DNA of 62,777 bases, the filler included, from Stramenopiles sp. TOSAG23-3 (taxonomy: Eukaryota), in assembly GCA_900128585.1 (NCBI GenBank). It is 16 parts of 16 records of this genome, joined end to end, with 100 filler letters (N's around TTAATTAATTAA, not from the genome) between each part and the next. Parts side by side here need not be neighbours in the genome. Positions count along the whole stretch, not along the records: positions 3,954 to 7,802 come from LT644049.1; 15 more parts are not named here. One strand, 5' to 3'. Shown here piece after piece: positions 1-62,777 of this stretch. The position numbers were made by a program, and so were the translations under genes. Every line of letters begins with the position of its first letter. The stretch's first letter is position 1. The notes beneath the pieces were generated by a model that was given only the letters and a program-made list of their open reading frames with translations, did not search any database and had not been told where the DNA came from.

Positions 1-20
1 ATAAGTTCAAATCACAGGCT

Positions 21-830
21 TTAGAGTAGTCCTGTCACTTCAGGGTCGAATTGCAGCGTACCGTGTCCTTGAGAATTCAAGGGAGGCACTTTCGTTTTTC
101 CATTCATGTACCGACCAATGCGAGACTTGGTATTTCTGAAGCCACTAGATGTCATCGTTCTGAGGAATCCAGAGCTACATTTGGGGCTTAAGTGTGTCGT
201 TCCCAAGAGCACATCCTTTAGAAGAGACCCATACTTTATCCCATTACCGCGCAGGAGCCTCGACGTTGTTCCCGAAAAACCAGTACTGGACCATGGCCTT
301 CTTGTGCCCGGTCGCTGAAACGAAGACGATACCTTCTTCTTTCCGCCCCCGTATTGCGAAACGAGAAAATTAAGCTCACTCTTATCCAAAGAGACATTGA
401 AATCTGCTAAAATTCCCATAAAATCCAATTTACTAATCAATCCACTTCTTTTGTTGTCCGCTTTTCGAAAAGCAGATTGCAAGTCTCGCCAATTCGACAG
501 TGCGACTAAACTAAGTTTCATCATGACGGCGTTTTTTGTTTCCGATGAGTCCACCGGCAACGGCGTGACGGCCAAGTTGGAACCCAGCTGGTCGTTACCC
601 GTTTTGGCACTGAGATTAAGCGCTGGAACTTCTGTCTTGGCGAGCGACGTATTTTCCACAACAGCTTTTTCCCGTGTTTCTTTCTTGCTAGGAGAGACTT
701 GCGGGGATCCTGGAAGAGTTGATCGGAAGGTGTTGATGGAATCATCAAACTTAATCGGCGCTTCTAACGTTCCTTCTGTCGGCTTCCACTGTACCAATTT
801 ACGGTGCGTACCGTTCCCTGGTTTCAGCAC
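21..830 (-). CDS. EF-hand-containing protein, 5'-truncated fragment
   Basis: LQSAFRKADNKRSGLISKLDFMGIL is an EF-hand-like loop, followed by LDKSELNFLVSQY. No ATG near the 5' end, and an in-frame TAA lies just upstream at 837-839. Confidence 0.6.
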   Translation of the reverse strand: MLKPGNGTHRKLVQWKPTEGTLEAPIKFDDSINTFRSTLPGSPQVSPSKKETREKAVVENTSLAKTEVPALNLSAKTGNDQLGSNLAVTPLPVDSSETKNAVMMKLSLVALSNWRDLQSAFRKADNKRSGLISKLDFMGILADFNVSLDKSELNFLVSQYGGGKKKVSSSFQRPGTRRPWSSTGFSGTTSRLLRGNGIKYGSLLKDVLLGTTHLSPKCSSGFLRTMTSSGFRNTKSRIGRYMNGKTKVPPLNSQGHGTLQFDPEVTGLL

Positions 831-3526
831 TTTCGTTTAGCAGCAAATATAGTTCTTGTGGCGTCGTATTACGTCACTCAAAAGCATGCCTCGCCGCTGT
901 ATCCTATGGTGGCACCGCCACTCCTTTCATTATTGCTCGCGGTTATTGTTGGCAGAAGTCAACCAAACTACGGAAACATAAAGATAAAAGCGAAAAAATA
1001 TGGTGGTGTAGAAGCTCACATGATGAATTCTCTGATGCTGTCATGGTACACCACTATTTTTATGTATGGGGCTGCAATCGCTGTAAATTGCCTTTTTTAC
1101 CCTCTGTCCTTCACCTACATTGCGATGGGCACGGGAGGGGTCTTTGTGCTTATGATCGTTTTCAATTTGTGCTTGGGCAGCAATGCCGGACGAGACCGAA
1201 AACGTTTGACGAAAATAATGCGCTCAATTAAAAAGTATTTTAAAAAGAAGAAGTGGGACAAAGTGCTTAATTTAATCAGCTCTCTCGACGACAACAACGA
1301 GCTTAACTCCATCGACGATTTGATGTTGCGTTCAGAAACGTCCGAAGAAAACACGTTAATTGTTGTCCAAGAGTACATGGATGTCCTGCTGACATTGCTT
1401 AATTGCGAACACGAAGAGACTACTGTGCAAATAATTTCTACTTTTGGGATTGCCGCCAGGATAGGAATGATCAAAGAAAACGCTGAAATAAATGAAATTA
1501 CGGCAAACCTGCCGTACGAGAATATAATAAAAGTGGTCGTTCCTCTTTTGAAGGAGGGAACTTCCAGCAATTCCGTCAAAGCGAAGCGCAGAATCATCAA
1601 TGCGTTTAAGGCCAAGATGGCACTGCAACAGGAGAAAACCGCTACGGCTAGCCATGGAAAAGGGGCGGGCAAAGAGGACGAAGAGTTGGACCCAGATGAT
1701 TTAGACGTTAGCATCGGTAGCATGTCAACCATGACTCGATCTACAACAAGCATGAAAGGGCGCAGTCTGAAGTCTCCAACAACCCGTAAGGGCACGACGA
1801 CTGGAGGAAAACAGGGATGGCAGGAGGAAAAAACCCCGGTGAAGAAAAAACCTGCTCTCAAAAGAAAAAAAATCACGTGGGAAAAAGAAATTTTGGGTTT
1901 TTACAAGAAGCATTCTCCAGAAAAAGCCAACAAAGACCATGTAGTAAAGCTGCTTGAAATTAACAAAGGCCGTGAGTACGAAATGGCGGCAAGGTTGTAC
2001 TCTAAGTATGATTTGCCTGTGCCGAAAAAGTTTCTTCCTCCCCCACACGAGTACGATGAGGATGTGCCGAAAAAACGAGGGTGCTGCAAAAAATGCTGTT
2101 CGTGTTTCTGCCGATTCTTCTGCTGTTGGTCTCCGGAGACGCAGTGACACCGTTTCAGAGTGACGGCGCAAAGGACGAAGACCCTTCGGAGAAAATCGAT
2201 GTTACTCAGAATCTTCAAATACTGACCGCATATGCTTTGGCATACATTGCAGAAGCGCACGAAGAGATGTCCAAGAAAATTAGCACCGTTTCGATTGTAA
2301 ACAGCCTAATCATCCACAGCGGCGAGCACCAGCCCACCAAACTGCGAGCTGCGTGCGTTAGGTGCCTGTCTGTTCTTAGCCACCAAAATAGAAATGTGCA
2401 GAAAATGGTGTCGACAAAAGGAACTTCGATCAACACAATTGTGGCAATGTGCTGGCACAAAGACCCAACGATAAGCATTCACGCGTTGCAAATCATGGGA
2501 AATGCAGGGCTACCATTTCGTGACGCCTGGAAGAGTGCAGATGCAATGGGCGCAGCACTTGGCGTATTTCTGTTGGAATATGCCGACAGCAACAAGAAGC
2601 GAACGGAGAGACTAGCAGCAACGTTGCATGCTATTGCGCGGCTGACGCAAAATGATGTGGACGCCCAAAATCTGTTTCTTCAAAAAGGAGCCTTGAAAGA
2701 CATTGCTGAGTTGTACAAACGGCACGTGAAAGATCCGCCTGATGTCGTCATCAGCCTGATCCCTTACGTTCTGGTAGGGCTCACCAGCAGTCCTGCCCTT
2801 GCTGGCGACATATTTGCAAGCGATTTATTGAACCTCATGATAGAAGGCTTTATGATGGCCGCTTTTGATGGGGTCTTGCCCATGGACTTGATCGCGCGCG
2901 CAGCTGGCGGAGGGAAAATGGCCTTTAGCGAAACCTCAATAATTACTATGAAACACAGAAAGAGCTTGTTAGAAAATTACTCAACAAACATCGAGCGTGC
3001 TCTGTCCCAGGTCTGCGATGCGCGCCAAACAGTAAAATTGAAGGCGACGATGATTTTATCGAAAGTGGTCCAGAGTGCTAAAAACCCATATAAGAAATTG
3101 CGTGCAGAGGACTTAATGACTCGAGTCATCCACTACGTTGCCCCGGAACAAGAATGGCAGAAGAAAAAGAAAGCCAGCAAGCGGAAAGTTGCGGTACCGA
3201 AGCAAAAAGTCAAGAGAACAGTAGAACTAATAAAGACGGTCGAGGAAGAAGTAGTAAAATCGTGCTTTTGCTTTGGCAAAAAGAAGAATACGAGGGAAGA
3301 AGAGGATAATGCTGTTATTGCGTTGGAAGAAGGCGCTTTAGGAAACAGCAAACGGCGCCGTGGCAAAGGCTCGGCAACACCGAGTCGCCTGAGGAACTCA
3401 CAAACTCGTTCGCTCACTCGTGCTTCTACAGCGAAAGCCCCGCTTAATGCTTCTACGACCGGCAGGGCCTTGAAGACTTCCCCGAAACGTTCCAGTCGTA
3501 AAACAGGAAAAGTGTCGCCAAGGTAA
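804..3526 (+). CDS. Membrane-anchored armadillo/HEAT-like repeat protein split across two overlapping ORFs (804-2147 and 2081-3526); probably one gene
   Basis: N-terminal hydrophobic TM segments, helical ARM-like repeats in both ORFs (LRAACVRCLSVLS, ATLHAIARLTQND..AQNLFLQKGAL), and Cys-rich palmitoylation-like stretches. There is no intergenic space between the ORFs. Confidence 0.55.
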
Positions 3527-3954
3527 GATGATTTAGCAATACTAATACCCCATTAAAGTGTTGTAATAGACAAAAATTTATGAAGTAGAAGCACACTTTA
3601 AAAAAAAAAATAAATTATATAGCACACTTCTTTTAATAGAATTTATACTTAAAAAAAATAAACACACTTTTTTTTAGAAGAATTTATATTTATTATTAAT
3701 AATGAGATTGACGACACCCCCCGGTTCGAAAATTATCGAATAATTGTTGTTAGTCGTTCTAGTAGATACTATTATTATAATTGAAGATGCTCTGCTTATG
3801 AAAAAAAAAAGGAAAATCAAATCTGTTGTTGTTGTTGTGATATTGTGTATCGGNNNNNNNNNNNNNNNNNNNNNNNNNNNNNNNNNNNNNNNNNNNNTTA
3901 ATTAATTAANNNNNNNNNNNNNNNNNNNNNNNNNNNNNNNNNNNNNNNNNNNNC

Positions 3955-6900
3955 CTGCATACGTTTGCACACTCGGATTCTGTCTATAGCATTGCGTACG
4001 CCCCCGATGGCAAGACACTCGCCGCGGGCGGAGGTGACTACAAAGTGACCGTCTACTCCACTGGCCCGCCTTCCCTCGACAGCGCACTGTTGAGAAAACG
4101 GAATTCGCTCAGCCCGTTGCAGCAATTAATGCTGGGGTCCGTCTTTCAAGATGCAATTTCCGGTGGGGACACCCGGTCCTGGCTCCGGTCGCGCATGATG
4201 ATTGTAGGGCAGGGACGCGTCGGGAAAACCTGCCTGGTCCGCTCGTTGCGCGGAGAGCCGTACGTCCAGCAGGAGTCCACCCAAGGAACGGACATCAGCG
4301 AGTGTATTTTAGACCGCTCGGAGCTGTCCAGCTGGCGGTTGCTATCGGACGACGAGAAAGGACACGAGTACGAACGTGCGCTCGCCGCCGATGTGATTGC
4401 CAAGGAAGTGCGTCGGAAAGAAGCAGAAGAGAGCACGGCGCGCCAAGAGCGGGAGCACCGACCAGAGAAACCGCAGCAACACGTGGAGACAGCGCCCGCT
4501 GACGCCGGCAAGGCGCAGCGCAAACGGGACGCAACCCCCGCCGTGGGCCGTGCCCCGGCCCTGGACACCGCCACCGCCCACGACACGGCGCCCACGGCCT
4601 CCGGTGCCGCCCCTTCTAGCACCCCACGAACCCCGGAACAAGGCACCACAAACCAGATCGAAGAGGCAAACGCCGCAATTATCCGCGACCAAGACACGGT
4701 CAAGACCATCGACGACGCCTTGGTCGCGCAGTTTGTAGAGAACGGCATGGCCCAACGGTTGGTGATCACCGCGTGGGATTACGGCGGGCAATCCGTGTTC
4801 TACGCGCTCCACCACCTTTTCTTGACACGGTACGGAGTCTACTTGGTCGTCTTCAACCTTGAACATTTGAGCGCCGCGACGAGCGACGCGCACTTGGACG
4901 AAACAAAAGAGTTCATCTTGTTTTGGTTGAAAAGCATTGCTCTCCATGCCAAGGACAAAGAGACCGGCACGGTCGCGCCAATCTTTTTGGTCGGCACCCG
5001 CCGTGACGTCGTCGGGCACCAGCCGGAGACACTTCGAGGGATTTCCGAGGCGCACGTCCAGCCGCTGCTCGCGGGCCTGCCGCAAGAAGTTCGCGATGCC
5101 ATCCAAAGACCAGCGTCCCCGGACGAGGCGGGGCCATGGTTTTGGGCTGTCGACAACACCTTTCGTACCACAGTAGAGCAGCCCGAGGACGGCGCTATCG
5201 TGGCATTGCGGGAACAAATTGAAGCGGTCATTTTAAACGACCCGTGTGGGTATGCGAAAATGAAGATCCCGTACAATTGGCTGCAGCTGTGCGACTTGCT
5301 GCAAGAAATGCAAAAGCCCAAACAGGACGATGCCGCGGCCAACGCAGAATCGGAAAAGCCAGTGGCAAAGAAGTTGTCTCCGCGAATTACCTTGGAGCAA
5401 TTCCAAACGCTGGCGGTGAAATGCAACATCACTGATGAGAAGCAGCACGCCTTGCTCTTGAATGTCTTCCACGAGCTGGGTGTCTTGGTCCACTTCAACA
5501 CTCCCTCCGCATTGAACGCGACGGTCGTTCTGCAGCCGCAATGGCTCATCGACTCGATTTCCTTGGTCATCCGAGATTATCGTCTCCATGGGCACATGCA
5601 CGAGGCGCTGATTTCCGAGTTCAAACGGTACGACACGGACCACGACGGGCACCTGAACAAAGACGAGCTCGCCTCGTTACTGCGAGAGGCCGGGGAGACG
5701 AACGTGTTGTCAACGGATCTGTTGACACTGATGGACATTGATCACGACGGAAAAGTCAAGGACGAGGAGTGGGTAAGCTTTGTCATCAACCAGTTCCGGC
5801 GAACGGAGCATGAGCGGGAAAAAGATGGCCTTCGTGCGTTCGTGTCCCTCCTCGAAGGCCACATTAAGAGCGCATTGAACGAGTTGCGAGGGGAGTGCGC
5901 ACAGGAGTGGGCCGATCTGACCCAGAAAGGGTTTTTGCACCGAAAGTTGCTCGACGAGGTCGTCTGGCAAGGCTACGAAGCGGAAACTCGTTTCTTTCTC
6001 ACTGCGCTCATGATCAAGTTTGGTCTCCTCACTCGTCTGTGGAACAACGACTTGTTTCTAGTCCCGAGCTTGTTGAGGGACAAGCCTGGGTCCAAGGATG
6101 AGCCGCCCGACCAACGGTTTCTGCGCGTCCCGAACGCGTCGAATTCGTTCCGGTTTGCATTCGAGTTTCTGCCGACCGGATTCTTCGAACGGTTGCAGGC
6201 GTACGCGATCGCAACCAGCCACAGCTACCGGGCCGGCGAAAACGTGAAAGGCACGCTCTTTCGGAACGAGGCGATTCTGTCGTTTGGGGAGAAGACGTTT
6301 TGCTTGCTTCGACAGAGTGGAGGGAGAAACATTGTCGGTACGGTCCATGCAGCTGCAGACTCGGATGCGTTTCTGGAATTTCAAAGCGAGCTCTCTGTCC
6401 TTGTGAGTGATGTGAACGTAGACTTTTTCAAAAACCAGTTGAAGTTTAAGCTGTTCTTGGAATATGCCGCAGAAGGAGTGGACGTCTCTGTCCCTGTCCA
6501 AGAGGCATACGAGGCTGGCGCCAAGCAGTTGCTGACACCCGACATGGAAAACCATGGGATACCCTCCGGTGCATTCCAACATTGGTTTGCAGAGGACGAG
6601 GACGAAGGTGGCGGGGCCCGTGACGCAGGCCAGCCCGTCCGGCAGGACGATATCGGGAACGCAATGCAGGCCCGTGGAGGGAACAAACCAAAACTGCCCA
6701 TCGCCTCTGGTGGCAACGCAACGTTGGACACACTCCGTAGCGTGCGAAAAATTGCGGTCATTTTCGGAATCAACGATTATACTGAAACCACTTTGAACGA
6801 TTTAAGTTACGCCGTGGCCGACGCAGGGTTGGTCTCGCAGACGTTGAAAGCGTGTGGGTGGGAAATATGGAATAATAAGCCGTTTTTGAACGCTGAGTGC

Positions 6901-7785
6901 ACAAAAAATAATATTATATACGCTTTGGATGCAATCGCGGACGAATTCTCGAGCGCGGGCGAGGACGACAAATCGTTGCCAGACAATGCAGGGCAATTCA
7001 TTTTTTATTTTGCCGGGCATGGCAAAAAAAAGAAGGGGAACGTGGGGGAGTTGTGCCTGAGTCAGTATAACCGCAAAAAGACAAGCACACAGTACAAGGT
7101 GTCATTGATAAAATACGCCATGGAAGGGCTGCCCGTGTGTCAAAGTTTAATTGCCATTGATGCCTGCCATTCCGGTTTAATTTTTGGGGAAGACGGTGGG
7201 TCCGCGACGCTGCCGCGGTCGTATTCCGCAGCCCAGTGCTTTCCGCTTAACGAACACCCAGTTATTCACGCAATGACAGCGTGCACGGGTTCAGAAGTGT
7301 CAAACGAGACAGGCGGCCATGGGATCTTTACAAAATTTCTGTGTGACCAAATCACCCACGAGCTGCACAAAGACGACGAAGCACCGATCGTCTCAGCTCG
7401 GCACGTGTTTCAAAAGCTGTCCAGCCGTGTCCTAGGTCGCTCTAACAGACAGCAAAACCCATTGTATGGGCAGTTGTTTGACAAGCATTTCGAACAAAAG
7501 TGCCATGGAGAGTTTTTTTTTACGTTGCCGAAACATGATGTGAAAAGCGCAAAGAGTGAGAAAGAAATCGAACTGGAAGATGTTCGAAATCAAATCAAAG
7601 AGATTATGGCACAATACAATCAAGCAGTAGAAGATGAAGATGATGATTTGGAGGCAGACTTGGAAGAGAAAAAGGTTGAGCTGATCAAACGAAGAAAAGA
7701 ACTTCAAAAGATTATCAAAGAAGGCAGACCTTCTACTCCAAGTGGGAGCGGGCTGAATGTTGTGAGGGCAAAGCGAGGGGAATGA
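3955..7785 (+). CDS. Roco-family protein: WD40 (5'-truncated) - ROC GTPase - COR with EF-hand pair - caspase/metacaspase-like (peptidase C14-like) domain - C-terminal coiled coil
   Basis: The frame is open from the contig edge, reading LHTFAHSDSVYSIAYAPDGKTLAAGGGDYKVTVYS (WD40). ROC motifs: GQGRVGKT (4207), STQG, WDYGGQSVFYALHHLF (4774), FLVGTRRD. COR motifs: IPYNWL, FHELGVLVHF, VVLQPQWLID, FLVPSLL, FLPTGFFERL. EF hands: DTDHDGHLNKDE and DIDHDGKVKDEE. Caspase motifs: AVIFGINDY, FYFAGHG (His 7018), IDACHSG (Cys 7165), GHGIFTKFL, QQNP. Confidence 0.9.
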   Translation: MHTFAHSDSVYSIAYAPDGKTLAAGGGDYKVTVYSTGPPSLDSALLRKRNSLSPLQQLMLGSVFQDAISGGDTRSWLRSRMMIVGQGRVGKTCLVRSLRGEPYVQQESTQGTDISECILDRSELSSWRLLSDDEKGHEYERALAADVIAKEVRRKEAEESTARQEREHRPEKPQQHVETAPADAGKAQRKRDATPAVGRAPALDTATAHDTAPTASGAAPSSTPRTPEQGTTNQIEEANAAIIRDQDTVKTIDDALVAQFVENGMAQRLVITAWDYGGQSVFYALHHLFLTRYGVYLVVFNLEHLSAATSDAHLDETKEFILFWLKSIALHAKDKETGTVAPIFLVGTRRDVVGHQPETLRGISEAHVQPLLAGLPQEVRDAIQRPASPDEAGPWFWAVDNTFRTTVEQPEDGAIVALREQIEAVILNDPCGYAKMKIPYNWLQLCDLLQEMQKPKQDDAAANAESEKPVAKKLSPRITLEQFQTLAVKCNITDEKQHALLLNVFHELGVLVHFNTPSALNATVVLQPQWLIDSISLVIRDYRLHGHMHEALISEFKRYDTDHDGHLNKDELASLLREAGETNVLSTDLLTLMDIDHDGKVKDEEWVSFVINQFRRTEHEREKDGLRAFVSLLEGHIKSALNELRGECAQEWADLTQKGFLHRKLLDEVVWQGYEAETRFFLTALMIKFGLLTRLWNNDLFLVPSLLRDKPGSKDEPPDQRFLRVPNASNSFRFAFEFLPTGFFERLQAYAIATSHSYRAGENVKGTLFRNEAILSFGEKTFCLLRQSGGRNIVGTVHAAADSDAFLEFQSELSVLVSDVNVDFFKNQLKFKLFLEYAAEGVDVSVPVQEAYEAGAKQLLTPDMENHGIPSGAFQHWFAEDEDEGGGARDAGQPVRQDDIGNAMQARGGNKPKLPIASGGNATLDTLRSVRKIAVIFGINDYTETTLNDLSYAVADAGLVSQTLKACGWEIWNNKPFLNAECTKNNIIYALDAIADEFSSAGEDDKSLPDNAGQFIFYFAGHGKKKKGNVGELCLSQYNRKKTSTQYKVSLIKYAMEGLPVCQSLIAIDACHSGLIFGEDGGSATLPRSYSAAQCFPLNEHPVIHAMTACTGSEVSNETGGHGIFTKFLCDQITHELHKDDEAPIVSARHVFQKLSSRVLGRSNRQQNPLYGQLFDKHFEQKCHGEFFFTLPKHDVKSAKSEKEIELEDVRNQIKEIMAQYNQAVEDEDDDLEADLEEKKVELIKRRKELQKIIKEGRPSTPSGSGLNVVRAKRGE

Positions 7786-7902
7786 CGGGGTGGGGAAGGT
7801 AANNNNNNNNNNNNNNNNNNNNNNNNNNNNNNNNNNNNNNNNNNNNTTAATTAATTAANNNNNNNNNNNNNNNNNNNNNNNNNNNNNNNNNNNNNNNNNN
7901 NN

Positions 7903-8574
7903 TTTCTTTGCCTTCGAGAACGACGGAACCTCTGCTAATTTACTATCGCCCTCCTTTAGTTCCGCGAGCTCCAAAAATATCGACAAGTACCGGTTCTGGA
8001 CATCGCTTTTCCGAAGGCCATACCGCTTTAACATGTCTGGCTTGTCATTCCAAAGTTTCGCCCGTTTCGCTGGGCGGTGCCCCTCTTCCAAGTTTCCGTG
8101 GAACGGCACGGTACGGTTCGGATTGCTGATGGACAATCGATTGTGCACCCGGCGGGACAATGGAGGCTCAGTCCCGTGGTTAAAGAATATATAGAGGTTC
8201 CACCGAGTTCCCTCGCAGTCTACAAACGTCCGACTTCGTTCGGACGACGATGGCTCCGCGTTGATACACCGTTCTAAACATCCCGGGATTCTGTGTTCGA
8301 ATACAACTGGCGTCACGTTTTGCCTCTGAGAACTGGAGGTTTTCTTCCCCTTCTCCTCTACCCCGGAAGACTCTAAGGGAACAGTTGCTGGGCTCTCTTC
8401 ACCAGAGAGGGCAGTCTTTGGGCCAAGTGGCAATGCAGCCACTGGGATCTCCGGATAGACTTCCGCCTTGCCCTGTGCGTACTGATCGATGTCATGCTTC
8501 ACTGCAATGACATCACCTGGATCTTCTCCCCCGACCCCAATCATCGAAACATCGCCATTACCACCGGGATCCAT
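7903..8574 (-). CDS. MATH/TRAF-domain protein (possible USP7-like N-terminus), 3'-truncated
   Basis: VFEHRI...SRTFVDCEGTRWNLYIF...YLSIFLE matches the MATH strand pattern, with a long insertion. ATG at 8574; the ORF runs into the linker. Confidence 0.55.
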
Positions 8575-9197
8575 GCTTTTACTAAACCAATAAAACCGCA
8601 CTGAACAAAAATGTTGATGCACTCACTCTCTTGGATCTGCTTCCTTTTCTGTCTGCAAAACAATACACGCACGTGCACACTGTTTCAAGAGTAAAAAACA
8701 AAAAAACAAAAAGAAGAAGAAACAGAAGAGTACAACAATACAAATCCTGGAAAATCGACACCTCGCATTCCTTCGCTGCCTGTCTTTCTTCTTTTTACAT
8801 TTCATTTGATTTAATGTATTACTTGATTGGATTCTTTTTATATCATTCAAGAATTCACAATTAATTTCTTTCTCGTTGATTCAATTAAAGACAGACGGAG
8901 TCATTTAAGGAATTATATATAACATATAAATAACACACAAAGTATCCATCATTTGAGCCATTGAATTCCTTCCAGGAATTCCTTCATTAAGGTTATATAC
9001 GATACAATTTAAAATTACAGGAAAGATATTTGTAACCTTTACGTTAAGGTAAATTATGATATCTATAAATAGTATTTCTCTTCTTTCTTTTTCCATTGTT
9101 GTATTGTTGATTTGCAACTTTTGTAAAGTCGAATTGAGAAAGAGAGAGAGTGTGTGTGTGTGTATATGTTTGGGGTTTGGGAGAACGCGCGTTTGGG

Positions 9198-19746: not shown

Positions 19747-22700
19747 ATTGAGGCGGACCCAGTCGGGTACCTTCGCTCGTCCAGTTTCAACGGGGCCGCA
19801 CCGGGGACGGAGGACCTTGGAAACTTGAGCGTCAGCGATTCGGTTCGGGAACAGCACAATACCCGGGCTGCAAGTAGCAGCAGTATCAGTGCCCTGTACG
19901 ATAGCGTGGAATCGTATGTCGAAGTGTGCCAAGGGAAGAAGGTCATAAAGAAAGTGTTAATCGCCAACAATGGCATTGGGGCGGTAAAGTGCATTCGGTC
20001 GGTGCGAAGCTGGGCGTACGAAAATTTTGGGGACGACCGGGCGATCATCTTTGTCTGCATGGCCACCCCAGAGGACCTCAGGTCCAATGCCGAGTACATC
20101 AGAATGGCAGACGAGTGCTTGGAGGTCCCGGGTGGGGCCAACAACAACAACTATGCAAACGTTCAGCTGATAGTGCGCTTGGCAAAAAAGAGTGGGGCGG
20201 ACGCCGTCTGGGCCGGGTGGGGCCACGCCAGCGAGAACCCGGTCCTTCCGGAGTCGCTCTCCAAGGTCGGCATTGCGTTCATTGGGCCTGCCAGCTTGCC
20301 GATGAAACTGTTAGGAGACAAAATCGGGAGCACCATCATTGCGCAAAGCGCTGGGTGCCCGACCATATCGTGGAACGGCGACGGGCTTACTGTCGACACG
20401 TCCGACTTGGAGAACGGAATACCGGACGAGTTGTACGACCAGGCGAACGTGAAGACGGTGGAACAATGCGTGGAGTGCTGTCAGCGCGTCGGGTTTCCCG
20501 TGATGATCAAGGCTTCCGAGGGGGGGGGGTGGAAAAGGTATTCGCATGGTCACAAGCATGGACCAAGTCGCAGACGCTTACAAAGCCGTCTGTGGAGAAA
20601 TTCCAGGGAGCCCCATATTCGTCATGAAGCTCAGCTCTGGCGCGAGGCACCTTGAAGTGCAGCTGTTGGCGGACGAGTACGGCCAAGCAATTGCGTTGTC
20701 TGGCCGAGATTGCTCCATTCAGCGCAGGCACCAAAAAATCATAGAGGAGGGGCCACCCCTCGCTCCAACGCCAGAAATTTGGGTAGAAATGGAAAAGGCT
20801 GCGGTCCGGCTGGCGAAGGCCGTGAGGTATGCAAATGCAGGGACGGTCGAGTACCTTTTCAAGGACGGGAAGTTCTTCTTCCTCGAGCTCAACCCGCGGC
20901 TGCAGGTAGAGCACCCAGTTACGGAGATGATCACTGGGATCAACCTTCCTGCCGCCCAGCTGAACGTTGCGATGGGAATACCGCTGCACAAAATCCCTGA
21001 TGTGCGCCAGCTGTACGTTAATCAGAAAGGGGGCGATCAAGAGTGCATACCGTTTGATGACCTGCAGGTCCAGTCCCATGGGCACGTCATTGCGGCGAGG
21101 ATTACCGCGGAGAACCCAGACTCGGGCTTCACCCCAACTAGTGGGGCCATACAGGAGCTGAACTTTCGCAATTCACGGAATGTGTGGGGCTACTTTTCGC
21201 TGGCATCGAACGGCCGCGTGCATGAGTTCGCGGACAGTCAGATTGGGCACATCTTCAGTTGGGGGGAGAACCGCGAAAAGGCTAGAAAAGCGATGGTGAT
21301 TGCGTTGAAAGAGTTGTCCATCCGTGGAGAAATTCGCACGACAGTTGACTACTTGGTTCGTTTGATGGAAGACTCCGATTTTCGCCGGAACTTGCTCGAC
21401 ACGACCTGGCTGGACAAACGAATACGCGCGGATGGTGCGCGTTCGCCGAGTGCCACCGAGGAGAACAACGGCGTGTCGATGTCGTCCTCTACCATTATTG
21501 CTATCGTTGGGGCCGCGTGCCGGGCCCACCAGATCAAGACGGACAACGTTTGTGAGTTTTGTCAGACCCTGGAACGGGGGCAAACGCCGTCCGCCGACCT
21601 GATCAGCGTCACCACAACAATCGAGCTGATATACAACGACGTGAAGTACAACTTCAAAGCTTCACAGAACGGGGCCGATTCCTATGTTATATCGTGCAAT
21701 GACTCTTGGGTGCTTGTCTCCGTCCGGGGCCTGAGCGACGGGGGGTGTCTCGTTCAGCTTGGGGGGAAATCGTTTACGGTGTACTTGAAGGGCGAAACTG
21801 GGGGGCTGAGAATGGTAGTGAGTGGTCAGACTTATCTGTTCACGAAGGAGTACGACCCCTCACAAATTTGTGCCGCGATGGCGGGCAAACTAGTAAGCTA
21901 CATGGTACCTGACGGTGCCCACGTAACTGCCAACAGTGCGTTTTGTGAAGTCGAGGTCATGAAAATGTTCATGCCCCTGCTTGTTCCAGAGACGGGCACA
22001 ATAACGTTTACCAAGCCAGAGGGGGCTGTTCTGGAGCCCGGGGATATCATTGCGAAAGTGCTACTTGATGACCCTGATAAGGTTCGCAAGGCATCGTTGT
22101 TTGACCGTCGCTTGCCCTTTCTTGGATCGCCGTATCCAGAGCACGATACTCGAGCGAAACAACCCCATCACACGTTTCACGATGCGTTGAAAACGGTAAA
22201 AAACGTAATGGCGGGTCGCGTTGTCCCAGAGGCCCTGCTGGCAAAGGCGAGCAAAGACCTGGATGACTCGCTGTCAAACATTCAACTTCCGTACTATGAG
22301 CTGATGGACTGTTTGTCTGTTTTGACTGGCAGAATGCCAGGTGAGCTGGAATCGTCCTTGCTTGCAATGGCTTCCGACTACAGCGACGAAGGGGGGAAGA
22401 ATAACGCGGAGCTTCCTGTCCAGGAAATCGGGGATATGATTGAGAAGTTTGTTGTTTCGTTACCTGGGCGGGAAGCGGACGCGGTGAAAATGCAGTTGGA
22501 GCCCATGTATGAAATAATTGAAAATTTCAAACACGGAATTGCTGGCCACCGCGAGCTCATTCTGACATCGCTGGTCCAAGAATACTTGGATGTTGAGTCT
22601 CATTTTGCGTCCAAACTACCGTTTGCCGAAATCCTTATGAAACTAAGACAACACTTTGCAAGCGACAGGACGAAAGTTTATGAGGCTGCCATCTCACACC

Positions 22701-23548
22701 GGGGAGTTGCCCAGAAAAGCAATTTAATCATCAAGCTGCTGGATACCGCCAAAGACCCAAGATCGCAGTTTGACGGGCTGTCGAAAGAAGCCAGAAACAA
22801 GGCAAGAAAAGCCTCTAAATTGTTGAACTTATTGACGGGCCTCTCTTCGCTGTCAAAAAATGGTGGTGGCACATACGCGCCTGTCACGCTGACGGCGAGA
22901 AAGATGTTGATCCGATACTATTTGCCCTCTTTGAAAGAGCGCCGGCTAGCCGTGCAACATGTGCTGGAGAAATCATCGTTGACGCCGTCAACCGTGACTC
23001 CGTTGGAGGAAACCAACAAACGCGGTGACTCGCTGTCCTCCGTAGTCGAGTCATCTCAGCCAATTTTTCAAACCATAGTTCAATTTTGGGAGCCGAACGC
23101 CAAAGATGGTCATTTTGCCGCTACTGCCATGGAAGCCTATATTCGACGTGCTTACCGGGCCTATAACATTTCGTCCGTCGTGGCCCCGAACGACCAAGCA
23201 TTTCAATACATTCAATTTGAATTCAACATGGAAATGGACGTGGTCTCGCCATCTGGGCTTAGCAAAATGCACAAGAGCGATTCTTTTGGAAGTCTCAACC
23301 TTGCCTCGATGGCCAAATCAGCCGGTGCGGGTTCGCCGCCCGCCAGGCAAGGAATCATGTGCGTGTTTCAGACTGTTGAGGACATGAAAAATCACTTTAC
23401 CACGGTTTTGTCGCTGCTGTCGGATAGCTCTAGCCCGTCGGGAGGCGGGAAAGGGAGTCAAGGGCCCCCGCACACGCTGCACATTGTGCTCTTGGACAAA
23501 GAGCTTGGGGGTGGTACGGTAGGACTGGACAAAATAATCCACCTATAA
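19747..23548 (+). CDS. ACC1: Eukaryotic multidomain acetyl-CoA carboxylase (BC, BCCP and part of the central domain); partial, with a +1 frameshift in the G run 20520-20529
   Basis: [39 protein letters not shown](G)[32 protein letters not shown] and biotin motif EVMKM (21953-21967). The carboxyltransferase domain is not on this contig. Confidence 0.95.
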
Positions 23549-23745
23549 TTAAGGATATGTATCTATACGAATTATTTATGCTGTGTATNNNNNNNNNNNN
23601 NNNNNNNNNNNNNNNNNNNNNNNNNNNNNNNNTTAATTAATTAANNNNNNNNNNNNNNNNNNNNNNNNNNNNNNNNNNNNNNNNNNNNCATTCATTCTTT
23701 TCTGGATTAAGTTAGGGTTTAGTATTATAACCCCCCCAACACATT

Positions 23746-24720
23746 TCAATTCTTTCTTTCATTCTCAATATTTTCGAACAGCACGTTCGATACAACGCCG
23801 CCCCGACCGTACCCGGTTTTGATCCGCAAGGGGTGGAGCACGTCGTCGAACTTCACATTTCGAACGACGACATCGTGCACCCCCCCGCTCATCTCGCTTC
23901 CGATAGAAATGCCATCACCGTGAGGCACGATTATATTTTCCACAAGGATGTTGAACGATGGCTTGCCAAATTGCCGCCCTGCGCCGTCTTGCCCAGACTT
24001 TATTGCAATTTGATCGTCACCACCCGACAAGGTGCAATTGCGAACGACGACGTTCGAAGAGCTATCTGGGTCAATGCAGTCCGTGTTTCGGCTGTACACC
24101 GGCGCTTCAATGGTTACACGTTCGATGAGGACATTGTCACACACATACAAATGCACCACCCAAAACGGTGCATTTTTAATCGTCACGTCGCGCACAAAGA
24201 GGTTCGACGAGTACATTGGCTCGTACAGACGGCCCCTGGTGTGCTTCAAAGTGTCTTTGTGCCCAGGCAGTCGTCCCGAGCGTTCCCACCAGACAAACCC
24301 TTGGCCATCGATGGTCCCAGTTCCATTGATGGTCACGTTTTCGGCATGAAAAAGGCCGATGAACGCGCCGTACCGGTTGACCATCGACCCGAAGTTTTCC
24401 ACGGGCTTCGGATAGGACGGCAATGGCGCGACGACCGGCCATAGTTGCGGCTCAGTCGTCGCCAGCAACGTCCCTTCGACGGTGAGCACGCGGTTGCTTG
24501 TGAGATTGAAGGGCGCAGACAAAAATGAGTAGTGGGTCGGTAACAGCACTGTGCCACACGCCGCGATGGCAAGTTCAATTGAGTGAGTGTCCAATGTTTT
24601 CCCGTCCCCTTTCGCACCGTAATCAAGGACGTTGCACACCTTGGCCGCCCCTGTACAGATAAGAGCAAAGCACCAGGCGAGGGCCAGAGTACGCGGCAGC
24701 AGGGCAACCATGGGAGGCAT
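23746..24720 (-). CDS. Secreted GH28 polygalacturonase-like enzyme, C-terminus lost at an inversion junction near 23767
   Basis: Signal peptide; NVLDYGAKGDG; GTIDGQG; catalytic NTDCID, GDDQIAIKSG, GDGISIGSE, RIKT. Confidence 0.9.
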   Translation of the reverse strand: MPPMVALLPRTLALAWCFALICTGAAKVCNVLDYGAKGDGKTLDTHSIELAIAACGTVLLPTHYSFLSAPFNLTSNRVLTVEGTLLATTEPQLWPVVAPLPSYPKPVENFGSMVNRYGAFIGLFHAENVTINGTGTIDGQGFVWWERSGRLPGHKDTLKHTRGRLYEPMYSSNLFVRDVTIKNAPFWVVHLYVCDNVLIERVTIEAPVYSRNTDCIDPDSSSNVVVRNCTLSGGDDQIAIKSGQDGAGRQFGKPSFNILVENIIVPHGDGISIGSEMSGGVHDVVVRNVKFDDVLHPLRIKTGYGRGGVVSNVLFENIENERKN

Positions 24721-25323
24721 ATATGAGAGAAGGGGAGGCGATGCGATACGCGAACGGGTTGGCACACAAGGCGACGATCTCAGTGAATCGATTGAACGGA
24801 GGTTGTCCCGAGAGGTATACGATGAACCAAGACCAACCGTTGGTGTTTATTCTTATTATATATATATTTTAAAAATATAATATACCATCCATCGCGTCAT
24901 ATATAATAATTCCAATAAAATATAAACGAAGAAGTATAATAAATATATTAATAGTCGTTCTCTTCTTCTGGGAAAATTCAAAAACATTAATAATGATAAT
25001 TATTTATTAATTATTATTATTATTATTAATTTTATAATAAATAATACTATAATAGGTTGATGATCTGATGATGATGTGATGAGATGATTGATTTAAAATA
25101 TGCCAACAAAGTACCTACCGGTTTCCTCCTTTTTTTATTTAGTACAGGTACGGTACGGTACAAATACACGCCCGCCGGCCGGCCGCAGTATGTTTTCAGA
25201 TAAAACTCAAAATAATTTAATACACATACTGGTCGATGTATGCTCGCACTAAAGTTAGTCCGTGAATACATATGTAGTTTTTAACGCGCGCCCGAATGTG
25301 TTCCTCATCCGTATAGCTAGCTC

Positions 25324-26763
25324 TCACGACTTTCGTTTCGTGGGGCTCACGAATTTACCGTGCATAAAGAACACCCTTTTGGAGGCGTCCTGTACGATCG
25401 CAGGGTGGCGTTTCTGCTTTTGTTTGTGGAACATGATGGACCGTACCTTCGCTTTGGTTTCCCACGAGCTTGCAAGTGTTCGCGACTTGATAAAGGAATC
25501 TGCCATGTCCTCCACTTCCATCCTGCCGTGAGTGTATGGGACCTGCTGGTACGAGACGCTCCCATCTTTGGCCCGGGCGCCGTGCCATCCTTTCAAAGAC
25601 ATGGCTGGGTTTTTGGAGTACCCGTGTCGAAAGTGGTGCTCTCCTGCGTTTCTGGATATTCGCTTGCTAAGCATGGGGGACCGGGACACTTTTACGTTCT
25701 CTGTTTCGCACATGGCCGTCCCCTTGTACCGGGACGAGAGGGGGCGTGCTGCAATGGCGCCCGTCCCGTCTACCTTAACGTGACCTTTCATCGTGATCGT
25801 AGTCTCCGGTGTCCACACCATGGGCGTGCTGACTTTCCACACTTTCCCTTTCGTCCCCATGCGAGGGTTGAGCAGCGTGAACACCCGCCTCTCTTCGTCT
25901 GGGGTTATTCCATAATCTGGCACGTCGTCCCCTGCCCCGCCGCCCCCACTCTTCTGGTACCCAAACTTCTTCCACTTCCTGCGCCGAAGCGCCCTTCGTT
26001 GCTCCGGGGACGCCATCGAGGTCCCGATTGCGACGGAGTCGTTCAGGTCGTCCCCCCCCGGGACTAAAATGCTGCTAACGTTTCCTATCCCCCCAAGCAT
26101 CGCCCGGCTGCTGCCTAGGCTGCTCTCCCCGTGCTCTATGTCTTCCTCCTCCCCCACCATGTCGTCGTCCTCCTCCTCCTCGTCGCTGTCCCCAGCTATG
26201 CCCAAATGCCTGCGCGTCAAATTCATGTATTTCTGCCGGTTCCTGTCGTTTTTGTACATTCGTCGCTTGGTGCGCTCGATCAAGCGCAGCGTAGTCTCGC
26301 TGAAACTTTCCCTGATTCGGTCCAACGCTTCCTCGCTATTGGCGGACGCGTCCTTGTCCACCAGCGTTTCTTCCCAGCGGCTCTTCTTGTCGTCGGCGAG
26401 CACGCGGTAGTCCATGTCTAAATTCTCACGGTGCACAGCGTCCAGGCTCCCGGCTTCAAAATCTTCTACGACGTCCGCCGCACTCTTCGGAAACGGGGAC
26501 ATGATCTTCGTGACTTCCGACTTGGTCCGTGACGGCGACCCGCTGTTCACGGGAGGAGTGGCCGGCCGCTGCTGCGGGGTCGCCGGGCCTGGGCTGGTGG
26601 TCGAAGCGTTGAGGGAGGACTGGTGTCCCAGGTTCCTGTGGTGCACCCAGTCGATTCTCGCCTCCACAGCTCGGTCATATAGGTGGTCCTTGATCGTGTC
26701 CCGAATGTACCGCTGGCGCACCTCCCATTTCGCTTCAAACCGTCGTTTTGTGGTAGAATCCAT
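25324..26763 (-). CDS. Hypothetical protein (acidic tract, basic C-terminus)
   Basis: ~479-codon GC-rich ORF between AT-rich flanks, ATG at 26763; no family recognised. Confidence 0.7.
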   Translation of the reverse strand: MDSTTKRRFEAKWEVRQRYIRDTIKDHLYDRAVEARIDWVHHRNLGHQSSLNASTTSPGPATPQQRPATPPVNSGSPSRTKSEVTKIMSPFPKSAADVVEDFEAGSLDAVHRENLDMDYRVLADDKKSRWEETLVDKDASANSEEALDRIRESFSETTLRLIERTKRRMYKNDRNRQKYMNLTRRHLGIAGDSDEEEEDDDMVGEEEDIEHGESSLGSSRAMLGGIGNVSSILVPGGDDLNDSVAIGTSMASPEQRRALRRRKWKKFGYQKSGGGGAGDDVPDYGITPDEERRVFTLLNPRMGTKGKVWKVSTPMVWTPETTITMKGHVKVDGTGAIAARPLSSRYKGTAMCETENVKVSRSPMLSKRISRNAGEHHFRHGYSKNPAMSLKGWHGARAKDGSVSYQQVPYTHGRMEVEDMADSFIKSRTLASSWETKAKVRSIMFHKQKQKRHPAIVQDASKRVFFMHGKFVSPTKRKS

Positions 26764-27680
26764 TCGAGCAATACCAACACACACACACAGAGAAAGAGAG
26801 GGAGATAAAGCTGTTTATTAAATACAAAACGCTAGTGTATATATCTAAATGATGGCGAACGGTGACCGATGAACTACCCCAAAACTTATCAATCATCGAT
26901 TTAAATAGTATTTATCGATCTCCTATTATCTAACAGTTGGTTTCAAATTGGATGTTGAAATGTATAAATAATAAAAAAAATATGTAAATGTGCAAATGTG
27001 TGTTTGTACATCATTCATTTCTTCTTCTTATTGTTGTTTCTTTCTTCTTCTTTTTTTTTCTTTCTTCTTCTTCTTTCTTGTTTTACCAATTATTTAGGTA
27101 GGATATAGCAGGTGGTAGTAACAGGTTGAAGAAAAAAAAAAAGTGCGCGAAGAAGAAGAAGAACGAAGGAAGGAAGGAAGGAAGGAAGGAAGAAAGAGCA
27201 GAGCGAGAAGAAGGAGAAGAAGAATGAAAAAAAAAAAAATGAAATAAGTTAAAAATAAAATATCTTCTATCTCTGTATAATACTATTTCTATGTTAATCA
27301 TTATAAAAATATTAAACGGATTTAAAAAATTATTATTTAGAAGAAGAAAGAAGAAGAGGGAGAGACGTAGGTGAATGAATGTAATTATAATAAAATCACA
27401 GAATGGGGGTCACAAGGATTAGATGAATATAATATAGGAATAGGATGAGAATGAAAGAAAGAATTGAAATGTGTTGGGGGGGTTATAATACTAAACCCTA
27501 ACTTAATCCAGAAAAGAATGAATGNNNNNNNNNNNNNNNNNNNNNNNNNNNNNNNNNNNNNNNNNNNNTTAATTAATTAANNNNNNNNNNNNNNNNNNNN
27601 NNNNNNNNNNNNNNNNNNNNNNNNTTATCTTTGCTCTTTTGGTCTTACTAATCGATATACCCTTGTCACTTAGTCTTGAC

Positions 27681-27834
27681 TATCATTCTCAGGTGTACTC
27701 CATGCATGATCTGAATCGGTAAGTGGATTAGCGCTGCTTCCACATGACCCATAATCAACTTCCTCATCCGGTGTCCCATTCATAGATGACTCATTCCCTG
27801 TAAGATTTTCAAAGAAGCGGCGTAATTACTTAAA
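27681..27834 (-). repeat. Dispersed ~150-bp repeat, copy A
   Basis: Shares gtgtactccatgcatgatc and catagatga(c/a)tcattcc with copies B and C, and gacccataatcaact and agcggcgtaatt with copy C. Confidence 0.85.
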
Positions 27835-27954
27835 TAAAGCAAGAAAATTGGCTGTTGTTTAACCAATTAATCGAATTTCTACTCAAAGCCTTGTCCTTGC
27901 TTGTTTATAAAATTTAAAATTTTTCCAACAAACAACGGCACACTATAATAAGTT

Positions 27955-30900
27955 TCAACGACGAAACGAACGCTTCATGCTCGGCCAAACATCTTTCATG
28001 AGGGGACGGTCGGACGGCTTTTGGGACCAGCACTGGACCATGATCTTGGTGATTATGCCTCGAACAAAGCCTTCCTTGGAATTATCTTCCGACTCTGGGG
28101 GGTCGTAGGGTGGCCGTGCCCCGTTTAAGACTTTGCGAATGATCCCGTGGCCCGTTTCTTCCTTTTCCCACGGGACGTTAAACGTGAGTAAATTGTACAG
28201 TACCATGCCGTATGAGTAGGCGTCCGAAGGGGCATCAAAACTGGCAGTATGGCTTGTGAACGTCTCTGGGGCAAGAAAGCGAACGTCTCTTACATCGTTG
28301 CTAAACGCGGAGACCGTCCCAGATATGGAGCACATGGATGAAACGCTAAGTTTGCACCGGCCATCCGCCGCTACCAGAATGTTGCTGGATTTTATTTTTC
28401 CGTGCACGAACTGTTTTTCGTGCAGGTACGCCAGGGCTTCTGTAATGTCCATGGTGAATTTCATTGCTTGGTAGATGTCGAACAATTCCCCGTCTGCCTT
28501 CCGCTTCTCAATGTACGTTTTGAGGTCCCCCATTTTCGCAAATTCGGTTATCAAGTACCGCAGCCGTTTCCCTGGGTAGTCAATGCTGCCGAGGCCGTAA
28601 AAGAGCAGCAGGGTTGGGCCTCTTAGCTGTTGCAGGGCGACTATTTCCTCGCCCCACTCCTTGTTAGCCTTCTTTGAGGTTGCCCGATAGCATTTTATCG
28701 CGACGTCAATGCCCTCCAGCACCGTGTATGTCCCCCGAAAAATATCGGCAAACTGGCCTTTGGCGATGTGCTCCTTTGATTGTATTTCTGAGTACGGTAT
28801 TTTCCACCCCCTTTGGACGTGTTCAACTTCACTCCATCTGTCGGTTATTTGTCGTTCCGTTTCGGAAATCAAATTTTCTTGCAAATCGTTGTTGTCCACC
28901 AGCATGTTGTAGTTGACTTCGACATTGCGTTTTCGAATGTACCCTCGCAAGGAGACAGCGGCCACGACCACGAAAATTGACACCGCGACGACGACAATTA
29001 TACCAATGGGGTTGATCTCACAGTCGACTTTCCGATAAAACGAGAATTTATTATCTCCGCACTCACAAATTCCTGTATCGAAGCGGCACTCAAAACCTTC
29101 TGCGCATTTGCACCGGTGCTGGCATTGGGAGCCCCAAAAACCCTTCTTGCATCTTTGGCAGTTGGCCTGGTACTGGTCATCAATAGTGCAAAATTCCGCG
29201 TTCGCCAACAAGGCCCGATTGAATGTCTTTTTGCAGCTCGATATGGTTTTGCTCCCCGCCCCTTCGGTCCAGGACGCATTCGGGCATTTGAGGCACGAGT
29301 CGCTGGCACGATCGGATTTGTAATACCCGACCTGGCAGTTTTGGCAGTACGTCTCGCCCATGCCTGGGTGACGGTCGACGGAGTACTGGCCATTGGGACA
29401 GTGGCTTACGTAGACGGAGCTTCCTTGCGAAAATTTGTACGTATCGAACAGCAGGCCACCGACGTGCAAGATCAGGTGCGGCGCCGAGGAGGTGCTGGGC
29501 GGCACGAGAACAGCCATCCCGCGATGACGGGGGTACGGGTTCTGCACGTCCCAGTGCCACCCCGAGGCGCTGGGGTCTTCAGGGTTGTAAGAGAACGTCG
29601 CCTGCCCGCCCGCCCCGATGGCGACGACGGTGTTATGGTTTCCGCCGGTCATCACGGCCTTTTCCGCGTTCAACGTGTCGGGGAAGATTTTAGTTTTAAC
29701 GCAGACCCAGCGCATTGCTCTCTTACCGCTGCGGCCTGGTTCCTTCAAACACTCTTGGGAGGTGCAGGTCAGTATCCACGTGCACCGCGTCTCGTCAAAG
29801 ACCAGCAAAACGACGGAAACGCCACCGAAACCGTTGCCGGACTGGAGCCCGGCCATCAAAGGCAAGGACTTGGCCACCTTTGGCCCACCGTCGTCGGGGG
29901 TGACTTCCCGCCACCTGCACGATGCCACGGTGGTGCTGCTGCAGGAAAAGTACCAGACTTCCGTCGAACCGCCGCAGTACATCAGGACCCCGGACGCATG
30001 ATTGGATTCCCACGTCACCGCGGCATTTCCATTCCGCGGGGGTTCCGAGTCTTCTTCCTTACGGGCCAGTTTTGTCCACTCGAACGTTTCCCCATCCAAG
30101 AGCCACGATGTGCTTTGCAACCCGTCCTCCACTCCGGCCGTCGTCGCAATGCCGCCGTGCAACAGAAACATTTCTTTTCTCAAGCCTTCTTTCGCCTTCA
30201 TCGTGAAGCGCGTAAGCATCCCGCGGTGGTGCTTCGGCGGCCATAGCTCGGTTTTGTTGTCCACACGGACCCACGATTTAGACCGCGCGTCAAGGTACCA
30301 AAGGTGGTCAGTGAGTGCTTCGCATTCTTCCCTGCCGGGAGACGATGCCTCCGCGGCGAACCCGCCGAACAGGAGCACCCCGCCGCGTGCCGACCCCGTG
30401 ATCCCACTCTCGAAGCGGCCCGGAATCTCTGGCCCCGTGTCGGCCTTGACGTCTGCAAACGCCCACGCCCGCACGTTGTCCTTCACGATGGTCCCTTCCC
30501 ACCTGCTGTCGAGCGATTGCACACCATCGTTGCCGCCCAACACCAACACACTGTTTTGGCCGTTCTTTACAAACCCGAACTGGCGCCGCCGCTGCCCTGG
30601 GGCACCACTTTCTATGGAGGTCCAGGCCCACTTGTTGTCCGCGCCGTTGAACACGAACATGGCGCCGATGTTCTGTTGACGCTGGAACTTGGTTATCCTG
30701 TCCTTCCAGTCGAGTTCCATGCTATGGCCCGTGCAGTTGGGGCACTGAATTGCTGTGGCGAACAGGACGACGGCGTTGCGTTCCTTGAACGAGACAGCCT
30801 TGTACGTTCCTGCGGGGAAGAACACCGATGGGCACTTGTTGTCCTTTCGGCAGCTCGCAGTCATTTCTAGCTCGGGAGGCGCGGAGTCCAGCTTTTCCCA

Positions 30901-31452
30901 CCGGTTTGTGTTCCTGTCAAACAGCCAGGTCCACGGGCTGGGGGTGTCGACGCCGAAGGCCTTTTGCCCGCCAAAAAGGAGCACCTTGTCCCGGTTCAGC
31001 AGGGCCATTTCTGCTTTCACCAGGGACCCCGGCCATTGCCCATCGCCGTCGTTCTCCCGCTTTAGCATGGCTTCTTCGTCGTTCTCCTTCCCGAGCGGGG
31101 ATATGTTGTCCCAGAACACGACGTTGGTGGCGCGATCGTAGGTGGCTTTCCAGAAAAGCCGATAAACTTGTTCCTTGTCCCTCAGCACCAAGTCGGCCCC
31201 GCCGTACAGCAGAAACTCGCCGTCCCCCGATTTGGCAAGTGCAAAGTCGCGAATTTGCGGGAACGCGTGGTTTTCCGTTCTCGTTTCGAACCGCACCTCC
31301 CGTTTCCACGGGCAGTACCGCGAGCTGGACCCATTCGCGGCAAGGTCCACGTCGCTCGCCTGCAAGTAGTCAACCACAATCTGGGCATCAAACACCCAGT
31401 GCAACGAATCATTGCCCCCAGCCTCTTCACCTTCATCTTCAGCCTCTCCCCC
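27955..31452 (-). CDS. Receptor-like TKL pseudokinase: Kelch-like propeller repeats - Cys-rich (TNFR/ephrin-receptor-like and EGF-like) - TM - kinase fold; 5'-truncated
   Basis: Repeated LLFGG/LLHGG..W.Y/W blades; CQNCQVGYYK..CLKCP..SWT..GSKTISSC; CKKGFWGSQC; TM IGIIVVVAVSIFVVVAAV; IAKGQFADIF, VAIK, HGKIKSSNIL, FLAPE, SDAYSYG, CWSQKPSDRP. Confidence 0.88.
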   Translation of the reverse strand, partial: GGEAEDEGEEAGGNDSLHWVFDAQIVVDYLQASDVDLAANGSSSRYCPWKREVRFETRTENHAFPQIRDFALAKSGDGEFLLYGGADLVLRDKEQVYRLFWKATYDRATNVVFWDNISPLGKENDEEAMLKRENDGDGQWPGSLVKAEMALLNRDKVLLFGGQKAFGVDTPSPWTWLFDRNTNRWEKLDSAPPELEMTASCRKDNKCPSVFFPAGTYKAVSFKERNAVVLFATAIQCPNCTGHSMELDWKDRITKFQRQQNIGAMFVFNGADNKWAWTSIESGAPGQRRRQFGFVKNGQNSVLVLGGNDGVQSLDSRWEGTIVKDNVRAWAFADVKADTGPEIPGRFESGITGSARGGVLLFGGFAAEASSPGREECEALTDHLWYLDARSKSWVRVDNKTELWPPKHHRGMLTRFTMKAKEGLRKEMFLLHGGIATTAGVEDGLQSTSWLLDGETFEWTKLARKEEDSEPPRNGNAAVTWESNHASGVLMYCGGSTEVWYFSCSSTTVASCRWREVTPDDGGPKVAKSLPLMAGLQSGNGFGGVSVVLLVFDETRCTWILTCTSQECLKEPGRSGKRAMRWVCVKTKIFPDTLNAEKAVMTGGNHNTVVAIGAGGQATFSYNPEDPSASGWHWDVQNPYPRHRGMAVLVPPSTSSAPHLILHVGGLLFDTYKFSQGSSVYVSHCPNGQYSVDRHPGMGETYCQNCQVGYYKSDRASDSCLKCPNASWTEGAGSKTISSCKKTFNRALLANAEFCTIDDQYQANCQRCKKGFWGSQCQHRCKCAEGFECRFDTGICECGDNKFSFYRKVDCEINPIGIIVVVAVSIFVVVAAVSLRGYIRKRNVEVNYNMLVDNNDLQENLISETERQITDRWSEVEHVQRGWKIPYSEIQSKEHIAKGQFADIFRGTYTVLEGIDVAIKCYRATSKKANKEWGEEIVALQQLRGPTLLLFYGLGSIDYPGKRLRYLITEFAKMGDLKTYIEKRKADGELFDIYQAMKFTMDITEALAYLHEKQFVHGKIKSSNILVAADGRCKLSVSSMCSISGTVSAFSNDVRDVRFLAPETFTSHTASFDAPSDAYSYGMVLYNLLTFNVPWEKEETGHGIIRKVLNGARPPYDPPESEDNSKEGFVRGIITKIMVQCWSQKPSDRPLMKDVWPSMKRSFRR

Positions 31453-31552
31453 NNNNNNNNNNNNNNNNNNNNNNNNNNNNNNNNNNNNNNNNNNNNTTAA
31501 TTAATTAANNNNNNNNNNNNNNNNNNNNNNNNNNNNNNNNNNNNNNNNNNNN

Positions 31553-31631
31553 TTCTTCTTTCTTCTTCTTCTTCTTCTTCTTCTTCTTCTTCTTCTTCTT
31601 CTTCTTCTTCTTCTTCTTCTTCTTCTTCTTC
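31553..31631. repeat. (TTC)n microsatellite at contig edge
   Basis: About 26 pure TTC units. Confidence 0.97.
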
Positions 31632-31948
31632 ATTTTTTTTTGGATCCGCCGGTGATGATGACGATACGTAGAAGGTACCGTACCTGATTGGCACTGATAT
31701 TACATTATTATGGTATTAGCTAATAATATAAATACGTCCTCGTATTCCAATATTAATATTTAATTCCCCCACCTAATAGTCTATAATAATATTCTTCATC
31801 TTCTTCTTCGATCTTTTTTATAATTTTTTATAATTTTTATTATTATTATTCCTCCTCCTCCTCCTAGCACCTCCTCCTTCCTACAAAAAACCGACTGCTT
31901 CTACTACTACCGGTAAAGTTGCAAGATAAACACGAAAAGTATACTGTT

Positions 31949-33700
31949 ATGAAAAATGCAAATGTTTTTCAGTGCACAATTGCTGTTCGTCTAAAACCAA
32001 ACGTAGACCAAAACCAAACGGACCGAATATTTCCTGAGGCATCACTGAAGGACCAGGCGATTAGGAGGCAAATGAATTTCTTAAGCAACGCCTCTTCCTT
32101 TGATCACCCGAGTTTCTCCTCTGCAGTTGTGGAAGCCTACCGAGTTGTCGCAAGGACCGAAATTCGGAACGCGCCCGACAGGGACAAGTCAACATGCACG
32201 GGACAATACCTTAGGATGGGGCAATTTATATCAATAACTCATCGCATCAACTCTGCCGGTGGATTTATATTTCTTCGTCTGGAGGACGAAAGCGGTTACA
32301 TTGAGGCGAGCAAGGACAGCATAAAAGCACTCCCAATAAGTACCGGGGTATACGTGTACGAGGTTACCAACAGCGCAGGACTCGCCGTGCGCTCATTTCC
32401 GGACTGCGACAAAAGGTACCGACTACCATACTTCATCGACAAGGGTTCATACATAGCTTCGAACATGCGGGTCCGAGGCGCCAGGGGGGAGTGGTATCCA
32501 AGAATTGAGGGTGTTGGATGGCTATTTGAGACGAGGGATAAGAGCACAACATTGATTCGTAAACCCGTGCAGGTCGGTACGTTCGTTTACATGGTGCAGA
32601 ATGGAAAGCATGGATTGGATGCGAGGGTTCACCCAGACTACAGAAAAGACTTGAAAATTATTCCAAAGACTGCGTACAGTTCGGGGATGATCGTCTCCGC
32701 ATCATTTCGAGTCCAAGGGCAATTTGGAGACTGGTTTGTTCGATTGGACGCTGGCGGTTGGTTATTCGAGTCTCGGTTAGGACAGCAGACGCTGGTCCAG
32801 TGCCCCGTCGAGTCGGGCAACTTCATATATTCTGTTCTCAACAAAATGGGATTAGCCCTTAGAACGTACCCAGACTACCGACCGTCGCTTCGGGTAAGCC
32901 CCCAAGTCCTATTTACCCCAGGAAAAATAGTCACTGGGACCGAACGGGTCCAGGGCGAGTTCGGTGATGTTTTCGTCAAGATGAAAGACTTTCCTGGGTG
33001 GCTTTTTGAGACACGGTTAGGAAGCCAAATGCTGGCGCCTGTAGCAAGGGGAGCATCGGCGAACACATTTGCTCGGGTAAGATCGCCTGTAAAAGCGGCA
33101 CAAGGACCGCAGAGGGAGCTTTCGTTCCCGTCCGAGTACTACAATATAAAGCGCACGCTCAGGCTTTACTTTGCTGGGGTATGTGTCAATGGCAAAAAAG
33201 GACCATGCGGCTCTGCGGCATACTGCAAGTCCACCAGCATTGGGGAAGAGGGAAAACTAATTTTCGAAAGCATGGTGAAACTGGACGGAAATTTCACACG
33301 GAACATAGCCGAGTACTCGGCGTTGATACTTGCATTACAGCAGCTAGAGAAATACGTAACCGAGGAAGATTGTTCAGCAGAGGTTGAGATAGTGGGCGAT
33401 TCTGAATTGGTGGTAAGCCAGATGAAACGGATGAACCAAGTTAGCAACGGTGTCCTCTCCAGGTACTACCGAGACGCTTCATCTACTTTGCAACGATTAA
33501 AGAAAAGTTTATCCACCACTAGTGTCAAATTTAAAGCCATTCCTACAGTATTGAACGGGACAGCAACAAAGCTAGCAAAGAAAGCCCTTCAACTCAATGC
33601 TAAAAAAATTGTTCGCGAACCAACAGAAGAAGTCCTGAGCAAAATTATTCTCGGTGGCTCCACTTTCGTCGTCCGCAGCAAGCACGGCAATTCTGCATGA
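31949..33700 (+). CDS. Protein with 3-4 tandem ~77-aa SH3-like repeats and a C-terminal RNase HI-like domain (catalytic Asp residues substituted)
   Basis: Repeats Y.V.N..GL..R..PD......G.......RV.G..G..(F/Y)......GWLFE(T/S)R. RNase H motifs LYFAG.C..G..GPCGSA, TRNIAEYSALILAL, VEIVGDSELVVSQM, NGTATKLA. Confidence 0.8.
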   Translation: MKNANVFQCTIAVRLKPNVDQNQTDRIFPEASLKDQAIRRQMNFLSNASSFDHPSFSSAVVEAYRVVARTEIRNAPDRDKSTCTGQYLRMGQFISITHRINSAGGFIFLRLEDESGYIEASKDSIKALPISTGVYVYEVTNSAGLAVRSFPDCDKRYRLPYFIDKGSYIASNMRVRGARGEWYPRIEGVGWLFETRDKSTTLIRKPVQVGTFVYMVQNGKHGLDARVHPDYRKDLKIIPKTAYSSGMIVSASFRVQGQFGDWFVRLDAGGWLFESRLGQQTLVQCPVESGNFIYSVLNKMGLALRTYPDYRPSLRVSPQVLFTPGKIVTGTERVQGEFGDVFVKMKDFPGWLFETRLGSQMLAPVARGASANTFARVRSPVKAAQGPQRELSFPSEYYNIKRTLRLYFAGVCVNGKKGPCGSAAYCKSTSIGEEGKLIFESMVKLDGNFTRNIAEYSALILALQQLEKYVTEEDCSAEVEIVGDSELVVSQMKRMNQVSNGVLSRYYRDASSTLQRLKKSLSTTSVKFKAIPTVLNGTATKLAKKALQLNAKKIVREPTEEVLSKIILGGSTFVVRSKHGNSA

Positions 33701-34170
33701 TGTTCTTCAGTTACGTTTTTTTAATTATTAAAAACAATATAGAGAATCGACAAAGTATTCTATCCCAACATAAAGGGAGGATACAGCATACTAATATAAT
33801 GTAATATAATTATAGGACTATATTAGTCTAGTCAGTTCTAGCTTATAATAATAAAATAGTCCTACTAAAATAGTCCTAGAATTGGTGGTGTGATGATGAT
33901 GGCTTATTTTTATTTTTTGTGTGTGGTGTGCGGAAGGAGGAATAATGGATGGACGGAAGACGGAAGACGTCACTTGACTGTCAACAACCCAAATCAAACC
34001 ATATTTTGAAAATCTAATGAATCAGAAAATAAAGTCCGAAATAATTAACAAATTGAATTGGAGTAGGGTTCGTATTTTCAAGGGTAGAAAGGTTGCAATT
34101 TATGAGCCTGGCACACATTTGCTAGCATTGGATATTGCACAGGAAGAGAGAAAAAAAAAGGACGTGAACT

Positions 34171-35372
34171 ATGAACGGCAGCGTTGAACCATGTCGAGAG
34201 GCGAGGGCTTCTTTCTGCGAGAGAAGCTTTTTCACTTGGGTAAACCCCATCGTCAAATTGGCATCGAATAAAGTGCTGTCCCAGGAGGATTTGCCTGACA
34301 TTATGGATACTGACAAATCAAATGCGCAACGTTTGCAGTTCAAGAAAGAATGGGATAAACTATTAAAGACGCGTGGGGACAAGGCAACCATTGTCGACGT
34401 TCTAAAGAAAGTTTACGGCCGCCCGTTTGCGATTGCAGGTATTGTAAAACTATGGCACGACATTTTGCAATACCTGGCACCAGTTCTACTTAGCATGATA
34501 ATTGGCTTTATCGAAGACGGCGGGACCGCAGTGATTAGTATATTCGGGTGGAATGCCCCGGCGGGGCTGGTCTACGTCTTTCTTTTGTTCCTGGGTCAGA
34601 TTGTGCAAAACTTTTTTTTGAACAACTACTTTCATCGCGTTTACCGTGTTGGGATGCAGGCGCGGGCGTTTGTGATATCTGCGATATATGACAAGAGCCT
34701 GCGGGTTACAATGTCGGAGCAGCACGGATCCTCAACTGGATCAATAGTTAATTTGATGAGCAATGACACGGAGCGCATTCAGCGTGTTACATCCTACGGT
34801 CACAACATATGGTCTGCGCCGTTCCAAGTCATTGTGGCCTTTGTCCTACTTATGGTCTACATTGGCCCCAGTGCGCTTGTCGGCATCTTTGTTATGATAG
34901 TTAGTGTGCCCGCGAAGAAATATTTGGCGAAAAAACTGGGCCAGTTGCGAGTTAAAGTTGTTAAAACAACAGAACACAGAGTAAAACTGATCAATGACGT
35001 ACTGCAAGGCATGCGGGTAATTAAACTTTACGCGTGGGAAAACTCGTTTTTGAAAATGATTCAAAGTGTGCGTCAGAAAGAGATGGATTTGTTGAACAAG
35101 ACGATCGTTACGGACAGCGTATCCCGTACTATGTGGAATTTAACACCGCTCCTCGTGGCAATGTCAACTTTTGCAGTGTACGCTGCATCAGGCGGACAAA
35201 TGAAAGCATCTCTTATTTTTACGGCACTTTCCCTATTTACGCGAATGCGTTTCCCATTGACAGTCTTCCCGATGATCATCACCAGCTTGATAGACTTTTT
35301 TGTTGCATCAAGGCGAATAACGAAGTTTTTGCACCAGACGGAAGTGAAAGGGTTGAATATTCTTCCCCTGCT
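34171..35372 (+). CDS. ABCC/MRP-type ABC transporter, N-terminal TMD1; 3'-truncated
   Basis: ASF..R.FFTWVNPIV, IYDKSLR, GSIVNLMSND, RVKLINDVLQGMRVIKLYAWE, IFTALSLF..MRFPL, RRITKFL. Confidence 0.93.
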
Positions 35373-35474
35373 NNNNNNNNNNNNNNNNNNNNNNNNNNNN
35401 NNNNNNNNNNNNNNNNTTAATTAATTAANNNNNNNNNNNNNNNNNNNNNNNNNNNNNNNNNNNNNNNNNNNNTA

Positions 35475-36728
35475 GTTTATGCAACTGTTGCGGCCTCTGC
35501 TGGAGCCATGTTCATTGTAGGTATTCCCGCACTGTTCTTGTACGTTCTTGTGTTTTCCCGGAACCAAGGCGTCCAGAAGAAATGGAAACATTGCGTTCGG
35601 TTCCCAGACCATAAGAAGAGTTTGCTCCAAGAAGCCAAGGAGGACGCGGATGTGCTCGGCCATTTCTGGACGTTGGACAAAGATGGAGATGGTGACCACA
35701 CCATTGAAGAAGAGAAACAAGCCGTTTGCTTGTACTTGCGAAGAAAAAATATGCGAAGTCATCGAAATTACGAGCGTATAGGCTTCATCTACTATTCTTA
35801 CAGAGAAGAATGTTGGTGGTACGAAATCGTAGAGCTGAGCAGAAAACTAATTTTGAATGGGTGCATGGTGTTGATTGCGGAAGGTTTGGTCACAAGGGTA
35901 GTTGCTGGCGTGCTGGTCTGCTTCATCTACCTGGTGGTGATGAACCACTTTCGGCCATACACGTGCATGTCTGATTTTACGCTACAAAACATATGCCACA
36001 TACAGCTGTTCCTGACAGTGTTCGCAGGAATGATGATAAAAGGAAAGATTCCTTACCTAGGGTTTGAAAGTTTTTGGCGTCCCACCGAGCAGAAAGTCGT
36101 GGAAATAGTTGTGATTGTATCGCATGCTCTGACCCTAGCATTTGGCCTTGCCTCTATATTGTGGGAAAAGTTCTTTTCTTCCGAGGTCCGAAGGTTGCGA
36201 TCTCTGCAGAAGAAAAACGCCAACGAACGCAAGCAACGAATGGTGAAATTCTCAAGAGCAAGGAAAAATTTGATGGCAGGCCTGCGTAGCCAACTTGCTT
36301 TAAAGAAGGGGGGGATGAAAAATGCGTTTGGTCCCCCAAAGGCCGGGGGGGGATCAAATGGTCCGGAACCCCCAAAGCCCAAAGGAGGGCTTGCCGGGAT
36401 GAACTTCGCCTGGCCCGATCAAGGCGCAAACAAAAAAGAAGATTCCAGTAGTTCAGAAAGTGAGGTTGACCTTGACCACTGGTCCAGTTCGGAGGGTTCC
36501 GAGAGCGGAACGGGAGACTCTTCGCATGTAGAAAGCGAGGGGTCTCACTCTGCAGGCACGGGGCACGAGAGTACTAGTGGAACAGGGACTGGAACTGACA
36601 GTGTTAGTGGAAGTGCCAGCGGAAGTGTCAGCGGGAGTGCCAGCGAGAGTGAAAGCGCTTCCTCCAGTGAAGAGGAAACTGGGAAAGGGAAGAAAGAAAA
36701 AGTAACAGCCGATTTTAATTGGGACTAA
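35475..36728 (+). CDS. C-terminal multi-TM module of a large membrane protein (protist G(F)LY..Y....WWE type), with a loop EF-hand and a Ser/Gly/Glu-rich tail; 5'-truncated
   Basis: FIVGIPALF, RIGFIYYSYREECWWYEIVELSRKLIL, HFRPY...D..LQ, EF-like DKDGDGDHTIEE. Confidence 0.7.
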   Translation, partial: VYATVAASAGAMFIVGIPALFLYVLVFSRNQGVQKKWKHCVRFPDHKKSLLQEAKEDADVLGHFWTLDKDGDGDHTIEEEKQAVCLYLRRKNMRSHRNYERIGFIYYSYREECWWYEIVELSRKLILNGCMVLIAEGLVTRVVAGVLVCFIYLVVMNHFRPYTCMSDFTLQNICHIQLFLTVFAGMMIKGKIPYLGFESFWRPTEQKVVEIVVIVSHALTLAFGLASILWEKFFSSEVRRLRSLQKKNANERKQRMVKFSRARKNLMAGLRSQLALKKGGMKNAFGPPKAGGGSNGPEPPKPKGGLAGMNFAWPDQGANKKEDSSSSESEVDLDHWSSSEGSESGTGDSSHVESEGSHSAGTGHESTSGTGTGTDSVSGSASGSVSGSASESESASSSEEETGKGKKEKVTADFNWD

Positions 36729-37582
36729 TATGGCGGTCCGTCGTTGGTCCCCTTGGAAATTGTGGTTTAAAAAAATAACAGTTAGGAAACGCGAACACAA
36801 ACTTTGTTTTTTGTTTCATCATTGGTTGTTTACTCGATACAAATTTAAATAATAATATAATTAAAATAATAAAAAAATAGTAACAATAAATACTTACTGA
36901 ATATTAAGGATAATATATCTACTACGAGAACAAGATTTTGTCGCTTCAAGGTATTCTATTATATTATTATGATATAAATAATGAGGATGTGATAAATATT
37001 TTCATCTCGATGTATATCTGTCCTTAATATAAAATTGTTGTTTACATGGTTCGATATTAATTGTTTAATGAAATAATACACTTTTTTTGTTTATTTTTTA
37101 TGTAAAATATAGAAGTCGCCTATATTATTCAGTTTTTCTTCTTTTCTACTTCTTCTTCATCATCACATCACGCACAACACGGTGCGGTACANNNNNNTAT
37201 AGTCTCTATGAGATGATGGATGATTGATTGAAGAAGAAGAACAACTTCATGCTCAGATAATTTTAGTTGTTTTAATTGTGCATGTTCTCTTTCTTATGTA
37301 GACGAAATGGGCAATAGTTTATCACTGTTTCAAATTATCAGAGATAAATTGCTTGTATTTTTGTACGAACCGATTCTACCTTCATTTTTCTTAGAAGTAG
37401 TGGCGTTTGCGCGTTGTCCAAAACAAGAACACTAATTAGACACTGTTGTCCACGTGCTGTCGTTTGCAACCGCGACGTGTTGAACTTATACTTTGTTGAA
37501 GACTATAATTCCCCCTGGAGAAGTCCGTAAGCAGGGAGTGAAAAACTGTTGCATCGATCGATACCACTTTACAGAACCGATC

Positions 37583-38212
37583 ATGTTTATATTTGGAGGA
37601 AAAAAGTTGACTCCGAAAGAGCAGCAGCGAAAGTGGCAGAAAGACTTACGAAAGCAACACAGGGCTCTTGAGAAACAGATCAGAGAGAACAAGAGGCACG
37701 AGAAAAAAGTCAAGGCAGAAATAAAAAAGTACGCGAAATCAGGAGACATAAAAATAGTTCAAACTCTTGCGAAAGACGTTGTAAAATGCAGAAAGTCGAA
37801 CGATCGCCTGTACACAGCCCAAGCCCAAATAAACTCTGTCGGGATGCAGTTGAAGAGTCAGGCAGCCATGGCAAAGGTCACTGAGGCTATGGGTAAAAGT
37901 AACACAATTATGAAGTCAATGCGATCGCTCATAAGTTTGCCCCAAGTGTCCCAAATTGCCAGGGACATGGCGCGAGAAATGGAAAAGGCCGGGATGATTG
38001 AAGAAATGCAAGAAGACATGATGGAAATGTTAGATCCAGAAGACATGGACGATGAGATCCAAGAAGAGGTCGACCAAGTAATTACTGAACTGACAATGGG
38101 ACAACTTGCAGATATAAAGGGGTCTACACCTATGGGGAAAATTGCTGCTCAGCAGGCTGAAGAGGAAGAAGTTGCTAATATGCAGGATCGGTTGGCCAAG
38201 TTGACTAGCTGA
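37583..38212 (+). CDS. VPS24: ESCRT-III subunit CHMP3/Vps24
   Basis: PKEQQRKWQKDLR, LAKDVVKCRK...RLYTAQAQINSVGMQL, KSNTIMKSM, EMEKAGMIEEM, MIM-like MQDRLAKL. Confidence 0.88.
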   Translation: MFIFGGKKLTPKEQQRKWQKDLRKQHRALEKQIRENKRHEKKVKAEIKKYAKSGDIKIVQTLAKDVVKCRKSNDRLYTAQAQINSVGMQLKSQAAMAKVTEAMGKSNTIMKSMRSLISLPQVSQIARDMAREMEKAGMIEEMQEDMMEMLDPEDMDDEIQEEVDQVITELTMGQLADIKGSTPMGKIAAQQAEEEEVANMQDRLAKLTS

Positions 38213-38409
38213 GCACCGCAGCGTGTGTGAACCAAACCGCCACTCCGGGCAACAGTCGATCCCCAGCATTATATTGGGTTTGAATAGCTTTTCACAGGGG
38301 GGTTAATACGAAACGTACTAAACGTAAAATTTTAATTTTAGTAAAAATAATATATTTTTATAATATAATAAGATTAAAAAAAACAAGAAAATTATGGCTG
38401 TTATTTACG

Positions 38410-38540
38410 CATGTGTACTCCATGCATGATCCGAATCAGTGTGTGGAATTGCGTCGATGTCAAAAGACCCGCATAGTTGACTTCGTCATCCAATGTCTCA
38501 CTCATAGATGAATCATTCCTTGCGTAGTTTACCAGCAGCG
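38410..38540 (-). repeat. Dispersed ~150-bp repeat, copy B
   Basis: catgtgtactccatgcatgatccgaatc...tgtctcactcatagatgaatcattccttg...agcagcg. Confidence 0.85.
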
Positions 38541-38720
38541 AAATCTAAACGTTCCATTAACACAGTAGCTTTTTTCTACATATTTTAAATTAAAATACAT
38601 AAATAACCGCCAGTATCTACTATTTTGTTTTTAATTTAATACACGTAGACGACTATTTTTATTACATAAGTTCCGAAGGCAATACCCCAGTAATAACTTT
38701 TGTGAGGAGACCAATATTAC

Positions 38721-39290
38721 TTATCTCACCACAGTATTCAATATTGCGATCTCGGGAACTTCCTCCTCCGTTTGATCCTCTGGGAAGAACACGTTGTAAA
38801 ACCGTTCTCCATTATCTTCAATCAGTTTTTTTATTTCCCCCTCAAAGGGTTTATCCCATTCTTCTAATTGTACTAACACGGTGCTCCCATTCGTAAAATT
38901 TTCCCCTGGAAAAACGGTTTCTAAAGGCAGCGACTCCTTAATGTCACCATCATCAAATGTAACTGTGTATGCGCCATCATGTATGCTGGTAACAATTCCG
39001 TTGTAACGACCGAACCATTCGGCATGCACAACGCGGACACGATCGCCTACTTTGAATGTTTTCCTCTTATCGCTCTTACCACTGTCTTGGGGCTGGTCAT
39101 GTTCCAATGTTGCTGCTGCTTCTACTTGTTGTACAGGGGCACTAGCCTCATGCTCTGCTCCCTGATCGGCTACCTCTTCGGCGATTGCGTCCTGCAATTG
39201 CTTTGCCTTCCTCTCTTCCTCCATTTTCTGAAACACGGTTTTCTCATGCTGCGCTCCTTGCTCGGCCGCCATTCTAGCCATCGCATCGTG
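38721..39290 (-). CDS. C-terminus of a protein with tandem Tudor-like domains; 5'-truncated
   Basis: FKVGDRVRV..EW...YNGIVTSIHDGAYTVTFDDGD and FTNGSTVLV...W..PFEGEI......YNVFFPED. Confidence 0.7.
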   Translation of the reverse strand, partial: HDAMARMAAEQGAQHEKTVFQKMEEERKAKQLQDAIAEEVADQGAEHEASAPVQQVEAAATLEHDQPQDSGKSDKRKTFKVGDRVRVVHAEWFGRYNGIVTSIHDGAYTVTFDDGDIKESLPLETVFPGENFTNGSTVLVQLEEWDKPFEGEIKKLIEDNGERFYNVFFPEDQTEEEVPEIAILNTVVR

Positions 39291-39542
39291 TNNNNNNNNN
39301 NNNNNNNNNNNNNNNNNNNNNNNNNNNNNNNNNNNTTAATTAATTAANNNNNNNNNNNNNNNNNNNNNNNNNNNNNNNNNNNNNNNNNNNNGACGACTTC
39401 GTAGTACATAACCGTTAAGAAGCACTGTTTTATTTATTTTTATTTATATCTCTTCGTTCTTTCCTTTCCTTTTCGTTGGCCTTTCTTCTCGCCCTTTTTG
39501 TTCTTTCTTTCTTTCTTCTTTTCGTGTTGTACAACTATACGT

Positions 39543-40733
39543 ATGTCGCCGGTGGTGGTGGAGAAAGCAAAGGACTGGCGGCGGGGGGCGGTGGTAGCGG
39601 CAGGTGTTGCGGCCGTGGCCGGGGCGGTTTACTACTACTATTGGGGCCGAAGCTCGCGGGGTCGCAAACGGGATCACTCGGCGGTTCGAAAAATTATGGC
39701 AACAAGACCTTCCCAAAGCGAACAGCGCTTTGACATTGTGGGCCTGTATGTTTATCCAGTAAAATCGATGAAAGGCGTGGCGCTGGAAACCTCTGGGTTT
39801 GACCACCTTGGCCTGAAGAACGACCGACGGTTCTGTGTCATCAACGCGGCCACGGGGAACCTGGTGACCCAGCGCGACAACCGGCTGATGGCGTTGGTAC
39901 GGCCGGTGCTAGACGGCCAGAAGGGAACGCTGCAGTTTCGGTTCGGGGAGCCAGAGGCCCAAAGCCCCGCCGTCCCTTTGAACGCGGGCACGACGGGCGG
40001 GCTGGCCCGGACGGTGACCATCTGGAGGGTTCCGATACCGTGTGTTGACTGTGGAGACGACATCTCGAAGTGGTTGACGAAGAGCTTGAACAAAGGGAGC
40101 AAGCGGGCCAAGGACGTACCGTACCGCCTGGTGCGGCTTGCCCCAGGGTCTTTCAGGGATACGAACAAGTACGATACCAAATGGGGCACTGCATACAGCA
40201 AAGAGGACCGGGCAGGCTTCAGCGATTGCTCCCAGTACTTGGTTACGTTTACAAAGTCCCTGGCCTACTTGGACGAGTGCCTTCCCCCGAACACCATCGA
40301 AAGCATGAGGCGGTTTCGGCCGAACATAGTGCTCCAGAGCCACGTGCCGTTCGAAGAGGACTGGATCAGCCGCATGAGAGTCGTCCCAAAGCAGGGGGTT
40401 GGGCGCCGCCCGCCGATCGAGTTGAAGGTTAACAAGGGGTGCCACCGCTGTACGATGTGCACGATAAACCAAGAAACGGGCGAGCGGACCGCGCACAATC
40501 AACCCCTCAACCTCTTGCGAGAATTTCGTGTTGCCAAAGACGGGAGGTTTGAAAACTCTCCGTCATTTGGCTTGAACGTCAGTCGAGTCCCACTCGGCGC
40601 GGTAGGGGATGGGGACGGGGTAGACGAAGACGGTGCCTCGCTGAAATTTAGTGTTGGGGATGCAGTCGTCGTGACGAGGCAAGTGTTCACCAACATGCAA
40701 GATTGCGTCCCCGTCCAAAACCATTCTAAGTGA
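39543..40733 (+). CDS. MOSC-domain protein (mARC-like) with N-terminal membrane anchor
   Basis: TM AVVAAGVAAVAGAVYYYY; LYVYPVKSMKG, DRRFCV, DCGDDISKWL, GFSD, RRFRPNIV..PFEEDW, CHRCTMCTINQETG. Confidence 0.92.
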   Translation: MSPVVVEKAKDWRRGAVVAAGVAAVAGAVYYYYWGRSSRGRKRDHSAVRKIMATRPSQSEQRFDIVGLYVYPVKSMKGVALETSGFDHLGLKNDRRFCVINAATGNLVTQRDNRLMALVRPVLDGQKGTLQFRFGEPEAQSPAVPLNAGTTGGLARTVTIWRVPIPCVDCGDDISKWLTKSLNKGSKRAKDVPYRLVRLAPGSFRDTNKYDTKWGTAYSKEDRAGFSDCSQYLVTFTKSLAYLDECLPPNTIESMRRFRPNIVLQSHVPFEEDWISRMRVVPKQGVGRRPPIELKVNKGCHRCTMCTINQETGERTAHNQPLNLLREFRVAKDGRFENSPSFGLNVSRVPLGAVGDGDGVDEDGASLKFSVGDAVVVTRQVFTNMQDCVPVQNHSK

Positions 40734-41217
40734 AGCGGGTGGCAGAGGTGCGTGCTACATTTCAACAGGGGGGGTTGTCCCCCTTTTTTTGTCATTTCCC
40801 ACGAGAGAGTCAACATCCTTTTCCTTACTAGTCGTACACATAAATTTGTTTTTCAAAATATTTTTAAAGGAGTAAACGTTAAGTAGAAATAAGTCTCTTA
40901 CTTATGGATTTTTAAACTTCTTTAAGAATTACGGTGTGTAAAATCTTATGATAGTAAGAATAACGTACGTGTTTCAAATTTTCTACAGTGAGTTGAGAAA
41001 CTCTTGGGATGGTGTTGAAAAAACCCTCCGTACGGTAATCAGCCCTCTTCTACGTGTACGATTAACGGAACAGAACAAATAAAGAGAAATTAATAATTAT
41101 TTTTACGAGAAGTACACTTTCAATCTTTCTCTTACAATTGTGTTTGAAATTTTTTTTAAAATATTGGACTTTTAACTTTTACAATACATTTTAAAAGAAA
41201 CGCTCACCTTCGCCCCC

Positions 41218-42651
41218 CTACATCTTCTTCTTGTCGGCATATTGGTACTTGTGGTCTACGGTGGCGGGGTGGTAATAGGTTCTATAGTGCGCGACCTTTC
41301 GCATGTTGTCTTCCGAGAAGGTTTGGTCCCTGGAGGACTGTGCCTCGCTCATGGGCTCTTGGAAAGGATCGGATCCGTCCCAGCCGTTATTGGCATTAAC
41401 GGTGCACATGTAGCAGCACATCCCTGGCCGGGGCGGTGCCGACCTACTCATGGCCGCCAGAAAGAGTTTGTGCTTGAGGCGAGCCTGCACCCGAAGCTTT
41501 TCCTGCTGCTCGGTGGTCGCCAACGTCAGGGCCTTGACCTCCAAGAAGCTCAACGCGTTGGGGTCCCTTCGGTCGTACGCCCCATCGACGCACACGTTGC
41601 AGCACTGCGAAAACCCCCCATTGGACTTCAAGGGAGTGCTTCTTGCAGCTGATTTCTTGCGATTTGTGGAGCCCAGCTCGATCAACTGCGGTTGCACGCG
41701 CCCCCCGACGTCCAGGGACATGCTCGCGCTGCTGATGCCCGGCCCGTCCCTCGACCATGTCTTCGGGTGCTGGTGCGGGATGAACCACGTAGGGCAAATG
41801 TTGCAGCACGGCCCGGTGCCCTGCTGGCCGACGAAATCCTTCTTGTACGCTTCGGACACTCGCGCGGACTTTACGGCGGCTACCTCCAGCCTTGTCAAAA
41901 TGTCCCCGTGTCCCAGCGGGGTCTCGTCCTTCTGCATCCCCAGCGCTTCCCCGGCTGCTCCCAGGTCAGAGCCCAACCCAAACTTCCCTACCTTGGACCC
42001 TGACTTTTTGACCACCTGGTCGACGCGCCACCAACTCAAACCTACGGACTTGATCATATTTTTATCGTACGACGTCAACGTTTGGCCAGTTTCACTGGAC
42101 CGTTCCTTTTGCTCGTACCGCTTCTTGCTTGGAGGGGCGCTGCGAAAGCGAAATGCCTCCTGTTTACTATTGCTGCCCTTTGCGGGCTGAGCCGCGTGCA
42201 CGTCGTAGGCCCCGTGGAAGTTGCTCAGCGTTGCCTTTTCGACGTCCTCCGGCAATTGCAAGAGCGCCAAGTCGTGGTAAAACCTGCGTGTGCAGATTGT
42301 ACAGCAGGACGGGTACTCGCCCTTTCCCGGGGGTATAGGGATCGTCGGGGCTTCCGGCATTGTGGAGGGCCCAGGGTCCCGCGACTTCTTCTGTTTGGAG
42401 GTGTCCAGCGTTATGCTAAAGGGCCGTAATTTTCCAAACATATCGAAGGAGGGGTAGAAATTGATGCTACTTTTAACGCCTGCGGTGCCTCGTTTAGCCC
42501 TTTCCCCACCCTTTCCACGCTTCTTTGCCGACTGCCTCGAGCCCGCAGATGACCGCACGATGGAAACAACGACAAAGCAAACTAACACTACCTGTACTAA
42601 CGATTTGTGCAAGTTGCACCGCAACAGCCGCCGGCAGGCACAGGACTTCAT
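41218..42651 (-). CDS. Secreted protein with four CCxxC modules
   Basis: N-terminal hydrophobic stretch LVQVVLVCFVVVSIV; SCCTIC, PCCNIC, QCCNVC, MCCYMC. Confidence 0.72.
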   Translation of the reverse strand: MKSCACRRLLRCNLHKSLVQVVLVCFVVVSIVRSSAGSRQSAKKRGKGGERAKRGTAGVKSSINFYPSFDMFGKLRPFSITLDTSKQKKSRDPGPSTMPEAPTIPIPPGKGEYPSCCTICTRRFYHDLALLQLPEDVEKATLSNFHGAYDVHAAQPAKGSNSKQEAFRFRSAPPSKKRYEQKERSSETGQTLTSYDKNMIKSVGLSWWRVDQVVKKSGSKVGKFGLGSDLGAAGEALGMQKDETPLGHGDILTRLEVAAVKSARVSEAYKKDFVGQQGTGPCCNICPTWFIPHQHPKTWSRDGPGISSASMSLDVGGRVQPQLIELGSTNRKKSAARSTPLKSNGGFSQCCNVCVDGAYDRRDPNALSFLEVKALTLATTEQQEKLRVQARLKHKLFLAAMSRSAPPRPGMCCYMCTVNANNGWDGSDPFQEPMSEAQSSRDQTFSEDNMRKVAHYRTYYHPATVDHKYQYADKKKM

Positions 42652-43367
42652 ATCGACAGGGGGGGCACGTCTCTGTCAGTCTCCGCCCGAGTTGTTGCTG
42701 GATACAGTACTAGGGCGAAACGTGTGATTCACAGGCCTGTTTCGCCGATCTTTCGTTCGCTGCTTACTGTGCAAGTTGTAAAAAATGTGCGTTGTCAAAT
42801 GCCGTGGTTAGTTCGGCGTATCCGTAACGACGTTGAAATTGGTTAAACTTTGCATAATAAAAGAATAATAGAACGAACGACGCCCCCTCCCCATTATTTT
42901 CCTAATCCTCTCTCCTCCTTCCTCCACTTTTTTCATCGTCCAGCCCTGTGTTCCTGTAATGCAAACGCTCCGTTCTTATGGAGAATACAAATGTAAAATC
43001 GACAATAGAATACAGACTCAGTAATTAAATGGAACGAACCGCTCGACCGTTGTGCCTTGTTCCCTTCATCAATAGAACCCTCAAATACCTATCTAGGACT
43101 GATCGCATCAAAACAGTAACCAACACACAACAAAGTCCTTTCTCCTTTCCGGTCCTATGAAAGTTATTAGTATTAGTCACTCTCTCCTACACTTCCCTCA
43201 CATTCCCCNNNNNNNNNNNNNNNNNNNNNNNNNNNNNNNNNNNNNNNNNNNNTTAATTAATTAANNNNNNNNNNNNNNNNNNNNNNNNNNNNNNNNNNNN
43301 NNNNNNNNTAATTCATAAACTTGTGAGAATCGTATGTTGCATCAGCATTAAACCCATTTTCTTCTAG

Positions 43368-44561
43368 ACTCTTTTTGTTCTCCGGAAGACGATGATGAAA
43401 GTGCTGGCCAGTACTGCGTACGCATTTGTCCTTGTTGTATTCGATATACTGTGGAACGGAGCCGCCGTTTTTCTGACGGATTGGGAGAACCACCGCACCG
43501 AGACGGAGTGGGAGGACCATTTCATTTTTAAGAAGTTTAGTTTTATGCTTGTGAACAACACGCTGGCAGCATTTTACACCGCGTTTGTGGAGCAGAACAT
43601 TGACAAGCTGTACTTGATGATGTGGTCGCTCATTGTAGTGAAACAGGTTACAAATTATTTAAAAGACACGAAGCTGCCCCTGGCAACAACGTGGCCCAAG
43701 CGAAAAAAGCTGCAGGCCCAGGTTGCGGCGATTGACCTGGAGGTGGAGACGGAGTGGGGGTACACGATCCAGGGGCGACCGGAACTGTCGAAGGAAGATT
43801 GCTTACGGGCACGGTTGGAAGTCTCGGAGAACGACGTGATGATACCTTTCAAACGGACCGACCAGTACTACGCCGAATACATGATACAGTACGCGTTTAT
43901 TGTGTTCTTCTCCCCCGCCTTCCCGTTGGCCGCCCTGGTGTGTTGGTTGTTCAACATTGCCCTGATTCGCGGGGAGATGATAGTGAACACGTCCGTTGCC
44001 CAGCGCGCCCCGACGACAGGGGCGAAGGACATTGGGTCGTGGCAGATGATCCAAGAAGGTATGTGTTTGGCGAGCATGGTCGTTAACGTGGGCCTTCTGC
44101 TGTTTACTATGAAAGGTCAACTGGGCACGTTCTACGAAACATGGTTTCCAACGTACGAGGCCAGGCTTTGGTCCCTAATCGCCTTGGAACACATCTTGCT
44201 CTTGACAAAAGTTGCGATGGCGGCCCTAATAGAGGACAAGCCGAAGTGGGTGATAGAAGCGATTGCAGCGTCGCATTTTAGAAAGAACGCGCAGCTGGAA
44301 GAGGCACAAAGAGAACATTTGAAAACGGTCCACGACCACGCTAAGTTTCGCTTGAACAAGGAACATATCCGTGCAGGGAACAATTGGGGGAAGATCCAAG
44401 ACTTCGTCACAGGGAAGGCGGATGCAAACGGGGGGATGGCGCAGCCGGAGCACGGAGACGTTGAAGGGACCACTGGCCCCTCAATGAGTTATATGAACCC
44501 ATTGTATATAAAGCGCGGCGATGGTTCCTTGAAAAAAGAAGAAATCCTGGGCGACTATTGA
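43368..44561 (+). CDS. Anoctamin/TMEM16 (Ca-activated channel/scramblase), C-terminal exon
   Basis: LTDWENHRTETEWED, FMLVNN...FYTAF, YAEYMIQYAF..FFSPAFPLA, AKDIGSW, LEHILL..DKPKWV. A putative intron acceptor ttttcttctag ends at 43367. Confidence 0.9.
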   Translation, partial: TLFVLRKTMMKVLASTAYAFVLVVFDILWNGAAVFLTDWENHRTETEWEDHFIFKKFSFMLVNNTLAAFYTAFVEQNIDKLYLMMWSLIVVKQVTNYLKDTKLPLATTWPKRKKLQAQVAAIDLEVETEWGYTIQGRPELSKEDCLRARLEVSENDVMIPFKRTDQYYAEYMIQYAFIVFFSPAFPLAALVCWLFNIALIRGEMIVNTSVAQRAPTTGAKDIGSWQMIQEGMCLASMVVNVGLLLFTMKGQLGTFYETWFPTYEARLWSLIALEHILLLTKVAMAALIEDKPKWVIEAIAASHFRKNAQLEEAQREHLKTVHDHAKFRLNKEHIRAGNNWGKIQDFVTGKADANGGMAQPEHGDVEGTTGPSMSYMNPLYIKRGDGSLKKEEILGDY

Positions 44562-44998
44562 AATTGTCCTACTCCTGTATCAATTCCTCCTAAGCTTGAT
44601 CTCATGTCTTACAAATTTATAAGTAGTCGAATAGTATAGAAATATATAGTCTAGTACGTACGATTTTTTTATGAAAAGTAAGGACATATAAATAGCATTA
44701 AATACGCTATGACCGATACATCAATCATCTTTCTTCTACTACTCCTTTATATCATCATCACACCAATATTAATACTTCTTTCTGTTGATCAAATCTTCTT
44801 CTTTCTTTTTTTCTTTCTTCTCTTCTTCCTTCTTCTTTTCTTCTTCTTTTCCTCTTCTTTTTCCTTTATTAGTCGTCTATTATTATGATGATGAATGCAG
44901 GAGGAGGTGGAGGAGGAGGAGGAAGAGGAAGAAAAAAAAAAAACTTCTATCTTTTTTCTTCTTTTCTTCTTCATTATTATTATTTTTTTTTTATATTA

Positions 44999-46210
44999 TT
45001 ATTTGAATATTCCCAACAACTCGTCGTCAAAATACTCCTCGTAGAACTCAAAATCACTGTCATCACACACTGACGAAGTACGCGAATTTGCCTCATCATC
45101 AGCACTGCCAAACGAAGAATCACGATCACGAGCACCGCCCTTGGATATTACTTTATTTATGAGTTGCCCCGCCCCCTTTATGATTTTGTCTGTCATGGAT
45201 CCCCCTTTACTATTTTGTTTATCTTTCATGTCTTTCATGTTTTGTTTCTGTTTCATATATTTTACTTTTTTTAAATAAGACATCTTGGTTCTTTCGGAAG
45301 GTTTCCCTGTCCTTTTAAGCCTATCTTTTTCATAGGCATCATAGTCCACTTTATCTTTCGCTATCTGGTCAGATAAGTACTCTTCTTCACTGCCGCTCCA
45401 CCTATTATGTTTTCTACCTTTTTCTTTACCTTTTTCTTTACGCGTGCTACAACCATTTTCTGATCCACTTGAGCCAGCTCTCTGACGTTTTCTTTTTCGT
45501 TGTCCTATCCCCTTCTGTTTCTTAAGATGTTCGATTTCTCGTTCCAGATCACAAATTTTCTTTCGATTATTACTATTCCTTAGTTCCAGTTCACAAATTT
45601 TCTTTCGATCATTACCAATTTTTAGTTCCCGTTTACCAATTTCCCGTTCACAAATAGCAATTCTTTCAATAAACTCCACTTCTAATTTCTGCGTATCTGC
45701 TTTCGCCTTCTTTAACTCCACTTCTAATTTCTGCGTATCTTCTATCATGTCGTTGCACACCCGCATGGAACACTCTTTACAAAATATCTTAAGACATATT
45801 CTGCAATGGTGTTTACGGTGAAGCACCGAAAAGGATGTCTTGCACCGGTTGCAGTGTTGAACGTCTTTGTCCTTCTGCCACTCTTTTCCTGGTTTACATC
45901 TTCTTAGTGCAGAAGTCGTGGCCACTGTTGCAAGTGCAGAAGTCGCGGTTGGCATTGGCGACGGAGCCTTCGTGGTTGGCGTTGATGCCGGTGCTGACGT
46001 CGTGGTAGGCGGTTGTGCCGGTGCAGCCCCCGTGGTTGGCGTTGATGCCGATGTGGACGTCGCGGTTGGCGATGGCGGTGGTGCCTGTTCAGACACCGTG
46101 GGTAGTACCTGATCCACGACTCTTAACAGGTGTTGCACTGCTGATACCGGTGGCAGCAACAGCCGCCCGTAGAAATACTGTCGGACTGGCACTGGCACTG
46201 GCACTGACAT
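44999..46210 (-). CDS. FYVE-like zinc finger and coiled-coil protein with a Thr/Pro/Ala-rich N-terminus
   Basis: WQKD..V.HCNRCKTSFSVLHRKHHCRIC..IFCKECS, followed by heptad repeats. Confidence 0.75.
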   Translation of the reverse strand: MSVPVPVPVRQYFYGRLLLPPVSAVQHLLRVVDQVLPTVSEQAPPPSPTATSTSASTPTTGAAPAQPPTTTSAPASTPTTKAPSPMPTATSALATVATTSALRRCKPGKEWQKDKDVQHCNRCKTSFSVLHRKHHCRICLKIFCKECSMRVCNDMIEDTQKLEVELKKAKADTQKLEVEFIERIAICEREIGKRELKIGNDRKKICELELRNSNNRKKICDLEREIEHLKKQKGIGQRKRKRQRAGSSGSENGCSTRKEKGKEKGRKHNRWSGSEEEYLSDQIAKDKVDYDAYEKDRLKRTGKPSERTKMSYLKKVKYMKQKQNMKDMKDKQNSKGGSMTDKIIKGAGQLINKVISKGGARDRDSSFGSADDEANSRTSSVCDDSDFEFYEEYFDDELLGIFK

Positions 46211-47329
46211 AACTGTCTCGCCCTTTTCTTTTGCGCTTCTTTTCTTGCCTTGCTGGTGTGTGGGGGTCTCCAGCCGCCTGGCTTGACATATTCCTACGAT
46301 TGCTTTACGTACGGTGGAGTGGGATGTGTGTGTGGGGGGGTAGGGGGGCAAGGTATGAATGAATACGATGCAAAACTCTCTTGCTTGTTAAACGTCCCTG
46401 TCTTTTTTATAACAATATAGAAATGAATAAATTGTGACTAATTTCAACAACTTCAACTTTCAGTGTTTGAAAATAGAAAAATTCCGTGGTGTTGCTATTC
46501 TATTCAACGACGCCTCTTCTGAGATGTTTTTAAATTCCGTTAAGCACCTCTTTGCTATTTATATGCTATTTGCGATAATGCTGTATTAATGTATTCAATG
46601 GTAATTCAATATTAAACGCTAATTCAAAACCTAACCTATCAAAGTCTATTAGACTACAAGAAGTACAAATATGGTTAGGATAAGGGTATTTATTCTTATT
46701 TAGACAAGTATAACTTTTGATAGGAAACGTAATTTCATGTAATATGTAAAATAGCGTATAGATAACATTGATAAAATTACATATATACAGCATTATCACA
46801 ACTAGCATATGAATACTGCCAAATTGCCATTTACACACTTCCTTCAAATTCTCACTGCTATTGCTCGTTGCCAAAACTTCTGTATAATTATTTTTAGAGT
46901 TTCTGCAGACAGCCCCCCCCCCCCCGAAAACTTTCATCCTCTCGTCCTCCTTTTTCAGGAAAATACTCCTCGTCGTTGACCAGGAACACAAAACTATTTT
47001 TTGTTTCGGTCGGCATTCATCTCTATGCTGTGTCGATGCATTGTTCGGTACGATTGAATACCCTAGTCTATAAATAACATTGAAGAAAAGATAAAAAAAA
47101 CTGCAAAAAAAAAAAAAAGAAACTNNNNNNNNNNNNNNNNNNNNNNNNNNNNNNNNNNNNNNNNNNNNTTAATTAATTAANNNNNNNNNNNNNNNNNNNN
47201 NNNNNNNNNNNNNNNNNNNNNNNNTTTGATTGATTTATATTAACTTGTTGTACGTTTTCGTTGTTCATCAAATACAAGAACCCCTCTACTATATTTTTTC
47301 GCACGTTCTTCTGTTCTATAGACAGCAGT

Positions 47330-48239
47330 ATGGGAGTCTTGAACGTTAGTTTCCTACGGGTCGTTTTCGTGTTTTTGTTTGCTATCGTCGTGTGCTCCAA
47401 TGGAGCACTTGTAAATAAACGCCGGGTGGGTAGGTACAGGAGAGCACGCAGTGCCAGCAGTAGTACAGAGAGTCAGGTCCTGAGTACCACGGCCGCCCCG
47501 GTTAGTAGCGAGGAAGATGTTGGTGAAGTTGGAGAAACCAATATTCGGGGTGCAGAAACGGCACCGAAAGCAACGGACCCTGCGGGCGTTGGTGAAAAAG
47601 AAGTGAACAACGATCCATACGATAGCAAACCTAATGAAGCCGAATTGAAAGGCAAAATTGCAGCCGAAGAGGACGGCAGCACCACCTCATCCCCAAGCGT
47701 GGAGGGGGGGGGGCAAGGACGCGAAGCCCAAGAGCAAACCAGACGAAGACAACGCACCAGAAGAAAATATTAACAAAGGTATTGCAGCGGAGGAGAAAGC
47801 AAACGTGCGCCAACCCACGGCTGGCACGGAGGCGGCTGAGCCTGATAAGAAAGACAGTGACAACAAGGAGGAGGAGCCGCAGAGCATCAAAGGTGCAAGT
47901 GGCACCGTAGACGTGGGGAAAGGACAGGCGGCCGACGATGAAAGTACCGGGCGCAAACCAGCACGCAAGGAGACATCTGTCGACCTGTTTGGGCCGCGCT
48001 TACGAACGGGTAACGAAAAGGTGCTTGGGGACGGCGTACAAGCAATACCAGCCCAAGACCAAAAGACAGCGATGGAGTTGCTCTATAAAGAATCAGACGA
48101 TGAACCACTAGTAGACACCGCGCTGGAGAACGTATTCCAGCTGAAAGGCTCCAATCCAACAAAGCTGAACCGAGGGGGAATTGCCGAGAAACAACGCCTG
48201 AAGAATAAGCCGCCGTTCCCGGAACAAATTCTTCAATAA
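47330..48239 (+). CDS. Secreted acidic low-complexity protein, +1 frameshift in the G run 47704-47713
   Basis: Signal peptide MGVLNVSFLRVVFVFLFAIVVCSNG; composition is continuous across ORFs 47261-47773 and 47658-48239; KG(K)IAAEE is repeated on both sides of the shift. Confidence 0.65.
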
Positions 48240-48595
48240 TTTATTTTATATTTTATAGTATTATTGGATAAATAATAATAGTATTATACGACTATACTTA
48301 CTTATAATACAACAAGCCTTTTCTTTCCTTTCACTTCACCATTCACCACACTCACTTTCCCAAGGAAGAAGAAGGTTGTGTAAGCAATTGTTCGACGTTC
48401 ATTCATTATATACCACTTTGCGATTTACGTTATGTTAGTTTGAATGATGAATACCAGAAGTCTTATTCTGGAACAAGGAGGAGTTTGGGTTCTTGAACGG
48501 TTTTACCTTTAAAACATACTATATATAATTTGTTTAATTTTACACTCCACCGCGTTGCCACAGTTTCGAGTCCAACCCTTTCATCAACATCAATC

Positions 48596-49459
48596 ATGAC
48601 GACGACGAAAACGCTGCATATTATAAGGCACGGGGAGAGCGAGCAAAACAAGCTGATGCATGACATAGCTGTCAAGGCAGGGTTTGATGGGATGACGGAC
48701 GGCATGAAGAACATGAACGATAGCATGCGGGCGAAACTATTCGAGTGCACGTTTTGCGACAAAGAGATTGACTACAAGCTGACACCGAAGGGGAGGGAAC
48801 AGGCTAAGTTTTTGCAGACAGACGCCACGCTTCGAGAAAAGATTACGCTGGTGGTCTCGTCCAGCCAAGAACGGGCGCTGCGTACGGCTGCACTAGGGTT
48901 GGGAGATGTGGTAGGACCACAGAAACAGTGCCGGGCCGTTGTTCTGGACAACGCGAGGGAGTTTATCACCGCTGACCCTGGTGAACGACGCACGGCGGTC
49001 TCGAAGAGACTCCTGGATCCGGCGTTGAAGGCCTGGGATTTTTCTAACTGCACGAACGATGACGAGCTCTGGGAAGGTATGAAACGGACGGACTCATTTG
49101 AGTTCCGAAGAAATGATTTTTCCAAGCCGCCGTGGGAATGTCCCAGTCTTGCCGAAGCGGTGGGAAGGCGAGGCGAGGAACTCTTAGAGTACATTTTTCA
49201 GCAGCCCGATGAGCACGTGGCGTTGGTGACGCATTGGGGTTTTGCGTTCATGGGAATTATCGTCAAAGGCTTCAATGTCCGGGAATCCGGCGAGGAGTTT
49301 CTTCCGAAAGATTTTGGGAACGGGGATAGAATTACGCTGGAAATAACGAAACCGGCAGCCCCTGCGGCGTACAAGATGCGGTTCGTGGAACAAAGGCGGT
49401 GTCGAAACCAGGCAGCAATTTCAAGCGAGGGAAACAGGATAGGAAGAGGTCGCCTGTGA
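48596..49459 (+). CDS. Histidine phosphatase superfamily (phosphoglycerate mutase-like) protein
   Basis: LHIIRHGES, LTPKGREQA, VVSSSQERALRTA, VALVTHWGF. Confidence 0.9.
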   Translation: MTTTKTLHIIRHGESEQNKLMHDIAVKAGFDGMTDGMKNMNDSMRAKLFECTFCDKEIDYKLTPKGREQAKFLQTDATLREKITLVVSSSQERALRTAALGLGDVVGPQKQCRAVVLDNAREFITADPGERRTAVSKRLLDPALKAWDFSNCTNDDELWEGMKRTDSFEFRRNDFSKPPWECPSLAEAVGRRGEELLEYIFQQPDEHVALVTHWGFAFMGIIVKGFNVRESGEEFLPKDFGNGDRITLEITKPAAPAAYKMRFVEQRRCRNQAAISSEGNRIGRGRL

Positions 49460-49718
49460 ACTCCTTCGTTGAAAGTCTTTGTACAGTAAGAGCACCGGGG
49501 CGCTTGTACATTAAGAAACAGTATGGTTTTAAAATCGAAGTTCTTACGAGAGGTAAATTCTTAAGATTTTTTCCGGCCAATACTTAGAGAGATTGGTCCC
49601 TGACAAAATAAACCGTAAGTTTTAGATTAAATTACTCGGTAGTAATGCATTTTTGTGGTTGCTTCTTTCCCCCCACCACCACACGATGATTTTGTGGGTG
49701 AGTTTTCACAAACTTCTT

Positions 49719-50858
49719 TCAATCCCCACCACCTTGTCGATTCATGACAAGAAGGTAGGCCACTTTCAAGGCCCCGGCCAATCCGACGGTGTCGTCTCCA
49801 ATAAGCGTCAGGGGAATTTTCTGCACGATAGAGCTCATCTTTGGCCCCTGATCTGTGTAAGCATTTAGAAACACATTGCTTTGCTCCAATCTCCACATAA
49901 CTTTCTGCAAAATGCCACCAGCGACGTACAACCCTCCAAAGCACATAAACTGTTGGGCAGTTGCCCCCAGGGCACGGCCATAAACCGAGAGGAACAAATC
50001 CAACGCTTTCACCGACGGGTCAGAATCGATCCCGTCCCTTATTGCGTCCTGTGCCATCCGCGTTACGTACGCTCCCTGCATGTCCACTTCAACGTTGCCC
50101 AAGCCGGCAATCCGCTTCGCTTCGTCTTTGCAAAAGAAACGGTACACGTCGACCAGTCCAGGCCCACTAACTACCCTTTCGATTTCGACATAATCCCCAT
50201 GCAACTGCATGAGAAACTGTTTTAGCCTCCACTCCTCTTCCGTTCTTGGCGAGAACGTATCGGACATCCCCCCCTCGCTGGGAAATACCCCGTAGCCACC
50301 CTCAGTGTGCCCTGGGGCAAGGAAAACCACCCCGAGCCCCGTTCCAGCACCCATGCACGCGATGACCTGTTCCTCCTCCTCCGACGAACTTGACTCCGGG
50401 CCAGGATACAATGTTTTCAAATCTCGGGGCTTGCACACGTCCGGGACGTTTATTCCTTTGGCGTGTAGGGCAGCAATGCTGTGCCCAATGCTTTCAAAGT
50501 CATTGATAAACAGAAATGACCCTTTCGTCTCGATTCCAAAAACACCCCCGATTGCGAGCGCACTCTCAACTTTCCCGGGCCACAAATTGTTCGGATCGTT
50601 TTTCTCACCGGAAGCCCACACGGGCCCGCAGACAGCCCAGCACCCCGAGACAAACTCAACTATTTCCCCCAATTCTTCTGCTTTACTACGGGCATCGTCC
50701 ACACAAAGCTTTGCCAGTTCACTATAGTTCGACACACTCGCCATTCGGTAGACATGTTCGAACCAAGGAGTTTCAAAGTCGTTCGACTGCAGGTATACTC
50801 GAATCCGTCCGTTCGTACCGCCGACGTCCGCGGTAACAAACGCTTTCTTCACGCTCAT
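49719..50858 (-). CDS. glk: Bacterial-type (group A) glucokinase
   Basis: ADVGGTNGR, INDFESIG, GAGTGLG, PSEGG, ERVVSGPGL, GGLYVAGGI, GLAGA. Confidence 0.9.
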   Translation of the reverse strand: MSVKKAFVTADVGGTNGRIRVYLQSNDFETPWFEHVYRMASVSNYSELAKLCVDDARSKAEELGEIVEFVSGCWAVCGPVWASGEKNDPNNLWPGKVESALAIGGVFGIETKGSFLFINDFESIGHSIAALHAKGINVPDVCKPRDLKTLYPGPESSSSEEEEQVIACMGAGTGLGVVFLAPGHTEGGYGVFPSEGGMSDTFSPRTEEEWRLKQFLMQLHGDYVEIERVVSGPGLVDVYRFFCKDEAKRIAGLGNVEVDMQGAYVTRMAQDAIRDGIDSDPSVKALDLFLSVYGRALGATAQQFMCFGGLYVAGGILQKVMWRLEQSNVFLNAYTDQGPKMSSIVQKIPLTLIGDDTVGLAGALKVAYLLVMNRQGGGD

Positions 50859-51140
50859 GGTGTAAAATATTGTATTGCACCTATAATTAGTGTAGTGTGT
50901 AATTCAATTGGTCTGTGCGCGCTTCTCGATCTAGTTGCCCATACGAGTTACAAAAGGCAGATACAGTTCTTGGTTAATGGAGTAGATTTTTGTTTTATTA
51001 AAGTGTACGAGTATAAAATTAAATTCCAGATTTTTATTATNNNNNNNNNNNNNNNNNNNNNNNNNNNNNNNNNNNNNNNNNNNNTTAATTAATTAANNNN
51101 NNNNNNNNNNNNNNNNNNNNNNNNNNNNNNNNNNNNNNNN

Positions 51141-54100
51141 AAAAGAAAGTCTTTTATAGGAGATCTTCAAATTGAAACTAGTAGTGACGGAGACGTTATC
51201 ACTTTCGAAAAAGTTCACCTTTTTACCGTTTTGAATGTATGTACAGAGAACCAGGATAAATCCAGAGATTACTTCGTTATTACAATTTCAGATTGTCATA
51301 CAATTCAAGTGCATATATTATCTGTGAAGTTCGATAACAAATGCCAAAACCCAAATATTATTCAAAAGTCTCGCCTGGAACTTCCTCATTGCCAGACTCT
51401 GAGTATATCCCAAGGTAACGAAATTGACCCGTACGTATTTTTTGTCGCAACTCTCAATGAAGGTGTTGTCCTGTGGAAGGTTAATGAGCAGAACTTCTCC
51501 GTTAAAAAAGTTACTAAGTTTGCAGAAACCTCAATTCTTTCTGTTTCAATAAACAAGCCGCTCAACATTGTGGCCACTGGAAACCTGGACGGGGAGCTTT
51601 GTATATGGTCAATTGAAAATATTATGAAGAAGGGAGGCGATAACCCCCTGTCGAAGGCAGCAATGATTTTAATGAAATCCAGAAATGAAAAAGATAATGT
51701 TATGCTTTTAAAGCGTCCACAAAATGTAGGAGGAATACCACATCTTCTCAAATGGTACAGCGAAGATGAAAACAGCGGGACTGACGTACTTGTATCTGCT
51801 TGCCAGACTGGCTTGTTGACAATCTGGAAGTATGACAAAGACGATGCTTATTTGGAGAGAATTACGGATTTAAATCGATCAATTGTTGGCACTTCTTTCA
51901 ACGACCTCTTTATCCTTAAAAACTATATTTACGCAGTACACGAAGAAAGTGCTGTGCGCGGTTGGGATATAAAGGAGGTTCTAAGACGCGCAGACCTTCT
52001 TTCAGCTGATAAGAACAGTTGTGTTGGCCTGAAACAAACAAAGACAGGCAGGTGCGTTAGTGCTGATGGTACTCGTGGGGGATCAATAGGTGAGACGGGG
52101 AAAATATTTGTGTGGAATATGGTTTCAGGGAACGTTGTTGAATGCCTTATGTGCAAGTCAGCAAATATACTGTGTTTTAGTGACCACGGAGACCACGTCA
52201 TGGTTGGGACATCGATGGGCAAGGTCTTCCTGTGGGAGTATCATCTCAAGTACGAATTTAAAGGAGAAATAGTTAACGTAGGACACACTAACCCATCTGC
52301 ACTCTCTTTTTCAGCTGACATGCAGCATGCTGCTGTCGGGTGCGAGAATGGGCTTTTCTTTCTGGTCAATTTAGATACGAAAAAGGTCATCAATGTGAAA
52401 CAAAGTCTGCTTGCAAATGGCAAATCTAGCAATGACGTAAAAGGCGCATGGACGCATCTAGATGCTGTAGCTGACGTAACTTTCTGCGAATTGGAAGAAC
52501 AGGAAATAGTTGAACTCCAGGAAATAAACGAAAGAAACATGAAAGGGAAAAATATGAAACAAAGGAGAGGAAACATACTAATGCCGCAAAAGAAGAAAAC
52601 AGGCAACTTTACGAGAAAGAAAACGTTTCAAAAAATTGCAAAACTTCTGGTCTCCACGTCAACGAAAGGGAGAGTTACAGTGTGGTCTTTAGACACGTTC
52701 GAAACTATTTTAGACTACTCTTCTCCCAATGTGCATGCAGACGGCGACTTAAAAATTTTGCTGACGGAACAGAAAATAAAGTTAGTATCTACTCCATCGA
52801 TGCCTCGACCTGGAAGCGAAGACTATAATTCAGTGGTGATTGAAGATCTTGAAGACATTGATTCCTTGTTTTGTAAAGAAAAATGTAACTTGACCAGCAC
52901 TGAAGGTCCTGAAAAAGCAGTGCTGGATCCATTGAAACGAAAAGTTACGAAACATCGAGTTTCCAATCTACTTTTTACGGGTTTAACAGTTGGTGCCAGG
53001 ATTGTCTGTTCTGGGTTCGGATTTGCTGGGTTGTACTATTTGCTTGGATTCAGCGATGGTACAGTTCAACTGTATGAATCTAAATCAGGGCGGTTAATCG
53101 GCACATTTCTATGCGCATCTTCAGTCTCATCAATTTCCGTACCTGCATGGTATAGCCAGGTTGGGCATTTCATTTGTACCGATTCTAATGGAAAAGTTTA
53201 TGTTTTAAGCACAGACTTTGTTGGTGTTGTAAGGCGCACAACTTCTCCAACTATGGTGAATAGCACTGGCTCTCTACTTCATCCTCAAAAATCACTTACC
53301 CAGTACAAAATTGCGTCTCTAAAATGCCGTCACAGTGGAGTGGAAGCATACAGCACAAAGCTTGGATCGAAAGAGTACTGCAAGTTTTCTACACAATCGA
53401 TCAATAATTCTTTACGCGACTGTTCGATTGTAAATGTGTCTGTAAATTGGAAACCAACACGCAAAAAATTAAATCTATTTTGGAACTATATGGGGATCAA
53501 GTGGATACCTCACGGTGAAATAGACCGCGAAGAAAAAAGTGCTAAATTATTGAAAGATAGTTGCATCGTTGTCTTAGGAAATATGCACGGGTTGGCCAGC
53601 GCATTGCACGTTGGGCTGAAAAAGATGTTGACAGACGGGGTTGCCGTTGCAGCACAAAATGCGGTTATAGTGACTAATGGCATCGACAACGAAGTGAATA
53701 GAATCCTAGCCTTTCGCGAAGATCCTTATCTGACGAAGGGAGATCGAGAGGAGCCTGTGGTTATTGGAGTGGTACCTGCCGAAGGCGTGGACATTGGCCC
53801 AAAATTCAAGCCTTCTAAATCCGAGGTGGAGTCAATGCGATACTTTGAGAAAGTTGAAGCAATTGAACAGCATAGTTCCAGAATCATTCGCGTGCACGGA
53901 TGTCGTCATTTGAGTTCCCGGCGTTGCGTAATCGAAGAACTGCTTCTTTCTATTCGTAATATGGACGCGGGAAGCTTAGGAATTTTGATAAGCGGCGACT
54001 TTGGCAGTCTGAAGGAGCTAGAAACATTGATGCAATTGAATATGCCAATAATTGTAGTGGAAGGTAGTGGTGGGGTGGCAGATCATATTTCAGAATTAAG

Positions 54101-54404
54101 AAAACGTCGACTACCAAAAAAGTTTGGGTGGGGAAAGCTAAAGGCAACCATAGAAAGCGAAAGAGCTTGGGTGTTGCCACGTTCAGGACGCTCAAATTCG
54201 ACCCTATACCAAGACGACGTGACAAAAGCTTTACTTGTTTATCCAAAGCTGCACGTATTCAAAATTACCGATCCACCGAAAAAGTTGAGCGAAAATATAA
54301 AAAGACTGCTTCGCCCAGTAAAGCACAAGTTTAGAAGAGCAGTAAGAAGGATGTCCACTTTGCTTGGTTTAACAAGGGTTTACGACGAAAAAGAACAGCA
54401 GTAG
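51141..54404 (+). CDS. WD40-repeat protein with C-terminal SLOG (LSDAT/TRPM-N-like) domain; 5'-truncated
   Basis: The frame is open from the contig edge. Multiple blades (VATGNLDGELCIWS, GKIFVWN, GKVFLWE, GRVTVWS, DGTVQLYE). C-terminal AVAAQNAVIVTNG.D.EV, VVIGVVP, LISGDFGSLKEL, PIIVVEGSGGVAD. Confidence 0.8.
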   Translation, partial: KRKSFIGDLQIETSSDGDVITFEKVHLFTVLNVCTENQDKSRDYFVITISDCHTIQVHILSVKFDNKCQNPNIIQKSRLELPHCQTLSISQGNEIDPYVFFVATLNEGVVLWKVNEQNFSVKKVTKFAETSILSVSINKPLNIVATGNLDGELCIWSIENIMKKGGDNPLSKAAMILMKSRNEKDNVMLLKRPQNVGGIPHLLKWYSEDENSGTDVLVSACQTGLLTIWKYDKDDAYLERITDLNRSIVGTSFNDLFILKNYIYAVHEESAVRGWDIKEVLRRADLLSADKNSCVGLKQTKTGRCVSADGTRGGSIGETGKIFVWNMVSGNVVECLMCKSANILCFSDHGDHVMVGTSMGKVFLWEYHLKYEFKGEIVNVGHTNPSALSFSADMQHAAVGCENGLFFLVNLDTKKVINVKQSLLANGKSSNDVKGAWTHLDAVADVTFCELEEQEIVELQEINERNMKGKNMKQRRGNILMPQKKKTGNFTRKKTFQKIAKLLVSTSTKGRVTVWSLDTFETILDYSSPNVHADGDLKILLTEQKIKLVSTPSMPRPGSEDYNSVVIEDLEDIDSLFCKEKCNLTSTEGPEKAVLDPLKRKVTKHRVSNLLFTGLTVGARIVCSGFGFAGLYYLLGFSDGTVQLYESKSGRLIGTFLCASSVSSISVPAWYSQVGHFICTDSNGKVYVLSTDFVGVVRRTTSPTMVNSTGSLLHPQKSLTQYKIASLKCRHSGVEAYSTKLGSKEYCKFSTQSINNSLRDCSIVNVSVNWKPTRKKLNLFWNYMGIKWIPHGEIDREEKSAKLLKDSCIVVLGNMHGLASALHVGLKKMLTDGVAVAAQNAVIVTNGIDNEVNRILAFREDPYLTKGDREEPVVIGVVPAEGVDIGPKFKPSKSEVESMRYFEKVEAIEQHSSRIIRVHGCRHLSSRRCVIEELLLSIRNMDAGSLGILISGDFGSLKELETLMQLNMPIIVVEGSGGVADHISELRKRRLPKKFGWGKLKATIESERAWVLPRSGRSNSTLYQDDVTKALLVYPKLHVFKITDPPKKLSENIKRLLRPVKHKFRRAVRRMSTLLGLTRVYDEKEQQ

Positions 54405-54443
54405 ACAAAATTAATTAATAATTTTTTGTCTTCTACTGCCATC

Positions 54444-54650
54444 CTGGTACCTCCTAGAACCCTAATTTGTGACCGTACCAGGTATAATTTAAATAATGTA
54501 CCGGTACGGTACAGGTAATACCAGTACGAGTATTCGAAGTACGCACCAATAACCTCTTTTTTTCGTTGTACTGGATCTACTTATACCGGTACAGGTAGGT
54601 ATTATACAGGTACCGTACCTGTACCGGTACCTGGTACAGGTACCAGTACC
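54444..54650. repeat. GTAC/GGTACC/TACCGGTA-rich low-complexity palindromic cluster
   Basis: e.g. tacaggtaccgtacctgtaccggtacctggtacaggtaccagtacc. Confidence 0.8.
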
Positions 54651-55055
54651 ATGGAAATTTTTTTTTAATATAACAGCTCTATCTCCTCCTCTCTCTCTTT
54701 GAAAAAAGCGTTGATTTTAAAAGCTGCCTGTCCTGTCACGACGGAATCAGTGCAAGGGACTATTTAAAAGATTCTGAAACCGTCCCCAAATTATTGATAT
54801 GGATTAACCATGCCTACAAGTTCCGAATGGCGCGGTACTTATGTGATCAATATGGTTTAGTCATAAAGATGCAGTGCAGTAGGTTTTGTGCGTATGAATA
54901 TCGTAATAAAGCGAGTGAAATGGGTGAGTCTGCGCCAAACCTGGACTCCCAGAGCNNNNNNNNNNNNNNNNNNNNNNNNNNNNNNNNNNNNNNNNNNNNT
55001 TAATTAATTAANNNNNNNNNNNNNNNNNNNNNNNNNNNNNNNNNNNNNNNNNNNN

Positions 55056-55131
55056 TTCTTCTTCTTTCCTCTTCTTCTTCTTCTTTCCTCTTCTTCTTCT
55101 TTCCTCTTCTTCTTCTTTCCTCTTCTTCTTC
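55056..55131. repeat. TTC/TTTCCTC satellite at contig start; reverse complement of the contig end
   Basis: Inverted match to about 58794-58869. Confidence 0.85.
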
Positions 55132-55424
55132 TTTTGCACAAATTCGGTGGTACCAAGGTAGTATCATAATAATAAAATTATTATGTGAACACAACACATA
55201 ATAATAAAAGCGCATCATCTCGAAATCAAATATTTTAAATTATATTACACATTGTTATCATCATCAAGATTTAAATAAAATTATTAACTTTAATTAATAG
55301 AACATGTTGGAAGAGGCCCAACAAAGAAATATACGTGAGACTTTGGACGGTCGTATCCCACACCCAGCAAACGTGGGGAGGGAATTGCTTTGTAATCAAC
55401 AACAAAATGGCACTTCGTTTATGC

Positions 55425-56567
55425 CTAAACGACTCGGTAATTTTTGAACGCCTGCTCCAGGCGTCCCTGGTCTGATGGGTCGATGTAGCCCTCGTCGAAC
55501 GATTCCTCGTCCGAATCAATGTCACTGCCGAACTCGTCAGCGTCGATCTCTATTTCATCTTCGTGTTTAAATATACATTTCCACAGTTTTATACTTGAGG
55601 TGGATTCTTTAAGTAGTTCCAAATGGAGCAACCCCGGCACCGTGACCATCCATGTCGATTCGTCGACCAGTACTGGAGCGTACAGATCTCCTGCAATCCT
55701 GGCAGTCGTTTCGTTCGCCCTGCGAGCACCTCCGGTTGGATGGCGCAAAAACAGAACGTCTATAAAACTTCTTGTGATTTGGCATGTAACGCAGTTCAAC
55801 GGCAACCCAGCAGCGAATGGGATATATATATGTAAGTGCGACCGCGTCTGCCCCCATGCATAGTCCCGAAGAACTTTTCCATACTCGAAGAGCGAGCTAG
55901 ACGCGCTGATGCCTGCCCGGGCCAGCAACGTACTGATGTCGTAGCACACTCCTTCTTCTTGGTCCAAAAGCTCGGTGGTTTCGCGGCATGCTTCTTCTAC
56001 TCTATCGGCCAGCTTTTGGATGTCGCGATTCTTCGGTGCCAACTCGATAGCTAGGCTGATGCTTCCCACCGCTTCCTCTAGCTCCCCTAACTCTAAATAA
56101 GCCCGGGTGGCGCGGTACAAGGCCTTCGTGTTCTTCGGGTCCAGCCTAAGGATCGTGTCTGTGCAATTCAGCACCGTATCCCACTCTTCGCAGAGTATGC
56201 TCGCCAGCGCCAAGTTCAGCAGCAGACTGGTGTGCAAACGATTTTTTCGTGCTAAGATCTCTTCTCCGTGCTCGGTTAAAGAGCGGCTGAGAGGAACTAT
56301 TTCCAATGCTTTTGCATACCACTTGCACGCGGACGTCAACAATTCTTCGCCCGCCCGGTGCCCCACCAACATTTTCCCTTTCATCAAGTCATCGTTTCCT
56401 TTGGCCTTCATCTGTTCGGCACTGGTCAAGTCATCTAACGCAGCCTGTTTGGCGATGGCCAAGTTCGTATCGCCGCGGGCAAATGCCATTATTGATTCGT
56501 TAATGGTCTCCCTGAAGGGAGACTCCGCGCCAGGGTTCAATACAGCAAAACCAGACGACGCGTTTGC
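55425..56567 (-). CDS. TPR + CS (p23/NudC-like) co-chaperone, last exon
   Basis: TPR units AEQMKAKGN, LLLNLALA..L.LDPKNTKALYR, AIELAPKN; CS domain YAWGQT...IYIP, GDLYAPVLVDESTW, LELLK, WKCIFK. Acceptor tttag at 56568 with CTAAC about 30 nt upstream. Confidence 0.85.
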   Translation of the reverse strand, partial: ANASSGFAVLNPGAESPFRETINESIMAFARGDTNLAIAKQAALDDLTSAEQMKAKGNDDLMKGKMLVGHRAGEELLTSACKWYAKALEIVPLSRSLTEHGEEILARKNRLHTSLLLNLALASILCEEWDTVLNCTDTILRLDPKNTKALYRATRAYLELGELEEAVGSISLAIELAPKNRDIQKLADRVEEACRETTELLDQEEGVCYDISTLLARAGISASSSLFEYGKVLRDYAWGQTRSHLHIYIPFAAGLPLNCVTCQITRSFIDVLFLRHPTGGARRANETTARIAGDLYAPVLVDESTWMVTVPGLLHLELLKESTSSIKLWKCIFKHEDEIEIDADEFGSDIDSDEESFDEGYIDPSDQGRLEQAFKNYRVV

Positions 56568-58629
56568 CTAAAGAAAATATATAAATGTACAGAGCGTTCG
56601 TTAGTCGTTGGCATGCGCGGTTGAAAAATGGGAAGGAAAGACCGAAAATGGTGTAAAGTTGAAGAAAAAAAGTGTAACGAAAGACAGGTGACATACAGCG
56701 GAGCATCACTGCAGCCGTTAAATTCCGTTTTCTTAATCTTCCAATCGATATATAAAAATATGTGTGTTAGCTGAAAATGGTGCAAACTGCATTTCAACTG
56801 ACCGTCATGATTGGGTGTGAGAAAAAAAATATCGTGGCATCCCGCGAGCTGTGCGTTCCTAAATCCCTTCATCCCATCGTAGTCTTAATTACGCGTGACG
56901 GACATTGCTAATGTAGCTTCCCTCCACTAAGGTTCATATCACCAGGGGTTTAAAAAAAAGGAACTGCTGCGGGTCTTCTCGGCGTTTGCAGAACGTGCGC
57001 AATCCGTGACAAGTATGTTCAATGTTCTAAGTAAAATATAACAGTTTTCTCCATGGTATTACAGAAGAACGAAAGTTTTGATTTTCGTCACGGAACAAAA
57101 CACCGTTTCGGGAGCAACAGGGAGGAGGACGATGTGGTTTCTGAGGGAGGGGGGACTTACCATTTGAATCGAAGTCGTGGGCTTTCTTGCCAAAATTGTT
57201 TTTAATTTTTCCCTAGAGCGTCAAGTCACTGTAAAGACAAGAGTAAAAAAAATGATGTTAGAAAATTGACTGACATGACAGCGCGGAGCAACCCATGGCG
57301 AAGAAATCGCCATCGGCTGCTTTTGAGGTCTCAAAAAAGATTGAAATGTTCTTCGCAACCATGCTAATATAAAATTTTCTAGTTCTTAAGTGTGATCTTG
57401 CACCAGCATGAAAGCCCGTCGGTAGTAAAGTTTAGCTACGAGTGGTGCAAAAACTGCGGTCCACAAGCTCCCCGTCCGGCTGATAAATAGTGCGAAAGAA
57501 GAAAAAAATTCCAAAGAGAACACAGACCTCATAGTTTTAGTTACCATTTGTTTTTCCTCAGGCTTGGTATAAGACAGGGATAAATGTTTCATAATCATCG
57601 ATCGTTCTACTTTGAGTGTGTATCCCAGGGTCCGAATTGCAGAATGGTTCGCATAGACAAACTAAGGCATCACCCCTGGTAAGTCTCAAACATACTTGAC
57701 GGCAATATTTCAGCCGTTCGTCATGCCCAAAGATTTTGGATATATGTTGCTGGAGGCAGATAAAAGAATATACGAGGCGACTTTGTGCGGTCAAACTTAC
57801 CTAAATCGTGCCTGTGAGTGCGCTATGTTTATGTATATGCGTGCGCTTGCAATCGAGTCAATCTACCGGCTGCAGCTGCTTCACGGTGCGTACCACATTA
57901 CGCGCCGAATTTTAAAGTACGTGTTCTTCCCGTTCCTTGTAAGGGAGGGGGGGCAAGCAAGAGGTACAACCTGTCGACTGTTGTTTCTCTGCAGTTATCT
58001 CTCTTATGTTCACGAAGGAACGTGGTCACCCAAACTTTCATGTCATTCAAATGGGTGGTGAACAACTAAAAGTACACCAAGACGGCGGTGGGTGGTTGTT
58101 CTTTTCATCAGTCGATTCGACGACGCGACTACTGGGCGCAACGACGTGGCGGCGGCGCGGGAAGAAGGAGGAAAGATATTAGTAAGGTATTATTATATCC
58201 TATTTAGTATATATAATTAATATACATAATGATATAACTTATTACCTATTAAATAATAATAAGCAGTGTCAACGTTGGGATGAATACATTGTTGTTTTTA
58301 CAATTATGAATAGTTTCAAATAGAATGAAAAACAATTTTAGATGAAGCCAAAATAAATCATCGTTACATTCACACAGTGTATGTACTACCTAAATATATA
58401 TACATCCTTAATAGTATAACTAAAAAATGAGATATCATATCACAACGTATAATATATTAAAAACAACAGGTCACAACAGATCACGACTTTTCTGCGTTGC
58501 GATGGTTGCGCTGCGCTGTGCGTTGGACCCTTTTAATCGTTTCATCTGTAGTCTATATAAAATTACTATTGTAAAGCAACATTACAAGTACAAAACAACT
58601 AACATCAGCATGAAAAATGATTGGTGGAG

Positions 58630-58869
58630 AGAAAAGAAGAAAAAGAAAAAGAAAGAAGAAGAACAAGAAGAAGAAGAGGAAAGAAGAAAAAGAACAAGAA
58701 GAAGAAGAGAAAAGAGAAAAGAAGAAAAAGAGGAAAGAAGAAGAAGAGGAAAGAAGAAGAAGAGGAAAGAAGAAGAAGAAGAAGAAGAGGAAAGAAGAAG
58801 AAGAGGAAAGAAGAAGAAGAGGAAAGAAGAAGAAGAGGAAAGAAGAAGAAGAAGAGGAAAGAAGAAGAA
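58630..58869. repeat. Purine-only (GAA)n / GAGGAAAGAAGAAGAA satellite
   Basis: Essentially only G and A, with a recurring ~16-bp unit. Confidence 0.95.
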
Positions 58870-59375
58870 NNNNNNNNNNNNNNNNNNNNNNNNNNNNNNN
58901 NNNNNNNNNNNNNTTAATTAATTAANNNNNNNNNNNNNNNNNNNNNNNNNNNNNNNNNNNNNNNNNNNNAAAGAAGGTGTCAGTTCAAGAACAATGTCTC
59001 CTCCTATTGCAGATCCTCCCCAAGTTCTGGTCAAGATTCCAATTGATTTGTCGTAAAAGTACACAGCGGCATAAATGTTTTAAAGGGGCTCGTTGTCTGT
59101 GGTACTGCTCAATTAAATAATGATCGGTATTGAGTTTGATCGTTTCGTGTTCGTATACACATACAGATGTAAGTGTACCTTCTGGGAATCCTAAACGGCT
59201 AGGCCGGTCAGCGATTCCCAGGACATATTCGTATGTCTCTCCCAAGTTCAGGTCAAGATTCAAACTGGCAAGTAAACAGCGGTAATGCTCTTGTTACTTC
59301 CGGGTATTATTGATTTTAGTAAAATCTCAGGAGCAATATATATATAGTATAGGAAGAGATAAATTTTTATCACTC

Positions 59376-59572
59376 ACACCGATTTGGATCATGCATGGAG
59401 TACACATGGGAATGATAATCGGCTGTTATTTAACCGAATCGGTGTATGGAAATGCGTCAATGACAAGAGACCCATAATCAACTGTCTCATCTATTGTCTC
59501 GCTCATAGATGAATCATTCCTTGTGTTGGTGCGCAAGCAGCGGCGTAATTGTTTTAAAGGTGCTCGTTGTCT
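59376..59572 (-). repeat. Dispersed ~150-bp repeat, copy C (distal ~45 nt locally inverted)
   Basis: The body 59434-59558 aligns with copies A and B; the gatcatgcatggagtacac core lies on the opposite strand at 59387-59405. Confidence 0.85.
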
Positions 59573-60028
59573 ATCTTGTGGACCAATCAAGGGATTGTCA
59601 TTTGTAAGTTGAGGTGTCGAAGGGGGGTCGTTTGGGTCGGTGTTCATAATCGGCGTGTGTGAATGCTGTTCCCGTCGGCGTGTCCGTCGGAGTTTCATCC
59701 TGCTGGCAATGCTGTCGCCCCCGTCTCCTGATGATTGTATTGAGGGATGTGCCTCTGGGTCATCAGCCGAGAGTGGCACTACCAGGGTCGAGGCAATGCT
59801 GGATTGCGCGCTGCTGAGTTGTGGTGAGGATTGAAATTCCGGGTTCACATCTGAGGATGACAAAATTAGAGTCGAGGCACTGCCGGGATTATCGCTAGTG
59901 GAATACTCGTCCCCCGAGAATTGCGGTTCTGGTTCGGGCTCCGGGTCCAAGCTATCCAGGTCCAGGATTTGGGCCGGGATTTGGGGTTGTCTGGTAGGGG
60001 GCATCAAATTATATAAAGTAAAAAACAA
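59426..60028 (-). CDS. Possible Ser/Pro/Asp-rich ORF whose 3' end is the dispersed repeat
   Basis: 200-codon GC-richer ORF, likely ATG at MPPTRQP; no family recognised. Confidence 0.4.
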   Translation of the reverse strand: MFFTLYNLMPPTRQPQIPAQILDLDSLDPEPEPEPQFSGDEYSTSDNPGSASTLILSSSDVNPEFQSSPQLSSAQSSIASTLVVPLSADDPEAHPSIQSSGDGGDSIASRMKLRRTRRREQHSHTPIMNTDPNDPPSTPQLTNDNPLIGPQDRQRAPLKQLRRCLRTNTRNDSSMSETIDETVDYGSLVIDAFPYTDSVK

Positions 60029-60230
60029 GAAAAATTGGACTGCCTGTTATATAAAGTATGCTAAAAGACTCTCATTTTAATATCAATTATGATTTCAGTT
60101 TCCATATAATTTATTTAATCTCTGTTAAAACTTACAAACATTTTTCTGTAAGACTAATTAGAGAGACTTTAAAAACAAAAAATTAATTGGCTTTTTTTTT
60201 TTTTCCAAGTGTATTAACTTAAGAATTCTT

Positions 60231-62724
60231 CTAGAAGCTACTCACTTTCAGTGACCCAGCGAGCTTTGCCATCAACTGTTCATTTTGTCCTCCCCGCGCC
60301 TTGCTTCTTTCGGAGGTACCATTGCCAAGGGATGTAATGAATCTCAGGGTCTCGTCTAGGAATGGGCTAGTAGGGTTGTAACCACGTGCTTTGTCCATCA
60401 TCTTCTTAATCACTTTACAAATTTTGCTGCTTTCTGATAAATCAACATTTACAACTAAAACGTTTACTAACAGCACGATTAAGTCCGCGCACCGTTTCTT
60501 CGCTTTATCGTTTCCGTTTTCGTATTCGGCTACTTCCGATAAGCCCACCAATATCTCGTCGAAAAGCTCCACAAATTGATCGGCACATTGTCCCAAAAAT
60601 AGAGCATTCCCGCCAAACAATGAATCGTTTGAGTCCACACTGTCGATACAATACGGCAACTTTCTTTGGGACCAAGCCGAAAGCACTGGCAAAATATAAA
60701 TAAAGAGCTCTGTCTTTCCACCGTGCCCTTCCTTCCACTCATACTTTGATACTGCATTGCGCAATCCCTTTATCAGATAAAATGGACCATGTTCGGGGTG
60801 GCCAGGGACGATAATCAGTGAAGACAAAAATGATTTAAAAAATTCCAGAAGTCGAGGTTCTGATGGAAGCCGCTGTCGGTCGTAATCATAATTTGTCGAT
60901 TGAGGTATATCGGGAATAATGGATATCGCGGCCTTGAAAAATGTGTCCGTTTGAGGCAGGCATCCATTAATTAGTGCAACTTGCCCGCAATGCAAGAACA
61001 GATACAGGCGGCGAAATACATTGTCGATGGAAGGAATTGTTATGTGACAGCATGCCAGGCACGCCTTCACAAAAGCTGATGTTTTTCTGTTATGCTTTCC
61101 CTTCACCATTGCATGGGCTCGTGCGGCAAGGTGGACCACGCTTAATACTAACCTATCCTTCACGGAATCCAGATTCGGGAACGCAGCGCGGCAATCGACG
61201 AGGATATTTAGCTGCTGCTCTAGATTGTTACCAAAATCAATCAGCGTCACAAAACGGCACAGTAAATCAGATATTTGTTTTCTTTCATCATCAACAGATA
61301 GGGAATCCAACGAGTCATGAAGGCTGCGAGCAATATCAAACACGGTTGCGATAACAACCGGGTCGGACGTCGTTTCATTAGATTTTGTAAAGTTTAGAAG
61401 CAATTCTTTGCACATGTCAGTCTTCTTCTCGCTACGAAATAGGTCCAACAATTGCAAGAAGTATTGTGACGTCAAAACTTCCCCAAAACTGTTGCTATGT
61501 TTGGTTACTGACGTTACTACCCTCTCCAGCGACACGACAATGCGCTTCGCAGAACCATCGCCTTCCGCTCTAACGTGCCTGACCAGGTCTTTTAAGAGGA
61601 TTAAAACGTGTTTTTCTTGGTAATGCTTCAGGGCCATGTCTATCCAAGCTGCTGTGCACGAGGCATACGGCTCCAACTTGTCAAACTTTGTCACTATCTT
61701 CCATGTTTCGTTCAGCACGCTCATGCGCTGGTTCGCAGGGGGGGGATTCTTCGATATACCAATGCCCAATGCTTCAAATAATTCTGCTGAATGAACGTGG
61801 CTTGATTTTGCGTCCTTAATCAACTGGACCATGCCAGCAGCACTAGCAGACCAATATTTAGAATCAAACTCCAAGATAATATGTTTCAAAACCAAGGAGT
61901 TGCCACAGTAATCTCGATAGTGTTCCAAAACTTTCTTGAAATCTTCCTTGGAGGCAGATTTTCCAACGCACTGGCAAAGCCACGATACTGCCGGTTCGTG
62001 AAGTCGCAGGTACTCCTTGTAAGAAACCCCTTTCTCGGACAACAGGGTCTTCAACACCGGTGCTTTCTCGTTAAATTGAGACCACGTGAAAAGGTAATCA
62101 AAAAGGGTGCTTTTCACGAACGAAGTGTCTTCGGGAAGTGTCCTTTTCCCTACCCTTGCTAAATATACTCGGACCCATATAGCAACCAGAGGATCTCCCA
62201 CGCCCCTGATAATGTTAGCAATCCGATTTAATATGTTTTTGAACTCGCCATCTGTCAAAAATTTGTAACATTTTGTAACGCACAATTCTATATATAACCG
62301 TGGTAACAATTCGCGAATGCAAGCAGTCTTGTAAAACCAGTTGCGGCACGTCTCTTTGGCCTCGACCGCTACATCCGAAGACAAGAAATTCTTTGAAAGT
62401 TTCTGCCCGCTAACTTCCTCCGACCTTTCCTTGATTCTTTCAAACACAAGATCCCCAAACGTTTCAAGGACACCTGTCAATAGAACGAACATCGAAGGAT
62501 AAAATGCAATGACCGTGGTATCCAACATCATTTTTGCACACTGGATTGCGATTTTCAATGCTTCGACACGCTGGTTCTCCTTCCACGCCTCCGTAAGGTT
62601 TTTATGCAGCTCTTCGATACGATTCATATACTGCTTCTGTGATACCTCCATCGTATCTTCAGCCGTTTCATTCTCTAATTTTTTCAAACGGGCTTTCATT
62701 TTGTCAGCGGGTTCTGCGCTTGGG
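60231..62724 (-). CDS. VPS35L: VPS35 endosomal protein-sorting factor-like (Retriever subunit, C16orf62/UPF0505); 5' end lost at a fold-back junction
   Basis: ALKIAIQCAK...FYPSMFVL.T.VLETFGDLVFERI, AKETCRNWFYKTACIRELLPRLYIE, IRGVGDPLV, DFG..LEQQL...CRAAF.NLD, ACLA.CHITIPSI, VPGHPEHGPFYL. Confidence 0.92.
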
Positions 62725-62777
62725 CCAGTTGATTAAGGACGCAAAATCAAGCCACGTTCATTCAGCAGAATTATTTG
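62725..62777. repeat. 53-bp exact inverted copy of 61775-61827
   Basis: ccagttgattaaggacgcaaaatcaagccacgttcattcagcagaattatttg is the reverse complement of an internal VPS35L segment. Confidence 0.95.

Follow-up and report, generated by a model that had tools for sequence, protein, structure and literature searches.

Roco (Roc-COR) GTPases have been studied mainly through LRRK2, and the targets of their GTPase switch are known for only a few of them; protist caspase-like proteases are often tied to cell death, and what activates them upstream is poorly understood. In the Apaf-1/caspase-9 apoptosome and in the fungal NACHT/NB-ARC-WD40 NLRs (HET-E/HNWD), a WD40 sensor is combined with an NTPase switch and a death effector, and the WD40 units of the HET-E/HNWD type are highly alike, with few variable positions. 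The closest described systems are bacterial: in the text of Kaur, Burroughs, Iyer and Aravind (2021, eLife, PMC8195603) as covered here, bacterial LRR-AP-GTPase(Roc)-COR proteins are given at least 24 C-terminal domains, a caspase among them, and the Roc-COR proteins that end in a caspase, TIR or trypsin domain are read, in a computational description, as counter-invader systems. According to the same text, AP-GTPase systems are prokaryotic and often occur as several paralogues with different effectors. The part of PMC11378527 covered here names kinase, death, TIR, CARD and helicase domains as partners of Roco proteins, and the words "protease" and "caspase" are absent from the paper.

Here we describe a gene from a marine protist that encodes a Roco protein in which a caspase-like protease stands where a kinase, death or TIR domain is usual at the C terminus; we think it somewhat probable that this protease would be gated by ligand, GTP and Ca2+ in immunity or cell death. 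The window, i.e. the whole stretch of DNA analysed (62,777 nucleotides), is made of 16 contigs of ~3.85 kb with linkers (N44-TTAATTAATTAA-N44) between them, and the gene lies on the contig at 3954-7802. It occupies 3955-7785 (plus strand) as a single frame of 1276 codons, with an open 5' end and a stop at 7783-7785, and its product is P0001. Other contigs of the window encode a tubulin-tyrosine ligase, an acetyl-CoA carboxylase of several domains and a kinase that combines Kelch with ephrin-receptor-like domains, which marks the host as eukaryotic, in agreement with a sequence-only reading of this DNA that had assigned the gene to a unicellular eukaryote. The same reading had placed WD40, Roc, COR and a caspase-like domain with its dyad in one frame, which was borne out by the structure model, by the frame itself and by the Pfam profiles that it had proposed as a check (Roc, COR-A and Peptidase_C14, together with a single WD40 unit below the cut-off). 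Its motifs also lie exactly where it had put them (GQGRVGKT at 4207-4230, WDYGGQ at 4774-4791, FAGHG at 7009-7023 with the His codon at 7018, and DACHSG at 7159-7176 with the Cys codon at 7165), but it had missed the EF-hand pair, the Roc insert, the C-terminal helical hairpin and the tandem nature of the WD40 edge. The domains follow one another as a WD40 tandem array, Roc with its insert, COR-A with the EF-hand pair inside, COR-B, a flexible linker, C14 and a helical hairpin; their relative placement was poorly modelled (pTM 0.59 for the whole protein). The features are as follows.

3955..4056, plus strand: last WD40 unit of a tandem array, truncated by the contig start (Pfam WD40, residues 2-34; tandem joins in run contigs)
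4183..5235, plus strand: Roc GTPase domain (Pfam Roc and Ras; core with high pLDDT; Foldseek)
4207-4230, 4276-4290, 4774-4791 and 4993-5007, plus strand: Roc motifs G1 (GQGRVGKT), switch I (STQGT), G3 (WDYGGQ) and G4 (GTRRD), located by sequence
4345..4719, plus strand: low-complexity insert of 125 residues in Roc, between switch I and G3 (pLDDT ~30-50)
5272..5589, plus strand: COR-A, first part (Pfam COR-A, 75.9 bits against a cut-off of 35.3; pLDDT ~90)
5590..5802, plus strand: EF-hand pair within COR-A (Pfam EF-hand_7, EF-hand_1, EF-hand_5 and EF-hand_6)
5632-5667 and 5734-5769, plus strand: EF-hand loops DTDHDGHLNKDE and DIDHDGKVKDEE, both intact
5890..6537, plus strand: second part of COR-A, and COR-B (matched by 80 of 170 relatives; pLDDT 80-94; Foldseek)
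6538..6738, plus strand: acidic, Gly-rich flexible linker past a conserved HWF motif (pLDDT ~25-35)
6739..7494, plus strand: C14 caspase-like protease domain (Pfam Peptidase_C14; model; Foldseek)
7018-7020 and 7165-7167, plus strand: catalytic His1022 and Cys1071, with acidic residues Asp956 and Asp1069 (alignment)
7552..7728, plus strand: C-terminal helical hairpin (coiled-coil-like), then a conserved tail (structure model)

Compared with the AP-GTPase proteins of Kaur et al. (2021), as the text of that paper describes them, the protist gene has the same N-terminal repeats, Roc/AP-GTPase, COR and variable C-terminal effector and fits the same sensor-switch-effector model, but it differs in its eukaryotic host, in having WD40 instead of LRR repeats, in the EF-hand pair in COR-A, in the long Roc insert, in the hairpin after the caspase and in that its nearest Roc-COR relatives are protist. 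The order of repeat, GTPase, COR and caspase that marks the class is thus present, with WD40 replacing LRR, whereas the prokaryotic host is not. The earlier impression that this architecture was uncharacterised does not hold, since bacterial LRR-Roc-COR-caspase proteins had been described computationally in that text (PMC8195603), and the protist gene is therefore a new eukaryotic variant and not a new category. A eukaryotic Roc-COR-caspase was not found in the literature, the bacterial description being the only one in the paper texts searched; figures and supplements may list more. Among eukaryotic Rocos (LRRK1/2, DAPK1, the Dictyostelium Rocos and the brown-algal LRR-ROCOs), the Roc-COR tandem and N-terminal repeats are shared, as is the fold of LRRK1/2 and CtRoco, but the protist protein is without a kinase or death domain. 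The gene shows that unicellular eukaryotes, too, have the repeat-Roc-COR-effector design of bacteria, in which the tail may be TIR or caspase, and it bears on the sharing of immune and death machineries across the domains of life.

The 5' break of the gene corresponds to a tandem array of near-identical WD40 units of 42 residues that has been collapsed. In P0001 the Pfam WD40 profile matched residues 2-34, i.e. one unit, at 23.9 bits, below the 27-bit cut-off; the 99% identical copy P0002 gave two units at 57.8 bits, and copies at ≥90% identity carry at least two. Contigs from three of the four runs examined (X2, X15 and X17) link position 4056 back to 3954 through an identical stretch of 23 letters, and the tandem unit is therefore 126 nucleotides long. 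The largest WD40 content of any assembly was two full units and a fragment, the array being collapsed; the ~6x depth of the unit in X2 and X4 would suggest six or seven units, a reading that was rejected because contig depth is no copy number. We compared nine units from five short-read assemblies, which collapse repeats: 34 of the 42 positions were invariant, variation at three more was restricted to the units that open three gene calls, and all other differences were confined to unit positions 20, 21, 23, 39 and 41, five positions where the remaining seven units all differ. Read differences inside the unit were likewise non-synonymous in every case (six of six, in codons 11, 27 and 29). The units thus behave like a diversifying sensor; a sensor role had been given to the WD40 repeats from the outset. 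In the text of Hu et al. (2017, PMC5587647) covered here, highly repetitive WD40 means an internal identity of at least 0.7, a criterion for arrays of at least six repeats.

By its Roc motifs and adjoining COR, the gene product belongs to the Roco (Roc-COR) GTPases, and GTP binding is predicted. Pfam matched the Ras/Roc P-loop at residues 81-115 and Roc at residues 261-349 (44.1 bits, cut-off 27), and the top Foldseek matches of Roc were CtRoco, LRRK1/2 and MbRoco2. The Roc insert had no match in any relative outside the 90% cluster; P0003 has a ZZ zinc finger at this place. The COR fold matched the COR of CtRoco (3dpt, 3dpu and 6hlu), with LRRK1/2 and 4wnr as further top matches, and COR-B was matched by Pfam in the orthologue P0003. 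Within COR-A, EF-hand_7 matched residues 551-602 at 33 bits (cut-off 30), and the PDB sequence matches of this region, which was modelled at low pLDDT (45-55), were calmodulins. An EF-hand is kept in all three full-length orthologue groups, including P0003 and P0022, in both of which the second loop is non-canonical. Past COR-B, W877 and F878 of the HWF motif were invariant in six sequences.

These parts may be joined in the following mechanism. Near-identical WD40 units with few variable positions would fold into a propeller for recognising a ligand that changes, be it non-self or altered self, and ligand binding would release the Roc-COR switch, whose nucleotide state, by analogy with other Roco proteins, would alter COR-mediated self-association. 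Ca2+ at the EF-hand pair within COR-A may be a second input, in keeping with the EF-hand retained in the orthologue groups and with L001, where a related caspase directly follows an EF-hand pair. The tethered caspase domains would then be united or unmasked and cleave their substrates; Arg or Lys would probably precede the cut, since the acidic residue two before Cys and the second conserved Asp are retained, an assignment that we take from the S1 pockets of metacaspases and paracaspases. This would end in cell death or in a response of immune type. Because one chain holds the candidate sensor together with a GTPase, a Ca2+ module and a protease, the activation pathway is directly testable.

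The sequence-only reading had likened the protein to Apaf-1/caspase-9 and the fungal NLRs. The order of repeat, GTPase and caspase on which it relied is real and recurs elsewhere, and with Apaf-1 and the HET-E/HNWD NLRs the protein shares the combination of WD40 sensor, NTPase switch and, putatively here, death effector, as well as near-identical units with few variable positions. It differs, however, in having a Ras-like GTPase with COR instead of a STAND ATPase, repeats at the N terminus and the protease in the same chain. As no NB-ARC or NACHT match was found by Pfam in the 1276-residue protein at E-values up to 1, and as the switch is not of the STAND type, the likeness is one of analogy and the protein is not a member of the STAND/NLR group. 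Tentatively, we advance as a possibility a bolder form of the mechanism, in which the protein would be a single-chain "GTPase apoptosome" of an abundant marine protist: its homogenised, locally hypervariable WD40 repeats would sense virus, parasite or non-self, the Roco switch and Ca2+ would be integrated, and the caspase would carry out suicide. If true, no earlier immune or death receptor of a eukaryote would have had a Roco switch and a protease in one chain, and the protein would open programmed cell death in marine plankton to direct molecular study.

On the unlikely side, yet the strongest of the alternatives, is a regulated protease that acts in signalling and takes no part in death or immunity, in which GTP and Ca2+ would limit proteolysis to a few substrates, as in MALT1, for instance during stress or life-cycle transitions, and the WD40 repeats would be a scaffold. 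Foldseek of the C14 model returned MALT1, GSU0716, metacaspases and caspases at a probability of 1.0, and the best matches were MALT1 paracaspase chains, in line with such a role. Orthologues carry a thioredoxin-like domain instead of WD40, so the repeat sensor is not constant in the family, and this would fit redox or stress sensing. Similarly, in L001 a caspase (31% identity) stands directly behind an EF-hand pair in a protein that also has ankyrin repeats. However, WD40 variation that is confined to five positions, and only non-synonymous there, is unexpected for a housekeeping scaffold, and TIR occurs in sister Roco proteins: the closest named relatives of its Roc-COR come from protists and several of them end in TIR, and TIR_2 was found in 9 of the 50 members of the A4 set of Roc-COR relatives, which suggests that effectors (TIR or caspase) are swapped on one Roc-COR chassis.

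Returning to the immune or death protease that we favour, the C14 domain belongs to the caspase-hemoglobinase fold with a His-Cys dyad and is a predicted protease. Pfam Peptidase_C14 (PF00656) matched residues 931-1171 at 60.8 bits (cut-off 21.4, E-value 2e-16), and the domain was modelled with a pLDDT of 85.8 and a pTM of 0.89. With MALT1, metacaspases and bacterial orthocaspases it shares the caspase fold, the dyad and the acidic residue two before Cys, but its identity to solved structures is only 13-16%. A search of the PDB with the family caspase-domain profile at E-values up to 1 returned ancestral caspase-3/6/7, GSU0716 and MALT1 and no metacaspase chain; as the structural likeness to metacaspases is no better than that to MALT1, we do not count the domain as a canonical metacaspase (types I-III) akin to Yca1, TbMCA2 or the AtMC-type enzymes, and since no solved metacaspase was matched by sequence, metacaspase P1 specificity and Ca2+ behaviour are not confidently transferable. 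The NCBIfam model of EACC1-associated bacterial caspases (NF047832) scored 51.9 bits, below its cut-off of 140, and PADLOC gave a generic caspase model only (29.3 bits). This divergence, both from NF047832 and from solved metacaspases, would fit a catalytically silent domain serving the Roco GTPase as a dimerisation or scaffold module; we regard this as very improbable, because the fold was modelled at high confidence, His1022, Cys1071, Asp956 and Asp1069 were invariant in six family members, and His, Cys and both Asp were invariant across 30 sequences, bacterial caspases included.

Outside the family, and among the matches listed, the nearest long caspase relatives were bacterial WD40-, TPR-, FGE- and kinase-caspases; long relatives number at least those shown, as P0022 carries C14 yet was absent from the profile search. 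A word-index search with residues 900-1276 gave four matches only, and the profile search did better. Behind the C14 domain, the hairpin helices (model residues 1126-1151 and 1154-1181) had a pLDDT of 82-91, and a helical acidic/basic C terminus is common to P0003, P0022 and P0194. A homodimer prediction with two copies of residues 926-1276 gave no answer either way. An ESM Atlas look-up of residues 626-1276 returned best scores of 0.76-0.77, below a meaningful level, and Rfam had no match over the window.

The full fusion was found in P0002, P0172, P0175 and P0176 (1319-1330 residues, ≥90% identity), whose four contigs belong to assemblies of ENA and JGI. P0003 (from EukProt) and P0022/P0177 have thioredoxin-like, Roc, COR-A, EF-hand and C14 domains and a helical tail at 32-35% identity (E-values 7e-141 and 4e-150), and P0130 has COR-B and C14. 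An assembly or amplification chimera of unrelated Roco and caspase genes, a worry raised at first and invited by a short contig that ends at a repeat and by likely source runs that are very small (8-16 million letters), is scarcely credible because four separate contigs, drawn from two sources of data, each carry the complete fusion and the divergent relatives keep the order of COR and caspase. Bridging of 6500-6800, proposed as a check of the fusion, was not obtained with contigs, as no Logan contig from X2, X4, X15 or X17 crosses ~6597-6925, a hole that proves nothing with contigs so short. A scan of JGI metagenome contigs with alignment A1 kept 80 loci, of which L001 was the best (31%) and none was near-identical; among viral contigs there was no close copy, and 14 loci reached only 24-30% identity.

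The gene stretch was present in 20 of the 24 listed runs, which comprise marine metagenome and RNA runs from 11 studies, and the sequence is therefore not limited to one sample. Six of the runs with the gene were RNA runs, three of them PolyA or oligo-dT, and contigs from RNA libraries cover parts of Roc, COR and the caspase; presence in an RNA library does not prove transcription. Outside the WD40 unit, 18 of 27 read differences were synonymous, which indicates purifying selection.

The Roc-COR-caspase frame sits on the second contig of the window (3954-7802) and is open from that contig's opening bases (3955) to a stop codon at 7783-7785, giving a protein of 1276 residues (P0001). The motifs and codon positions from which the sequence-only reading had proposed a WD40-ROC-COR-caspase fusion were exact when the sequence was re-checked. 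As listed below, the Pfam matches of P0001 exceeded the curated cut-offs, the single WD40 unit excepted.

Pfam matches in P0001 (frame 3955-7785, + strand)
Residues 2-34: WD40, single unit, under the curated cut-off
Residues 81-115: P-loop (Ras)
Residues 261-349: Roc, 44.1 bits
COR-A, 75.9 bits
Residues 551-602: EF-hand pair, 33 bits
Residues 931-1171: Peptidase_C14 (caspase), 60.8 bits

The EF-hand loops, DTDHDGHLNKDE and DIDHDGKVKDEE, are two canonical 12-residue Ca2+ loops lying between the halves of COR-A. In an AlphaFold model of P0001 (1200 residues, 50-row alignment, mean pLDDT 67.7), Roc, COR-A, and COR-B were modelled well and the C-terminal helical hairpin confidently; the EF-hand region was modelled poorly, switch I and G3 of Roc were separated by a disordered insert of ∼125 residues, and a disordered linker of ∼65 residues preceded the caspase domain. 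Foldseek ranked CtRoco (6hlu and 3dpu), LRRK1, LRRK2, and MbRoco2 first for this model and MALT1 next. Modelled alone (30-row alignment; pLDDT 85.8, pTM 0.89), the caspase domain matched MALT1, GSU0716, metacaspases, and caspases with a Foldseek probability of 1.0 and TM scores of 0.5-0.6. By sequence, the domain reached none of the solved metacaspases and scored far under the cut-off of the NCBIfam EACC1-caspase model.

The plan of P0001 has a bacterial precedent. Kaur et al. 2021 (PMC8195603) describe bacterial proteins with N-terminal LRRs followed by an AP-GTPase (Roc) and COR, carrying at least 24 different C-terminal domains, TIR, caspase, and trypsin included, which the authors interpret as counter-invader systems. 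P0001 is a eukaryotic version of this published bacterial design, distinguished by its array of WD40 repeats, an EF-hand inside COR, and a helical tail. A paper on brown-algal ROCOs (PMC11378527) names kinase, death, TIR, CARD, and helicase as eukaryotic partners, and the word "protease" is absent from it. Searches of article full text for a Roc-COR-caspase protein in eukaryotes found no account of one. We know of no member of the repeat-Roc-COR-caspase design that has been studied experimentally.

CtRoco and LRRK2 self-associate via COR in a nucleotide-dependent manner, and initiator caspases and MALT1 are activated by proximity. From this Roco and caspase biology we infer that the Roc-COR switch would be shifted by a ligand bound to the predicted WD40 propeller and by Ca2+ bound to the EF-hands of COR-A, that the flexibly tethered protease domains would be brought together or freed from the C-terminal hairpin, and that the protease would then act on its substrates, with a probable preference for cleavage after basic residues. 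The sequence-only reading, which proposed P0001 as a candidate single-chain immune or cell-death sensor, switch, and protease, is partly supported: the parts of the protein, their order, the intact motifs, the conservation, and the selection pattern are observed, and the mechanism beyond these is proposed. Such an immune or cell-death role is the interpretation towards which we lean, and a signalling protease with a non-lethal role seems a rather less probable alternative. The His1022/Cys1071 dyad, together with Asp956 and Asp1069, was invariant in all six aligned sequences and also in the 30-row alignment that includes bacterial caspases; that the caspase-like domain is a silent scaffold appears quite improbable.

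The Roc-COR-caspase fusion is genuine. The observation made from the window was confirmed and extended by four near-identical copies on separate contigs and by three divergent relatives, and an assembly or amplification artefact can be practically dismissed, because the copies carry the whole fusion on separate ENA and JGI contigs and COR and caspase are also joined in the divergent relatives. The 90% cluster of P0001 has 6 members, of which the four copies (1319-1330 residues, on contigs of 4.5-5.4 kb) show scattered residue differences among themselves. More telling than these copies are the divergent relatives: P0003 (EukProt; 1584 aa, E 7e-141) and P0022/P0177 (JGI; 1658 and 1709 aa, E 4e-150) share the order of a thioredoxin-like N-terminus, Roc, COR-A, EF-hand, COR-B, C14, and helical tail, and the fragment P0130 (511 aa) links COR-B to C14. 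Public contigs showed 27 single-letter differences beyond the WD40 unit; 18 were synonymous, and the frame is therefore under purifying selection in nature. The read test suggested earlier gave no bridging contig over ∼6597-6925 in four public runs (X2, X4, X15, and X17), a gap that proves nothing. The thioredoxin-like domain of P0003, P0022, and P0177 stands in the place of the WD40 array and has the motif WCPPS, with the second Cys replaced; P0003 also has a ZZ zinc finger (Pfam) where the Roc insert lies.

Residues 77-1276, used as the query of an exhaustive HMMER search, returned 4776 proteins at E ≤ 0.001 (95 at E ≤ 1e-30), nearly all matching Roc-COR only; within a set of 170 proteins, the caspase piece was matched by 6 and the EF-hand piece by 3. 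Named members of the nearest clusters came from Cymbomonas, Hondaea, Aplanochytrium, and MMETSP transcriptomes. A domain scan of the 50-member alignment, composed of the 6 caspase-bearing sequences and 44 top matches picked by length, found TIR_2 in 9 and LRR_6 in 6. When long proteins were searched with a caspase-domain profile, only P0002 (one of the near-identical copies) and P0003 bore Roc/COR among the best 120 of 285 matches, a sample that lacks P0022 and so is not exhaustive; the others listed were mainly WD40-, TPR-, FGE-sulfatase-, or kinase-caspases, the few with a named source being bacterial. The closest caspase found outside the Roco-caspase family (31% identical) belongs to an 825-residue protein on a JGI metagenome contig (L001, 653-3127, + strand) with an EF-hand pair, C14 caspase, and ankyrin repeats; EF-hands and this type of caspase have here been paired a second time, independently. 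The gene call P0070 (141 residues; window ∼4680-4890) is 99% identical over ∼70 residues around the G3 motif with unrelated flanks; mis-assembly, a copy that is a pseudogene, and an exon from a copy with different splicing are possible explanations.

At the broken 5' edge, contigs from three of the four runs connect 4056 back to 3954 via an identical 23 letters, the mark of a tandem repeat whose unit is 126 nt (42 residues) long. The 90% copies have two units, or two and a fragment, ahead of VTVYSTGPP. Because short-read assemblers collapse near-identical tandem arrays, every assembly, the window's included, is broken or shortened here. When nine units drawn from five assemblies were compared, 34 of the 42 positions never varied and three more did so solely in units that open three of the gene calls, the remaining differences being confined to positions 20, 21, 23, 39, and 41. 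Read differences within the window's unit were all residue-changing (6/6) and lay in codons 11, 27, and 29, which fall at these variable positions. Three gene calls begin with MAR(AR)VFEHS, possibly but not certainly the native start. The repeat pattern brings to mind fungal NLR-like proteins, whose WD40 repeats are internally conserved, as well as the "highly repetitive" WD40 class of Hu et al. 2017 (PMC5587647). Contig depth over the unit (3954-4082) was ∼6-fold that found elsewhere in the gene (X2, 70 versus 11; X4, 79 versus 12), with one 43-letter contig at a depth of 171; the best-conserved stretch of the unit may be common to other genes too.

Of 24 listed runs, which come from 11 studies, 20 contained the P0001 stretch, whole or in part; among them are six RNA runs (three PolyA or oligo-dT) and marine metagenomes of several studies. 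Contigs of two RNA libraries align to parts of Roc, COR, and caspase with a likeness of 90-100%, and expression of the gene is likely, not proven.

The window comprises 16 contigs of 3.81-3.85 kb, sorted from longest to shortest and joined by N44-TTAATTAATTAA-N44 linkers (for example at 3854-3953); because these are separate contigs and not a single molecule, genes on either side of a spacer are not genomic neighbours. An Rfam search of the whole window gave zero matches. Eukaryotic genes lie elsewhere in it (a tubulin-tyrosine ligase, a multidomain acetyl-CoA carboxylase, and a kinase with Kelch and ephrin-receptor-like domains), and some contigs hold a pair of oppositely oriented genes and AT-rich spacers, so that the window is genomic DNA of a compact eukaryote. 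Three further frames were observed.

27955-31449, - strand: 1164 residues; Kelch repeats, an ephrin-receptor-like module, and a C-terminal Tyr/Ser-Thr kinase domain
51144-54404, + strand: P0324, 1086 residues, 5' end open; WD40 beta-propeller matches, then a SLOG domain (LSDAT_prok, 2.3e-14; LSDAT_euk, 3.2e-05)
31868-33700, + strand: 610 residues; RVT_3 match (RNase H-like, "reverse transcriptase-like"), on a contig opening with a (TTC)n run

The first of these looks like a receptor kinase. The second, judged by its predicted domains, is another architecture of the repeat plus nucleotide-sensor type in the organism that encodes P0001, and the third may be a mobile-element remnant.
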